A stretch of DNA of 63,671 bases, the filler included, from Lenisia limosa (taxonomy: Eukaryota > Protista > Breviatea), in assembly GCA_001655205.1 (NCBI GenBank). It is 8 parts of 8 records of this genome, joined end to end, with 100 filler letters (N's around TTAATTAATTAA, not from the genome) between each part and the next. Parts side by side here need not be neighbours in the genome. Positions count along the whole stretch, not along the records: positions 1 to 19,184 come from LPNZ01003031.1; 7 more parts are not named here. One strand, given 5' to 3'. This document shows, one piece after another, positions 1 through 63,671 of the stretch (the stretch's first letter is position 1; each line of letters starts with the position of its first letter). The translations under genes and the position numbers were made by a program. The notes beneath the pieces were generated by a model. That model was given only the letters and a program-made list of their open reading frames with translations, searched no databases and had not been told where the DNA came from.

Positions 1-781
1 AAGAGTGAGAGGTGAGTCCAGCTACTTGAAATCACATTGCTCAGAAAGACCAATCTGGAGGTTAGAAGGAACGGGAAACCTATGGAACATCACCCATGGG
101 GACAGGTGTTCAGAATAATACTAGCAGCCCAATAATTGGGCGGTTGAATTCGGAACAATAGAACATTCGATACCCCGGATGACGAACTTTCCAGAACGGG
201 TTCAGTTCACTTGCTATTAAAGTTAAGAAAAAAAAAATGGAATTTCCCTCAAATTTGAAATAAGAAATTTCACCCACCCACCACCCATCAGCAGCACAAG
301 ATTGGACGCCTTGGGAATGAATAAACGCTTCCGTTAATCCACTAACCAGAGAGGAATTCGTTTCTAGTCCAGACAAGTTGTAATTTGAAATTATATTTTG
401 TCAATATAAACCCTTCATTTGAATCAACCTATAGGTCATAGAATGAACTAGAATTCAGCCTAAATGTCAATTGGGAAAGAAAGGGAGGATGAGAAGGAGG
501 AGTAAGCGGTAGGGTGACGAAGAATAATGTCGAGAGNNNNNNNNNNNNNNNNNNNNNNNNNNNNNNNNNNNNNNNNNNNNNNNNNNNNNNNNNNNNNNNN
601 NNNNNNNNNNNNNNNNNNNNNNNNNNNNNNNNNNNNNNNNNNNNNNNNNNNNNNNNNNNNNNNNNNNNNNNNNNNNNNNNNNNNNNNNNNNNNNNNNNNA
701 CAGTGTAGTACACGTGTATGAATTATGGTATTCCTATTGTACACATCCATTGGGCGTGCAAAGCCTGAGCCGCTTGCATAC

Positions 782-3700
782 CGTACTCGAACACTCGAGG
801 AACACAATGTCGCTGCTTGAAGGCGCATAACCGGCATCAGCTATGGGGGCAACGTTCGCACCTGTTGGGGTTAGAAAAATCCAAGATCTCTTATCTTAGA
901 AAATGGTTACACCATCTCATTATAGAGCAGTTTTTGCTTCCACATACCAGCGCAGAAGCCACCAATAGGACAAGGGGTGCAGACGGGGGCGTCATCCAGT
1001 TCGGACGTGCGGTAGTAGCCCCTGGTGTAGAAATGAGAAACAGTATCTGGCAAGCCGTCTACACTATCGCGACGGAAGGCAGCTGTGTAGATATTTCACA
1101 GGCCTCTTGACATCATATGATATGATATGTACAAACAGTTCCATATTCAGACCACCAGCGTACTCGAGACATTTACAGTCATCAATGACTGTCGATGTGA
1201 CCCCGGAGGTACTGGAGAACTCAGGGCACTCCAGACAGAGCGTCGTTGGCGGCGTACGATAGTAGCCTTGGCGGCAGGCGGTACAAGGCTCCAGAAGAGC
1301 ATCGTCTCCTGGAAGATGAGTGCATTCCAGGATAGAAATGGACAAGATCAAGAAGTCCCTTACGTTAGCAGCACCACATACCGCTATTGGGCTCAGTTCC
1401 CGCGGGACACAGACAGGACCGGATATTCAGCGGGTCATCTTCGTTGAACCACAGCTCATATCTACATCAATGAGTCGAAGGTGCTACAACTACAGATTCT
1501 ATGTTCATTAGCGCCAAACAAATATCCAGGGTCCTTTTGCCTACGGTGTGAACTCGCTACATGTGCAATTGAGGACGTGGCTGGCGTAGTGCGGTGCCAC
1601 CATGTCGGAATGCGGGCACTCCTGACAACGCTCGTACTCGGTGTGGTAGTATTGCGTGGTGTTGCAGAGCTGCAGCGGTGAGCATGACAACGGGCATGAG
1701 ATTCCGAAAATGGGTAACACAATAGTTTTTATCGAGAACTAATTTTGAGAATTTCAGTCTGACGGGACTATTCGATATGTTCAAATACAAAAGAAGCAGA
1801 AAAGAGCACAATTACAAAAGAGGTGAGGTTTCATGTAACAAATGTCTACCCCCCCCCCCATACCTGGCAGTCCAGTTCCTCAAAGCCGTCCAGGAACATC
1901 GTTTGGAAGACGGTGTACTCGTGACACGCGCACTGCTCAAGTCCGAAATGCGGCACCATATCACTCGGGTCCTGTATTGTGATAATGGGTATCAGGGTCC
2001 TGTACTGTGATAATGGGTATCGTGGCCCTGCAGTGTGATAATGGGTATCGGCTTAGACCTATTCCCCTCTGTCGCCAACATATTTTCATTGCGTAGGTAT
2101 ACCCAAGTAGCTGGTTACACGTGTCCAAAGCCGTTCACATTATTACGTTTTTAAGGGATATTGAGTATAAAACAACACAATCATTTGCCTAACAACTCCT
2201 TTATAGCTCTACTCTCAGCACTTACGATACGTCCTCTATATGTCCCTCCCCACCTTGACATAACCTCGCGTATTGAGCCGGTTATTGAGGGAGGCTGAGA
2301 CTTCGGAGGCTTTCAAGGGCACCACACGCGTGTCGTTGCTACACTTGCAGTACTCAACATTCTGAAACATCATACCTCAGTCTTTGTTATTACGTCTAAT
2401 TCCTACCAGGAGCTCCAAAAAATCCCAAAAACGAGATTTTTCAATAATCCTTGACTCATAGTATTGTTATTTTCATGGCGCCCAACAACATCATCTCCTG
2501 CATATATTACCCCTTTCTCCTCACGTTTTCCTGAACTGGGACAGAATAAGCAGGGCACGTGATACAAGGAGTCTATACAGTCAAAATGGCCACAAGAAGC
2601 TTTGAGGCATCTCAATAAATTAGTTCTCTTGTTTACAACGAAAATGCAATTATAACACACTGGGTGCAATTGTTGAAGAAAGCACCAGCATACCACAGAA
2701 ATGGTCGGGCTCGCTAGGTACTTGTAGTCTCGGGTTCCACTGCAGGGGCTGCACCGATCTCCCCATGAGCTCATATGATACCTGTCGTCGTACGTTGTCA
2801 TCATCTCAATTCCAGTTCCTTCAAAATGAGAAACAATAATGGGGGGGGGGGGTAGAAGAAAGNNNNNNNNNNNNNNNNNNNNNNNNNNNNNNNNNNNNNN
2901 NNNNNNNNNNNNNNNNNNNNNNNNNNNNNNNCGATGCCATCAATCACAGCCTGAATAGAGCCGGGCCGGCGGATGGAGCAGTCTACATATTGCACTGTCG
3001 ACGAGATGGCTGCCGTAAACAGATTCGCCTAATGGTTAATATAATGGGTGTGGTAATGATGATTAATCGATTCAATGATGACCAACTCACCTTATCTCTC
3101 AAAGAGAAGCTGACGGAGTATATTCCAGAAAATTCGGGAACCATGTAAATATCTTCACCCTAATACAAGTAAAAACAATACAAGGTAAAAACAATACGAG
3201 GTAAAAACAATACAAGGTAAAAACAATATAAGGTAAAAACAATACAAGGTAAAAACAATACAAGTAAAAACAATGCAAGGTAAACGAGAGAATATGACCA
3301 TTATTAACCCGACCTGTGAGAAGGAAGCGATTCCCGTGTCAGGCTGGTGGGCAATCGGGGCCACATAGGACTCAACAGGCGGCGAGAAGATCACTGACGG
3401 CTGCAGTGCGTGAGGATAAAGCAATTAAAAAGCCCTGTAGTCAACTAATTGGCTACAGACCAAAATCGAATTTTCTACCATGTCTCTCGAATACGAGAGT
3501 GATGCAATGTAATCATAATCTCCAGGACTGCACCCCTGTGACCATGCCAGTCTTGAGCCCCCAGACTCACCACATCAGTGGTACTTGGAGCAATATCGGT
3601 AGCACCATGCGCCTGGGCCGCAAAGAAAACAATATCAGTCAGGTCCGTGGGGGCTGATGGTCAGATGTGTCAAAAGCTCAACGGTAGTATCTGGCAGAAG

Positions 3701-6700
3701 GTGTCCTCACCAGAGTTTATTCAGTTAATAAATTCAATCAAGCTCATACTTGGAGTTGCGAAAAAGAAGGATTCACCAGTTTGCTCGTTTGAGGTGACAT
3801 ACACCGGGGTATTGTCCGGGTACTCCGTACCAGCATGGTCTGTGAGTTTGGCGGAAAGCTAAAACGTAAAAACCGGGCTTGGCTTCTCGAGGGTCATTTC
3901 CAACACCCTACACACAGAAACCACAGCTTCCTCATAAATGACGCGGAAAGAAGACACATCCATTGGGCTTGTTGTGTCCTAAATCGGAATAATGACTCTC
4001 TAAAGACGTTCATGGGTTTTGAGGTGGGCGTGACATCTTGCAAAAGCCCATGAACACTTGCGCACCTGTTCGAAGTTGTTGAGGGAAACTTCCACCGGGA
4101 ACGTAGTGTTGACATTGGCAAGGTTTTCGGCTCTCTTGGTGATGTCTACAATGTAACCAGAAGAGACTCATGAAGAACATCGTAAACACCAACAAGAATA
4201 AGAAAACATTGCCCCCCCCCCCCNNNNNNNNNNNNNNNNNNNNNNNNNNNNNNNNNNNNNNNNNNNNNNNNNNNNNNNNNNNNNNNNNNNNNNNNNNNNN
4301 NNNNNNNNNNNNNNNNNNNNNNNNNNNAGTTGGCCGCCAGCCTCCTCAAACTCCTAAGGATGGTAACGAGGATTCCAGGCAATTATTATGAAGAAATTAT
4401 TCGACAAAATTGGCAATTAAAGTTTCTAAATTAGTAGTTCTGAAATTTAAATTACCCAAATAATTACAGCGAACACCCAATTGATTCAAATAAACCGCGA
4501 ATTGTTTATCATCATGATTCAATAATTCGTGCAATACAAACCTCTCTGCTGGTGAAATCTCCCAGAATGTCTCCTACAGCCACCACATATGAACCATGCG
4601 CTTCCACCACAAAGGCCTGAAGGAGGCGAGTGATGCGGAATATTGAAGGAGCCATATCAGTGTGGGGGGATATTATTTGTGAAAGAGAAACAGCAGCAAA
4701 CGTTGTAACTTCCATAGTCGACAGTGTGATCCGAGGTTCCCTTCAGGAAGCCTTCCCATGCCAAACAAGCGGGCTGAGTTACCTGGGAAGGTGAGGCAAA
4801 GGGGCTCGGAAGAGAATGGGCTTTGTGGAAATGACTGAAGCATGTCCTAACATACCTTGAGAATGCCCGGCAAAGCGCTGTAAAAAGATTGGCCATGGTC
4901 ACACGTCATGAAAATGGTTGTCTGGAGGTGAAAGAGTGGGACCTCACTTCGGGTCGGAAAATATTAAATCAATCAAGAAATCAATTCTTCTAATGTGAAG
5001 CTAATCAGAGGCTTCCCAGGAATAGTACAATAAGCAACTCACATTGACTGCACCGGTTCTCGTGGATGAACAAAGCCCCAATTTGTTGGAGTTGCCCGAG
5101 AAAAGCACCGTCTGTCCCGTGGTGGTGTTACTACAGGGTCAAACTGCTGTATTCAAGGGCCAAATGCTAGCATAGAATAACCTATCGCTTCTTATGAAAT
5201 ACGAGTCGATCATTGATCAACACAATCCTTTTCCACGGTCCTTCAGCCTTAGACCCACGTCTGGACGGCAGAAGTAGTCGGCCAAATGTTCTCGAATGCT
5301 TGGTTCTCTGAGAAGGCCGCAGCAGAAAACAGGGTGGAGTGTGCGACCATCTTTCTTGTGAGCAAGAGAAACAATTTGAAAATAACTGGTAGTTCTTATA
5401 AATTGAGAAAGTGAACCCACATTGAGAGAAATAGTCCCCAGGGAATGGGCGATAGTGTTTTGGGCTTCCTCATAGTGGCTGTGGAGAGTACCAGCCACAG
5501 TGTCCAGCGGAGCAACTAAAACGTGAGAAAGGCAGCGCATCGAGGCCACAAAATACAGGAATAGCGCTAAGGCCAAAGACACCGCTGCACCAACCGATGA
5601 CTTGACAGGTAGCTTCACTGAGTATTGGGGGCGTGACAGTGAACGTATACGGCAGATGGTCGTTGATGGTGGTATAAACCTGGGTTCTGAGATGAACGCT
5701 ATGTAGAAATGGGGGGAAAGGAGTATCTCATCGAAGATGTCCACACTACCACATTTATAAGAGTGCTGGTGGAATATTTTTTTAATTCACCTAAAAATTT
5801 GCTCAAGTTCGAATATCGCCATCACCCAATAACATCAAAATATAGTATACCATAATAGTTTATATGGAAAAGGAGCGAAAAGATGGATTTTTAGGCCCGT
5901 ACTCCTCCCACCTTTTTAGGCCCGGAAAAGGCTTGTGAAGCGAGATCTACCACTGAGAGAACCGTTACATACGGAATTGTGTTGTCGTTGTGAACTAAAC
6001 CGAAGCTACAGTGGTTAACATCGTGCTGGATCCATCTCATAGAGCCTTGGGAACAAACCTCATGGACACTCTATCAAAATTGTCATCACTTTTCAGCGAA
6101 ACCACCATGGTCATAATCTAAGAACATAAATATGGTCTGTGCAGTTGAGCAGTTACCTCAAAAGAGAGAGCCGAAATATCAGTCATTTGAGTTGTGTAAG
6201 ACTTTGATGTTGTGCCAAACTATAGGAGTTAATAAGAAATCGCTCAACAACATTCCTACCCCATCTTTACGAAACGTGAAAGTCCAGGGCAAGGTAGTTG
6301 GCGGACCTGTATTGTCAAACAGTCAACTGCATCACTTATATCATGCATAATATGACCCCTTTGAACAGGGAGACCAAAAAAAAGTACATATCATAGCTAT
6401 ATAGCAATGAGANNNNNNNNNNNNNNNNNNNNNNNNNNNNNNNNNNNNNNNNNNNNNNNNNNNNNNNNNNNNNNNNNNNNNNNNNNNNNTAGTATAATAT
6501 TAATTCACCCAATCATAGACATAGATATACCTTAAACAAAACTATCATTGCACCACGCACCCCCCCCCTCCCACTGTCCCAAAAGTGAAGTGTTTCAGCA
6601 TAGGGGAAAAGGCGCTTATTCGTTGTGACGCAATAGTTCAGATTTACAGCTGACGGCATTTCAGGCCGAACCAGGTACAGGTGTGAGGAACTAGATTGTT

Positions 6701-9700
6701 ACCCCAGCACTGTTTCATTATCGCGCATCTGAGTTTTCAGCAGTGTTTTATGGGTAGTATACATATGATATAGCATGCCATAGCTTATGATACAAACTGT
6801 ACACAATTTAATACTATCAAGTCAATATTGTTCTTGAAATTTCAAAATTGATTGCATAGTCCTAGTTTTACTGAAAAAAGAAACAATTATCCCGCACCAA
6901 CTCAGTTTCACTGCACGGTCCTGGGGAGAACCCTGTGACCTTGGGGTGTTCGTAGAAGTACAACTCAGTATAAGGTAACTCAGTAACCTGGAAGGTGAGA
7001 ATGGCAGCTTCATTTCGATTCATATACATAAATCCTCGAAAACAAAAGCCCCCCCCCCCCNNNNNNNNNNNNNNNNNNNNNNNNNNNNNNNNNNNNNNNN
7101 NNNNNNNNNNNNNNNNNNNNNNNNNNNNNNNNNNNNNNNNNNNNNNNNNNNNNNNNNNNNNNNNNNNNNNNNNTGAAGAGGCCCGAAAGACCAGCAGGAT
7201 AGTTAGCAAGGTAACATCTCCCGTTGGTCAGCGAGTATCTGCCCTACACGTATAAACAGTAGCAGAGGCATATTTCACTGTGATCCTAAAATGACTTAAA
7301 AAATTCGATTTGGCAACACTCCTTTTCAGGCCCAGTCAAAGATACCTCAAAGTGCCACGTTTCGTTATAGATGCGACAGCGGCCGTCGAAATCCGGTGCC
7401 GCCATATGGGCAAGGTTGATCCACTCCATTTGGTTGGTATAAATCATGATCTGTGTGGAAGGGGGTTACTGGTCTGCCCAAGTGAAAGTGGATGTGATGG
7501 GCTACCAATGGGAAGAAAGCAACCCACCGACCTGATTAAGAGGGTCAAGAATATCAGTGTAGATGACTCTGCTGCTTGAAGAAACTTCCCATGTGTAATG
7601 TGCTGCCAAGTCAGGGCCAAGTATTCAATAATACAAAGAAATGCGAAATGTGTCATCCTATCCACTTTAGAACGGGGTTTGACAAATGAATAAAATGGAA
7701 TAATAATATACAAGTACTACTATTATATGAGAGTTTAGTAAACGGTCTGAAGCGGAATCATAAAGTAGGAAAAAACTCCACTCATTCCACAAACGGTGAC
7801 AATAGAAAACAGTGAGGCCATCGGAGGTCAGAACTTCAACAGGGAAAAGGTCAGGGTCTGATTTGCACTCCTGATACGTTAGATCCTTATCTCATCTTCT
7901 TTCGTGTGTTTCAAAGATTATGATTATATATCATATGATATGTATTTCCAAAAAACAAGGATGCCCCACCGCAAAAGAAATACAGGCCGTGACGTTGTAG
8001 TTGATGGCATATCCTGGTCCACAAGAGCAATGTGGACCCAGACCGTCATTTTTGTAATTGGGCTTGCATTCTATGGTATGTGAGATGGACCTTTAACCTA
8101 CGTGTTGAGGCGGCCATTGCAACAACTTGTCCGTCCGTCTAGTGCGTGAGAAGGCGTTGATGAGCGTCATGTAAGGCTAGCCCGGGCTTACAAAATTAAA
8201 GGCTTCAACAGCCCCAGGCATAATAGACTGGAACCCTTCGCTTTCATACACGAGAGCAGACTGAGAATGGGATACCTCGGGGGAAACGGCAAGAGGTACC
8301 CTAAAATGAGAGGTTATGGGGGGTTCTTTATATTCCTAGCTCCAATACAGACTGTATTACAAAAGACATTCCCTTACGAGTAGGGCTTCACTTCGGTTCG
8401 AAAAAGACTGATAAAATATCGATATTTATCGAGGATTTATGAAGAAATTCAGTCTTTTTTTTTAACTGTAAGTGAAGCCCTACTCACGAGGAGTACACGT
8501 CTTTACTGTCGGTCGGGACCTCTAATGCCGTGCCCTTGTAGTAGGAGAATTCAACCGAAGTGGCCTTGTCTGAGACCACTGCAAAGTCCATGGTGCCTGG
8601 CGGCCCGGGCTACAGAGTGGGTTGGTAATTTCAAGAAACAATCCTTCACTTGTTTTTTTTTTGGAGAGGAAAGTGCCTCTCATGATCATAAATGCTCTTA
8701 TCTAGTTTCCAAAAGATGTAAAAATAAATAAATGGTAAAAGTAAAGCAACTCTGGAATGAATGTCCCAAATGAACTGGACTAGTGGCGTAACCCCCCCCC
8801 CCAGCCCACAGCCAGAGACACAAACGCCTCAGGGTCGAAGTCCATGAGCCATTCGGGAGTGAAAGTTTCGGTGGCTGCAAGCATCACCTTACCTCCGGAG
8901 GCTGAAGAGTTAATAATCAGGCAATATTTAAGGCAGTGGAAGATCTCAAACCTGTGGTGACAGCGATGGCGAAATACTCGAAGCCATCCGAGGAGTCAGT
9001 CAGCAGATGGATGCCGCCGCCAAGCATAATACCAGTGGCCGTGATTGAAGACCTTCAAAGGTGAAAGCCAAGCTATGGTTTCTGCACTCGATTTTATTGA
9101 TATATATTATATTTTATGATATGCCGAAATGTAAAATGAGAAGGTAATGATTACTAATTTCTAACTTTGAAAAATGATAAACCTATTATATTTTTCTTGC
9201 TACCAATGAAATTAAACATTCCAACAAACGCAGAGAAAGAAAACGAGAACGTCCTGTCCTCGGTTGAGGTCAGCTTCACAATCTGGTTCTTATTCATTGT
9301 CATCAGAAAAACCTGGACATAATCAGGAAAGGACAGAACACGTGGGGTCCATAATACCAAAGAAACCATCCTACTTCAGCGGTTCTCTCAACGATGGCAA
9401 GCGCAAACGGCGATTCATCAACTGCTTCATTGAGACCGAACGTTTTCGCAACGTCATTGTCATAGCGAACTTCACAAGACACTGTCGTGCAAACTGCTTT
9501 CGCAACAGTCCCGCGGACCCTATCAATGGTTACAAGTCCCAGATTGGACTCGCCAGAAACGGGGTTCTTCACGGTAACATTCGAGGCTTGGTCAACAAGA
9601 CTAAGCCTGACATTGGTTGAATCTTCGTAAGCAATGTAGAAACTATCTGTAACGAGTTCCTTTGATGCTTCCAGAAATTCGTTATTTACTCTGTCCACTA

Positions 9701-9826
9701 CAGTATTAGAAGAAGGACAGAACACCTTTCGAACTTACAGATCACAGGAATATTCGCTGCAAAGCTAAGGCCCAGCCATAACTGGATGGCTAGACACAAG
9801 AAGGCTATTTTACTGTTGCAATTCAT
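782..9826 (-). CDS. Gene A: large multi-exon cell-surface protein with signal peptide, long extracellular region and GCC2/GCC3 (ephrin-receptor-like) Cys repeats; 3' end unresolved (probably continues toward or past position 1)
   Basis: ATG at 9826 opens MNCNSKIAFLCLAIQLWLGLSFA (signal-peptide-like). Many GT-AG exons follow, e.g. DRVNNEFLEASKELVTDSFYIAYE, PKVTGFSPGPCSE (IPT/TIG-like), LCNTTQYYHTEYERCQECP, CTACRQGYYRTPPTTLCLECPEFSSTSGVTSTVIDDCKC, CTPCPIGGFCAG, ANVAPIADAGY. Not all exon phases were verified. Confidence 0.7.
1966..2049 (-). repeat. 3 x 28-nt tandem repeat spanning a 3' splice site of gene A
   Basis: Minus-strand units GATACCCATTATCACA(A/G/C)T(A/G)CAG|G...; the last unit opens exon DPSDMVPHFGLEQC. 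Confidence 0.85.
3166..3285. repeat. ~7-8 x 16-nt intronic minisatellite (ACAATACAAGGTAAAA)
   Basis: Read directly; on the minus strand the array ends at the acceptor TTGTATTAG|G. Confidence 0.85.
8381..8482. mobile_element. hAT-type MITE (family 1), full copy, 102 bp, in a gene A intron
   Basis: TIRs TAGGGCTTCACTT...AAGTGAAGCCCTA; 8-bp TSD CTTACGAG/CTCACGAG. Confidence 0.85.
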
Positions 9827-10080
9827 TACTAGTATCGAAGAGCAATCCCTATGATTAATTGTTTCGGCCCATTGTTTTCCAGTTGTATTTAATATATTCT
9901 TGTCATTTTAACCACACACATATTTCACCACTATTACACGCTGGAACAGAAGCATTTGCATGTGCCGAAACAAAAGTCACAATTTTCCTGGGGATGCAAG
10001 CAATTGTCCCACCAGAAAAACAAAAAATTGTAGAATTGATTGAAGAATTGAAGCAAAAACGACGACAATTACAGCGAAAT

Positions 10081-11696
10081 ATGGCGTATCCTCAGCAGCA
10101 GCAACAGGGATACCCCCCTCAACAAGGTTACCCACCCCAACAGCAAGGTTACCCCCAGGGACAAGTTGGAGCTTATCAACACTCTAAGAATTGGGCACAC
10201 CCCCTTTGTGGATGTTTTGACAACTGCAGTGTAAGTCCAAATTTCCAAAGTTCGCAATTTACTGTCCCCAGACATGCTTAGCTGGCTACTTCTTCCCGTG
10301 TTGTGCTCTTGGTTGGGCCAAGGAGACCTCAGACGGTGATAGTTGCATTTTATGGACTTGCGTAAGGTAAGAGCAGTGCAAGGGACCTCTTATCGCCTTT
10401 CCCGCGCTCACAACGACAGTTTATCTTCTTATTGTTGTGCACTCTGTTGTCTTGTTTCTTGGTACGTTCGTTCCGAAGTCCGTGAATCTCTTGGTAGGCG
10501 TTTTTTTGGTGTATCAATGGTATGACTGGCTCAATAAGGGGGTGAGGATTGCCTGTTATGCAAGAGAAAGCTGCAAGAATGATAAAATTACCCCCCTCCC
10601 TCCCTCCCACCCTGCACATCAAAGGAGTATTGTGAGTTACGCCGNNNNNNNNNNNNNNNNNNNNNNNNNNNNNNNNNNNNNNNNNNNNNNNNNNNNNNNN
10701 NNNNNNNNNNNNNNNNNNNNNNNGTTCGTTGACATTGCAGGACTGGTCCGCGGAGATGTTGTTGAAGAGTGTCTTGTCAACACCTGCTGCTATCCTTGCG
10801 CCGTCTGCCAGGTCGCTGCAGTGGGGGGTATGAAATTTTTTTAGGGCGACATTCTGTGAACAAAGCACCAGATCCTTACTTTTTGAAGAGTAAAGCAGCT
10901 AGGGGTAGAGGGGAATGATGATTCCGCTGAGCATATAATGAGCTTGTTTTCATACATTTCTGGTAACAGAACGCACATTTGCAACCCAGCTGAACCATTG
11001 AATGACCATTTTAGGAAGCCTCGGATGCCAAGGCTGCAGGCCATCGTCCTTTCGCCGTAAGCGGGCGCTATGGCTTGGTTGAGTTGATATGGTCCCGGTG
11101 TGTATCACTTCTTACCTCTCAGGCTCGTGGAGCTCTCCCCCCTCAAGGATATCCCCAACAGGGCCCTCCTCCCCAACAGCAGGGCGGCTACCCCCCGGTG
11201 AGATGACAGAATAAATAATTAATATCAAGGATAAATTAGAAGTATCAAGGACTTATCCCCCACTTTGCCTCCCCTTACGCTGTAGCAACAGCAACAAGGA
11301 ATGAGACAAGGGGGACCCCCTCCCCAAGGTTACGCTCAAGGCCCTCCTCAGCAGCAATACCAGCCTCCTGTAAGCTAACAGGTTCAGAGTTCTTTCTGAC
11401 CTCTTAGCCCCAAGGTGGCTACCCCCCACAGCAACAAGGTCCCCCCCCTCCAGCTTACAACGCTCCCCCTGGTCCCCCCCAGGTAGTCGCGTTTATTTCA
11501 ATCGGGTTTCCTTTGCCACTGATTGTCACTCATGTTTCAGGCCCAAGCCGACCCCTATGCCCAGGCCCCTCCTCCCCAGCAACAACAGCAACCTCCCCCT
11601 CAACAAGGCGCTTATGTAAGACTGGTTTTTGCCTTTTCAGCCCTACGCCACTGATAATTCCAGGGACAACCTTCAGCTCCTCCTGCTGCTTATTAA
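10081..11696 (+). CDS. PLAC8-family Cys-rich protein with Pro/Gln/Gly/Tyr-rich N- and C-terminal arms
   Basis: Spliced: MAYPQQQQQGYPPQQGY...WAHPLCGCFDNCS|TCLAGYFFPCCALGWAKE...YCCALCCLVSWYVRSEVRESLG|LVRGDVVEECLVNTCCYPCAVCQ, then short PQQG/GYPP exons ending GQPSAPPAAY-TAA (11694-11696). The WxxxLCGCFD and CCxPCAxCQ motifs are typical of PLAC8. Confidence 0.85.
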
Positions 11697-11884
11697 GCCT
11701 TATATTCCTTTTCAATGCATTTTTGACACCCCAATTATCATCTCTTCCCAAGCGCTCTTTGGTATATGAACAGACTACTAATGAATATACAAACAAAATT
11801 GATACAAAACATACACATAAAACATCTTTCACTGCTTCTTACATCTAAGGGGTGAGAAACAAAGAGCAGAAAACAAAAAACCGA

Positions 11885-14800
11885 TTATTCTTGGCTTACA
11901 TAATTGTTGCCTTGGCCACCCATGCCTGAGTTGTACTGGTTCATGTTGCCCATCATATTGTTGTTCATTCCCATGACAGCGTTGTTGTTCATCATGTTGT
12001 TGTTCATCATCATGTTGTTGCCCATCATCATGTTGTTGTTGTTTATGTTGTTGCCCATCATGTTGTTGCCCATCATCATGTTGCTGTTGTTCATGTTGCC
12101 CATCATCATGTTGTTGTTCATGTTGTTGCCCATCATGTTGTTGTTCATCATGTTGTTGCCCATCATGTTGTTGTTCTGCATGCCGGAACCACCCATGGAA
12201 GCGAAGTTGTTCTGTCCGTTCATGGAAGAGAAGTTGTTCTGTCCACCCATTGACGGGAAGTTGCCTTGGCCCATGGAGGCGTAATTGTCCTGCGGTTGCG
12301 GCATGGGGTAGTTGTTTTGCGGGGAAGGCATCGGGGCCTCAGAAGTCAGCATACTCGTCTCCATAGCACTTGAAGTACTAAAGGGTCAAATAAAGAACAC
12401 CAGCCGATATTTGAAGCTCTTGTGCGCCTTTGTGTCATAATCAGACCATACCTTGAAATGTCGATAGTTTCAGAGCCGTTGATGGAACTCGTGGCAATGT
12501 CTGTGGTGTAGCCTCCTCCTTGCATGTTCTATTTGATCAATACATTTCTCAGTGTTGAGACAAGTCACTCCCCCCCACCCCATCAAAGGAAGTGGCATAA
12601 GCCGTGCCGTAGTCTGCACTGCCCATTGTGCTGTCCATAGAAGGCATGGCGTGGCTGTCGAAGTTGCTGTTGAGGTTGGTGCTCATGATGGCGGAGGAGT
12701 CGTCTGAGATGTCGGCTGTGACAACCTCTTCTGAATCGTCGAAGTACATGTGTCTGTCCGCCTTGGTGCAATACGTGATCTTGAAGGAGGTTTGTCGTCC
12801 TGGAAGGTGACTTCGGGTCGCAGAAGAATGATGTTGCCCCCATCTCGCATACCAAGACAAAGGACTTCTCCATCGTAGATCGGGCATCTTTCCTTATAAA
12901 GACAACTTCCTAGAGAGGCAAAAGTCAGACCAGATCCGTTCAGGTTCTCTCAGTATCAACCCCACGTACGTTCTTTGCCTTCGTTATCGACAATGGATGT
13001 GAGGCCTCTTTCGGTCAGAGCTTTGACCACAAACTCCTGCTCGTCTGCGCGCCAGTAAATGGCGCAATGCATGCCTAAATGGTGAGAGCACAAACACGGA
13101 GAGAGGCCATGCCAATCGCATACGGGAAACAGTGTCATCGCCGTTCGGGTGGTCGCGTNNNNNNNNNNTTCGTCGAAGTACATGTGTCTGTCCGCCTTGG
13201 TGCAATACGTAATCTTGAAGGAGGTTTGTCGTCCTGGAAGATGACTTCGGGTCGCAGAAGAATGATGTTGCCCCCATCTCGCATACCAAGACAAAGGACC
13301 TCTCCATCGTAGATCGGGCATCTTTCCTTATAAAGACAACTTCCTAAACAAAAGTCAGACCAATTTAGTTCAGTTCTCTCAATATAAACCCCACGTACGT
13401 TCTTTGCCTTCGTTATCGACAATAGATGTGAGGCCTCTTTCGGTAAGAGCCTTGACCACAAACTCCTGCTCGTCTGCGCGCCAGTAAATGGCGCAATGCA
13501 TTCCTAAATGGTGAGATCACGAACACGGAGAGAGAGGCCATGCCAATCGCATACGGGAAACAGTGTCATCGCCGTTCGGGTGGTCGCGTTTGGAGGGAAC
13601 AACTAACTCACAACCCTGAAGTGTCAAGAGATGCAGGCACTGAAGCGCAACAAGACCAAAGAAAGCCCCCCTCCCACAGCCGAAGTAGATCTTCCGATCT
13701 TCATGGCCTTACGGGTTCCGACGTCGAAGGTTTGTCCCCTGAGGGCGCCTGTTTGGCCCTGTTTTGTCAGCCCCATATCAGAATTAACCAGACAAGCTGG
13801 CAAGGAACGGGTGGAGTTGATAATTCGGACATGCCAAGTTCTAAGTCAACGCAAACCTCGAGAACGCAGAGGGTGTCTTCAGGCCGTCTCTTCTGCTGCC
13901 TGGTAGTCGTACCCAAGTCGGCCTATTACGTATAAGAATGGCTGCATCCACTCGCATAAGTAACAAAGCACCCCCTACTTCGCCTTCAATAAGCTGCATT
14001 TCAGAGCACAGGGTTTCATCTCCACCTTCCTAATATGGTAAGTGAAGTTCATGTTAGGAAAGGTCTTCATTAAACCACTTACGCCAGTGGCAATGTTGGT
14101 AATCTTCCTGACTTCCTCTTCCCTTTCCTTCTCCTCAATTCGGGACATGATGTCACCCTTGTATTGCGGACCGGAGCCGAAACATTCCTAATATGGTAAG
14201 GCGTGTTGAAGACAGCTACACAAACCTTGAGCTTCCAGTAAATGAGGGCCATGGTGTAGGCCTCTTCGGCTTCAATGTTCTTCTGCTCAACTTCGCCTGG
14301 GGTGTCAGGAGGGCACCGAATAAGGCAACAACAAACCTCGCATGACCTTGACTCGATACTGCATCTCAATGATGATGGAGAAGAAGATTAGGCACAGCCT
14401 GAATGGTGAGGTGAAATACAGACTATGGACACGAATTTCTGAGCAAGGCGTACGTGACAATGATGGCGGCGATACAAATGACAATGGCAATTGCAAAGAA
14501 GGCCCAGAAGATGTTGTCACCGATTCTCCACAGAATGAAGCCGAAAGTCAGCACAAACACAGAGGACCCCTGAAAGGTTGGTCAACACATCTGGCGGTGA
14601 ACTGAAGATGGGAAGAAGCCTACAAGACAGATGTTTTCCAGCCCGTTGATACGCTGCGAGCGGTACGGCTCTGCCCATCGGTTGAGAAGGTAGGCGAATG
14701 CCTAGAGTGTTAAGGAGGCAGGGGGAGGGCTCGGCTTACCAATGCCAAGAGAGCTCCGGAGACTTGCAGCCATGTTTGATTGATGAAGAAAACCTTCGAG

Positions 14801-17800
14801 AACAGAATCATAAGCTATGAAGTGAGGGAATGCGAAGGTAGAGGGAAGAGGAAACCAGGCAGAAGCAGACCTTTCTGAAGATGACGACAAGCTCCCAAAG
14901 GTAACATCCATCAGTGTAACGCAAGTAAATGAGACCACAGAGGTACACAGACGAATCGGAATCCAAAGTGNNNNNNNNNNAACCGAATTAGGCAACAACA
15001 AACCTCGCATGACCTTGACTCGATATTGCATCTCAATGATGATTGAGAAGAAGATCAGGCACAGCCTGAATGGTGTGAGGTGAAATACAGACTATGGACA
15101 CGCATTTCCGAGCAAGGCGTACGTGACAATGATGGCAGCGATACAAATGACAATGGCAATCGCAAAGAAGGCCCAGAAGATGTTATCACCGATTCTCCAC
15201 AGAATGAAGCCGAAAGTCAGCACAAACACAGAGGACCCCTGAAAGGTTAGTCAACACGTCTGGCGGAGAACTGAAGATGGGAAGAAGCCTACAAGACAGA
15301 TGTTTTCGAGCCCGTTGATACGCTGCGAACGGTACGGCTCTGCCCATCGGTTGAGAAGGTAGGCGAATGCCTAGAGTGTTAAGGAGGCAGGGGGAGGGCT
15401 CGGCTTACCAATGCCAAGAGAGCTCCGGAGACTTGCAGCCATGTTTGGTTGATGAAGAAAACCTTTGAGAACAGAATCATAAGCTATGAAGTGAGGGAAT
15501 GCGAAGGTAGAGGGAAGCAGGAAAACAGGCAGAAGCAGACCTTTCTGAAGATGACGACAAGCTCCCAAAGGTAACATCCGTCAGTGTAACGCAAGTAAAT
15601 GAGACCACAGAGGTACACAGACGAATCGGAATCCAAAGTGTTACGTTGCCTATGACGTTAATAGGGTCTTAGGGGGGGGGGGTAATGCAATCAAGACCCC
15701 TCAAACATAAAGAGCAGGATGAAGAACATGATGGGGATGCCGACACCATAAATGACCAGGAAGGTGATGATGGTGGGCAGAAGGTCGTACCACCAGTCGT
15801 CGTAGCAAACGTGAATGGCCTCGTCTGGCATGAAGCGGTCCTCTCCATCCACTCTCTACACAGTAAAACAGAAAACCGACAAACCTTGCATTCGAAGAAG
15901 GAAACCAGCGTGTCGGCAAGGGTCAAATACGCCACGCCAAGCAGCGTAAAGTAAGCGTTGAATGAGCGGCGGAACATCTGCTTGATGTAACTTCCGGGGT
16001 CGATGTGGCGCGTGGGGCACATGAACTTGGAGACAAGCATGTAGATCAGGAAGATGNNNNNNNNNNGGCGTTGAAGGAGCGGCGGAACATCTGCTTGATG
16101 TAACTTCCAGGGTCGATGTGGCGCGTGGGGCACATGAACTTGGAGACAAGCATGTAGATCAGGAAGATGATGAAAAGGATGAGGAGAACAAGGAAGAACA
16201 GAAGGGGCAGCGACAGCTTCATCCACATTCTGTTTTCGAACGACATGTTACCGACGGTACATTCAGCCTGCGTTGTGAGTGCGATCAAACTTGGCCAAAT
16301 AGCCCACCTTGATGAACTCCCAGTTGAGGTTGAAGATTTGAGAGAGTTTAAACGTGAAAGTCACCTCATCAGGCCACTTCAAATCGAAATCACCAAACAG
16401 TCCAACAACCTGAGGTATCAGCAATTATGTGCACAACAAAATACATCCAAGACTATCTCAACCCTCCCACTTGAACAAAGTTGAATCCGACAGTGATAGA
16501 GGCGTAGTANNNNNNNNNNAAGCGACAGCTTCATCCACATGCGGTTCTCGAACGACATGTTACCAACGGTACATTCAGCCTGCGTTGTGAGTGCGGTCAA
16601 ACTGGGCCAAATAGCCCACCTTGATGAACTCCCAGTTGAGGTTGAAGATTTGAGAGAGTTTAAAAGTGAAAGTCACCTCATCAGGCCACTTCAAATCGAA
16701 ATCGCCAAACAGTCCAACAACCTGAGGTATCAGCAATTATGTGCACAACAAAATACATCCGAGACTATCTCAACCCTCCCACTTGAACAAAGTTGAATCC
16801 GACAGTGATAGAGGCGTAGTACGCGGCTAGGTTGTGAGGGAAGGAAAGAGAAGGGCAGCAATCATTCCATGCAGAAACATGTAGCGTACCAGTGTGGCTT
16901 TGAGCGGTCATTCTGAGCAAAATGGCACCCACAATGAAGATGAGAATGATCATGAGGATCAGGAGGTACTTGGCATTGTCCGGGCAGATCTAAGGAATGA
17001 ATACACTGCAAAATTGACTTACGTTACAGACGCCGTCAGCCTTGTAGTATCCCATAATGCAGTTGGTGCATCTGTCCCCCTCATAACCAGTAGCACAGGC
17101 CTCATCAGCACGTCCTGGGGGTGAGAGCCTCATTTCTATTCCAGATACCAACCTCCAAGACACGCCGCCGCCACCACGCACTGCAGGAATTCGGGCTGGC
17201 CGTTCTCCAGTGTTTCACCTACGAGTTAGAGACACAGCTGACTCACAACTCACCACTATCCCAGCATCCAGGCAGGGCCACGGGGTACTCATCACCGCCC
17301 GGACAGTCGCCACATGACGGACACTCTTCGCACTTGTTGGTGTCGGGTGACGTGTAGAACAAGGGACGGCACCAGCATCTTGGGGACTACTGTGTTAAAC
17401 ATATTGGCAAAGTCAATTCCTGAGCCCCTCTTACGCCCTCCGGGGAGTATGACGTGTTCGGGTTGTCATCGGAGCCATAGACACTGGAGCAAAGGTCGCA
17501 GGAGGAGCCGCCGGCAGTGGACTTAAACTGGTTGGCGGGGCAAGGGGTGCATTTTGAGGCGCCCTCATTGGCGGCAATGTATCCCGCTGGATGGTCATGT
17601 TGGCGGAACAGGACGAATCATACCAGGACAAGGGGTGTCACAATCGGGCTGGCCGAGGCTGGGGTTGTAGTACCCAGGCAGGCACTTTTTACACTCATAT
17701 TGGCCGACTTCAGAGGAGAACTACAGTGTGAGGGATGAAGGGCTTGGGCGATTTGCCTTGTATTCGTACCTGTCCTCTTGGGCAACGTGTGCATGCAGAA

Positions 17801-19184
17801 GCGCCAGCCAGTGAGTATCTTCCCTTGACACATTCCTAAAAAGTCAATTCACGACTGTTTCGGGTTTTCTTTCAGTTCCCTTGAAAAGAAAAGCAACAAT
17901 TCAGCAATAACGCATAAATCCGAGGACAGCAACACACCTCGGGGTCGACCTGTCCAACTTCGCAGTAGTGGCCATGGGGACATTCAGTGCACTCATCCAC
18001 AGTGGTGTTGGTCTGGGTGTAGGAGCCTGCTGGGCATGGCTCGCAAGTCTCCCATGACTTCTGCGAGTAGTGACCCACGGGACACGGGTCGGGGTTCTTT
18101 TGCCCCTCCGAACAGCTGTAGCCGGCCGGACAGTCGAGACAACTGCTTGTTAGACGCGTTTGGACATTGAACAATGAGACGGCAAGATATACGAAGCGTA
18201 CTAAGAAAGCCCGATCATGGGTGCGTAGCTTCCGGCAGGACAAGGCAGGCAAGTCGTGGCACCAACAGGAGACCAATATCCGGCTGGGCATGGCTACGGG
18301 TATGAGAACATGGTCTAATTCACAAGTCCAGTCCAGTCCAGTTCAGTTCAGTTCCTCACCTCGGGGGCGGTTGATCCTTCGAAACAGATGTAGCCCGTGG
18401 GACAAGGCTTGCACTCGCTCTGAGCCTGCTGGTCCTGGTAAGAGCCCTTTGTACAAAGAACAGCTTCGGTGGCGCGAGTGGCTTCGACAAATGAACCAGT
18501 CTGAAATATCAATCATGAAAACAGCAATGCTCCGCCAATGTGGCACGTGACATACCGGAGAGGGCTCACAGAGAGACGTGTTGCCAAGAGTTGAGAAGTA
18601 GCCGATAGCACAAGGGTCACAATCTGCTGAACCAGGCTACAACGTAAGGTCGTCATATGCACGGATACGGAATACGGAATATGGATCATGATAATGGCAA
18701 CAGCTCAGCTTCGCCAGCAGGAAACACAGGGAAGAAGCCAACCTCAACAGAGTGGAAACCGGCAGCACAAGGCACACAGAGGTCCTTGGTCGTGGCTCCT
18801 GTAATGGGTTGCATGGAACCTACAGGAGTCAGCAAACAGAGGACAATATATTGGCTCTACTAATAAATGGTACCATGACACCCATGACACGATAAACAGT
18901 CAAACCCACCCGGATAACAAACGGAGCATGACGCGGTTTGGTGGTTCTCGGTGTACGTTCCGACAGGGCAGAACGAGCAATGGTCCTACAACGTCAGCGG
19001 CAGCCGTCAAACAAAGCCCTCACCTGGCCCTCCATATCCTGGTACATGCCGGGTCTGCAGTCTGTACAATACTCCTGGCCGTCAGCCTCGCCATACGTTC
19101 CGACAGGACACGCCAGACAGTCGACGGCGCTGGTGGAAGCCGTCTCGTTGTTGTACGTCAGCATGGGGCAGGCGTAGCAGAAGG
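11885..19184 (-). CDS. Gene B: GCC2/GCC3 repeats + ~9-TM membrane domain (TRP/FLC PF06011-like protist family) + cytoplasmic FHA domain + Asn/Met-rich low-complexity tail; 5' end truncated by scaffold end
   Basis: Cys repeats (CLACPVGTYGEADGQEYCTDCRPGMY; CTPCPANQFKSTAGGSSC; CATGYEGDRCTNCIMGYY). Membrane region (FNFVQVVGLFGDFDLKWPDE, NLNWEFIKAEC, LVIYGVGIP, GLIYLRYTDGCYLWELVVIFRK, EPYRSQRINGLE). FHA (MKIGRS...DTVSRMHCAIYW...YDGEVLCLG). Tail ends NNYVSQE-TAA at 11885. Confidence 0.85.
12737..13588. other. Probable haplotype/scaffolding duplication (12737-13158 vs 13171-13588) around a 10-N gap
   Basis: Near-identical direct copies flank exactly 10 N. Exonic differences I checked are synonymous (ATC/ATT Ile); the larger differences are intronic. 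Confidence 0.8.
14315..15640. other. Probable haplotype/scaffolding duplication (14315-14970 vs 14981-15640)
   Basis: Direct copies separated by 10 N; a synonymous exon difference (TCG/TCA Ser) and small intronic indels. Confidence 0.8.
15955..16819. other. Two further probable haplotype duplications (15955-16036 vs ~16047-16156; 16188-16509 vs 16520-16819)
   Basis: Copies flank ~10-N gaps; synonymous changes GGC/GGT, GAG/GAA, CGC/AGA. Confidence 0.8.
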
Positions 19185-19284
19185 NNNNNNNNNNNNNNNN
19201 NNNNNNNNNNNNNNNNNNNNNNNNNNNNTTAATTAATTAANNNNNNNNNNNNNNNNNNNNNNNNNNNNNNNNNNNNNNNNNNNN
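19185..19284. other. Artificial scaffold-joining linker
   Basis: 44 N + TTAATTAATTAA (stops in all six frames) + 44 N. Confidence 0.97.
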
Positions 19285-19839
19285 TTCGAATTCGAAGTAT
19301 CCAATAGATGTGATTGGAACTGCTACTTCTTTCTTATATTTGTTATTGAAATTGGAAATTATGACAAATAGACAAATATGGTAGATTGCAGATGGATGAC
19401 AGCAATGTTGATGAAGTTGAAAAGTCTGTGTTGTCTGTCTGTCTGTCTATCTATACAAACAAAATGTTTTGTGTATGTGACCTGCGAGAGCGCATGCGGC
19501 AGGTGTGTAAGGAAGATGTTGTGTGCGATATGCTCATTTTTTAAGGGGACGTCATGACGTCTTGCCCTTTTATTCCGCCCCCTTTCACCACCTCTCACTC
19601 TCTTTTGCTTGAATTCAACAACAATAATAATAATCATAGAATCATAGATAGGATAATCACTGGTTGTTGATGAACCACCCACTCTTCATTCGAAGTTGAC
19701 CCCATCTAACCCCAAGGCGGTCAAACCCTTCTTGGATTGGTCTTAAAAAACGCAACTCCTGCAATCGCGGCTCCTCTTTTTGAGGCTGAGAGTCAGAGTA
19801 AGAGGGTTTTGGCTATTCCTCAAAACGAGTTGCACCCTG

Positions 19840-19914
19840 CAGTGACTGGGATAAGTCTTGACCGTTTTGCAGTGTAATTTCCAAAGGAAAATCGGACAAG
19901 ACTATCCCGGTACT
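19840..19914. mobile_element. Tc1/mariner-type MITE (family 2), eroded; an isolated right TIR is also at 42839-42862
   Basis: CAGTGACTGGGATAAGTCTTGACC...GGACAAGACTATCCCGGTAC. Confidence 0.7.
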
Positions 19915-20048
19915 TTAGTAGTATACTCATCACACCGGTCGACGCGTTCCCCTACTTCGCATCAGCCAAGAAGTCGTATATTACGAGTATAGTGTACCTC
20001 CGCATCAGTCCCCTTAGCATCCCCTCTTATCATGATGACACATTCAGG

Positions 20049-23000
20049 ATGGCGCTGAGCTTGAGGGCTTTGTTCGCAGTCAACAGGAGGGGCAAAGTGG
20101 TTCACTCCAAGCGGTGGCCTAACAACGAGAGTCTTACAAGTGCACTCTACAGGTTTGTGTAGGGTAAATAGAGCGGCATTAGTTGGGATAACTCTGAACT
20201 TTCACAAAATGAAGTAGTTCCGAAACAAAGAGGGGGGAGGGGGGCAAAACAGAATTGTATGTGATACGTTTGATGTTATTTATTGAATGATATTATGGAC
20301 ATGTCCTCCAATGTTGTTGGATGTAAGAATATATCGTTGCTGTTCTTTTTTCTTTATTCCTGCTTTTTTTAGTTACATGGTTACAGTCGTTTCTTTCCTC
20401 TTTCATTTTCCTATTATCTCTATTTTTTGATAGTGAAGAAGTAAGAACTAACTCATATCCGTGATAGTTGGAAAAGTTAATGTTCATTACCACAGCCCCT
20501 GATATAGATCTTGAGATCGGTGTGACATAAGTGGCGGTTGAGAACAGCAGGAAAAAAACTCTTCTGATCAGATTCACAATTAGACTCATTCCAGACAATC
20601 CGATAAATGGGAACTGGTACTAAAATGTTCAGTTTTTTTTAGGTTTCGGACGACATATGACAGCGATAGACATGAGTAAGAATACCGAAATAGAAGAAGT
20701 AAAAGCTGATTGCTTGACATGGTCAGTTACATCGGTTTTTCTCTTAAAAAATCGAACTTTCAGTGATACTGCATTATACACAGCAGAATACTCCATACGA
20801 AAACCGCTGTCAGTACCTGTCGATACCTACAAGAGACTGCATATGGTTTTGATAGCCGGCTCTTTCTTCACTATGCACTTTTGGTTAACACTCTGAAATC
20901 ATAAAGTACACTTTTTTACACTTCGCTGATGCTGTTTCGCAGACAAACCTACCCGTTCCTCCCACTGTATTGCCTGTTTTATTCTACTCCCCCAGGGCTG
21001 GAAACGCAGCATTTGTCCCCCTGGAGAGCGATATTTTCATTGGGCGGGCTCTTATGGAGGTATGGGTAGAGGGGTTTATTGATTGTGGATCATTTACTTC
21101 AATTTATCACTTCAAACCCTCACGTGCATCTCAAAAACTCAACTGATAAAGTCGATTTGAAAGATATATGTATGTTTCACTCCCGTAGGTTGCTACTTCG
21201 CACATAGACAGCCTGCACGTGACGGAAAAATCCTTAATAACTGACGCGGCTAATCAGCTTGAAAATGGCCCTGTTGTTGAACTGCAAAACAATTCCGGAC
21301 CCTTCGTTTTTGTCACTATTGTGGGGGGATGGTTTGTTACGATTGTGGTGGGGTAGNNNNNNNNNNNNNNNNNNNNNNNNNNNNNNNNNNNNNNNNNNNN
21401 NNNNNNNNNNNNNNNNNNNNNNNNNNNNNNNNNNNNNNNNNNNNNNNNNNNNNNNNNNNNNNNNNNNNNNNNNNNNNNNNNNNNNNNNNNNNNNNNNNNN
21501 NNNNNNNNNNNNNNNNNNNNNNNNNNNNNNNNNNNNNNNNNNNNNNNNNNNNNNNNNNNNNNNNNNNNNNNNNNNNNNNNNNNNNNNNNNNNNNNNNNNN
21601 NNNNNNNNNNNNNNNNNNNNNNNNNNNNNNNNNNNNNNNCAAGAAGGGTCATTTGTTACATGAGCTGAGGTATCGTTCCTTTGTGTAGCAACCCATTACC
21701 ATCTTCACCCCTCCAGGAAGAAGGCATCATTGCACTATCCCCTGTTGCCGCACCGGACTGGAAAGCCAGAGATGATGACAAGTATGGAATGAGGGGACAT
21801 TGCATAAGAATAACCTCTACAATATCCTTGGGCTAACATGCTAGGTTATGGGTGACGGCAGCAGTGGAGCTTTTGGAACAGATTGCGGCCGTGCTCAAAC
21901 CAAGCTTCCAACAGGTGAGAGTTTGAATCTTTCATCCTAGCACCCCCATGGAACCTTTTTTCACCAATTCCATTTTCATTTGTTGTTTTCCGTAAGTCCT
22001 ATGATTCACCTTAGTGAGTTTGATGCCGCCTACTCCATCATTTTACTATATTCGCACCCCCCCCCCCNNNNNNNNNNNNNNNNNNNNNNNNNNNNNNNNN
22101 NNNNNNNNNNNNNNNNNNNNNNNNNNNNNNNNNNNNNNNNNNNNNNNNNNNNNNNNNNNNNNNNNNNNNNNNNNAGCTGTTGCCGTTTGGCCGACCCGCA
22201 CCCTCACTTTCTGTGGACTATGTTGGGAGGGGGGGTCGCCTTTACTCCATATTAATGCTCTAATAATCATATGATATATTATATACTATATAATTTAAAA
22301 GATGGGGATACAAAAATATGGAGCTGACTTAACAAGTGTGTCGTCTATTAGCCTCTTTTCTTAGCCTGTATCTTGAGGTTGTTTTATAAACTCCTAATTT
22401 AACCTCCCCCAGGCCAAGGCCAAAATCAAAGAAAGCTCAGTGTCAAAAGACGAGCTAGAATCCCCAGTAGGTGTTAACATCCTTATTTGAATAAAGAATA
22501 TTGCTGTAAATAACAGCAAGGTAATCCCTAAAGCAAAGCAGCAAGCTTAAATGGTAAACATCATCGAAATATGTGTTTGCTCATGATTATGCGGCTGAAT
22601 CAGTATTTCCTGTGTCATCCCACTTTAGAGTCTGATATGATAAATTTTTCAAAGGATTTGACCAGGCTTTGATACAAATAGAACATTAAATATCAATACC
22701 TTTTTCAAAGGGATATGGCCAGTTGATTCAAGTGGACCATTAATATTGATACCTTTTTCAAAGGGATACCTTGATACCTTTATAATTTTCCAAACACTCT
22801 TGTCAATAGTTCATTTTGGTTCATTTCTGATCCGAATAGATCCACTTCTCCCAGCCAATGTCGGGCAAACCAGGTCGACTCAAAGCAAGTAGGAGGGATG
22901 GGGAACTCAGCTGGATATCTGGGGGGGGGGTATTCATATCATGAGTTCGATTTGGTCCAATGACAATTGTCTGAATTATCACCGTGCTTTAAACAGAGAG

Positions 23001-25349
23001 GGTGGCCAGTATCATTCCACAAGACAGATCCCTAAATTGCCTCACATCGTTAGACTATGTTCTTCGCGACATCCTCTCAGCAGACCTCTTCGACTGTTCG
23101 GGGTGTAGCAGTGTCACTGATCTGACAACTAAGGTGTTTTGTAAGGTTTGGAAGGGAATAGCGATAATCACCATGGGTTATCCTTTGTTTCAGTATGCCT
23201 GAGTTATTCTATCACAACACCCTTTGTTTCAGTATGCCTGAGTTATTACATTCCTTCTTTAGTTTAATGATACAAACCGCTAGTTGTTCACTACTACTTC
23301 TCATCGAAAGAATCTCCATTATTTCATGCACATCTGCTAAACAACATTATCAAAAGTTCAACCATTTCAAATTATCTTTTTCCGAGTCTCTTTCCACAAA
23401 TCATACAAACCTTTTTTTTTCTTTCAAGCTAATCCTTACCCATTTCCATAGCATATCTACTCACTCCACAGGTTGAGGCTGACCCCCGACCTGTTCTTGT
23501 CACCAAATTTGACATGCCTTCCAGTTGGGGGGGAGGGGAGTATTAAGAATAATAATACTAGATAGTTTATTTTCTATACTTGAAACGGAATTTTAAATAA
23601 ATCTTCACCCAAATCACAATTTTTTTGCTGATACCGAAGAGACATAGTCACTCATATAAACCCATTATCACCCTTTAAACCCCCCAGCGAGCGGGGAGGT
23701 GGTCACCTCAGTTCTCCGCGAGGCCATTGTGCACCCCTCAGTCGATCTCAGCAGGCTCATGGTGGAACACAAGGTGACATTTCTGGGCCCCCTTTTTTTT
23801 TTTTTTTTAATAGATTCAAAGATATTTTCAGATATTTATCAAGGAAGCACTATCCCACGTCTTCGTTACTCCTGACTTTTTAGGTGAGCAGCCAGCCCCC
23901 GTCCGGAGTGCACGTCCTGGCATCTTTTCCCGCAACCGCGCTGACGACTGAGCCCCCCATTAGAGGCTTCTACCAGTCCAACGTGAGATGATACCTGGGG
24001 GAATCAACACGATACTCTTATCAATGACCCGATTAATAAGTCCCTTGTTAATCCTTTCCTAGAAAGTCTCAGAAACTGAGACTAAGGTGCTAGTCCAGTT
24101 AAAGTTCTCCAAAGACCTGCCCCAATCTGTGGGGGGTATAAGGAAGTTCAATGAACAATAAGCAATCAACATTTAACTGATGAAACAACATAACATTGTA
24201 ATATCACCTGATATCCATTATGATCTGCGTAACCTCACCAGTTTGAGCGACTATCCGCCGAGTTCTACTGTCCCTCAGAATCGACAGTGGTCAACGTGCA
24301 ATCAGAAGCCAGTCACGGCCATCTTTCTCAGACACACGGCAAGCCTCATTTCCTCTGGAACCTTGGTTGGGGGCAGGACTTGTTTCATATCATATGTACC
24401 AAAATGTCCAAACTAGAAGATGTGTTGAGAAAGAGAGGGAAGCGTCCTTCACCGCCCAGGTAAACGTCTACCTGATTCGTTGGAATGCCGCCTGTCTCTT
24501 TCGGTTCAGTTTCGGGACCCCTCAGCTGTCTGGCTGGATAAGGTACCAGGATTAGTCCCTTTTTGAGGTGCTTTATTTTCGGTTCCCGGTCATACAATAC
24601 CGAAAATTCAGCCTTTTTGGAACGATGTCACACTATCATTTATCAAACAAGCAAAGAAATACAGTTATTAAAAAGTCTTGACTGGCATGAATCGAAACCC
24701 CTTCACACAAATTGGTCAAGACTACCGTGACGATTCAGTTCTATGCAAGCCAAGCAGGCAGCCAAGACGAGCCCCAAAACTCGCCACTCACAAGGGGGCA
24801 CTGTGTCCAGGTACGGGGGTGGTGCAAAGAGTCATCACTTTTGATTGGCAATAGGGAGTAATGGGTGGGGGAGGTGGAATAACTTCAAAAGTATTTCTCC
24901 ATCTAACCTATATACCAATCACCTGTTTTCCTCTTGATTTCTTGTTTGTTTTGTGAGAGGATTAATCTCATCCTATTGTAGGTGCACCTTAAAGCCTCCG
25001 CCCAACACTCACTTTCCCACATCTCTGTCGATACCTCCATGGTTCGCCAAGGAATTGATAAAATAAACGTTGACCGTTTTTTATTCTTTTGCTCTTTCAC
25101 TAGTGGGCTTTTTCACACTTTAGGTCACCATCACCACCCGTCCTCCTCCGCCCCATCATAAGGTTTGTTCTTTAGTGGTGGCGATTACCTTCTCTCTTCT
25201 TTTTTTTTTAATATGATATTATTTGTTTGTTCTTTCATCAGTTCCCACCCCAGCCCCACGCCTCCTCAGTCCTGCATGAGATCACGGGGTCATCACTACG
25301 CATTTGGAAGTCAGGGCTTCAGCCGGACTTCGCTCTGCCAACTGTGTAA
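20049..25349 (+). CDS. AP5M1: AP-5 complex subunit mu-1 homolog
   Basis: Spliced segments match remembered AP5M motifs: MALSLRALFAVNRRGKVVHSKRWP (cf. RALWI..VVFSRRFP), AGNAAFVPLESDIFIGRALME (cf. GASYVPVPEDGPFLKALLFE), LREAIVHPSV (LQDILVHPCV), EPPIRGFYQ (PPILGFYQ), HEITGSSLRIWKS...LPTV-TAA (ISSDYYIWNS). Some exons lie in N gaps. Confidence 0.78.
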
Positions 25350-25994
25350 CTAAGCTTTCGTGACAGTTTTATTTATAGGTTTTCAACCCCCCCCCCCCNN
25401 NNNNNNNNNNNNNNNNNNNNNNNNNNNNNNNNNNNNNNNNNNNNNNNNNNNNNNNNNNNNNNNNNNNNNNNNNNNNNNNNNNNNNNNNNNNNNNNNNATA
25501 TCATGTAGGTTTTTGGGAAGCAGATAGTGGAGTAGTGTATCATATCTTCATATCTCTATCTTATGATGGTTTGGCGTCCTCAATACTAAATATAATACTT
25601 GGGTCATGCTATTTGCTCAGTCAAAATGGGGGGCTGCTGCCGCGGCTGCCGCTGGAAAAACTTCAAAAAAAAAAACTAAAAAAAAACAGCATTACATCTA
25701 CAACTCTTAAACAACTCTGGGTTGAGACATCATCCTAACATCCCCCTCCTCCACATCTACTCCCCTACTCAGTAGAAAAGAGTTGTCAAAAGTTTAAAGT
25801 TAAGATATCAGCATCCATCATAACATCACCCCCCCCCCCNNNNNNNNNNNNNNNNNNNNNNNNNNNNNNNNNNNNNNNNNNNNNNNNNNNNNNNNNNNNN
25901 NNNNNNNNNNNNNNNNNNNNNNNNNNNNNNNNNNNNNNNNNNNNNNNNNNNNNNNNNNNNNNNNNNNNNNNNNNNNNNCTTGGAGGAGTAGAAA

Positions 25995-29822
<3,828 letters not shown>

Positions 29823-30096
29823 TTTCCATCCCCTGCTGCGAGTGGCAACAAGACATCGTTGTGCTGTAGCAATTTCTATTTCGTCGGATTCTTTGAAATA
29901 GAAGTAGTATTTAGGCACGGTACAATCTGAGATCAATTTACTAACTTGTCAACACAATTTCTAAAGGCCTCCAGCATAAATGGGAAATGAATATTGAGAG
30001 TAATCCTATCATAATACCTGATATCATCATACCCTTCATATAATAATTGCATTAGGACTATCAATGACAAAAGAAACAACAACACGGGGAAGGGAA

Positions 30097-33000
30097 TTAG
30101 GTCTCAACCTTCCACACCTTCAGAGTCATATCATCTGACGCAGAAATGACCTACAAAATTAGGTTCATTATGAACAAAGTAATCCAATTGGTTTTTGTTG
30201 CCCACATACATTCCATTATTACATGTTACCCCCCACCCCTTGAATCCCACAAAAGAGAATGTGTCATAACATTGAATCATTATTTCACTCCGCCTAAGCG
30301 TACTCATTCCCATATACGATACAATTTCCTATCCTCTCTCATAACAAGTACATCCCGCCCCACACACGTAGTCATTACTGCCTTCAGAGTACCACGTCAC
30401 ACTGTTAATGTCCATCTCATGCCCATTCTCCTCTCTTCCAATTTCTTTCAGGGTGTATTTACCCTCAACTTGGGACTACATTGTTAAAACTAAAACAGAA
30501 AAAGTAGAGTAAAATGATGCAATGAAGGAAATCAAAGTCGGAAAGGGGAAAGGCACTTGAATCATTGGAAACTTGGGGTTCTGGCTACCCAGGTTTGCCT
30601 TGAATTGTCTCTACTGATGGAGTACTGGACTAAGTGAATTTGGTGAGGACTTCTTTCGCTTGATTTCTTATTTGTGAGATATAATAATGAATATTTCCTT
30701 CTATTTACTGAGACTATACTTCTACAATTCCTCTGTTCACCTTATTTTAGGAAGCACAACGCTGTATCGGCGAAATGATACCGTAATGGTGTTCTCCACC
30801 TCCTCTCAGAAGATGGAGGGTGCGAAGCTATTGTCAATGATATATTGCTTTTAAGAGACAGTTCATAATACCAGAGTAGCGTTAGTAACACATGCAAAAT
30901 GTCACATGCTATGAACGCGAAAGAGAAGCGTATGTAGCCGCAAAGGATGTTCTACCAAATACCACCAGTGTGACTGCTCACAAGTATTGTGTTATATTTA
31001 AATCAGCATTTGTGCCAATCATTTAAAGCTACAAAGAGCGAATTTTGTGGTCCAAGGCATATACTGTACATAGACCTTTTGAAAACAACGATCGTGTTTT
31101 AGCAGGACACTGCCCCTCTCTTATGGGAAGGTCCATGCCTCTAACGACTCTCCACTTCCGTACACAGTTCCCAGTAAGAATAATGGTTGATAGTGGTAAA
31201 TCACCTTTTGTGGGTTTGTTACATATAGTATGTAGCATTAGTGACCGTAAGGAAGCCCTGGAAATATACAATTACTAAAATGAGAAAAATATTATGAAAC
31301 AGCTGTAACAACAGAAAGGAGAAAATAAAAGGAGTAAGGTTGGCACCATGTAGAAATGAGAAATAAAGGCCACCCTCCATTTTGTTTGTATATTTACACT
31401 TTCAAACCCAGCAAACCACTTCGAAGACAGCGACACTGTTATCACCTGCCCCCACAGCCACCAGCGGCTTTGTGGGGTGCCATTGGACACTGTAAATGGT
31501 CCGTGTGGCGGCCTGCTCCTTCACAAGGACTTCCTGCCATTTGGAGTGTGGGTTGGATACTACAAGAGGTCAGGAATGATTTGCTGAATTTACTTGTAGT
31601 TGGTAAGCAAAAATCACAAGATTGAAGGATTACTGCTCCTAATATTGTATCCGAAGCATAAGAATATGTACTCCATTTAGCTTGTACCTTGCTCACACCC
31701 ACCATCTTCGGCTTGGTAAAAACGGAGACTACACGAATCTCCTGAATAGTGAATTGATGGATGTGAGGAATAAAATAACTCGTGACAGTAAAATATCAAT
31801 GATGTTGTTCAAATCTCTTCAAGCTTCAATGTAAAAAGAATCTTTACCCATGATGCAGAGTGGCTGTTTCAACAGCATTTACCCCCCACCTGCAGAGGCA
31901 AGAAGGCCAGTTGAGGGCTGGAATGACACGGTCCACACTGTGGCCTCGTGGCCTACTGGGTTAGAGGAGGGGGAGGGCAAGGCGGGTGGGAGAGATACTA
32001 TCAATTAAATGGGGGGCTTTCCTCAACAAAATAGCTACAACAAAAGACAATNNNNNNNNNNNNNNNNNNNNNNNNNNNNNNNNNNNNNNNNNNNNNNNNN
32101 NNNNNNNNNNNNNNNNNNNNNNNNNNNNNNNNCTTGAGCGTTACAGGTTGGAGGTTGGACCCTTTCCACACGTTTACCAAGGTGTGAATTTAAGTTATGT
32201 TAGGTACCTATTTGATATTAAATCGATATGTAGTAGCTATATAAAGAAATAAGTATGATATGTATATATTAGCAATGAGAAATAATTAATAAGGTTGTAT
32301 NNNNNNNNNNNNNNNNNNNNNNNNNNNNNNNNNNNNNNNNNNNNNNNNNNNNNNNNNNNNNNNNNNNNNNNNNNNNNNNNNNNNNNNNNNNNNNNNNNNN
32401 NNNAATCATTTGCCTTATAACTTTGTGCACACAGCTGGTAACCCCAGAGACAATCTGGATACGACTATTGCTGCTCCAATGGATAGATTGACCCTGACCT
32501 TACCTTTGATGAAGGGTGGAAGGCCACTTGCTTCACGTCCTGGGTGTGGCTATGGAGAACTGAAAGACAGTCCAACTCCTCAGCCGGGTCCACTGAATAT
32601 GTTATTACTACAAAATACATGATCAGATGTGAGTGTTTATGATGTTTTCAAGTGAGGAGAGGATGGAGAAATGAGGAGAAGGTCCCCAGCCCACTCTCCC
32701 AGATCCAGACAGATTTATCGCGGCCGCATGTGGCAAGCAGCTTGCCATCCGGGCTCCAAGCCACACTCTTGACCTCGTTCTCATGACCTTCAAGGGACGA
32801 CAGGCAGTCGTATTCTGAGGGGGGGGGGTCAAATAAATGCATAGATTTCATAAACTGTTCCATGCGTTTGAAGGCATCGAATGATGTGTCTCTTTATGAT
32901 TCAAAGTGCCTCCACATGTGACAAACACTCCAATATCCATTATAATATAAAATGTAGAAGGAAGATTATACTCTATCTATTACGTCCAATCAACTTGCCA

Positions 33001-34109
33001 TATTTCCCCCATACGTGTGCCGACTTGCCATATTGCCACAGTCCCATCAAAAGACCCTGCGGCCAGCATCAGCCCATTGGGAGTCCTGCAATATCAGACC
33101 AAAGGAAGGGGGGGGGGGTACACTGTGGAGTTGAATGTTTTGGTTTTTATAGATATGAGTGTGATCGTATTCAACAGGGACTGTCCTTAGGAAAGAATGG
33201 AAATATATAGCAAAAATATTTTTGAAAAGAGTAAGAAGACGCAAATAAGAGAGATAATCTCAGAAATAAATATGAAAAAATGTCTCTCACAGTTCTACGC
33301 TTCCCATCTTACCATGAGATCTCTCTGATAGTTCTGCTCTGCTCGCTTTTCAGCTCGGACTCACAGACAAATGTCAGTCCTTCTTCAGTCTCCAATGCCT
33401 GCCAAAGTAAGCGGAGAGAATAAACAGGTACCAAAAAAACAGCTCACATATATATGTATATTGATATACTATTATCCTATACTATAAACATATCATGATA
33501 TATGTATACATATCATGTACAGTAGATATATGATAGATACATATCTATATGCATTTCATAAAACGTGATATATTTTTGTTCTATGCAGATTGATATGCAA
33601 TAAGTGAAAAAAAAGGTTTCAGCCCTAGCTGGTGGTTCAACCAGGTTAACTTCAGTATCCCACCTTCCAAATGCGGATTGTTTTATCGCCGCCACAGGAG
33701 GCCAGAACTCCCTTGCTGGACACAGCTACGTCCCACACTCGCTCCGTGTGTCCTGGTAGATTTTTAAGTAAAAATGTTGAATGAGTCCAAGTTAGGTTAA
33801 GAGTGCCCAAAAGAAAAAAGAAAACGTAAAAATGTCGGAAACGTAAACTATCCAATATGATAAAAAATGCCGACGAATGAAAAAGGTTCTCAGGTCACAT
33901 ATCAAGTTGAACAGGAAGGCGACAGAAAGATAAATGAAGAGACAAAAAAACACAATAAATGTCCCAATGTCTCGAATTCGATTGGGCATAAGATCATTAA
34001 ATCACATTAGATAATTTAATTACATTATTTCAGCTTTCAATATCCCCTATTCACTGCATTACAACATGGTTAGCAAACCGGTGAGTGTGCACACTGCAGA
34101 AATAGTCAT
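30097..34109 (-). CDS. CIAO1: Cytosolic Fe-S assembly WD40 protein CIAO1/Cia1
   Basis: [39 protein letters not shown]; [10 protein letters not shown]; [13 protein letters not shown]; [37 protein letters not shown]; [14 protein letters not shown]; [11 protein letters not shown]; [11 protein letters not shown]; [11 protein letters not shown]; [18 protein letters not shown]. Confidence 0.93.
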
Positions 34110-34480
34110 CTTTCGTATCGGTCTGTGTTGCTTGTTTTCTGGCTTATTCCTCTGTATATCCAAGTAATTTGTTGTATTATGTTACAAGCACGTGTAAAGA
34201 GGTCTGATTGGCGCTCCACAGAGAAAAGGAGGAAGGCCGGTACGGGGGTTTATTTTATTTGTAAAATGAAAATGGAACGGAAAGCATAATTTAACCATCT
34301 GAATACACGTAATTACATACAAGAAGCTTATATCAGTGAAGGTAAGAGTAAAAAAGAACCGGTAGCACACAACAGCAAGCGATCCTTATATCGGGCGAGT
34401 CTGAGCTTGGCGGCCCCTCTCGTCTTCCACCGCTGTCATTATTGGCAATGAACCTAATTTGATCGACCTTGACTGCAGAA

Positions 34481-37400
34481 ATGGCGACACCATACCGCTG
34501 CAGGTTTGCTGACTCTTCGCCCCATTATTCCCAGCCGGATGGCAAGTGTTTCGTGAATAGAGTCTAATTTTCTCCGTTTTTTTGACATTGTGAAAAAGCC
34601 ATCTAGTATCACTCAGATACATACTCTTTCTGCTGGTTTTCTTGAGCTCATCTTGAATCTTTGTGACTCTCCGATCTATACTTCACGTCTTTGTTGTATG
34701 ATATTCAGACCCCCCCCCCTCGCCATAAATTCCCATTTCTCTTGGGCATGATGGGGTATGATACTGAAGAAGCGATTGGCTTGGGTTTTGTTTTTTGTTT
34801 TTCAAACTGCCATGTCTTTTCAATTTAGCCAACTGGCTGGATTGTAGGATACTTTTTTTGTTTCATAAACTGTCCACCTTACCCCCCTCCCCCCAGGGAG
34901 TGTTCCCTTAGTTTTGAGACGGAAGACAAGCTACGGCGGCACAAGGACAAGTTCTGCGTGTCATCGAAATATGCCGACCCAGTACGGGCAAGAATGGACC
35001 TGATTGAGGGCGAGGTGTGTGTGGGGGNNNNNNNNNNNNNNNNNNNNNNNNNNNNNNNNNNNNNNNNNNNNNNNNNNNNNNNNNNNNNNNNNNNNNNNNN
35101 NNNNNNNNNNNNNNNNCGATAGTTTTCGAGAATTTATCGAGAAATTCGGTCTTTTTTTCGAACCGAAGTGAAGCCCAAGCAGTACCACTCATGTCTGCAT
35201 CACGATGGCATTCTAACCCGCAGAATCGCGCTCGAAACTACAACGATCTAGCAGCTCAGCCTCCTCTGGTGAGCTGCGGGGGGGGGGGGGGGAANNNNNN
35301 NNNNNNNNNNNNNNNNNNNNNNNNNNNNNNNNNNNNNNNNNNNNNNNNNNNNNNNNNNNNNNNNNNNNNNNNNNNNNNNNNNNNNNNNNNNNNNNNNNNN
35401 NNNNNNNNNNNNNNNNNNNNNNNNNNNNNNNNNNNNNNNNNNNNNNNNNNNNNNNNNNNNNNNNNNNNNNNNNNNNNNNNNNNNNNNNNNNNNNNNNNNN
35501 NNNNNNNNNNNNNNNNNNNNNNNNNNNNNNNNNNNNNNNNNNNNNNNNNNNNNNNNNNNNNNNNNNNNNNNNNNNNNNNNNNNNNNNNNNNNNNNNNNTA
35601 CCGACAAAAGTGGTGTTGTTTTTGAAGAAATATGTAGCTGAAGGGGAATGGGACCACCACTTCCTTATATCCCGCTTTGAATTGCCCAATTTATTCCCAT
35701 GTTCATCCAGTCAAAGAATACAAAGTGTCCATTTGCGTTGATGTCGAAATTCCTTTTTGGATCAAATTAAGCTTGTACTTATTCCTCCCCAGCCCCCTCC
35801 TGGATCGCATAACAAAGGAGCAAAGCAAAGAAGAGAAAATGTTCGCGGGGCTCTTTTCTTTGGCTACTCTATTAGCTACTATATATCATATGATATCCTA
35901 TATTATAATTATAGAAATATATTGCACCTTTTGTCATTTTGTTAGTCATTCCAATACCATTCCCCTTCTTTACATTCGCGATGGTTAAGTAATATATAAT
36001 GGCCTATGGGTGGATCAGTTATTCGTATCAGCTCATTGCACAGCAGAAACACCCCGAATAAAGTAAATCAAACAGAACCTTGATACTTGTGATACATATC
36101 TGGATTATTGTTACAATCGCAGGAGGAGCTTGAGATGTTGCGACTGATAGACAAACTCCAGACGGATAAGGAGAAGACTACTAGAGCCGCTATGGACAAG
36201 GACCGCGCGCGTGCCGGGATAAAGGTGCGGGGGTTGACTTAGTGCACATCAAAACTGAAGCTTGAAATAAAACTATATATATCAAAGCATCTCAAGTTCA
36301 TTATTACTAGGGTGCACGGCCGCAGGATTTGGCGCAACTTGAACGCACGCGTACGCAAGAAGTTGAGAACCTCCGGGCCAGACAGGCGGGTGTTGATGAT
36401 GCTGTTGCCCAGGCCGAGCGCCAAGTGCGGGGGCTGAGGCTTCTTAAATTATTGATATTGTTCGAGAACTTATCGAAATGAGCCGAAATAACCTTCTTGC
36501 TATAAAATATCAAATATTTGGTTATTATGGTATTCTAAAGTAGTCATTTCTTTAAAATTTGATCGTTTTACACATGCCTAATATGGTAATAACCTCGCCA
36601 GGTCCGACAACTTCAGGCCGACCTTGTGAACAAGGAGAAAGCCTTTAGGTGGGGGAGTGTTTTGTAGGTTCTCCAGGACTGACTTGATGATTACCTTTCT
36701 CTCTTGCTTTCAAGAGAACTACATGCTGGGTAACAGTAATATTGATTTTGGAGTTTTTTTATTGATGTCATCTACCACCCGCTGTTTGTTGCCCATGCTG
36801 TTTTCACAGGGTAGGGGAGACCACCAGCAAGGGGGGGACAATTACAGCGCACTCGCCTCGAATTACGTACAGGTCTGGGATGTAGTAGAGATGAGAAATA
36901 TAATAAAGTTGTATTTTAAGTATTGATGAATAAAAACAAGGATGGGAGAATTACTAATTGTCTTGTGAAAGTGATAACACCCATTAACTTTGCTCGATAC
37001 ATCCTTTTACCTTTTTCGCCTTCCGTGCCAGTTCATGCCCAAATCTCCCCTTCATCCTCTCCCTCACCCCCCAGAACCAGGAGCAGCATGAGCGCGCAAT
37101 GCGCCAAGGTCAGGACCTTGCTGCATACCAAATGAAGCGTGACCAGTGGGATGGGGTACATGAAATGATGAATCCAAGGATACAAATTCATATGGACAAT
37201 GCCAGAAACAACAAAAACAAATGCAGCTGTTTGAGGTTATTCGAATCGACGAGTAAGGTTATTCAAGAGAAGAGGGAGAAAAACAGTGAGTCTCCAATTG
37301 GGATCTACCTGGGTGGCTCGATGATGCCATTCTTTCACTAGTAGAATTATTTAGAATTATTCTAATTATTATGAAATCAAAATCCTTAAAACGTTATTAT

Positions 37401-40400
37401 TTTCAACGCTCGTGGCTTTAGAATTCTTTGTTACCCGCTAACTTGGTGCAGGCTCATGCAGCAAAGGGATCAAATCTCAGCCCGACAGAAATCCGGGGGT
37501 TACCGCTCTAAGTCCGTGAACGACGTAGGATCGGGGTGTTATGGGACTATGGGGTGAGGTTCAGCGAGCCTTGTGTTATAACAAGGTCACATGAAACCCT
37601 TGGCTCTACTATAAATGGGAAAAACGGACAGCTTGCCTCATTCCTGCACTACTGATCTCTCTTTAGGCCCCTCAAGGTAATAACCTTCCATCTCTCACCC
37701 CAGGCAAACACGGATTGGTTGGAGGGTTGTAGTGCGTATCTCAGGCTCAAATAAAGACTGTATTTCTTGATAGATTACGATTTGGAGGCCCTAATTATAC
37801 ATTAAAAGTTGAAAGGAACAGGTGACACTGTCATTCTATAATAGATTATATAGAAACAGCAACCCTTTTTATACCCACACAGAGGGGCCTTGTTTTTTTG
37901 TGCATTTCAAAACCCTCCTGTGTTCAAATGTCTCAGCTCAGATTTAGGTGTTTATTTGTTGTTCATAAATTTCCTTCGGTAACCCCCCCCCCAGCCCGGC
38001 GACCCCAGGATGCAGGACATGCGACTGAGGCAACAAGCGGAAAATGAGCGCCTTCGCCAAAACCAGCGCGACTATGTGGGGTGTTTATGGGACTATGGGG
38101 GGGGGGGGTGCTATTTCTGTTGGAGTGGGGGACGATCCTTCGGACATTCTTTGAAGTGATCTTATTGAAGATAAAACTCAAGTTAACAAACCAGGCCAAT
38201 CTGTCCAACCAAATGAAGAGTAGACCTAGGTCATCCCAACGTGAGAGAGGGGGGGGGTAAACATAACTTTCCATTGCTTTTATCAGTGTATTTCAACACG
38301 ATTGCCCTAATACTGTAGAAAATGACCCGGTTTTGCAGCACAGACAAAGGGAGTTGGTCACATTGAAGGTGTGCATGGGGACTTTCCTAATAACAAAGTC
38401 GTCCCTATGATTCAAAAAGCATGGCGCGAGTTCTCAAGGACTGATGTTGAATTCGCGTTTACCTTGCTTTTTGAATCATGGGGACGACTGTGGTATCAAG
38501 AAACTTGGGTAGTAATAAAGTGCATCATTGATACAAAATATCAATCCGTTGACCCCCCCCCCCCCNNNNNNNNNNNNNNNNNNNNNNNNNNNNNNNNNNN
38601 NNNNNNNNNNNNNNNNNNNNNNNNNNNNNNNNNNNNNNNNNNNNNNNNNNNNNNNNNNNNNNNNNNNNNNNNNNNNNNNNNNNNNNNNNNNNNNNNNNNN
38701 NNNNNNNNNGTCCACGCAGTCGAAATGGAAATCGAAAACATCCGCCAGAAGGTATTTTAGGGTGTTCTGAAAGCCTGATAACTATGGATGACCTTCTGTC
38801 CGATAAAGAACAACAAAATACTGGTATGTAACGAAGAAATACCAGGAGTTACAGTTTTTTGCGAACTCCAATATGAGTAAAATATTCTATTTGAAATGTC
38901 ATGATATAATATACGTATACTATGCATAATATGTACTTTTTGTAGTATTTTTGAGTCATTGCTACAATGTTCAGTTGAGCTACAAAATGTGTAATAAATA
39001 CTCCCTACATTGAGGATTCGGTTAACCTCTTTCAAAGTCGAAAATAGTCTTTACCCCCCCCCCCCAGCGTAAANNNNNNNNNNNNNNNNNNNNNNNNNNN
39101 NNNNNNNNNNNNNNNNNNNNNNNNNNNNNNNNNNNNNNNNNNNNNNNNNNNNNNNNNNNNNNNNNNNNNNNNNNNNNNNNNNNNNNNNNNNNNNNNNNNN
39201 NNNNNNNNNNNNNNNNNNNNNNNNNNNNNNNNNNNNNNNNNNNNNNNNNNNNNNNNNNNNNNNNNNNNNNNNNNNNNNNNNNNNNNNNNNNNNNNNNNNN
39301 NNNNNNNNNNNNNNNNNNNNNNNNNNNNNNNNNNNNNNNNNNNNNNNNNNNNNNNNNNNNNNNNNTTTTTGAGGGGGAGGGAGGTTGCCCCTCTTCTAAC
39401 TTCCTTTCTCCCCATAACACTGCCATTCCCCGCTACACTCACCAATTTGTTAAGTTTCGTTCGTCGGTTTTACTTTTACTTCTTTTCTCACCCTTCCCCC
39501 CAGAAGCGGCAGCAGCTGCAAGGCGTCCAAGCCCAACAAGCTGCTATCATCCAACATTGTGGGGATTCTACATATATCATATGTAACTACTAGATAGGAT
39601 GTACTTCACCCTAAAAATAACCTAAAACACACACCTGACAACACAGACGCGGCTTACTCCGCCGCGGCCGAAGCCGGGGACCAGCAGGCCCGGGTTGTCC
39701 TTATACAACAGCAGGCTAACATCCAGCTGATAGCCCTCCTGGAGCAGTGAGGGGCTCTCTCTCTCCCGCTTACTAAGAACCATCTTTATCTTTGTAATCT
39801 CCCCAGCCCTCACTCTAATACCCTCGCATGATCTGATATCCCGCATCTTATCCCATGCCCCCAGAGCTATCATGCAAGACCCGCAGCCGGCAGTCGCACA
39901 ACAGCCCCTTGTTCAGTCACAATGTAGGGGTATAATTTGTCTGTTTCTTAGTTCCCCCAACCCGGCCAACCAATTGTTTTTCGTTTTACCTAGCCCTCAC
40001 CCCCCTCCCAGCGTTCTCCCTCGAGCGTAGGTCTCTACCGGAAAATGCAGCGAAACCGAAAAACGCTGAACAGACGTTGGCAGAAGGCCTCAGAGGCAAT
40101 AGGTTGGAGGGAATATTTAATAAAAACGTGTTAGGGGGTGCTAAGGTAAAGAAGGACAGCAGGTGGAGATGTCCGACATGGAAGCAAACAGTGTTTCATA
40201 AAACGCCTACAGAAACCTTTGCCTTTGAGCTCTCTTGCAGATCTCAAGCTTGAACAATAACTTCTCACTTCTGCTTTGTAGTTATATTCCTTATGCTCTG
40301 AGAACTATTATAAAGCACGTCCTCCGTTAAGATATTTTAGCAAAAAATGGCAGCACAGTGTTATGACACCTTTTTAGGGATTATGAGAACCTCCGCAAAG

Positions 40401-40852
40401 ATCACACAATGGAAATGGCTAAACTCAAATTCGAGAAGTTGCGGGGGGGGGGGGNNNNNNNNNNNNNNNNNNNNNNNNNNNNNNNNNNNNNNNNNNNNNN
40501 NNNNNNNNNNNNNNNNNNNNNNNNNNNNNNNNNNNNNNNNNNNNNNNNNNNNNNNNNNNNNNNNNNNNNNNNNNNNNNNNNNNNNNNNNNNNNNNNNNNN
40601 NNNNNNNNNNNNNNNNNNNNNNNNNNNNNNNNNNNNNNNNNNNNNNNNNNNNNNNNNNNNNNNNNNNNNNNNNNNNNNNNNNNNNNNNNNNNNNNNNNNN
40701 NNNNNNNTCAATCTAGGAATGGCTGCAGGAGAAAGAGCGTCAGATCCAAGCTGCTAACGTACAGAACGACCTTCTGAGAGTCCAGGCCGGCGCTCCCATG
40801 ACCCAGCATGTTGATGGCGACTCTGTGGCCCTCTACGTCGATTTCATCACAG
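34481..40852 (+). CDS. CCDC17: CCDC17-like protein (N-terminal Cys/His finger + long coiled coil); 3' truncated
   Basis: Spliced start MATPYRCR|ECSLSFETEDKLRRHKDKFC (cf. CCDC17 CxxCxxxFxxxxLLxxHxxxFC); many coiled-coil exons (EELEMLRLIDKLQ, DLAQLERTRTQEVENLR, HAVEMEIENIRQK, DYENLRKDHTMEMAKLKFEK); last visible exon DGDSVALYVDFITG (cf. GLVIFYDFLRG). The family call is from memory. Confidence 0.6.
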
Positions 40853-40880
40853 GTGGGGGGGGGGGACTATTTGATCTGTT

Positions 40881-40980
40881 NNNNNNNNNNNNNNNNNNNN
40901 NNNNNNNNNNNNNNNNNNNNNNNNTTAATTAATTAANNNNNNNNNNNNNNNNNNNNNNNNNNNNNNNNNNNNNNNNNNNN
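40881..40980. other. Artificial scaffold-joining linker
   Basis: Same 100-nt structure. Confidence 0.97.
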
Positions 40981-41027
40981 TCGCACTCAGGTTGAAATTC
41001 GCACTCAGGTTGGAATTCGCACTCAGG
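40981..41027. repeat. 18-nt tandem repeat (TCGCACTCAGGTTG(A/G)AAT) x ~2.6 at a scaffold start
   Basis: Read directly; probably truncated by the scaffold edge. Confidence 0.7.
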
Positions 41028-41773
41028 GGGGTCGCCTTATGTGTATTGTAACAATTTTTGTGATATTTTGATTTGTGTAATTTATGTGTGTTTTAATAAT
41101 TAATGAGAATTAAAATGCTATATGTGAATTTTAATGATATGAATTATATTGATTTCTGTGTATTATGGTGACTAACGATATAGACAAGCCATGTCAACAT
41201 TCAGCAAAACAATGAAGAATCGGTGTTTACAGTTTTCACAGTGGGTCATTGATTGTCTTTTTGAACAAGAGGAAAAATAAACATTAACAACTGAGGGACA
41301 TATAGCTCAATTCCTCCACGGCATTACTTCAACATCCCCCCATATACATTAATATAGTCANNNNNNNNNNNNNNNNNNNNNNNNNNNNNNNNNNNNNNNN
41401 NNNNNNNNNNNNNNNNNNNNNNNNNNNNNNNNNNNNNNNNNNNNNNNNNNNNNNNNNNNNNNNNNNNNNNNNNNNNNGTGGTAGCAAAGTGAAATGGTTC
41501 TATCATTTTCAACAAGTGTCTTGCTTAATTTGTGATAAGCTGTATCAGAGCTGTAATTAGTGATAAAATTACTGCATCTCTCAGTTAGCCTTGATCACCA
41601 TCAAAATTCACCGCCAAATGTCCATGTTATCGATATTTTTCATCGTGAACCCTCCCCCAGTGCCCAATGAGAGTACTCATTTTATCAAAACAGGCATTAT
41701 ACATTCATCCTACAAATACTGTGTACAAAACTCAAAATGCTCTTACAAATGTATGGTCAGATTCGTCTTGATA

Positions 41774-41847
41774 CAGAGACCGGGATAAGTCTTGACCGTT
41801 TTGCAATGTGATTCCCAAGGAAAATCGGTCAAGACTTATCCTGACTG
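41774..41847. mobile_element. Tc1/mariner-type MITE (family 2)
   Basis: TA|CAGAGACCGGGATAAGTCTTGACC...GGTCAAGACTTATCCTGACTG|TA. Confidence 0.8.
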
Positions 41848-41933
41848 TATGTATGATATAATTTTTTAAAACTTTGTATTATGATCATTGAAAAAAAAAT
41901 ACGTCTTTATTTTTCTCTTTTGACACCTTACAG

Positions 41934-43051
41934 GCACGGCTACAATTGATTTTGTGAAGAACTCCGGCCCAAACTGGGACGATTCCATTTGCGACCCTAA
42001 GGGCTCTAAGGGCCCGAGCGAACCGGTAGGTCAATAAATCAGACTGAACATTTTATAATGTTTGATATTTAAGTGTCTTAAATGGAGTTTTCGTTACACT
42101 ATGTTCCACTTCAAATTTTGAAAATTATTTTCCGTTTCATTGCATGGAGTACTAAAAAATAACTGTTCCTTAATTATTTTTCCTGGGAAAACCCCAAGTT
42201 TTTTTCCCTGGGGTTGGTTTTCCGATTTATTTAAAAGGTGTCTTTCTTCACAAAAATTTCCGAGTAAAACAATGAAAACCACGTGGAAAAATGAGATAGA
42301 ATCGAAGGGAAAATTTACTGGTCGGGATTTTTCTACTTTTCTATCCTATTGCAAATACAAGACACTCACTACTATAGTGCGATTGCAAGGACAACTTTTC
42401 TGGAAAGTATTGCTCTTCATGTGAAGATGGACTCTGGGGCGATTCGTGCTCAAAGCATTCAAAATGTCGCTACCCTAATAATGTAGAGTTTGTGGGCAAG
42501 TGCAACGGTGTACCCCATAATTCCCATCTAAGCAGTAACCTTGTGAACAGCATTTTTTTTTAATTCTCTTTCACTTACTCTTCTCTTTTGATTCCTTTAA
42601 TACTTCTTCCACGTTTACTTTATGACCTTTTTTAGTGAGAAAACCGGGTATTGTACCTCTTACGCGTGTAACACTGGTGAATTCCTGCCTTACTGTGAAG
42701 ATGTGGGCACGTGTTGTTGGCTCTAGGGATGTACTATGTGGCCGTGATGATTCCGATATTTTACTGTTCTTTGGGAATCTCGACAATATAGACTAAAGGT
42801 AAATCTTGGTATCTTGGTCAGGACTTTTCCTGTACAAAGGTCAAGACTTATCCCGGTCACTGAGAATATCATAAAATTCAGACTTTTTTGGACTGGAATC
42901 TGAAATCTGTATCTTACTTTTAAGCATCAACATCACCACCAATATCGTCCCACTATCAACATGAACACTTACCTCCAAGCATTGCTATACCAAAAATGAT
43001 GTGAGCCTTAGTATCTACTCTGCAACCGACTTTGGCGGAGACAATGTTAAG
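41934..43051 (+). CDS. Fragment of an uncharacterised Cys-containing, probably extracellular protein
   Basis: Open GT-AG-bounded exons: TATIDFVKNSGPNWDDSICDPKG; DGLWGDSCSKHSKCRYPNN; HCYTKNDVSLSIYSATDFGGDNVK. Phases between exons were not fully reconciled. Confidence 0.35.
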
Positions 43052-43511
43052 GTGGGGTGAGGGTGGTCGTGATATATCGGTATGATATATTATACAAGAC
43101 ATACTACATGTTCATGCATTACTAGTGGATGCTGGGGAGGCACGGAAAGCTGTGCACAGAGTTGTAAGACAAATGATTGGATGAATTAATCTATATTATA
43201 ATCCAATATCTTTTATAAGTGTGATGGTGTGGACGGCTTCGGCCAGGTATAACCTTATTTTTTATATTTCTCATTGTTATATATCATAGCCTTCCGTCAT
43301 ATAGTGTGATTCAAGAGTGTTTTGATAGGTTACTATGTTGCCACCGAATGCCTTTTTATCCTTCATTACTAAATCTAAGCGAATATAAAAAGAACATGCA
43401 GTAGAATCTTGGGATTTTACAAGTCAACACCTTACCATTAAATGCGGTCAACACCCCGGTTATCTGAGCCTTAGTTTTTATTTTTTTTTAGGGACAATGG
43501 AACTTTGAGCC

Positions 43512-43611
43512 NNNNNNNNNNNNNNNNNNNNNNNNNNNNNNNNNNNNNNNNNNNNTTAATTAATTAANNNNNNNNNNNNNNNNNNNNNNNNNNNNNNNNN
43601 NNNNNNNNNNN
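43512..43611. other. Artificial scaffold-joining linker
   Basis: Same 100-nt structure. Confidence 0.97.
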
Positions 43612-44586
43612 GCTTTTTTATTATTGTTATTTTGTTTGGAGTTTCAGATAATTCGTGTTTACGGCAATATTTTTCGTCGAAATTTCCTTCGTTTTTCTCA
43701 GCCAGCAGACTATTGATTTTGGGTTTTTCTCTTTCATAAATTTTCCATTTTACTTACCCTTTTAGATGCGGCTGGTCACATTGAAAACTTCTCCCTCTGC
43801 ACCTCCCCTTCTCGTCCACCCCTCACACTCCGTGGAGTAGGCGCAGTGGTGTTGCTTTTATTGTCCCATCTCGACTCCATTCATACCGTCTTTGAGGCAA
43901 TCTCAGTAGTACTAGTGCTTTGTTGTTGAATCCCTACGGCCTCACCTCGGTTCGAAAAAGACCGGCAAAATATCGATAGTTTTCGAGGATTTCTCGAGAA
44001 ANNNNNNNNNNNNNNNNNNNNNNNNNNNNNNNNNNNNNNNNNNNNNNNNNNNNNNNNNNNNNNNNNNNNNNNNNNNNNNNNNNNNNNNNNNNNNNNNNNN
44101 NNNNNNNNNNNNNNNNNNNNNNNNNNNNNNNNNNNNNNNNNNNNNNNNNNNCGAGCAATCGACTGGACCAACTAGCTCTCGATACGCAGGTGAGGGGATA
44201 TCAATCCAATATGTTATCAATTTCCCTTTTCCGTTTTTTAATTCTGACCTTACACCCTTAGCGAACGAGTGGAACGTTGAATAACCTTGACGTTGACAGT
44301 TGGCAGACTAATGTTGCGATTGAAATGGAGGAGGTTAGGGGGGATCCATCTCCTTTTCCCATTGCGTTTTTCGAGGTCATTGTCTTTTCATCATAGTTTA
44401 CTGAGCCATCTTTTCCTCATAGTTCTGAGCCATTCATCAGAGTTTACTAAGTCTTCCTCTCCTCATCATTTACTAGGTTCGCAAGCAAGGACTTGTGATC
44501 AACTCCGACCACGAACTTGTTCAGGTCTCGGAGCAAGATATTTCTGCCCTTCTAATAGTGGGGGGAGGTATTATCGAGTATCGTAT

Positions 44587-44757
44587 GCACGCAGAAGGCT
44601 GTGTGCACAGAGTTGGGTGAATCAAGATTATAGCAATGAGAAATAATAAAAAAAACAAGGTTGTATCTCTCCTCAACATCACGCTTATAATATAGCATAA
44701 TATTAACACCCAATCATTTTCCTTACAATGTGCACGGCTTTCTGCTTGCCTCCCCAT
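44587..44757. mobile_element. Third TIR-like dispersed repeat (family 3); related segments at ~27633-27722, 32403-32435, 43132-43300, 45739-45852, 58478-58592
   Basis: Arms GCACGCAGAAGGCTGTGTGCACAGAGTTGGGTG and CACCCAAT...TGTGCACGGCTTTCTGCTTGCC are inverted; other copies share GTGATGGTGTGGACGGCTTCGGCCAG; the 45739 copy ends GCCTCCACAG|TA. Superfamily unassigned. Confidence 0.6.
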
Positions 44758-45070
44758 ATACTGAAAGGAGTATCATATAATAACCATCATATAGAAGAAT
44801 ATCCAGTAACCATCCAGGAGGAAGAAGACCGGAGACGCGGCCGTTCACAGGTCTTTACTGAGTCGTCTACAAACCAGGTGGGGGGATAACATCATTACTT
44901 TTAAAATACAACATAAGGTGGATGTAGAATCTTGTGACAGCATTCAAGCCACTCACACTTCAGGTTTAATGGTTAAGGCGTTGTTGTTTCGAATATGTTT
45001 TTCTTGTTTCTGTTTCCTGTTTTCTTGTATTGTGTGATGTATTAGCTAAAATTATTCAACATTATCTTCG

Positions 45071-45150
45071 TCTTCACTTCGGTTCGAAAAAGACTGATAA
45101 AATATTCGTATCGAGAAATTCACTCTTTTTTGAACCGAAGTGAAGCCCTA
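45071..45150. mobile_element. hAT-type MITE (family 1), left end eroded; further partial copies at ~4937-5003, 35117-35178, 43935-44001, 46501-46570, 50430-50503, 51447-51534
   Basis: CTTCACTTCGGTTCGAAAAAGACTG...GAACCGAAGTGAAGCCCTA matches the 8381 copy. Confidence 0.7.
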
Positions 45151-45467
45151 ATTATGATAGATACTGATTAGAAAAGGAAGCTTTCCAACACAGTGAGCAT
45201 TGGACGAATGAAATAATAAATGAGTCATGGACGAATTATAATGATTCAAGTCTAATAACTCCACACAAGAAAGGAAATCTATTCCACAATGTCAAAAATG
45301 AAATAACTTAAGCTAGAAACAAGAAATTATGACGTGGAGGTTGGAGGACTATTGCACTTACCCCTGATATGTAAAAACAACAAAATTTCTTTGGTGGTTC
45401 AAATTATCCTTCTCAAGAGGATCTCCATTAAACAACGTTGTATGAGACAACTTATTGCCATAAATAC

Positions 45468-46016
45468 CTGGGGGTGGGAGGGGCCTGGAGAGAGGGCTGG
45501 CCGGCGGGTGCAGTGTTGAGGCACCATTGCTCGAGAATTCGACGCAGGTCAGCTGCGAAGATAAAGAACTAACTCAAAGAAATACAAGAGGGAGAAAAAC
45601 TCAAAACAGCTTACCTAATCGGGCAGGTTTGGCCATGTAGTCGTCGAGGCCATGGGCGATGCACACGTCACGAGCACCCTCCATAGCGTTAGCTGCGGGG
45701 TGAAAAGGGAACAGTCGTACTCAAAAATAATGTTGTTTCTGGCCGAAGCCGTCCATACCATCACGCTTAGAAGAAGTATTGGAGTATAATAATAATAATT
45801 CACCCAATCATTTGCCTTACAACTCTGTGCAGCTTTCTGCGTGCCTCCACAGTATACCACAAATAATAACCACAATTGTCCCAGCACTCGCATACCAGTT
45901 AGGGCGCAAATTGGCGTGCAGACGTTGGCGCTTCTTATGAGGGCTGTTGCGCCGTAGCCGTCCAGACGCGGCATGTTGAGATCCATCAGAATGAGATGGT
46001 AGGCTGAGGCGTTTGG
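45468..46016 (-). CDS. Response-regulator receiver domain (C-terminal part of a probable hybrid histidine kinase); 5' truncated
   Basis: YHLILMDLNMPRLDGYGATALIRSANVCTPICALT|ANAMEGARDVCIAHGLDDYMAKPARL|ADLRRILEQW. The phosphoacceptor Asp, switch Thr and conserved Lys-Pro are present. Confidence 0.88.
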
Positions 46017-46116
46017 NNNNNNNNNNNNNNNNNNNNNNNNNNNNNNNNNNNNNNNNNNNNTTAATTAATTAANNNNNNNNNNNNNNNNNNNNNNNNNNNN
46101 NNNNNNNNNNNNNNNN
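46017..46116. other. Artificial scaffold-joining linker
   Basis: Same 100-nt structure. Confidence 0.97.
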
Positions 46117-47402
46117 TCTTCAAGCTGACCATGGCCGAGTGGTATGGTCTGTGGGGGCTTATGTGATACACGGTGTTTATTATCATTTTTTTATGTGTGT
46201 AGGAGAGGGGGGGATATATGCAAGGCGGTGGGGAGTCGAGGTCCCGATTTTGATTATCCTCAAAATAATGTATCAATGCAATATCAGGGATGAAAGCAGA
46301 TAGAAGAGAACTCAGCGACGCTGGTTTGTCAACAGTCGTCTATTCTTCTTGGAGCTCGCCTTAGCCTCCAAGTTGCTTACACAGAGATTAAAGTCATTAT
46401 ATTCAATCATATAGTTGAAAAGCGGTGAAAATCATGACTTAAATCCGAGCCTAAACAATCAAACCTCGACTCCCCACCGCCTTGGGTATATGTTGTTTAT
46501 ATCACTTCCTTCGTTTCGAAAAAGACTGAATTTCTCATATCGATATTTTCCCGAACCGAAGAAGCGTTACTAATAAACGCTTTGCTTACCCTTGCAGTAC
46601 TCGATAGGTAGTTATCACAATAATTGGCTCATTTTCTAAGAATAGTCAATCATATTCTTACATTAATAAAATATTTGAATTGTGTTGTAGACAAAATATT
46701 TGAATTGAATTTGAGCTTTGTTTACTCTTCTAGACCTCGGGTTGGTAGACTGCGCGTGGGCCGTGCCTCAAATTGACTAGGCCTTTATTTGGATCTTTTA
46801 TTCAAAGGAATTTTTAGATTTTATATTTAACATGTAATGGACTTGTGCTACGATTTCGAAATTTCGTCGGAGCGGCTGGATACTACCAATATTCCAATAC
46901 TTATCTACGTATAAATTTATGATGATATATTATATGATCATTAAACCCTTGGATTGGTTCTAACTTTTATGGTGTACAGTGAGCCAAGTTTTCAAGTTCA
47001 TTTAACGACATAGGATTCCCATTGTTTAAATGGGAATCCCATTATTTTGCGGAAATCTGAACAGATTTATTGGACAACCAAACACTCTCAAGGAATCCCA
47101 AGTCAATGCGCTGTAGGAGCTGTTGAAAATTTCATTGGTTCCATTTGTAATTCTCTTAATTGCCTGTTTGACGAATGGAACAAATCATACCTAATACCTA
47201 ATACGCCATCTTAGAAATATCTTTTACTCCCCCTCATGAATAAAAAATGTATCAGAAAAATGGATTCACTCAATCCTTGTGGAAACAGCAAGTATTACGA
47301 CATTACGAGGAGTAAGCTTGTTCGCTCGGTTTCTGTAAAGTTATTTCAGCTCTAAAGTGACCACTTTGATTTGAATTACATATCATTATATTATAATATT
47401 AT

Positions 47403-47501
47403 TAGAGCGTCCCTGCGGTCCCAAAAAAGACTGAATTTCTCGATAAATCCTCGATTAATAGCGATATTTATACAGTCTTTTCGGACCGCAGGGAAGACCT
47501 T
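47403..47501. mobile_element. hAT-type MITE (family 1), diverged copy
   Basis: TAGAGCGTCCCTGCGGTCC...GGACCGCAGGGAAGACCT; AATATTAT on both flanks. Confidence 0.7.
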
Positions 47502-47804
47502 AATATTATATATATTATATCCACTATGTCTCAACAATTCAACATTAATTTCTCACATATTAATATAATATACATATTAATACATAAGAAAAAAAAAAAA
47601 CTGAAGAAACTGTAGAAACAGAAAAAACAGAAAACGGAAGAACAAAACAATCAAAGACTGTAACCCACAATCCGATGTCCCACCGGTTGATGTTGCTGTA
47701 GCTCTGAGGGGTCAATGGAAAGTTCCCTCCCGAGCTCCATTATCGCGGCCCGGACTAAAACTAGCCTACTTTCTGGGGGGGGGGGAGTAAAATTGGAAAA
47801 TTTA

Positions 47805-47904
47805 NNNNNNNNNNNNNNNNNNNNNNNNNNNNNNNNNNNNNNNNNNNNTTAATTAATTAANNNNNNNNNNNNNNNNNNNNNNNNNNNNNNNNNNNNNNNN
47901 NNNN
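47805..47904. other. Artificial scaffold-joining linker
   Basis: Same 100-nt structure. Confidence 0.97.
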
Positions 47905-47911
47905 GTGTACC

Positions 47912-48011
47912 TTGGGCTTCCCTATGGTCCGAAAAAACCCCGCTAAACTATCGATATTTATCGAAGATTTATCGAGAAATTCCGTCTTTTTGGGACCGAA
48001 GGGAAGCCCTA
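47912..48011. mobile_element. hAT-type MITE (family 1)
   Basis: TTGGGCTTCCCTATGGTCC...GGACCGAAGGGAAGCCCTA with the shared ATCGATATTTATCGA core. Confidence 0.75.
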
Positions 48012-48031
48012 ATTATACCCCCACCCCATAC

Positions 48032-51000
48032 CAGTCGGCAGGGGTGGTGCGCCCTTGTACTGGACCCTCTTCTTGTCTCTGCGGTCCTTCGGAAGGTATC
48101 GGAACTTCGGATATAATTGTACCAGGGGCTTTTCGGCTCGTGTCAGGTTCTTGGCGGGGNNNNNNNNNNNNNNNNNNNNNNNNNNNNNNNNNNNNNNNNN
48201 NNNNNNNNNNNNNNNNNNNNNNNNNNNNNNNNNNNNNNNNNNNNNNNNNNNNNNNNNNNNNNNNNNNNNNNNNNNGCCCTTGTTCTTGGCACCACGTGGG
48301 CGTCCCCGTCCCTTTCGCGGCGGTGGGTCTTTGAAATAGGAAAGTTGTTTGACGTCTGCCAAAAGAGGAAGGTTGCTCAGGTCAACCTGGGAGGATTGCA
48401 AGCCGGCGAGTTCAGGGATTCCCAAATCGGGAAGTTCCAAATTGGGAATACCGAGGATTGGGGCCGGGCCGCCCTCTTCGATACTAGAAATCAGTGCGGC
48501 AACATCAGATGGGTTGGCCAGGCCGGGGTCAAGCGATGGCATTGGCATGGGGGGGAGGCTTTCCACTTGCACTTCCGGAACAACCGGGACGTGTTCGGTA
48601 ATCTTAGTTGGGGAGACTGTTTCGGTTCTGCCTTGGGCTCGACCGCCTCTGCCGCCGCCACGCCCGCCACGAATTGACGGGGTTCCCCGGGGTACCTCGA
48701 CAACATATTCATGATCATCATCGCCGCCGTAGTTTTCTTCGTCTTGTCGGTTCCGCTTTTTTCGTTGGGTCCGGTCGCGGAGGGTGCGGCCGCTGGAGTC
48801 CACGTTTGCGGTATACGCGGACGCCTCAGATACGTCGACAACAGGAGCCTCGGAAAGCATGTCGGAAGCTATGTCGGAAGAGGGGTCGGAAGGCAAGGTG
48901 GTGACGCTTGTGAGGGGGACTATGACTTCGGACGAGATGGGAAGAGAAGGGGCTTGGAGGGGCTCGATCGCGAGGGCTGGAACTGGGGTAAAACGAACCA
49001 AATTTCGATGAGGAATATTGGCGCAAAGGTACTAATCACGAACCGAATAAATTGAAACTCCAAACAAACAAAAAACAAAGCCAAAAATAAACCCTGTTGG
49101 CTAAAAGCACACAGGTTGAAAACAACAGCAGCAGCAAAAACAAATAAAAAAAAATAATAAAAATAAAGCCCTGGCCTTGCAGCACCACATCACATCACAT
49201 CACTCCAGCGTACCAGGGGGAGGAGGAAGGCTGTGAAGTTCAGGCAGATTCTCGACCGTTATCGCTGAAGTGGCCGTAACAGCGGTGTCAAAGATCTCCT
49301 CAGCTGTAATGAGGGGAGGAAGCGTGGGAATAGGGGGGAAGGAAGGCGGCGGTGGAACAGGCGCGGTTTGTTTCTTTTTCTGGGGTCGCGGCGTGGGGTC
49401 TGTCAAGTCGGATTCGGACTTACGTGGTCGGCCTCTTTTGCGTTTCACCGGCTCTTCCTGGGGGGTGCTGGGGGGTAAAACGAAGGAAATTTCGATGAAG
49501 AATAGTGGCGTAAAGGTATTAATCACAAACCGAATAATCTGAAACTCCAAACAAACACAAAACAAAAAAACAAGGAGCAACCAACGCTAAACGAAGGAAA
49601 TTTTGATAAAGTAAATGCGTAAAGGGAGGAGTGAACCAAGAAACCTTTCTGAGAATATTTCCTCAAAAGAGCCAAAATCAGAAAGTTATCAAAAAGAGCT
49701 TACGTAAAGAAAATGACCCCCCCCCCCANNNNNNNNNNNNNNNNNNNNNNNNNNNNNNNNNNNNNNNNNNNNNNNNNNNNNNNNNNNNNNNNNNNNNNNN
49801 NNACATCACGGCTGGTGCGGGCGGCGCGCTACTTCCTGTTATAGTAAGTAAAAAAAGCAAAGAAAGCAGGAATTTCCTATCATGGTAAGTCAGAAAAGCA
49901 AAGTAAGCATGAAATTCCTGTTGTCTTAGACACCTCCCTATCGACAATGCTAATGTCTATCATTAGGGCTTCCCTACGGTCAAAAAAGGCCGGAATAATA
50001 CTTAGAATTTATCGAGAAATTCAATCTTGTTTGGGACCGAAACGGAAGCCTTAGATATCATATCATTCAGATAATACCCGATTTCCTACTTTGGCAGTAA
50101 ACATAAAAAAAAGAACTTACAGTAACCGGGATAAGTCTTGACCGATTTCCCTGAGGAAATCACAAAGCAAATTGGTCAAGACTTATCCCGGTCACCGTAT
50201 GTTGTTGTCAACAGACAGCGATTCACTTAATAAGAATAAGCTAGGTAAACTCCATTTCATAAAACGCATTTCTGCGTACCGGGGGGAAGAGACTGGACGA
50301 GGGGTTGGAAAAGACTCTGTGGCGGCGGCGCAATTCTTGAGCTTTGGCCCATTTGAGGGGCTTTGTGGGGGTCTGAGGTGTGCATGTCGCCGAGAGAGGG
50401 TTGGACAGCCTGGGGGTGTGAGCTGCATTTGGGGCTTCCATGCTGTCCGAAAACATCGATATTTATCGAGGATTTATCGAAAAAATTCAGTCTATTTTGG
50501 GACTGTTGAGAATCCCTTCTTATTCAAACTGCCCATTTCTCAACCCCATGAATTAATAAAAATAATGAATATCTAAAGTTTTAAATAAAATCACAAAAAT
50601 CACAAAAAACATAAAAATAACAACAATGAAAGACACAAAAAAATAACAATAATACAACCCGGTAATTCCAATTTTCCCAACCATTTAATGGAAATTTTTC
50701 AAATTTCAACTGGAAAAAGAGGTTGTACATCACTTTTTATTTTCCAACACTCTCAGAGACGATTTTTAAGTATGTTCAGGACCAACAATCCAAGAAAGCC
50801 GAGCTCACCTTGGGGGTAGCACGGGGGATCCTAAGTTTTACGGGCGTTTTCACCATTTTGCGGATTTGGGCCTCGGATTTAGACTCGAAAAGAGTGGAGG
50901 GCAGACCCACGCCGGGTGCCGGAATGTCCTAATATGGTAATGAAATGGAGGACTACCTAATATGGCAATGGAAAGGAGGGTTACCTAATATGATAATGAA

Positions 51001-52607
51001 AAGGAGGAGGTTGGTTTCCTAATACGGTAATGAAAAGGGGAAGGTTGATCTCGCTCCAACGCAGCTAATAATATAAGAGATAGTAAATACTATCATAACA
51101 GATGTGTAGTATGTAAAAATGGCAATACGTTTTGAAAATAAAGACACTTTGCTGTCAATGTGACAGGTTTTCTTTATATTATAATTGAATCTTGATAAAT
51201 CCAAGGCAAACCATGTCAAGAGAAATAATATGGGGCTGACACGCAGGGTTGGCGTTGAAATAGGTTAACCACTCCTAAAATGGTCAAAATCAGATGTCGT
51301 GGGGGGGGGCATTTCATCCCCCTAATTACTAAAAGAGGGGTGGGACAAAAAAGGACGAATACATACATATTGTATAACCCCCCATTGCTTCACTTTCAGA
51401 CCAAGTAAATTTCGAAATTATCAAGAGATCAGTGGTTTATCAGAATTAAGGGCAAGAAAAAAAAGACAGAATTTCCCAATAAATCCTCGATATATTTCGA
51501 TAGTTTATATTGTTTATACCGAAGTGAAGCCCTAAGTGTACATCTGACGTTATTTTGGCCCCAAACAAACCTTCAGACGGGGGTTTGTGTTTGCAGGAAT
51601 AAGGGAGTCTGACTGCAGGGATATGACCTGAACCTACAAGGGTGAGGCTCAAGGGGAGGGGCTAAATGGAAAATTTATGAAACAAAAAAACTCGCTTGAG
51701 AACCATGATTTCCCAAAAGAAGGAATTTCCCGTTAAATCTTCAATACTATATACAGTGAATGGGATAAGTCTTGACCGCTTTGCATATGATTTTCCAGGG
51801 AAAATAGATCAAGACTTATCCCGGTCACTGTCTATCCAAATTCTATCGAACTATAGTAAATTATTGTGAGAGAGAGGTGACACTATCCACTGAAAGAAAG
51901 ACTTGAAAATAAGAGTATAAATACTGTACTAGAACGTAAATGGGAAGCTACTATTATCCTGAAATTACTTCTAGAAAATGAGAGCAAAATTCGATTACAT
52001 CCACCGGTCAAAGCCCAAGCAAAGCGCGCCAAAACAATAGCCCCAATCATCAACTGTGTCCCACCTCAAGTTTCCTTCGGGTTTGTTCGATTTCAACAAA
52101 GGAGCCTCGACGACCGCCATGGTGTCCATGGGGCTGGATTTCAGCACCGGGCACTGCTCGAACCTCAGCGAAAAGGTCACAATGGAAAGACGTGTCTGGA
52201 ACAGTGAGATCTGGGAAGGAAGTCGCGATGATGCTGCGTTCGTCTCAAGGAGTTAAGTCTATGATCCAAACTAATTTGCAATTGACAGTATATTTTTTTT
52301 TAAGGAAATAAGAAGAAGTGAAGGGCTCATTACCAGAAAGGCGGTTCACAGATCCAAGGACAACAAAAATGCTGGGACTGCCAAGGCAGAGGCGAAGAAG
52401 GCTGAAATGTAAATAAATATAAAATATAAGTACTTTAAAAGACAGGAGAAGACCAGCAAACCTTTCCTTCGCGGAGAAGAGACAAACATTGGAACCTAGG
52501 GAAGTCTGTGAGAACACATACCGCTGCAATTCCGGAAGTGTTGCTGTTAATATATCATTGCTAACTGCCGAATAGGGCCCTGGAACAAGGTAGAGGCAAG
52601 ACGACAT
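48032..52607 (-). CDS. Pro-rich, largely disordered AT-hook DNA-binding protein; 3' truncated, 5' exons tentative
   Basis: AT-hooks PPRKGRGRPRGAK (48k) and PVKRKRGRPRKS (49.4k) plus an RGG tract; upstream GT-AG exons (DIPAPGVGLPSTLFESK; VQVISLQSDSL; IIATSFPDLTVPD); candidate ATG at 52607. Confidence 0.65.
49964..50053. mobile_element. hAT-type MITE (family 1), full copy
   Basis: TAGGGCTTCCCTACGGTC...GACCGAAACGGAAGCCTTA; TSD TCTATCAT/GATATCAT. Confidence 0.75.
50120..50197. mobile_element. Tc1/mariner-type MITE (family 2)
   Basis: TA|CAGTAACCGGGATAAGTCTTGACC...GGTCAAGACTTATCCCGGTCACCG|TA; ~24-bp TIRs, TA flanks. Confidence 0.8.
50928..51046 (-). repeat. 4 x ~28-34-nt tandem repeat, each unit a pyrimidine tract + TTACCATATTAG|G-like acceptor
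   Basis: CCTAATA(T/C)G(G/A) at 50928, 50956, 50984 and 51018. Confidence 0.85.
51754..51830. mobile_element. Tc1/mariner-type MITE (family 2)
   Basis: TA|CAGTGAATGGGATAAGTCTTGACC...GATCAAGACTTATCCCGGTCACTG. Confidence 0.8.
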
Positions 52608-52904
52608 CGTTTTACAGATTCTACTGACCCTTGCCGGCAAAAGTGGAAAGCAAGCACCAGGTCTGTTCTATCTTTGTATCTCTTCTTCCTTTTAACGTTT
52701 TAAAACGAGTTTTGGCATTTTGAAAATTTCAGGAAAAGGACTCCGACGTTAACGCTCCACGCAAGTTAAATGGATTTTTTCATGCTGCTGAAACAAAAGC
52801 AAAAAGGACATATTGGTACGGACTACAGGACGACATATACACAGCAGACGAAATAGAGGAACAGAAAGTGCAAGTAACAGAACAGTCAAAACCAGCTCGG
52901 CCCA

Positions 52905-53662
52905 ATGAGTCCCAAGAATCGCACCATTGCAATTTTGGGATTCTACGCAGTAGGTAAGCTGAATTATAACCTATTTGATGGGTGGTTACTGTTTTGTAGC
53001 ACTTCCCCTTTCTTGTTCACCCGGTCTTGCGTTAATCCTGTTCACTCTTCTCAGGCAAAAGCTCAGTTGTTAATCGTTTCGCGTATGATACCTACAAAAG
53101 GGACGGATATGTTCCAACAATCGAGTCACGGCACTCCAAAAAGCATCAGTTTAAAGGACAGACTTTTGAGTTGACGATCGTGGACACAGCTGGCCAGGTT
53201 GGTTTCATTTTTGCGGATGGGATGCTTGGTGATTGTGAAGCGAACAATTTCATTCCACAATTGGAGAGTTATCTTAATATATCAAACTTTTCTATGTTCA
53301 CTTGCTTTTTCTTTGGGGGGGTGGGGTGTTTTCTGCAATTCAATTCACATTTCTGGAATGATTAAGTGTTTGAGGTTCGGCTTTCTCTAACTTTTTAACA
53401 GGATGAATTCTCAGAAGACAACTCACAGTATCAACATCTTGACGGATTCGTGTTAGTGTATGCAAGGGATACTGTTTTTCTTACTAAGAGTGGCTATATT
53501 GTAAGCAGTTTATGACGCATTTAGTTATGATGTGGGGCAACAGCAATCCCTTGACATCTGCAAACTTGTGAACAACAAGCTGTTGGACATTACACAAACC
53601 ACCGATCCGTCACGGTTACCACGGATTCTTTGCGCCAATAAAGTGGATGGAGAGTCAAAGAG
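52905..53662 (+). CDS. Ras-superfamily small GTPase, Rheb-like; 3' truncated
   Basis: MSPKNRTIAILGFYAVG|KSS (G1), YVPTIES (G2), IVDTAGQ|DEFS (G3), GFVLV|YDV, NNKLLDI, ILCANKVD (G4). RxIAILG, GQDE and KLLD resemble Rheb. Confidence 0.8.
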
Positions 53663-53895
53663 GTTGGGAGTAGTTGTAATGAGGGGGTGAGGGCTTTGGA
53701 ATCTAAACCGACATTTTTCGTAGTACTGAAGCTGGATCCTAGGACCTTCATTATCACATTATCATTTCCTTCGTTATTTATAATGGGTGGTTTAACCTTT
53801 CAACAACTTAAAATGCACTGGTTCCAAATATGCACTATCCGTATTGTATTACTTTCTTATTGAATATGTTTTGAGTTATTTTGGACTAAAGTATT

Positions 53896-53995
53896 NNNNN
53901 NNNNNNNNNNNNNNNNNNNNNNNNNNNNNNNNNNNNNNNTTAATTAATTAANNNNNNNNNNNNNNNNNNNNNNNNNNNNNNNNNNNNNNNNNNNN
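53896..53995. other. Artificial scaffold-joining linker
   Basis: Same 100-nt structure. Confidence 0.97.
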
Positions 53996-54134
53996 GCAAC
54001 GCAAATGGAATCCAGCATTGCAGAGGCGAACTTGACATCATTCGTCCAAATTGGTTCCAAGTCCACGAGACCACCGTCAAGCCGGGATACGGTTAAGGAG
54101 GGCTAGTGTGTGAAGGTTGAAGTGGCTAGGGATT

Positions 54135-55887
54135 TCAATTAATGAGAAAAAAAGAGTCTAAAACTACAATACTTGACGAATAGGGACAGCTCACATTTCC
54201 GAGATTATAGTTGGAAAAATAGCCACAAGATTGCATCTTCATTCCTAAAACTGTAACAGAGTCCCCAAAAATAGAATAATGTCTTCTGTCGTTAAAATAT
54301 ATATAATATAATATAATATGATGATACGTATCATTTCTGCTAGAAAAGTAGTCTCCTACAGAGTGAATTATGAAATACTTATCCAGTACATACCACAAGA
54401 AATGGCAATATCCCATCCAGAAGCTGTGCAAGTAGCGTAGGGGGGACCTGAATGTTAATTAGCAAGTAGTGTACTTCTCACAGTCCCATAGCCATCATTA
54501 GATTTGACAATATCATTTCATTATGCATTCTCTGAGACCTACCAAAGGGAGTAGAAGACGAACAACCCATTTCACATACACCTCCCAAAGGACTGACTCC
54601 TAAAGATCATTCAAAATGTAATACTGATGAAAATGGTTAATATTCTATGAATACTCTTCCAGTTCCTACCAGATGTACAGTTGCTTGTCGTGTAGGCTGA
54701 ATCAAACACATTGTCACATATGACTTAATTGTTAAATTAAAGATGGGTCATCTCGGCGCCATTCATAACAGGTCAGCAGCCTAACAATCGAACAGGATAT
54801 TTTCAACAATTAGCTCAGCCCAACTCACTTGGTTCGCAGGAGGGACCGTCAAACCAACCAGTCTCGAAGGAGCACTCCACTCCAGTAAGTTTAGGTGCTA
54901 CTAGTTTCAGACCTTCGGGACAGCTACCCTGGAGGAACCAATTAAAACATACTATACTAAAAGAAAGGTTTCAAAATTGAAATCGATAAATTAGGTGTAG
55001 ATTGAATGAATTTTGTTTAAAACTGACTTCAAGCCCTTTCCATACCGAAACGGTAATGTCAGCAAGTACACTTGATGTGCCAAAGAGGCGCTTTGTGACT
55101 TCTATGAACACACCTTCCCCAACTTCCGGAGCAAAGAGACACTGAACTTCTGAAGATGGTGAGGAAATAAGACAGTGGAAGCTGATTTAAGATTTCATTA
55201 GGAATATAGACAACAATTCTGGGGAAAACATGGGCTATTGTGGGCTTAACCTGATATAAAAACACTGATCTTCGGCAAATACTGTGGTGTGGTATGATAA
55301 GTAGAGATGTGAAGGACAGATGGTGGAAGTTAAAAGAGAAATGGAACCCAGATTTTGAAATGAATGAAAAGAATCAAACAATAAAAAGTAACATATGAGC
55401 TCCTCCTCTCACTTCCGTTAACAGCGTCAAGTTCAGCCTATATTATGAGGGACTTGAGAAATAAGAAGCACAAAATGTTAAATACAAGGTTCTAAACGAC
55501 AATAAAAAAACAGATCAAACCAACACAAGCAGCGAAACTAACATGAAACCGCATTACCTTTGTTGACGCGTGAAAGGGCTCGATAGACGGGGCAAGAGAA
55601 AACTGAACTCCCTCAGAACTTTGGCTTCAGGATAAGTACAAACTGGAGATATATATAGTATGACTCAAAACACGATCACAGTTGACGTGCTACGGGGATA
55701 TAAACTTGTTTACTATTTATAATAATCCAAGGGACGGACGTCTAATAAGCATGAAAGTATCTCTAACCTCAATTTTCCACTAACCCCACCAAAGGATTCT
55801 ACAGTTTGACCAAGCTTACACAGCAGAAGGGTGGCCGCAAAGAGCTATCGGAACAACAAGGACCAAAACAGCAAAGAGCACCGCCAT
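54135..55887 (-). CDS. Small secreted Cys-rich protein with possible Sushi/CCP- or EGF-like modules
   Basis: MAVLFAVLVLVVPIALCG (signal-like); exons GSCPEGLKLVAPKLTGVECSFETGWFDGPSCEP, GGVCEMGCSSSTPL, GPPYATCTASGWDIAISC. Model is tentative. Confidence 0.45.
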
Positions 55888-56433
55888 CTTGTTCTAGAAA
55901 AATATATAAATTGATATTTCCTCAATCATTACCGAGAGCAAAAAAAGAGAGAATGTAAGTTCAAGAATGAAAACGTTGTGAGAAAGGATGCTAGAGTTTC
56001 ACCATTCAAGACCCCAATTCTCATCCTTCCTTGCTGTTTCTTATATTATCTTTGGAAGGAGAAGAAAAGAGTGAAGAAGAAGGGTTGGTTTCTGCTTACC
56101 TTGACTTGGAACTTTTTGGGCTTGGTCTTTGTGGATGTCAACTATTCTTAATCTGCTATCTCATAAAATTCAACTAGTCTGTGAAAAATTCGTGATGAAA
56201 CTTCAAATCTTCAACAAATCTTCAACCTTCAAAACCAACTTTCAATTTCTTTTTTTATTTGACAATAATAATAAAAAAAATCTGAGCTGAATTGAACTGA
56301 ACTCTTGAACTCACCTTCAGAAGGTTATTGTGAAGCGGTATAATAAAGATCATTGCTAGACCATATATACCACCCCGCCTTATATTTACCTCAATGAACA
56401 TACAAAGAAAAATAATATATTTCTGTCACCAAT

Positions 56434-58935
56434 CTAGCGGACTAAAATCAGGAAAGATGGCGAATCAACCAGACTGCCAGTCCATCCTGAGAAGTCGTTG
56501 AACGCATTTGTTACCGTGCTGATAGACATGCCTTGGTCGTGGGTGAGAATGTTATAAGTAACCCTATAAAGGTAAAAGGTAGGAATAGTAGGAATGGAAA
56601 CAATGAATATCTTATCGTTGATCTCTATTATGGATATTAATTGATCTGAAGCCAGTATTCATATGTTAACCCATATCCAGTAGAGATATGATCGATCATA
56701 TGACCTACTTCCAAGTCGAAATGATGAACTAAGATAACAAGGGTTCATCCGGAGTGTATCAGAGTATCATTGAGACTTGTCGGTCAATTATTATACGAGT
56801 GGATATGGGAAAATGACCAAAAAGTGCTATGATTTGATGTCATATTGAAATGTACAATCATAGGATGAAAAGTGAACCGTACCCAGAATAAGGCACACCA
56901 CCAGTGGTGTAATCTCCACCAGTCAAAGTGCAATCAGTATTTTCCTGGTGATAATCTAAAGTATAAGTCTCCAACCATCGTGACCTGATATCAAGAGTAG
57001 GCATCTCTTGCAGAACCATGAAGAGGCCTTACAATCATAGAATACAAAGGTTGCACCAGGCCAACGCCCATCCACACGTTGTTTATAAAGGTTATTATTT
57101 GCCAATCTTTGTCTTTGCTCTGTACAAACAGTTTCCACCATGACTCGCCACGATTATGTTGGAGAAATGATTCAGCCTTAAAACCCATATATTTTGAGCT
57201 TATTTTGATCTCAATCAATACCATTCCCACAAACATGCAGTTGGTGGAGATAGGTTTGCGCCAGAGAAAGCATAACAGTTAAACTACGAGGGTGAAAATA
57301 AAGACACAATAATGATACAAGAAATAAATTGGTTTCTTCTTACAATTGAAGGGTCAGATAGGACAGTTTTGTTAAAGCGGAGCCAGTCCTGTGTCATCAT
57401 ATCCAATGTATCAGGAAATTCAGTCGTGAAGGTCGTCAGATACACAAACAGGACTTCAGTCTACATCGTAAACTACGGTTTTTTAAATGTTGATATTACC
57501 AGAAAATTTCTTTTCTTTTTAGCATCTCTATCACGGAGCTATTAGAGGTTTTTCTGCTGGATCATTTACAATTTCTTCATGTATATATATTCTGCCTCCT
57601 CTTGACATTGATGAAATTTTGTTTTCAGTCTTTTACTTACGACGTTCGTATATTTTTTTAACCTCTAGTGTGAGATAGACTTATATGGGTTTATGGTAAC
57701 GACCTATCCCCATCACCCACCAAATCAGGGTAGATCTTGGCCCAAATCTCGTCAGTAAGAACAAGATTTTGTCCATTTGGTGCGTAGGTCATTTCTACAG
57801 TATTAATCGTTAAAAACACCTCCTCGAATATGTTATATTTCAGGAGAAACAAAAAGACAACATTTGAAACCTTTTGCAATACCTTGACCAGGTTTCGCTT
57901 TTCTATCCTCCTACTTTCAGTTTTGCTCACATCGCTAGACTTACGTTGAGCAACAAGTTCCCATGTCTCTGTGGGGTAAGAAAAACACTACAAGCTAAAA
58001 TATAGTAAAACTATTTGAGGACAGTAATATGAGAATTATGAGATATACTATACAATAGATAAAAAATCTCAAGGATATAACCCATGTCAACTTACCCCCA
58101 AGAAGTTCAACACAGTAAACGCTTCTCAATTGCTCATAGTCCATTCTTGGCCCATTGAAAGCCGGTGTCCTCTTACAGCCAGCTGGAGTGTAATATTATA
58201 CCTAATAATAATATATGTATATAGAGCTGGAGCCCGATTTTTTTCAGTACTTAGCTGTATATAGCTCATTTTGTAATAAGTAAAAATGCTGAATAATTTT
58301 TTGTGCTATAGATACTGTTCGGGAGGTGGATTTCACAAAGCATCTCATCCCTGAGACTTTTACCCTTTTAATGCTTTATCTCTTAATGATGATGTGAATA
58401 ATAAAATTTATTTAACATTAAAGTCAAAAAGGCAGGCAGAAGAAGACGGTCAAGGTATATGATATATACATAGGTATCTGGCCGAAGCCGTCCACACCAT
58501 TTTTATAAGATATTAGATTATATAGTATTCTAATAATTCATCCAACCATTTTTGCCTTACACCTCAGCTTTCTGCGTGCCCCCCCCCCCCCCNNNNNNNN
58601 NNGTTCAAGGTAGAAATATGAGAAAAGATATCCCAGTTCAACGATTGACACATCAAAACTCCACCTCCACCAACATTGGGAAAATACTGACAGGTCCTCT
58701 TGGAGCTAAAGATGGTGAAATGGTCCAAACTGGAGTCAGACAGAAATAGTACATTATTTACTTGACAATCCCGAGGCCAAACCTGAGCAACTTGTTCGGC
58801 AAGAGCATTCAAAGATGCAATGGTTGGAGTCGTGACGTCAGAAACTTCTAAAATGGTGTCGATTTGGGCAGACCCATCCATTTTCATGACATAAGAAAAT
58901 GTACAAGTAAAAAGGAGAAGGAAGAACAATAACAT
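56434..58935 (-). CDS. Hypothetical multi-exon protein, possibly secreted
   Basis: Possible signal MLLFFLLLFTCTFS; open GT-AG exons TEVLFVYLTTFTTEFPDTLDMMTQDW, FNCYAFSGANLSPPTACLWE, VTYNILTHDQGMSIST...-TAG. No family recognised. Confidence 0.35.
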
Positions 58936-59806
58936 GATGATCAGAGTTGCAGTGTGGGGTGTGTTTTTCGTTTTTCTCACACGTTCTCATGGCGGTTTGT
59001 TGGAGGCCNNNNNNNNNNNNNNNNNCTTTTGTTTCGGTTTTTCTTTCTTTCTTTCTTTCTTCTTTCTTTCTTTTGTCTTTTCTGTCTTTTGTTTCTTTCT
59101 TCGAACGTTTGTTCTGAACGCGATTACTATCGCGGCTTAGCATTGGACTATTCATCACATTACATCCCTCTACTCTATTCATACTTGTTGATTAAAAAAA
59201 TCATCAAACGACAGGCGTATTATGAAAATAATATCAAGAATAATATGTTTGCTTCCTTTGACAACCTCAAGTTTAAATTGTACCTTCACCATTTAATACT
59301 GTTAACATTTAGTTGAAGGGTGTAGTATCACTCCAAAAGTCAAAAAGTATTTATATAAAAAAGTTAATTCGTGAGGGCTTTGTTCTCGCATAAACAGTTA
59401 CCAGAATGAAGAATGTAACTACTCCTACTACTTAACCTGTTAGATTTGGCATATTTTGAAATATTTATTGTTTTGCTGAGGTAATATTACTCTGATTTCC
59501 CCGCTCAATCAATCTCAGTCATATGATTTCATTCATATGTAAGGTTGAATCGCAAAAATATCGTGAGAAAATTCAGGCACCGAGTTGGTACTGAGGTTAA
59601 CTTATTGAATTAATGCCGCGGTTTCTGAATGAAATAGGGTTACACGGCAACCTAAAAACCTTTGAAAAATACAGAGTTTTGTGTATTGTTGTGGAGCCCA
59701 TAATATCATATCTACATATATATTACATTCACAATATCCCAAGATATGCTATCAATAAACCAAACCACAACAATTCATCAAAAAAAGACATTACAAACAA
59801 AGACTT

Positions 59807-61542
59807 TTAGGTGTTGCTAATCGAGACCGTATTCATATAGTCACCCTGAAACGTCATTGGATATTTGCAGTTAAATCCTTAACTGTGACATGATATTTAC
59901 TGTACTTCTCAAGCTGAACCGAAATAGAGAATAATAGGTTTAAATGACATAATGAAACAATATTAGAATTCATGAATGTTCTTAAAGTAGTAAGTCCATA
60001 CTAAGCATTATTCAGAATGTACCCTCCTGTGACATGATAAGAATAGTAATAAGTGAGGATTTCCCTGAGCGTAATTTCTTGATAAGATAAGCATCCAGGA
60101 AATATCATCATATTCAAGGTCCTAAACTATGTCGTTAATTGAGCAAGAGATAGGAAATTATTTAAAAATAGATTGTGTGAAGTCCTGATAGCCGATGGCT
60201 TCCCTCCAGTGCGAAAAAGATCAGTACACCACAGAATTATACCGATGATTTATCGAGAAAGTCATTTTTTAGCATTGTACTATGAGAAGCATATCCAAAG
60301 CTTACTTCTCCATAGATCCACTCTCTGAAGGATTCCTAGAGGAGTTAGGCCTTGTAACAATTGCGGTACTAGTGACCTCGATAAGTCCTGACAGAATTGT
60401 CCAGAGATAAAGCTCAATATCCGTGTCTGGACTTATTGCTGTCGTCAGGGAATAATAGTGTAAGTTCGTCTGGATTGATACTAGAACTCCAACGATGGAT
60501 ATGGGAATCCCTCTTTAACAAATGCGCTTGGGACTCGCTACACAATGGAAATATCACTATGAAGAGGATCGGGGATATATATATAATATCATATTAGAGA
60601 CATATCATATCATATATTAATACTATATAGAGATGCGAAATAAAACAAGAGCCGTTCACACACACACACACACCATCACGCTCATATTTCTTGTTTCAAA
60701 ACGGGGGGGGGTTATCAATTCACCCCTTCCTTCCCCCAAGTGGTGTTTTATTAGCGTTTGCATACCGGGTGTTCAGTGGGTTCTTCATTGTAAAGGTCGG
60801 TAACTTGTGAGGCGGTCAGCTCCGAGTTCCAAACTCTCATCTGAGGGAGAACAATAAAGGAAATTTCAATGACGAAGGAACAGAATCACAACAGCACCGT
60901 AAAACGAAGGCAAATTTGTGAAATGATGTGGGAAAGGGGAGGGGTTATGTGGTCCCTTTTTTGCACTCTATTCCTCCCCTTCCCCCATATAATAATAGTA
61001 CATCCCAAATTTTTTAATGAATTTTCTATTCTAAAAAATACTCTTCAAAAGAGCCAGGCAAGACCTAGAATCCTCCAAAACAAACAATATTCTAGGTGTT
61101 TTTCTTCAAACAATAAAGATCCAAACTTGGGACAATAAAGCGGAACTTCAAGTGGGCACTTACCAAGGTCCTTTCCTGATTTGCAATAGAGTCAAGGCTG
61201 GAGTTTGGGCTGAATGTTTCTGAAGAAGATCCATATCCGGGGAAAAATGCCGTCTATATAATGAGGGTGGTAACAATGATGAAAGATACACTAATGATGA
61301 TACAATAACACTTGATATTCACAGAAACGTCCTGGAATATGCGAGGGGTGGGAAACGTCCTGGTATATGCGAGGGGGTGGGAATGTCCTGGAATATGGGA
61401 GGGGTGGGAAACGTCCTGGAATATGGGAGGGGTGGGAAAATTGTTTCAGAGGGATGAACGACGGCTTTAACCGATTTCATTCTTCCCTCTCCTGACTGGC
61501 AATTCCCGACGGCATTCTGAGTGAACATTGGGAATCATGTGA
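59807..61542 (-). CDS. Fragmentary gene containing a LamG/concanavalin-A-like (Laminin_G_3) terminal motif
   Basis: Exon 60766-60840 encodes MRVWNSELTASQVTDLYNE (cf. DEVRIYNRALSAEEIxxLY); the other exons are tentative. Confidence 0.4.
61325..61436 (-). repeat. 4 x 27-29-nt tandem repeat, each unit CCCACCCCTC(G/C)CATATTCCAG|GAC-like
   Basis: Units at 61325, 61353, 61382 and 61409. Confidence 0.85.
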
Positions 61543-62030
61543 CTGCAGGGATTTGGGTTTGAATCTGTTTTCTCAGTGATTTTTATCATTTTGGCCCTAA
61601 GGGGAAAGAAGTCTGCATATATATACATTAAAAAGGAGAAGATGAAAGGAGGGACCACAAACATGAGGCTAGCGAGGCTGGCTCTTTTGACATTTTTACA
61701 GATCGCTAACTTTTTCCAACTATTTGTCCTTTTATGCTGAAATTCCTTTGTAACTTTAATTAACTCATCATATAGCTAGTGTGTATTATATGATAGCAGA
61801 TGAAATATGGAAATATAAAGCAACAAAGACTTTTCAATTTTCCAAAATTTAATAATAAAATCGGAGTTTTACTGATTCAAAAAAAGAAAACGAAAAAAAG
61901 AAAAAGAAAAAGAAAAGATGAAAATCCAGCGAACATATAAGAGTATAAATGGGTAGCACACCTACTTACTTCTCATTCTTAGGTACCGCCAAGTCTCTTT
62001 CTACCCCCACCCCCACCATAGTATTACCCT

Positions 62031-62130
62031 NNNNNNNNNNNNNNNNNNNNNNNNNNNNNNNNNNNNNNNNNNNNTTAATTAATTAANNNNNNNNNNNNNN
62101 NNNNNNNNNNNNNNNNNNNNNNNNNNNNNN
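62031..62130. other. Artificial scaffold-joining linker
   Basis: Same 100-nt structure. Confidence 0.97.
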
Positions 62131-62236
62131 GACATGATCTTGAATATCATCTTAATTATCACCAAGAGAATTCCATCATCATCTTAGCCGCTATTGGCTC
62201 AACAGTACATGAAACATGCGATATATAAGATACTAC

Positions 62237-62315
62237 TAGGGCTTCCATACGGTCTCAAAAAGATGGAATTGCCCGATAAATTCTCGATTACTTGATGGAC
62301 CGTTGGAAAGCCCTA
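62237..62315. mobile_element. hAT-type MITE (family 1), full copy
   Basis: TAGGGCTTCC...GGAAAGCCCTA; TSD GATACTAC/GATACTGC. Confidence 0.8.
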
Positions 62316-62698
62316 GATACTGCTATATCGTATTGCTTACCCCCCAGGCCATTTCGTTAATTTTCCAATTTTACGGGCTTTGTTTTGTTGTTATCAACCC
62401 TCGTCTGTCGTCAGCCAACAGAGTTGNNNNNNNNNNNNNNNNNNNNNNNNNNNNNNNNNNNNNNNNNNNNNNNNNNNNNNNNNNNNNNNNNNNNNNNNNN
62501 NNNNNNNNNNNNNNNNNNNNNNNNNNNNNNNNNNNNNNNNNNNNNNNNNNNNNNNNNNNNNNNNNNNNNNNNNNNNNNNNNNNNNNNNNNNNNNNNNNNN
62601 NNNNNNNNNNNNNNNNNNNNNNNNNNNNNNNNNNNNNNNNNNNNNNNNNNNNNNNNNNNNNNNNNNNNNNNNNNNNNNNNNNNNNNNNNNNNNNNNNN

Positions 62699-63660
62699 CA
62701 GCTCTTGCCCGCCTTGTCTATGGAGTGGCCCCTACCAACAGCCTGACTTCCTTACATAGTATGGAGGTTTAAGTAATATGGTATTTTTTAATAACAATAG
62801 TAACAAATAATATGGAATTTTATCATATGCATTATCATATATTACAATGATATCTGTAGCTTCACTTTGTTACGACAATGATCAGTAGACTATGAAATAT
62901 TTCAATGATATATAAGATATTCCGTCATATTCCGGATCGGAGTGCTCGAGATGTAATAGATATGCTATTCAATAGTCAATGGCGTTAAACATAGCCTTAT
63001 TGATAGGGTGTGTTGTGCAGTTATTGACTATGCTTATTTTTTTGGGCAATTAATTGCTTGACCACAAATAATCGGCAATTACATTTTTCAGTCATTCACA
63101 TGGAGAACCAAACGCCCGAGGGCATCCTTACCAGAGTATTCACTGCCCTCAATGAAATCTGTCCGGCTGCAACGTCCTGGACTTCTCCGAAGGATATTCT
63201 TGCTGTTCGAGGGGAATGGCTGGATTGAAATGAGCCCCCTCAGATTTGGGCTTTTTTTTTGTTTCATAAATTTTCCAATTTTACTCCCCCACTTACCATT
63301 TAGGGCGACGAGGCCGGAATTGCGATGCTTGTGGCCACGCTCATGGACCAGCACCCGTCCACCACCACCGTTTTTGAGAAAACCCTGAATAAGACCATGG
63401 AAGACGAGTCGATTCCTCAGGCCGAGCGAAGTGGGAGAGATTGTTTGTTAATTCTTCCCCCCTTTTTACTCACATTTTTAGGTATTCTTCCCCTCCCCCT
63501 ATTTTTTTATTATTATTTTTATTTCTCATTGCTATATGTATTATTTTCACATTTTTTTTTATTAGCTGTCTCCATTTTACTCACTTTATTCTTTTGACTC
63601 ATATTCCAGGCATTCTTCCTTGGCTCCACTCCATCGGAGTCGGCCACCTGATGGGAGAAT
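62699..63660 (+). CDS. Tandem calponin-homology (CH) domain protein, fimbrin/plastin-like; both ends incomplete
   Basis: Spliced ALARLVYGVAP...TSPKDILA|GDEAGIAMLVATLMDQHP...QAER|SILPWLHSIGVGHL resembles the fimbrin CH2-CH3 junction (DIxxG..NLAFVAxLFNxxP...EERxFRxWxNSLGV). Confidence 0.55.
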
Positions 63661-63671
63661 GTAGGGGGGGG

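Follow-up and report, generated by a model that had tools for sequence, protein, structure and literature searches.

Does one gene of the breviate Lenisia limosa join a cysteine-rich ectodomain and a membrane region of many helices to a cytoplasmic domain that reads phospho-Thr? Dedicated reading of phospho-threonine is mainly the task of FHA domains. The eukaryotic proteins that carry them are, to our knowledge, almost always soluble, in the nucleus or cytosol, or else have just one anchor helix. We analyzed the locus within a window of 63,671 nucleotides, which is the whole stretch of DNA under study (assembly GCA_001655205.1). In the exon model, the gene runs on the minus strand from 19182 to 11885; the piece edge cuts off the 5′ end, which lies outside the piece. 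The curated model has 32 small exons and 1319 aa (partial, 5′ end missing), with introns of 29-112 nt at a density of one per 43 codons. Along the protein come, in this order, Ephrin_rec_like repeats, nine predicted helices, a charged linker and an FHA-like domain, and behind this domain a second linker, acidic and with many Ser/Thr, and a tail rich in Asn and Met:

17032-19182, minus strand: exons 1-12 (aa 1-468), extracellular Cys-rich repeats, then a Cys-rich module
15004-16989, minus strand: exons 13-21 (aa 469-858), the membrane region, in which nine segments are hydrophobic
13857-14296, minus strand: exons 22-25 (aa 858-955), Glu/Lys-rich cytoplasmic linker, its end being the start of the FHA-like domain
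13170-13758, minus strand: exons 26 to 30 (start), FHA-like domain (aa about 950-1067)
13758-13678, 13615-13555, 13503-13399, 13343-13287 and 13233-13170, minus strand: the FHA-like exons
12452-12735, minus strand: exon 31 and the remainder of exon 30 (aa about 1076-1156), an acidic linker rich in Ser/Thr
11885-12377, minus strand: exon 32 (aa 1156-1319), low-complexity tail rich in Asn, Met and Gly, with the stop codon

The charged linker between the last helix and the FHA-like domain is about 100 aa long. The FHA exon segment 13233-13170 corresponds to 12799-12736 in a duplicate copy.

This duplicate is one of four. Gaps of 10 N are found at 13159, 14971, 16057 and 16510, and each is flanked by two tandem copies that end or begin exactly at the gap. 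The copies measure 423, 656, 102 and 301 nt and are 94.8-98.0% identical; they diverge by 2.5% in exons and 6.1% in introns. Contigs of a polyA RNA run (X1) and of a probable DNA run (X2) were aligned to the locus, and an independent contig (L003; ENA ERZ3820729 NODE_3337, 5352 nt) was compared with the sequence after the duplications had been collapsed. The four regions, with the evidence for each, are:

12736-13169, no strand: duplicate and gap 1, a copy of 13170-13589; X2 skips 434 nt; L003
14315-14981, no strand: duplicate and gap 2, a copy of 14982-15640; RNA junctions span it; L003 has a single copy
15955-16067, no strand: duplicate and gap 3, a copy of 16068-16169; X2 skips 113 nt; L003
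16209-16520, no strand: duplicate and gap 4, a copy of 16521-16821; tandem-copy comparison, L003

The X2 contigs jump from 12807 to 13242 and from 15953 to 16067, and therefore hold one copy at each place. L003 aligns end to end with the collapsed sequence (window 19020 to 12146) at 99.29%. Because the tandem copies abut the gaps, the X2 contigs skip two of them and L003 matches the collapsed sequence, the four gaps are artefactual haplotype duplications. After one copy of each is removed, sequence and frame are continuous.

The spliced model has no internal stop in its 1319 codons, and the frame stays open from the last TM helix through the FHA peptide to the stop at 11885. One X1 contig (892 nt, depth 31) starts within exon 21, which encodes the end of the last helix, and reaches exon 31. 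Its introns, all GT..AG, are:

12529-12578, 12800-13286, 13344-13398, 13504-13554 and 13616-13677, minus strand
13759-13856, 13923-13978, 14030-14082, 14188-14225 and 14297-15003, minus strand

Intron 12800-13286 crosses a duplication. None of these introns is present in the X2 DNA contigs. In the RNA, GT..AG junctions thus link the region past the last membrane helix to the charged linker and to all six FHA exons, and further junctions run on to the Asn/Met-rich tail. Over exon 32, the coverage by RNA contigs extends over 11900-12319; in a variant contig, 12452 is joined to the start of the exon.

A second RNA contig covers TM exons (exons 16-20) from 15830 to 15187, with junctions at 15239-15292, 15371-15408 and 15650-15706; a junction at 15485-15540 was deduced from the length of the contig and GT..AG sites. 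Introns 15066-15122 (57 nt) and 15856-15884 (29 nt) were placed by paralog conservation. Since no listed RNA contig bridges 15186-15027 (160 nt), the junction from the last TM to the linker rests on frame and paralog conservation; RNA depth across this stretch is non-zero. For the Cys-repeat exons 1-12, the RNA contigs listed cover only 17250-17367, and the other junctions follow from GT..AG sites, frame and the repeat pattern. The sequence-only reading had placed Cys repeats, about nine TM helices and an FHA-like domain split over six exons in a single transcript and frame. Its exon placing and frames are borne out by the RNA junctions and the open spliced frame. The locus is one real, expressed, intron-dense gene, and its predicted product is a large polytopic surface protein.

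The GCC2 type of the Cys repeats was confirmed by Pfam. PF07699 (Ephrin_rec_like) matches 18997-19182 with E 1.9e-9 and 37.6 bits (cutoff 23.1), and a second match lies at 17875-18342 (E 6.2e-5, 23.1 bits). The repeats are of the C-x2-C-x2-G-x-Y/F type. By eye, the Cys-rich module behind them looks EGF-like; it has no Pfam match.

The topology was derived from a simple hydropathy scan combined with loop charges (positive-inside pattern). The scan gave the following segments:

Hydrophobic segments 1-5: aa 477-493, 527-543, 593-609, 642-658 and 693-709
Hydrophobic segments 6-9: aa 742-758, 762-778, 796-812 and 825-849

Four of the nine predicted helices are only moderately hydrophobic. Nine helices with K/R-rich inner loops predict an N-terminus outside and a C-terminus inside, as had been proposed for a cytoplasmic FHA-like domain. 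The proposed kinship of the membrane part with PF06011 (TRP/FLC) found no support. Pfam gave nothing at E<=10 for the TM exons or for P0001 and P0002, the only two proteins returned by a homologue search with the TM part. The PF06011 model spans several hundred residues, and because the pieces searched are just 34-180 aa long, their blank result is weak evidence. PF06011 is the nearest named Atlas cluster of a TM exon, at 0.74, a value within the chance range stated for the tool; the nearest clusters of all, at 0.92-0.95, contain unnamed proteins of eukaryotes (Haptophyta, Euglenozoa).

A paralog (L001) has the same layout of Cys repeats, TM exons and linker up to the first FHA exon. Its PF07699 matches have E values of 5.4e-9 and 3.3e-8. 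The TM exons of the two genes are 68-96% identical and the first FHA exon 84%; the intron at this exon is displaced by 12 nt in the paralog. Comparison of the paralogs shows purifying selection on the first FHA exon. No tandem paralog was found elsewhere within the window.

Database proteins found for the locus were all stop-to-stop fragments. HMMER was run over 1.84 billion representatives with a two-row profile of a TM exon and exon 30, for which the loss of score had been simulated beforehand; it returned three ORF-style fragments from one ENA assembly and no spliced or annotated protein. A homologue search with the exon-28 region gave no candidate with three common words. When JGI metagenome contigs were scanned with the most conserved TM exon, the single match was due to chance.

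To what extent is the cytoplasmic domain FHA? We built a profile from 23 domains that either belong to annotated FHA genes or were matched by a seed FHA profile; 10 of them were checked by Pfam. This profile matches aa 943-1014 with E 2.8e-8 across three RNA-confirmed junctions, and none of 5000 shuffles reaches the score. The match is weak, at 19.7-22.6 bits, whereas true FHA domains that had been withheld from the profile score 40-95 bits. FHA is defined by five hallmark residues, Gly, Arg, Ser, His and Asn (PMC4037201). Four are kept in the right order and spacing: Gly977 and Arg978, encoded at 13695-13690, and Ser1002 and His1005 in Ser-Arg-Met-His, encoded at 13558-13496 and split there by an intron. 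Arg-Gly replaces Asn-Gly at 13438-13433, so that the fifth position aligns to Arg1025, in agreement with the loss of the NG motif noted before. This conserved Asn, Arg here, is a peptide-contacting residue in FHA.

The claimed FHA identity is thus supported for the N-terminal half, where the significant match covers Gly-Arg and Ser-x-x-His, and did not extend to the divergent C-terminal half, where a sub-profile of the part after Ser-x-x-His gave no reportable score. Hhalign against the FHA profile gave 92% and a score of 41.7 versus a shuffle maximum of 18.3. Its global alignment is co-linear through the Gly-Asp/Glu-x-hydrophobic-x-hydrophobic-Gly motif, and it alone aligns the C-terminal half (Asn-Gly loop to Gly-Asp-x-Ile-x-Ile-Gly strand), with low confidence. 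Single FHA exons had no match in Pfam (E<=10; PF00498 cutoff 20.7 bits) or PDB searches. Of the 100 Atlas clusters closest to exon 28, 82 belong to FHA-carrying sets; exon 26 alone gave nothing informative. A profile of GarA only, from 88 loci fetched with a degenerate DNA pattern, scored 3.6-4.7 bits, which 7-18 of 3000 shuffles reach, and was set aside as too narrow. With an actinobacterial FHA as query, the homologue search gave only GarA-like proteins, 120 in number and so nearly identical that no broad profile could be built on them.

On these data the product is probably a polytopic surface protein with a divergent FHA-like domain, acting as a membrane-anchored phospho-Thr reader; a significant profile match that includes four of the five hallmark residues supports its FHA part. 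It is possible, though rather unlikely, that the FHA fold was kept while phospho-Thr reading was lost, leaving a plain protein-protein or scaffolding module like those of YscD (T3SS) and EssC (T7SS). FHA-like domains have reportedly been described on secretion-system membrane proteins, and those of YscD and EssC are without the phospho-Thr residues. The replaced Asn, the unmatched C-terminal half and a score far under that of true FHA domains all fit such a loss. However, the structural Gly and His and the phosphate-contacting Arg and Ser are all retained, and the purifying selection on the first FHA exon also speaks against it. In FHA domains, the hallmark Arg and Ser contact the phosphopeptide (PMC4037201).

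That the resemblance reflects chance or very remote convergence in some other cytoplasmic domain is distinctly improbable. The GarA-only scores and the silence of exon 26 in the Atlas lean that way, but the broader profile, the hhalign score and co-linear alignment, and the Atlas neighbours of exon 28 argue against it. We regard as highly improbable that receptor and FHA parts are mostly separate products, with an internal promoter giving a soluble FHA protein and the fusion a minor read-through. The FHA part has an RNA depth of 31, which drops to 13 and then about 4 upstream, and the unbridged stretch at 15186-15027 lies between the parts. The drop fits 3′ bias, which is usual for polyA libraries, but would also fit an extra shorter transcript. 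Against separate products stand the open frame and matching intron phases across the boundary, the start of the 892-nt contig within exon 21, the non-zero depth over the unbridged stretch, and the same order in the paralog.

If the divergent domain still reads phospho-Thr, as we infer from its sequence, it would couple the receptor to a pathway of Ser/Thr kinases. The sequence-only reading proposed, speculatively, an adhesion-type sensor or a channel gated by phosphoproteins. The FHA-like domain could dock a phosphorylated partner, or it could bind phospho-Thr of its own downstream linker, in cis or between molecules. Three Thr-x-Asp-Ile motifs lie in that acidic linker (12719-12708, 12507-12496 and 12468-12457), a count with a shuffle P of 4.5e-5 for a motif chosen post hoc. 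They are candidate own ligands by the logic known for Rv1747. The tail behind them (exon 32) carries 15-nt periodic repeats and has no Pfam match. We also considered an improbable self-clustering receptor, in which a Ser/Thr kinase would phosphorylate Thr-x-Asp-Ile and each FHA could then bind the tail of a neighbouring molecule. With the help of the prion-like tail, rich in Asn and Met, such binding would make the receptors condense in the membrane in a phosphorylation-dependent way. If true, this would be a eukaryotic, independently evolved counterpart of the Rv1747 mechanism.

Through an FHA-like module of its own, a large multi-pass surface protein would short-circuit the cell surface to Ser/Thr-kinase signalling. 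Receptors of this lineage are hardly known, and the FHA-like domain offers a concrete domain for expression and testing. The case also shows how ORF-based annotation misses a domain in an intron-dense gene on a scaffold with haplotype duplications.

A weak check of novelty found no description of a Cys-repeat multi-pass protein paired with an FHA-like domain. Like protist Ephrin_rec_like (GCC2_GCC3) multi-pass proteins, the product has PF07699 Cys repeats followed by a multi-helix membrane region; no FHA tail was seen among the short fragments of these relatives that were examined. TRP/FLC proteins (PF06011) have a comparable overall plan, in which about nine helices stand between an N-terminal domain on the outside and a tail in the cytoplasm, although the TM pieces here have no Pfam match. 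In Rv1747 of Mycobacterium tuberculosis, phosphorylation of the linker leads to FHA-dependent compaction, oligomerisation and phase separation (PMC8339232). Like this ABC transporter with two FHA domains, the present protein is polytopic and has a cytoplasmic FHA beside a Thr-containing linker, which is disordered in Rv1747. In contrast, Rv1747 is a bacterial ABC exporter whose FHA is N-terminal and canonical, and it has no Cys-rich ectodomain. The likeness may thus indicate a way of working, not membership. Plant KAPP, SLMAP and yeast Far9/Far10 are eukaryotic FHA proteins that one helix anchors in the membrane, and they lack an ectodomain. As in these proteins, a membrane-held FHA would be positioned to meet phosphorylated partners; unlike in them, the FHA-like domain here is appended to the C-terminal side of nine TM helices, in a protein with a large extracellular repeat region.

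The receptor gene lies on the minus strand of the window, where the sequence-only reading had spliced a transmembrane (TM) region in frame to FHA exons. RNA evidence came from X1, a small polyA metatranscriptomic run, and was compared with X2, a small, probable DNA run filed with one shared organism label. An 892-nt X1 contig (depth 31) showed ten skips against the window, all ten bounded by GT..AG on the minus strand. These introns are 38–98 nt long once collapsed, that is, with one copy removed per 10-N gap. None of the ten skips was found in X2, whose contigs read through the introns. The RNA contig begins 23 nt into exon 21, the exon for the terminal part of the final membrane helix, and runs as far as exon 31; it includes the charged linker and every FHA exon named in that reading. 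A second RNA contig spans exons 16–20, further contigs cover the tail, and the join of exon 31 to exon 32 was seen in one variant RNA contig. At 15186–15027 RNA depth is nonzero and a bridging contig is absent among the RNA contigs listed. The FHA peptide rebuilt from the RNA junctions was identical to the one spliced from sequence. The in-frame joining is confirmed, with the stretch at 15186–15027 supported by the frame and by conservation in a paralog.

At each of four 10-N gaps, a direct repeat abuts the gap exactly on both sides, and the pairs are 94.8–98.0% identical.

Repeat pairs at the gaps (window positions)
12736–13158 / 13170–13589: pair 1
14315–14970 / 14982–15640: pair 2
15955–16056 / 16068–16169: pair 3
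16209–16509 / 16521–16821: pair 4

These repeats are haplotype contig ends, scaffolded rather than merged. This was confirmed by X2 skips, RNA junctions and an independent assembly contig. X2 contigs omit 434 nt (12807 to 13242) and 113 nt (15953 to 16067), so these stretches are single copy in X2, and RNA junctions bridge two of the four duplications. The independent contig (L003, ENA ERZ3820729 NODE_3337) was located via P0003, a 66-aa ORF product of the locus; it aligned over its whole 5352 nt, at 99.29%, to window positions 19020 to 12146 in collapsed form. Divergence between the copies is 2.5% in exons versus 6.1% in introns, as expected for alleles. Sequence and frame are unbroken after one copy is dropped at each gap. 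Six longer N runs lie elsewhere in the piece (537–699, 2863–2931, 4224–4327, 6413–6489, 7061–7173 and 10645–10723).

RNA junctions, GT..AG sites and frame, together with the pattern of Cys repeats and conservation in a paralog, L001, gave the gene model. It has 32 exons, 31 introns (29–112 nt, mean 58) and 1319 codons with no internal stop; its 5′ end is open where the piece ends. In L001, exon 20 stops at the same split codon, followed by GTGAGT, which favours a 57-nt intron at 15066–15122. The seven codons ahead of the next intron show three synonymous and no non-synonymous differences from L001. This marks them as coding, so that the intron at 15856–15884 (minus strand), with flanking codons conserved in the two paralogs through synonymous changes only, would be just 29 nt. 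Two other very short spliceosomal introns, of 38 nt each (14188–14225 and 15371–15408, minus strand), are RNA-confirmed. Intron density is one per ~43 codons.

Anatomy of the partial protein model
aa 1–468: Cys repeats (PF07699, 37.6 bits, E 1.9e-9; second match at cutoff)
aa 477–849: nine hydrophobic segments (hydropathy)
aa 850–949: Glu/Lys-rich linker (translation, composition)
aa ~950–1067: FHA-like domain (profile and hhalign)
aa 1076–1160: acidic Ser/Thr-rich stretch (sequence)
aa 1156–1319: Asn/Met/Gly-rich tail (sequence)

The PF07699 match bears out the GCC2 Cys-repeats of the sequence-only reading, and the hydrophobic segments its count of ~9 TM helices. With the ectodomain outside, predicted inward loops are rich in K/R (aa 610–641, for example, has 5 K/R versus 1 D/E), and predicted outward loops are acidic and contain Cys. 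Arg-Val-Lys-Val-Met-Arg follows the last helix. By this simple hydropathy argument, rather than a trained predictor, the C-terminal part, FHA-like domain included, is predicted to be cytoplasmic, as had been proposed.

In the tail (11885–12200, minus strand), repeats with a 15-nt period encode ~110 residues that are nearly all Asn, Met and Gly. Over this stretch RNA word depth reaches 6–8 times that of the remaining gene, probably reflecting similar repeats in other transcripts. At 12320–12377 (minus strand), the last exon opens in one RNA contig with a ~75% identical version of its initial 37 nt and lacks the following 21 nt (seven codons, in frame), so a second allele or close paralog of the tail is also expressed.

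About 10 kb further downstream, also on the minus strand, an exon at 1067–1351 carries an Ephrin_rec_like repeat (PF07699, E 3.7e-6). Similarity to the receptor's TM and FHA parts was undetectable, and the exon therefore belongs to a separate Cys-repeat gene. Convergent with the receptor's 3′ end, a plus-strand gene at about 9859–11500 encodes Gln/Pro/Tyr-rich repeats of the Gly-Tyr-Pro-Pro-Gln-Gln type. Its end reads Cys-Cys-x-x-Cys-x-x-Cys, for which the match to PLAC8 (PF04749) is weak, partial and below cutoff (E 0.018).

To single FHA exons, Pfam and PDB returned no match. In the Atlas, a protein-language-model cluster map, exon 28 (34 aa) adjoins PF00498 clusters, with 82 of its 100 nearest clusters in FHA-carrying sets; its score of 0.84 is taken as a lead only. 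Actinobacterial GarA-type FHA genes were retrieved with a degenerate DNA pattern. A GarA-only profile was too narrow (3.6–4.7 bits) and was dropped. Tblastn of plasmids with one GarA domain added FHA genes of Actinomycetota, Cyanobacteriota, Deinococcota, Pseudomonadota and Bacillota, and ten of the profile genes were verified as PF00498 (E 1e-10 to 1e-23). The resulting 23-sequence profile gave one match in the spliced protein, at aa 943–1014. Its score was 19.7 bits in the whole model and 22.6 bits in the cytoplasmic part, and its E-value, calculated on a single sequence, was 2.8e-8. No shuffle of the region (n=5000) exceeded 5.5 bits, and three RNA-confirmed splice junctions fall inside the match. 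Hhalign put the local probability at 92% (E 5.7e-7), with a score of 41.7 where 100 shuffles reached at most 18.3. The N-terminal half alone scored 20.8 bits; the half beyond Ser-x-x-His had no score with the profile. Genuine FHA domains held out of the profile scored 40–95 bits. The FHA hallmarks are Gly, Arg, Ser, His and Asn (PMC4037201). Four of five are kept (Gly977, Arg978, Ser1002, His1005), and Arg1025 aligns at the Asn position, matching the Gly-Arg and Ser-x-x-His motifs and the altered Asn-Gly motif noted earlier. The domain is very probably a true, divergent member of the FHA fold; whether it would bind phospho-Thr appears evenly balanced.

L001 is a second gene, on the 23-kb contig NODE_491 of the same ENA assembly (ERZ3820729), with Cys repeats, TM exons 68–96% identical, and the linker. 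Its first FHA exon, 84% identical, stands immediately before the contig end. The intron at the FHA start (13759–13856, minus strand) lies 12 nt further downstream in L001 (12510–12630), after rather than before Gly-Gln-Thr-Gly; the shift reflects either sliding of the intron or its independent loss and gain. Because the intron moved and the protein sequence was kept, selection on the fused product is argued for. A third, short contig (L002) showed TM exons only. No further relatives were reached with the short queries used, a search that leaves rarity unproven. Every database protein reached from this organism, with L001 and L003 as its contigs (P0001–P0003, plus the ESM Atlas entry of the exon-26 ORF), is a stop-to-stop ORF call of prokaryotic style made on eukaryotic DNA. 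The real proteins are therefore missing from protein libraries.

The TM pieces matched no Pfam family. In the Atlas, the TM part has close unnamed eukaryote clusters at 0.92–0.95 (Haptophyta, Euglenozoa), and PF06011 is the nearest named family at only 0.74. These results do not establish the proposed kinship with TRP/FLC; the overall plan is similar, a resemblance only. The earlier interpretation is partly supported, in its Cys repeats, TM region and FHA resemblance.

That reading had also held the architecture to be undescribed, and our literature searches turned up no description. Membrane proteins with FHA were found only in bacteria (EssC, Rv1747, T6SS Fha), and no paper connected FHA with Ephrin_rec_like repeats or with a multi-pass receptor of eukaryotes. 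The eukaryotic membrane FHA proteins KAPP, SLMAP and Far9/10 each have a single anchor helix, in contrast to the nine predicted here. The receptor thus appears to combine known domains in an arrangement not found described.

In the mode of action that we propose as most likely, the stalk of Cys repeats would be exposed to the medium or to a contact partner, and the 9-TM body would serve in transmission or transport. Phospho-Thr proteins would dock on the FHA-like module in the cytoplasm. Three Thr-x-Asp-Ile motifs occur in the 85 aa after this domain (P for at least three by composition 4.5e-5, the motif being picked post hoc). FHA domains often select the +3 position, and Rad53 FHA1 binds both pT-x-x-D and pT-x-x-I (PMC4037201). 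Self-binding to its own linker, in cis or between molecules, is therefore possible, and the Asn/Met-rich tail could contribute to clustering. With its FHA-like domain and Thr-containing linker, the receptor recalls the membrane transporter Rv1747, whose compaction, oligomerisation and phase separation are driven by its FHA domains together with a phosphorylated linker (PMC8339232).
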